Below, one piece after another: positions 1-6,862 of a stretch of 6,862 bases of DNA. The stretch is from Vitrella brassicaformis CCMP3155. Lineage: Eukaryota > Protista > Chromerida. A program made the position numbers and the translations under genes. Under the pieces are notes generated by a model. It had not been told where the DNA came from, ran no database searches, and was given only the letters and a program-made list of their open reading frames with translations. The first letter of the stretch is position 1; every line of letters starts with the position of its first letter. The stretch covers positions 1-6,862 of the forward strand of contig CDMY01000994.1 of NCBI GenBank assembly GCA_001179505.1, written 5' to 3'.

Positions 1-20
1 GTCACAGCCTAGGCGAGTAC
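1..20 (+). repeat. Terminal direct repeat, left copy
   Basis: gtcacagcctaggcgagtac is identical to 6843-6862. Confidence 0.99.
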
Positions 21-660
21 GTGGCGGCGACCGTTGCTGGCGTCATGTCGCTGGAGGACGGGCTGCGTCTGGTCGCTGAACGGGCACGTATCATGCATGG
101 GAGCGACCCGAGAGACGGAGTCATGGCCGCCTGTCGGCTGAGCCCTGCAGAAGTGGAGAAGGCCATTGAGAGACTGCCACTTGGTGAGAGGAGTGTGTCC
201 GTTGCGGCAGTCAACGGCCCCAAGAGTGTCGTTCTGTCGGGTGCTCGAGTGCAAGTGGAGGAGCTTCTGAATAGCCTCGGTGCTGGCAGCCAATACAAGC
301 TGCTTCCCGTTTCTCACGCCTTCCACTCCCCACTGATGGCTGGCGCCGTCCCGCAGTTCAAGCAGGTCTTACAGACCGTTGCCCTTCATCAACCGAGGAT
401 CCCCCTCGTCTCCAACGTCACCGGACAGCTCGTCGCACAAGGCCACCAGGCGCAAGAGGAAGGCGCCAGCCGGACGGACGTGACGGATGTCGAGTATTGG
501 GCGCAACACATTACTCTGCCCGTCAGGTTCCTTGATGGCGTCCAAACAATCATCCACAAAGCCGGCGCGCGCGTCCTCATCGAAGTCGGGCCAAAGCCAA
601 TACTCGTCAACATGGCCAAGCAGATCGTTCGCGAGGACGCGCAAGGAGTGGACCTCCAGT
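3..660 (+). other. Acyltransferase domain, C-terminal half, malonyl-CoA type (end approximate)
   Basis: HSLGEY (3-20), downstream conserved Arg in VAERARIM, AAVNGP, VSHAFHS (HAFH 315-326), YW..H...PVRF, EVGP (582-593). Confidence 0.95.
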
Positions 661-3600
661 GGCTACCTGCTATCGACCCGGGCAGGACAAACGAGGATGT
701 CATCGCTCTGGCCGTCAAGCAGGCAGCGACCTGTGAGGCGGGTGCGCATCAGTGGAGTCGGCGCTCTTTTCCGTGGGCCGATATCCGCCATCCTCTACTT
801 CAGAACCGCACCGATGACGGAGACCACGTACGATACGAGGGCATTCTTCGTGACGAGGTTGCGACCCTTGTGCAGGACCACGTCGTTGTTGGGAATGCTA
901 TAATGCCTGGCGCTGGGTTCCTCGACATAATGGCCGCAGCAGCGGCGGCTGCGGACGAGGGGGCCTCTGTTTCTTCGTCCAAGTCGCAAGATTCGTCTAT
1001 GGTGCAAATGGAAGACGTCATCTTCGAACGCCCACTTAGGGTTTCCACGAGCGCTCCCCCTTCGGTTCGCATTCAGGTCGAGAGGACCGCAGCGAGCGGC
1101 TCAAGCCATCGGCTGGAGACTGTTGGGATCCTGTCAAGGAGCCAGGACGAGCAATCTTTCATGTCTGTCAGTACAGCCCGCGTGACCAGCATCAATTCTT
1201 CGCCCCCTGATGCCTCGGCCACTGGAGGGGACCTGGAAAGTGTCAAGAACCGATGCACACGCCACGTTGATCTGACCTCGTTCTACCGCCAGTTTAGCGA
1301 GTGGGGCTTCAGCGGCGGGCCCCGCTTCAGGACCATGGGTCATCTCATGCTAGGCGATTCGGAAGCTGTTGCTTACCTGCAACTGACGGCACCTATCCTG
1401 CCTTTCGAGAGAGGGTTCCGCGTCCATCCTGCCCTTCTCGATGGAGCGTTTCAAAGTGCATTCGTCGTGCTGGAAATAGTGGAAGCAGGTGCAGACAACG
1501 GTCAGCAGAAGACGACCCAAGCGAAGTCGACTTTTGTGCCTGCCGGGGCAGACAAGGTGTCTTTCGGGCGGTGCAGTGCGTCTGACAAGCTGTGCAGTCA
1601 CGTCCGGCTCGTCAGGCGGGACGACACGGGAGCGATCATCGACGTGGCGCTGTATGACAGCGGAGGTCAGGTGATTGTGGCGATCAAGCATCTCCATCTG
1701 CGGCCGATCCATGCTACATCCATCGCTGAGATCCCGAAGGAGCTCCTTTGGCAGCTGGATTGGCAGACTGGCAGCGACGGCTCGACAACGCTCGACAAGC
1801 TGACTGGCACCGGCGAGAGAGAGGCATCGTCCGTCCATCTGCGGTGCCTCTTGTGTGGCTTGGCGCCGAAGCTCAAGGCGAAATTGGAAGGCTGTGGAGC
1901 AGAGGAGCGGGCCGCTCTCGGCCTGAAGACGGGGTCAAAAATGCTGGCTTGCGATGAGCTACCCGCCGGTCGGGCACTGGAGCTGCTCTTGGCAGACGAG
2001 GTCGAGGGGGCGAAGGGCAAGGGTCCTCGGTATCTCTGGGATGTCATTCTGTACCTGGGCGGGCTGTCAGGGCGGCAGAACGCGAGTGAAGTCGACGTGC
2101 TCAACGAGGCTCTCTGTCTGGCACAAGCCATGCTAAGCCTGGGTCGAAGAGTGCACCAAAACGATCCCCCTCCAATCTGGCTCGTCACGTCTGGCGTCAT
2201 GCAGCCAGCATACGAGCAGGACAGATCACTTGGAGACCTCGACGTGATGGCGCATGCCGGTTTGTGGGGCTTTGCGAAGACCGCTCGGCTGGAGCTGGAG
2301 GCGAACATTGGCAGGAGGATCCAGCTTGGCTGCATCGACGTGGCTGTCGCCCCTCAAGTGAGCGCCTCGTTCCTTGCCTCGCTCCTGACCACAGTGCGAA
2401 CGGAGCGAGAGAAGCCGCTGAATGCTTATGAGAGTGAAATTGTAATGCGCTCCGCTGTCCAAGACCACGAAGGGAAGAGAGATCGACCGGTGAACCTTCT
2501 GTATTCACGCCTCAAGAAGTCGGCACTGCAGGTGCGGGGCGCCGTTGAGCTGTTTTTGCCTCGTCGCGGTGCTCTCAGCAACCTGAAGCTTCGTCCGCTG
2601 GCTGAAGCCTCTCGCATGGTCCCATCAGCTGGCTGTGTGGAGATTCGCGTCCGCGCGGTAGGACTGGATTTCCGTGACGTGCTGAACGTGATGGGTTTGT
2701 ATCCTGGGGACCCTGGTCCGCCTGGCGGCGATTGCTCGGGGACGGTCGTACGGGTTGGAGCTGGCGTGACGCATCTCGGAGTGGGCAATGACATCTACGG
2801 TGTCGCACCAGGGTGTCTGCGGACGTATGCGACCACAGACGCCCGCTGGATGGCCGTCATACCGGCTACCGTTTCGTTCGAGCAAGCCGCGGCCCTGCCA
2901 TCTGTGTTCGTCACCGTCGAGGTCGCTTTCAGGGAGCTTGCGCAAGTCAAGAGAGGGGAGAACGTGCTCGTTCACGTGGCGACCGGAGGGGTGGGCTTAG
3001 CGGCACTTCGATACTGCCAGCATGTGGGCGCCACCGTCTATGCGACGGCCGGCAGTCAGGCGGAGAAGGACTATTTGCGCGAGACGTGCGGCATTGAGTA
3101 TGTGACCACCTCGCGCGACGCTGAGCGGTTCAAAGAGGACATGCTGTCTTTCTTGGAGAGGGGGAAGACGAGGATCGATGTGGTCCTCAACTCGCTGATC
3201 GACGACTACATTCCCTTCTCGCTGGATCTCGTGGCAACCAACGGCCGTTTCATGGAGCTGGGCAAGCGCGGCACCTGGACTAAGGACAGGGTCGCACATA
3301 AGCGGCCCGATGTCATATATGAAGTCATTGCCGTGGACCATATGATGGAGGAGTCGCCCGAGTGGTTCGGCTCGATGCTAGATCGCATCCGACATCTCGT
3401 GGAGCAAGGCCAGATCCACAGCATACCCCTGCATGTGTTCGACATTGACAGCCCAGAGGCAGCCAGCAATGGCGTCGCTGGTTTCCAGTTCCTGCAGCGA
3501 GCGCAGCACATCGGCAAAGTCGTTCTTCAGATTCCGAGCGCAATCGCGGCACGTAGGACCAGCGGGGCCGAGGACATCAGCGGGGCACGTAGGACCGACG

Positions 3601-3959
3601 GTCGGCAGGGCAGCTACGTCATCACGGGCGGTGTCGGGGGACTGGGACTGGTTGTAGCTGAGTGGCTGGTCCACGAGGGGGCCAAAGACGTGGTGCTCGT
3701 GTCGCGGCGTGGCCAGCCGTCGAGGGAGCTTGCGGCGACGGCTCTGTGGCAGAGGCTGACGGACTTGACCGGCGATAACGGCGGAGAGTCAGTCATCCAC
3801 TGTGTGGCAGCTGACGTCTCAACATGGGCAGGCTGCGGCAGCGTGTTTGAACAAGTGGGCCGTCCAGTCGCGGGCATCTTCCACGCTGCCGGTGTACTCG
3901 AAGACGCGGCACTGGCCAAGCAAACCAGGCAGAGCATCGAACGAGTTTACAGGCCGAAG
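3..3959 (+). CDS. Exon A (1319 codons): AT C-half, DH, pseudoKR, ER, KR N-part
   Basis: Frame is open from position 3 (HSLGEY then the track ORF from 21, whose GTG is an internal Val). PKS similarity stops abruptly after ...YRPK at 3959. Confidence 0.95.
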
Positions 3960-6862
3960 GTAGGGAAAGCACACAGCCAGCCTCTCTCAACGTTTCCTGA
4001 TTCAAAGTGCTCTTTCTTGCTTGGCCTCAGGTAATGGGGGCGTGGCACCTTCACGAGCACTGCGCACGTGAAGGTCTTGCCCTCAGTCACCTGGTCTTCT
4101 TCTCGTCGGCCGCGTCCATGTTGGGCAACATCGGGCAGAGCAATTATGCCGCGGCCAATGCTTGCCTGGACGCGCTGACCTTGTACCGTCGTTCGCGTGG
4201 TCAGTGCGCTGTGAGCATCCAGTGGGGTCCGTGGCTGGAGCAAGGCATGGCCGCCCAGCTGAAGCAGCATTTCGACACAGTGGGCGTCCGAGGGATCTCC
4301 AACGAGCTGGGGCTCCGAGTTCTTGGCGACGTCATGAGAGCCGCCACGACAGGCAATTCCAGCCGTGCCGTCAGTGTTGTGGGCTGCCAGTCGCTTAAGT
4401 GGAAGACCTTCCTCCAAACCTACGAGGCGCACCCACCATCGTTCCTGCAGGACGTCATCCCCGCCGACAAGACCACGATAGAGAGCGGAGGGAACGGTCA
4501 GATCAATCATGCCCTCCTCAAGATGGATGCAAGCACGCTCAAGGATCACGTGCGCAAGAAAGTCCTAGAGAAGGCGCGACAGGTGCTCGGTGGGAATGAA
4601 GACAGCACTCCGCCGCTCGATGCACCGCTGCGGGAGTCCGGCATCGATTCACTTGGCGCGGTGGAGTTCAGAAACGGCCTCGCAGCGGAACTGGACGTCA
4701 AACTTTCAGCAACCACGCTCTTCGATTATCCGACGCTTAACGGTATCATTGGATTCATCGTGCAGCAGATCCAAATCAAGACTGGCCAGGAGCAACCGGG
4801 CCACCAGCCGAGCACAATGATGCCGGTCAGCGTGTCTGTCAAGGGGCGTGATGCGCTGACTACGAGGATCGGCGTGTACGGCGTATCGTGTCGGTTTCCG
4901 GGCCGCATCGACAGTCTGGCGTCGCTGTGGTCGTTCGTCATGGGCCAGCAGGACGCCGTGTGTGACACTCCCGCCGACCGATGGTATGTTGGCGACTTTG
5001 TGAGGTCCGCCAGCTCTCTAGACGAGAGCCAGCGGGCGGCGTGCCTCCAGGCCGGGTACATTGTGGATGGGGTGGAGTACTTTGACAACGCCTTCTTTGG
5101 CCTGTCGGCCGCCGAGGCCACGGCCATGGACCCTCAGCAGCGCATCATGCTCGAGGTCGCTCACGAGGCCTTCCTCGACGCCGGACACAGCCGCGAGCAG
5201 CTACTCGGCCAGACCGTCGGCGTCGTCATCGCCGGCAGCTCATATGACTGGCTCACCCTCGGGCGAGAGGGCACAACCAGCACGGCGACGGCCGACAACA
5301 AGAGCACGACCAAGACCAACAGCGACCTCAGCAGCAGCTACGCCGGAGTGGGGAGCGCTGTGTCGATTCTGTCGAACCGCATCTCGTATGTGTACGGTCT
5401 TCGGGGCAACAGCATGACGATCGACACGGCATGCTCGTCGTCGCTCGTGGCGCTGGACGCTGGGGCGTCCTGGATTCGCACTGGCCAGTGCGAGACGGTC
5501 CTGGTAGGCGGCGTGCAGCTGATGCTCTCGCCTCTGACCTTCGTCCACTGCTCGAAGGCCGGCATGATCTCGCCTGACTGCCGCAGTAAGACGTTCGACA
5601 CGAGTGCGAACGGCTATGTGCGCGGCGAGGGTGCGGGCGCCGTGGTCCTGGAGCGGCAGGGGGCCGGCGATGGCGGCGATGATGAGGCCATGAGTGTTTC
5701 TCCTTGGTTGGGCGAGGAGGGCAAGGACGGCCTCGCGAGGGGTTTGGAGGAGGATGTCTCGAGCCGCAGGGGAGGGACAAGGAGGAGGGAGCCTTTGGCT
5801 GTGGTGCTGTCGAGCTGTGTGAATCACGTCGGGCGGAGTGCGTCGCTGACGGCGCCATCTGGGAGTGCGCAGGCTGAGCTGCTCGGGCGCGCCCTGGAAA
5901 TCGCCGGTCTGCGGCCTCATGAGGTGTGCTTCTTGGAGACGCACGGCACGGGCACGTCTCTTGGCGATCCGATTGAGGTGGGGGCCATCCAGCGCGTCTA
6001 CGGAGGGCACGAGCACGACCCAGCGGCAATAGGGGAGAGCAGGCAGCGTCGCCCATTGGTGCTGGGTGCTGTCAAGACCAATCTCGGCCACCTCGAGGCA
6101 GCGGCAGGCATGGCGGGACTGCTCAAGACCATCGCTGTCCTGCAGCACCAGATCTGCCCCCCCAACCTCCACTTGCGCACTCTCAACCCCTTCATTGACG
6201 TCGGCGACGCCACTGAAGAACAGCACAAGCACGACAAACCAGAAGCACCATACGCCACACTCAACTGTGTCTTCCCCACGGAGCCCATCTCTCTCAAGCC
6301 CACACCAACACACACAACCATTGCAGCACCACGCGGCCAGGCGGCAGAGGACGACGACGGCCACACCGGCCATCATGACGACGGCCACAACGCCGCGCTG
6401 ATTGGCGCTGTCAGCTCGTTTGGCTTTGGTGGATCCAACGCACACGTGATCCTACAGTGCAAGCCGAACCAAGGCCGTCAAGCGATTGAAGGCGTCCACC
6501 GGGCAGACCAGGGGGCTTGTCACCACCGGGAGAGGAAGGTGGCTCTCATGTTCACCGGTCAGGGCAGCCAGTATGTCTATATGGGGCGGGAGCTGTACGA
6601 GAGCGACAGCGTGTTCCGGGAGGCCATCGACAAGTGCGCGGCGTTGCTCGATCCGCATCTGTCGTCGCAGCAAGAGGGCGTCTCACTGGTGGAGCTGCTT
6701 TACCCCTCCACTTCATCCGCGGAGGAACGAATGGCTCGGCTCATCGACGAGACGCGCTTCTGTCAGCCCGTCTTGTTTGCCGTTGAGTACGCCCTGTACA
6801 CGTCGCTGTCTGCCCGGGGCGTGGTTGCCGACGTGGTCATGGGTCACAGCCTAGGCGAGTAC
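3..6862 (+). CDS. Multimodular cis-AT type I polyketide/fatty acid synthase, partial at both ends; join(3..3959,4031..6862); AT(C)-DH-pseudoKR-ER-KR-ACP-KS-AT(N)
   Basis: I hand-translated 4031-6862 and found no stop; it joins the track ORF across a GT-AG intron and restores the KR motif RPK|VMGAWHLH. Hallmark motifs occur in canonical order: GHSLG, HAFH, HxxxGxxxxP, GGVG, TGGxGGLG, YAAAN, GIDSL, DTACSSS, HGTGT, GH, GQGSQ. Confidence 0.97.
789..1709 (+). other. Dehydratase domain (boundaries approximate)
   Basis: HPLL (789), HVVVGNAIMP matching HxxxGxxxxP (879-908), HPALLDGAFQ matching DxxxQ (Asp 1440-1442). Confidence 0.93.
1740..2520 (+). other. KR structural (pseudo-KR) subdomain / DH-ER interdomain region (boundaries approximate)
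   Basis: LWQLDW, IWLVTSG, AGLWGFAKTARLE, CIDV, ESEIVMR and YSRL resemble the usual pseudo-KR elements in the expected position. Confidence 0.8.
2535..3530 (+). other. Enoylreductase domain (boundaries approximate)
   Basis: GALSNL, VRAVGLDFRDVL, G.DCSGTVVRVG, LVHVATGGVGLAA NADPH motif (HVATGGVG 2973-2996), VVLNSL, GRFMELGK, QHIGKVVL (to about 3527). Confidence 0.94.
3548..3601 (+). repeat. Three imperfect tandem 18-nt units in the ER-KR linker
   Basis: ggcacgtaggaccagcgg / ggccgaggacatcagcgg / ggcacgtaggaccgacgg, encoding ARRTSG-AEDISG-ARRTDG. Confidence 0.75.
3612..4260 (+). other. Ketoreductase catalytic domain, B-type, split by the intron (end approximate)
   Basis: YVITGGVGGLG (GGVGGLG 3627-3647), HAAGVLED (LED 3897-3905, LDD-like), Lys 3957-3959, FFSSAAS, GQSNYAAAN (Tyr 4145-4147, Asn 4157-4159), SIQWGPW. 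Confidence 0.95.
3960..4030 (+). other. Spliceosomal intron, 71 nt, phase 0, GT-AG
   Basis: Donor AAG|GTAGGG, branch-like CTGAT (3997-4001), pyrimidine-rich tctttcttgcttggcct and acceptor CTCAG|. Removal restores PKVMGAWHLH; retention shifts the frame and gives TAA at 4032-4034. Confidence 0.93.
4031..6862 (+). CDS. Exon B (944 codons, open at the 3' end): KR C-part, ACP, KS, AT N-half
   Basis: Hand translation begins VMGAWHLHEHC and ends DVVMGHSLGEY with no stop. It is absent from the ORF track, probably because it runs off the window. Confidence 0.96.
4540..4765 (+). other. Acyl carrier protein domain (boundaries approximate)
   Basis: PLRESGIDSLGAVEFRNGL with phosphopantetheine Ser at 4649-4651, followed by LSATTLFDYPTL. 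Confidence 0.95.
4865..6457 (+). other. Ketosynthase domain with intact Cys-His-His triad
   Basis: IGVYGVSCRFPG, FDNAFFG, MDPQQR, DTACSSS (5423-5443; Cys 5432-5434), GYVRGEG, ETHGTGT (His 5942-5944), KTNLGHLE (His 6089-6091), SSFGFGGSNAHVIL. Confidence 0.97.
6536..6862 (+). other. Acyltransferase domain, N-terminal half, up to the active-site Ser
   Basis: KVALMFTGQGSQY..MGRELY, VFREAID.C, FCQPVLFAVEYAL, VVMGHSLGEY (GHSLG 6842-6856). Confidence 0.96.
6843..6862 (+). repeat. Terminal direct repeat, right copy
   Basis: gtcacagcctaggcgagtac is identical to 1-20 and encodes (G)HSLGEY in the same codon phase. Confidence 0.99.

Follow-up and report, generated by a model that had tools for sequence, protein, structure and literature searches.

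Self-closure of a Vitrella brassicaformis polyketide synthase scaffold is very probably a repeat loop between identical acyltransferase copies

Does a scaffold whose two ends overlap, and which closes on itself in frame, represent a circular DNA element or a linear gene that the assembly could not follow any further? The question is raised by scaffold C994 of the Vitrella brassicaformis CCMP3155 assembly, analyzed here in its complete length (6862 nt; this is the window, and all features are on the plus strand). Nucleotides 1 to 20 and 6843 to 6862 are identical 20-mers that code for part of the serine motif of the AT active site (GHSLGEY), and they form the sole long exact direct repeat within the scaffold; a 20-nt end-to-end match has a chance probability of about 4^-20. 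Frame 3 is free of stops from position 3 to 3959 and, after an intron of 71 nt, from 4031 to 6862. The closed unit of 6842 nt is thus reduced by splicing to 6771 nt, i.e., 3 × 2257 codons without a stop. The unit contains neither a start codon context nor a promoter, an origin, or any non-PKS sequence. The original prediction, which had pointed to the terminal repeat at the AT active site, to a stop-free unit of these lengths, and to a complete KS-AT-DH-ER-KR-ACP set with no evident start, is confirmed in all these respects.

Pfam and motif searches gave the domain order AT (C-terminal half)-DH-ER-KR-ACP-KS-AT (N-terminal half), with every catalytic motif found. The module-specific part extends from 711 to 4783, as judged by Pfam matches and motifs, and comprises the post-AT linker, DH (ca. 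789 to 1715; Pfam PS-DH, with HxxxGxxxxP at 879 read as HVVVGNAIMP), ER (ca. 2631 to 3527; Pfam ADH_N and ADH_zinc_N, with the NADPH site GGVG at 2985), KR (3609 to 3959 plus 4031 to 4237; Pfam KR, with the Rossmann fold GVGGLG at 3630 and the YxxxN motif, YAAAN, at 4145), and ACP (4559 to 4759; Pfam PP-binding, with the DSL-type serine in GIDS at 4640). Nothing else in the genome exceeds about 85% identity to the part from 711 to 4783, the best long match being to C561 at 71%. The next segment, 4784 to 6580, holds the end of the ACP-KS linker, the KS (4862 to 6175; ketoacyl-synt, E = 1e-68; Ketoacyl-synt_C, E = 8e-35), and the KS-AT linker, the ends of the segment being 95 to 98% identical to fragments of a second scaffold, C772. 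The active-site Cys and two His of the KS are present (TACSS at 5426, HGTGT at 5942, NLGH at 6080). Once the ends of C994 are joined, one intact KS-AT-DH-ER-KR-ACP set is encoded, which at the level of sequence has the KS, AT, reductive loop, and ACP of a modular type I PKS or FAS-I-like fully reducing module. The GT-AG intron (3960 to 4030; GT at 3960, AG at 4029 to 4030) lies inside the KR, the Pfam profile of which is matched at positions 1 to 112 in exon 1 and 113 to 179 in exon 2, so that the splice is seamless. The public gene model P0121 has the same KR intron junction, and C772 switches frame at the equivalent KR position.

The sequence that spans the closure is also found in linear form. 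A genome-wide search for the exact 20-mer returned only C994:1-20, C994:6843-6862, and C772:363-382; it is absent from every other AT in the genome, these differing by 1 or 2 bases. The match to C772 extends well beyond the 20-mer: C772:101-1072 is 100% identical to C994:6581-6842 plus 1-710, a repeat of 972 nt (here called R) which runs straight across the C994 junction, spans the whole AT domain, and coincides with the Pfam AT domain. The N-terminal AT half of C994 (6581 to 6862) corresponds to R positions 1 to 282, is identical to C772:101-382, and ends in GHSLGEY, with the GHSLG serine motif at nt 6842; it matches positions 3 to 95 of the Acyl_transf_1 profile at exon-2 residues 840 to 944. 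The C-terminal half (1 to 710), corresponding to R positions 263 to 972 and identical to C772:363-1072, matches profile positions 90 to 300 at residues 1 to 230 and carries HAFH at nt 315, an AT substrate motif that indicates malonyl-CoA. The profile match is in this way split between the two ends of the scaffold, which together amount to R once plus 20 nt.

On either side of R, before 101 and after 1072, the flanks in C772 are unlike C994. The first mismatch after R falls at C994:711, and C772 beyond 1072 is wholly divergent; on the other side, C772:1-100 is about 95% identical to C994:6478-6580, with 4 base differences and a 3-nt indel. At a more distant point, C772:7355-7504 is 98% identical to C994:4798-4947 over 150 nt (3 differences) and then runs into a gap of 300 N. 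Near-identity to C772 has an abrupt onset at about C994:4784, in the ACP-KS linker, and stops at 710, just past the AT, so that the C994 and C772 modules probably have a KS-AT unit of some 2.8 kb in common. C772 itself bears three or more AT-KR-ACP modules, which are near-identical and have 300-N gaps between them; its KR-region copies (n = 3) are 96.7 to 98.2% identical and its KR-C/ACP copies (n = 2) 97.6% identical, and every one of these copies adjoins a 300-N gap. C772 has no assembled KS on its plus strand, and among assembled KS copies only that of C994 has ends that match the C772 fragments at 95 to 98%.

These blocks have the marks of homogenization, i.e., nucleotide identity of at least about 98% between domains of the same function, in blocks that end at domain borders: identity reaches 100% across 972 nt for the AT and 98% across 150 nt for the start of the KS, the comparison covering the KS ends and not the mid-KS portion, which is unassembled on C772. 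They link a DH-ER-KR module with KR-only modules, and their edges are the ACP-KS and post-AT linkers. Part of the identity of R between the two scaffolds could be a consensus artifact from reads used twice, the true copies being slightly different, and C772:1-100 could be an allele of C994:6478-6580 instead of a paralogue if the alga is heterozygous.

Taken together, the data indicate that C994 is very probably a linear stretch of the nuclear genome, part of a type I polyketide/fatty-acid synthase gene with several modules, and that its closure is a repeat loop left unresolved by the assembly, since R crosses the junction in C772 with other flanks and the KS-AT unit is probably shared. The scaffold would contain one fully reducing module (DH-ER-KR-ACP) and, behind it, the KS of the following module, flanked at either end by AT copies that are identical in nucleotide sequence. 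The AT, and probably the whole KS-AT unit, would be held at 98 to 100% identity in modules whose reductive loops differ, likely through recent duplication or through gene conversion, with breakpoints located in the ACP-KS and post-AT linkers. Assembly from short reads would be unable to pass such a repeat: a walk leaving the module would re-enter the same AT and meet its own start, leaving scaffold ends that overlap and close in frame. Coverage of R once plus 20 nt by the C994 ends is as expected of a walk that closes on itself. The C994 and C772 copies would, on this evidence, belong to one gene, and we infer that gene conversion homogenized them. A single copy of the DH-ER-KR part is somewhat more likely than two or more collapsed tandem copies.

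In its features C994 resembles the repeat-induced loop contigs known from de Bruijn assembly and scaffolding: its ends overlap exactly, it holds one repeat period, and it terminates inside a longer exact repeat that has other neighbors elsewhere in the assembly, on a second contig. The length of the overlap is where it departs from them. The assembly (CDMY01; 72,700,666 bp in 1064 scaffolds, from Illumina reads) was produced with Velvet at k = 75 and then SSPACE, GapFiller, ICORN, IMAGE, and REAPR (PMC4501334), from which an overlap of k-1 = 74 nt is expected, versus the 20 nt seen. The original prediction had linear DNA between two AT copies cut at a shared 20-mer, the length of overlap (k-1) that goes with k = 21. 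Linear DNA with an AT copy at either end is supported, the stretch shared is 972 nt and not 20 nt, and k = 21 is contradicted both by the published k-mer length and by the 20-mer not being exact in other ATs. Two observations count against the repeat loop: the 20-nt overlap fits no documented parameter of the pipeline, and a random cut within R would fall on the most conserved AT motif with p ~0.04. As another candidate, a general 20-nt end-to-end overlap of scaffolds was considered and rejected, the starts of four other PKS scaffolds (C561, C731, C900, and C1007) showing no such end match. None of their start 20-mers lies exactly at the end of another scaffold, the nearest being at C1039:34-53; two occur only once, and the other two are part of internal multi-copy repeats. 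That two of the four scaffolds begin within exact repeats (8 and 4 copies) speaks in favor of the repeat-loop reading.

In protein searches with the two exons separately, the best matches were Vitrella paralogues, and identity above 56% was found only to the scaffold's own model, with no copy from another strain or assembly. The best matches outside Vitrella were modules of Eimeria and Cyclospora, at 35 to 39% identity and with the same KS-AT-DH-ER-KR-ACP content. In the Eimeria maxima homologue (P0123; 1992 residues, from a 6485-nt contig), the first 88 residues equal the last 88, an independent case that also favors the repeat loop.

A single loop is not the only arrangement that gives this assembly graph, from which loop copy number cannot be read. 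At least two head-to-tail copies of the whole 6.8-kb module, intron included, merged into one, would give the same graph, and we consider this collapsed tandem array a real possibility that falls somewhat short of an even chance. Near-identical modules in tandem are seen on C772, the scaffolder left C994 unjoined to C772, and the closest homologues, coccidian fully reducing FAS/PKS modules, also lie on module-sized contigs (5.9 to 6.5 kb), one of which closes exactly. However, the repeated modules of C772 differ by 2 to 3% and were yet assembled as separate copies, and R also has non-self neighbors (C772:1-100 and C772:1073 onward). The assembly, moreover, has a single version of C994:711-4783, so any extra copies would need close to 100% identity along 4 kb. 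An array of at least two such 6.8-kb modules, virtually identical and each with the intron, inside a megasynthase that has three or more near-identical KR-only modules besides, is a tentative and on the whole doubtful proposition; if true, the Vitrella gene would be several times larger than current models and a eukaryotic counterpart of the homogenized PKSs of the mycolactone type. The two linear models of the original prediction were right in kind, i.e., a linear repeat loop. Their shared implication, a megasynthase larger than that shown, is likewise supported.

The two remaining readings are much less probable. An extrachromosomal circle of 6842 bp, excised by recombination of neighboring AT domains and carrying an endless reading frame, has the in-frame closure as its sole support, the loop topology being compatible with it; closure in frame is, however, automatic for any repeat inside one reading frame. 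In a circular element, the junction would be confined to the point of closure and have no linear flanks. The junction sequence that had been proposed as a check does exist, but inside linear C772 (within 101 to 1072) and with different flanks on both sides. The unit also has none of the start, promoter, origin, or non-PKS sequences mentioned above, and an unrelated Eimeria assembly shows the same kind of closure. With no positive evidence in its favor, the circle is to be regarded as extremely improbable. A chimeric scaffold, in which noncontiguous pieces were joined, e.g., the ACP of this module to the KS-AT of C772-type modules, would mean that neither end of C994 shows the module's real neighbors. 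The KS-AT is multi-copy, KS copies of the C772 type were not assembled, and some steps of the pipeline fill gaps greedily. Against this, the start of the KS and the KS-AT linker of C994 have their own variants relative to C772 (3/150 nt and 5/100 nt), which argues for a distinct KS copy truly following the C994 ACP, and neither the frame nor any motif is disrupted anywhere in C994. A chimera is, on these grounds, improbable.

The closest parallel to the repeat-loop reading is found in the mycolactone synthases MlsA1, MlsA2, and MlsB, encoded on the pMUM plasmids of Mycobacterium ulcerans. Here domains of the same function are 98.5 to 100% identical in nucleotide sequence between modules (AT types 100%, KS >99%), the identity blocks stop at domain borders, and the pattern has been ascribed to recombination-mediated domain replacement (PMC2569948). 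The Vitrella values are alike (AT 100% over 972 nt, KS start 98%, KR regions 96.7 to 98.2%), as are the sharp edges in the linkers. The bacterial genes are plasmid borne, intron free, and fully sequenced, whereas the Vitrella gene is nuclear, eukaryotic, interrupted by a spliceosomal KR intron, and only partly assembled. The biological point is a modest one: judging from the sequences, a chromerid PKS probably keeps KS-AT units 98 to 100% identical across modules with different reductive loops, as already known from the mycolactone synthases. Multi-module FAS-I-like and type I PKS enzymes are known from Cryptosporidium (CpFAS1 and CpPKS1), Toxoplasma (FAS), and Eimeria (PKS), and Vitrella and Chromera enzymes have been cataloged with 1 to 5 modules (PMC7464705, PMC4501334). 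The KS-AT-DH-ER-KR-ACP content of the Eimeria and Cyclospora modules conforms to this family; the chromerid catalogs, in contrast, list gene models as assembled, and near-identity between modules is not described there.

The circle-like closure of C994 should not be read as biology. KS-AT near-identity defeats assembly, and module counts and domain inventories taken from the Vitrella assembly are therefore lower bounds; those from comparable Eimeria assemblies probably are too, and any inference of chain length or product requires long reads first. In the alga Prymnesium parvum, the PKZILLA genes are giant PKS genes that were hidden by assembly or annotation. The Vitrella gene is likewise a modular PKS gene of a eukaryotic alga, and its full size is not captured by standard assemblies and gene models; unlike PKZILLA, it is cis-AT, with only about five modules inferable and no sign of a comparable size. 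C994 marks a spot at which the public Vitrella assembly underrepresents a repetitive megasynthase, leaving gapped models on C772 and a 2233-residue model on C994. The latter is fragmentary, its first residue being an internal Met within an AT domain, and it has the same length as Vbra_23180.t1, filed under "Other KSs" (PMC7464705/PMC4501334).

Direct comparison of the window's ends fully confirmed the predicted terminal repeat: nucleotides 1-20 match 6843-6862 exactly and encode part of GHSLGEY, the AT active-site motif. Frame 3 has no stop between bases 3 and 3959 or between 4031 and the window end; a 71-nt plus-strand GT...AG intron (3960-4030) occupies the break. The Pfam KR profile is split around this interval (positions 1-112 before, 113-179 after), and the public gene model P0121 splices at exactly the same junction; this establishes the intron, and the arithmetic of the original prediction, 6842 - 71 = 6771 nt or 2257 codons, holds. 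As had also been claimed, the unit contains one complete KS-AT-DH-ER-KR-ACP set, found by Pfam in the order AT (C-half), DH, ER, KR, ACP, KS, AT (N-half), with every catalytic motif intact: TACSS, HGTGT, and NLGH in the KS, GHSLG and HAFH in the AT, HxxxGxxxxP in the DH, GGVG in the ER, GVGGLG and YAAAN in the KR, and GIDS in the ACP. PKS coding sequence and the one intron are the window's entire content.

Two in-frame insertions absent from typical KS domains were seen in the window KS, at window 5660-5795 and ~6250-6400. One, Gly/Asp/Glu/Arg rich and of ~35 to 45 residues, lies between the N and C subdomains, and the other, Thr/His/Asp rich, precedes the final GFGGSNAH motif. GC and AT skew shift at these insertions, which may be real loops or unspliced introns. 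P0121 itself (2233 aa, window 93-6862) is a gene fragment, not a gene: its start is an internal Met of the AT domain, 30 residues from where the window's AT fragment begins, and at its other end the model is cut off by the scaffold edge. A 2233-aa protein, Vbra_23180.t1, is placed under "Other KSs" in the table of Tomcala et al. (PMC7464705), and we equate it with P0121 solely by this identical length.

The terminal 20-mer has three exact copies in the genome, namely the two ends of the window (the entire scaffold C994) and positions 363-382 of a second scaffold, C772. Alignment to the circularized junction showed that C772:101-1072 equals window 6581-6842 followed by 1-710, base for base. This 972-nt repeat, R, spans the supposed closure point without a break and coincides with the Pfam AT limits (profile position 3 at exon-2 residue 840, position 300 at exon-1 residue 230). 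Upstream of R, C772:1-100 is similar to window 6478-6580, with four base differences and a 3-nt in-frame indel; downstream, mismatches are dense from window 711, and the two sequences are unrelated after ~740. C772 thus reaches the AT through a KS-AT linker slightly unlike that of the window and exits into a different region, and the closure-junction sequence singled out in the original prediction is present in the assembly, within a linear scaffold. Such an arrangement is predicted for a gene family with several identical AT copies and is contrary to the private junction expected of a circle. The perfect AT identity might be partly a consensus effect, the same reads having been used twice. 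Were the alga heterozygous, C772:1-100 and the KS-AT linker of the window could be alleles rather than paralogues, and C772 would then sit directly downstream of C994.

The sharing appears to extend beyond the AT. C772:7355-7504, which a 300-N gap follows, matches window 4798-4947 at 98% identity, and the alignment gave no similarity between C772 and the window upstream of window ~4784, so that identity has an abrupt start within the ACP-KS linker. This start and the abrupt end behind the AT delimit a KS-AT unit of ~2.8 kb (window 4784-6842 plus 1-710) that is probably common to the C994 and C772 modules, judging from the aligned sequences. C772 covers 150 nt of the unit on the 5′ side and 1072 nt on the 3′ side; for the 1.5 kb in the middle of the KS it offers no counterpart, because that scaffold is gapped or ends there. 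A genome search found no other KS more than ~75% identical to that of the window, which is the sole assembled KS with a start nearly identical to that on C772.

The plus-strand gene of C772 reads AT, ~480 residues, and KR; after a gap, another KR; after a second gap, KR, KR C-half, ACP, and KS start; and after a third gap, KR C-half, ACP, and stop. The third KR is interrupted by an intron at the point where the window's KR is interrupted. Plus-strand copies of the KR region (2070-3422, 3723-5072, and 5401-6745) are 96.7 to 98.2% mutually identical by alignment, as are those of the KR-C/ACP segment (6478-7093 and 7805-8420) at 97.6%. Each of these copies adjoins one of the 300-N gaps at 3423, 5101, and 7505, three of the four such gaps on C772, which separate near-identical PKS copies; a constant 300 N is the gap length that the scaffold writer of IMAGE typically leaves. 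C772 also lacks any assembled plus-strand KS; it therefore stacks at least three KR-only modules whose KS, and mostly whose AT, are missing from the assembly. A second, convergent gene on the minus strand (1208-5544 of the segment C772:10001-20000) starts with an AMP-binding (FAAL-like) domain followed by ACP and KS, and resembles the loading end of a further PKS, pointing toward the 3′ terminus of the plus-strand gene.

For the assembly (CDMY01000001-1064; 1064 scaffolds totaling 72,700,666 bases), Illumina reads corrected by SGA were assembled by Velvet at k=75, and the result was scaffolded by SSPACE with 550-bp and 1-kb libraries, gap filled with GapFiller and IMAGE, corrected by ICORN, broken by REAPR, and scaffolded a second time (PMC4501334). 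At least 58 KS matches were found in this genome, many of them on small scaffolds or at scaffold ends, making PKS genes a known weak spot of the assembly. The 20-nt overlap fits no documented assembly parameter and may have come from a step after Velvet (SSPACE, GapFiller, IMAGE, REAPR, or the second SSPACE run). SSPACE merges neighbors with overlaps of at least 15 nt. The position of the cut, on the GHSLGEY codons, has a p of ~0.04 for a random cut within R. None of four other PKS scaffolds tested has a 20-nt end-to-end overlap, and two of the four begin in exact repeats: the first 20 nt of C731 and C900 have eight and four exact genome copies, respectively, located where KS domains start and elsewhere in PKS sequence. 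Breaks inside exact inter-module repeats are therefore found in further PKS scaffolds too.

We conclude that the closure of C994 is an assembly loop arising from identical AT copies in a repetitive megasynthase, the KS-AT copies probably contributing through identity beyond the AT as well. The window is very probably linear chromosomal DNA and part of a type I PKS or FAS-like gene with several modules, in which a KS-AT unit, 98 to 100% identical, is probably common to the window's fully reducing module and to the KR-only modules of C772. The 550-bp and 1-kb libraries could not reliably span an exact 972-nt repeat; on leaving the module, the assembly walk would have come back into the AT and run into its own start, matching C994 ends that cover R exactly once plus 20 nt (R positions 263-972 on the left, 1-282 on the right). 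In-frame closure is automatic, both AT copies lying in one reading frame. The 972-nt identity with C772 upholds the part of the original prediction that proposed linear DNA with a repeated AT; its attribution of the overlap to k=21 fails, since k-1 would be 74.

The assembly graph is identical whether such a loop is passed once, passed several times, or exists as a separate circle. Linear DNA, as a single pass or a collapsed tandem, is nevertheless very probably the correct description. Within it, we lean toward a single DH-ER-KR copy, partly because window 711-4783 was assembled in one version only and the repeated parts of C772, 2 to 3% divergent, came out as separate copies. A collapsed tandem of the DH-ER-KR module is somewhat less probable, and the scaffolder's failure to link C994 to C772 speaks in its favor. 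An excised circle, also proposed originally, is very unlikely: it has no positive evidence, the unit holds only PKS coding sequence and one intron, and its junction sits in linear C772 with different flanks.

The closest system in mechanism is the mycolactone PKS locus, in which same-function domains are >98.5% identical, the two AT types are each 100% identical, and identity blocks stop at domain borders, a pattern ascribed to recombination-mediated domain replacement (PMC2569948). Vitrella has the same pattern in AT, KS start, and KR, in a gene that, unlike the mycolactone PKS, is nuclear and intron bearing. By family, the module is one of the FAS-I-like/PKS-I enzymes of chromerids and apicomplexans, for which Woo et al. 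(PMC4501334) and Tomcala et al. (PMC7464705) provide catalogues; its closest proteins are Vitrella paralogues and then PKS/FAS proteins of Eimeria, Cyclospora, and gregarines. The closest non-Vitrella relatives lie on module-sized contigs of other alveolate short-read assemblies (Eimeria necatrix, 6504 nt; E. maxima, 6485 nt; Cyclospora, 6243 nt; E. acervulina, 5890 nt). In the E. maxima protein EMWEY_00055660 (1992 aa), the first 88 residues equal the last 88, so that on protein comparison its contig, too, would close on itself as one FAS/PKS module, and the E. necatrix and Cyclospora proteins start and end at nearly the same domain point. In this PKS/FAS family, contigs that close on themselves or have the length of one module thus recur when modules are nearly identical.
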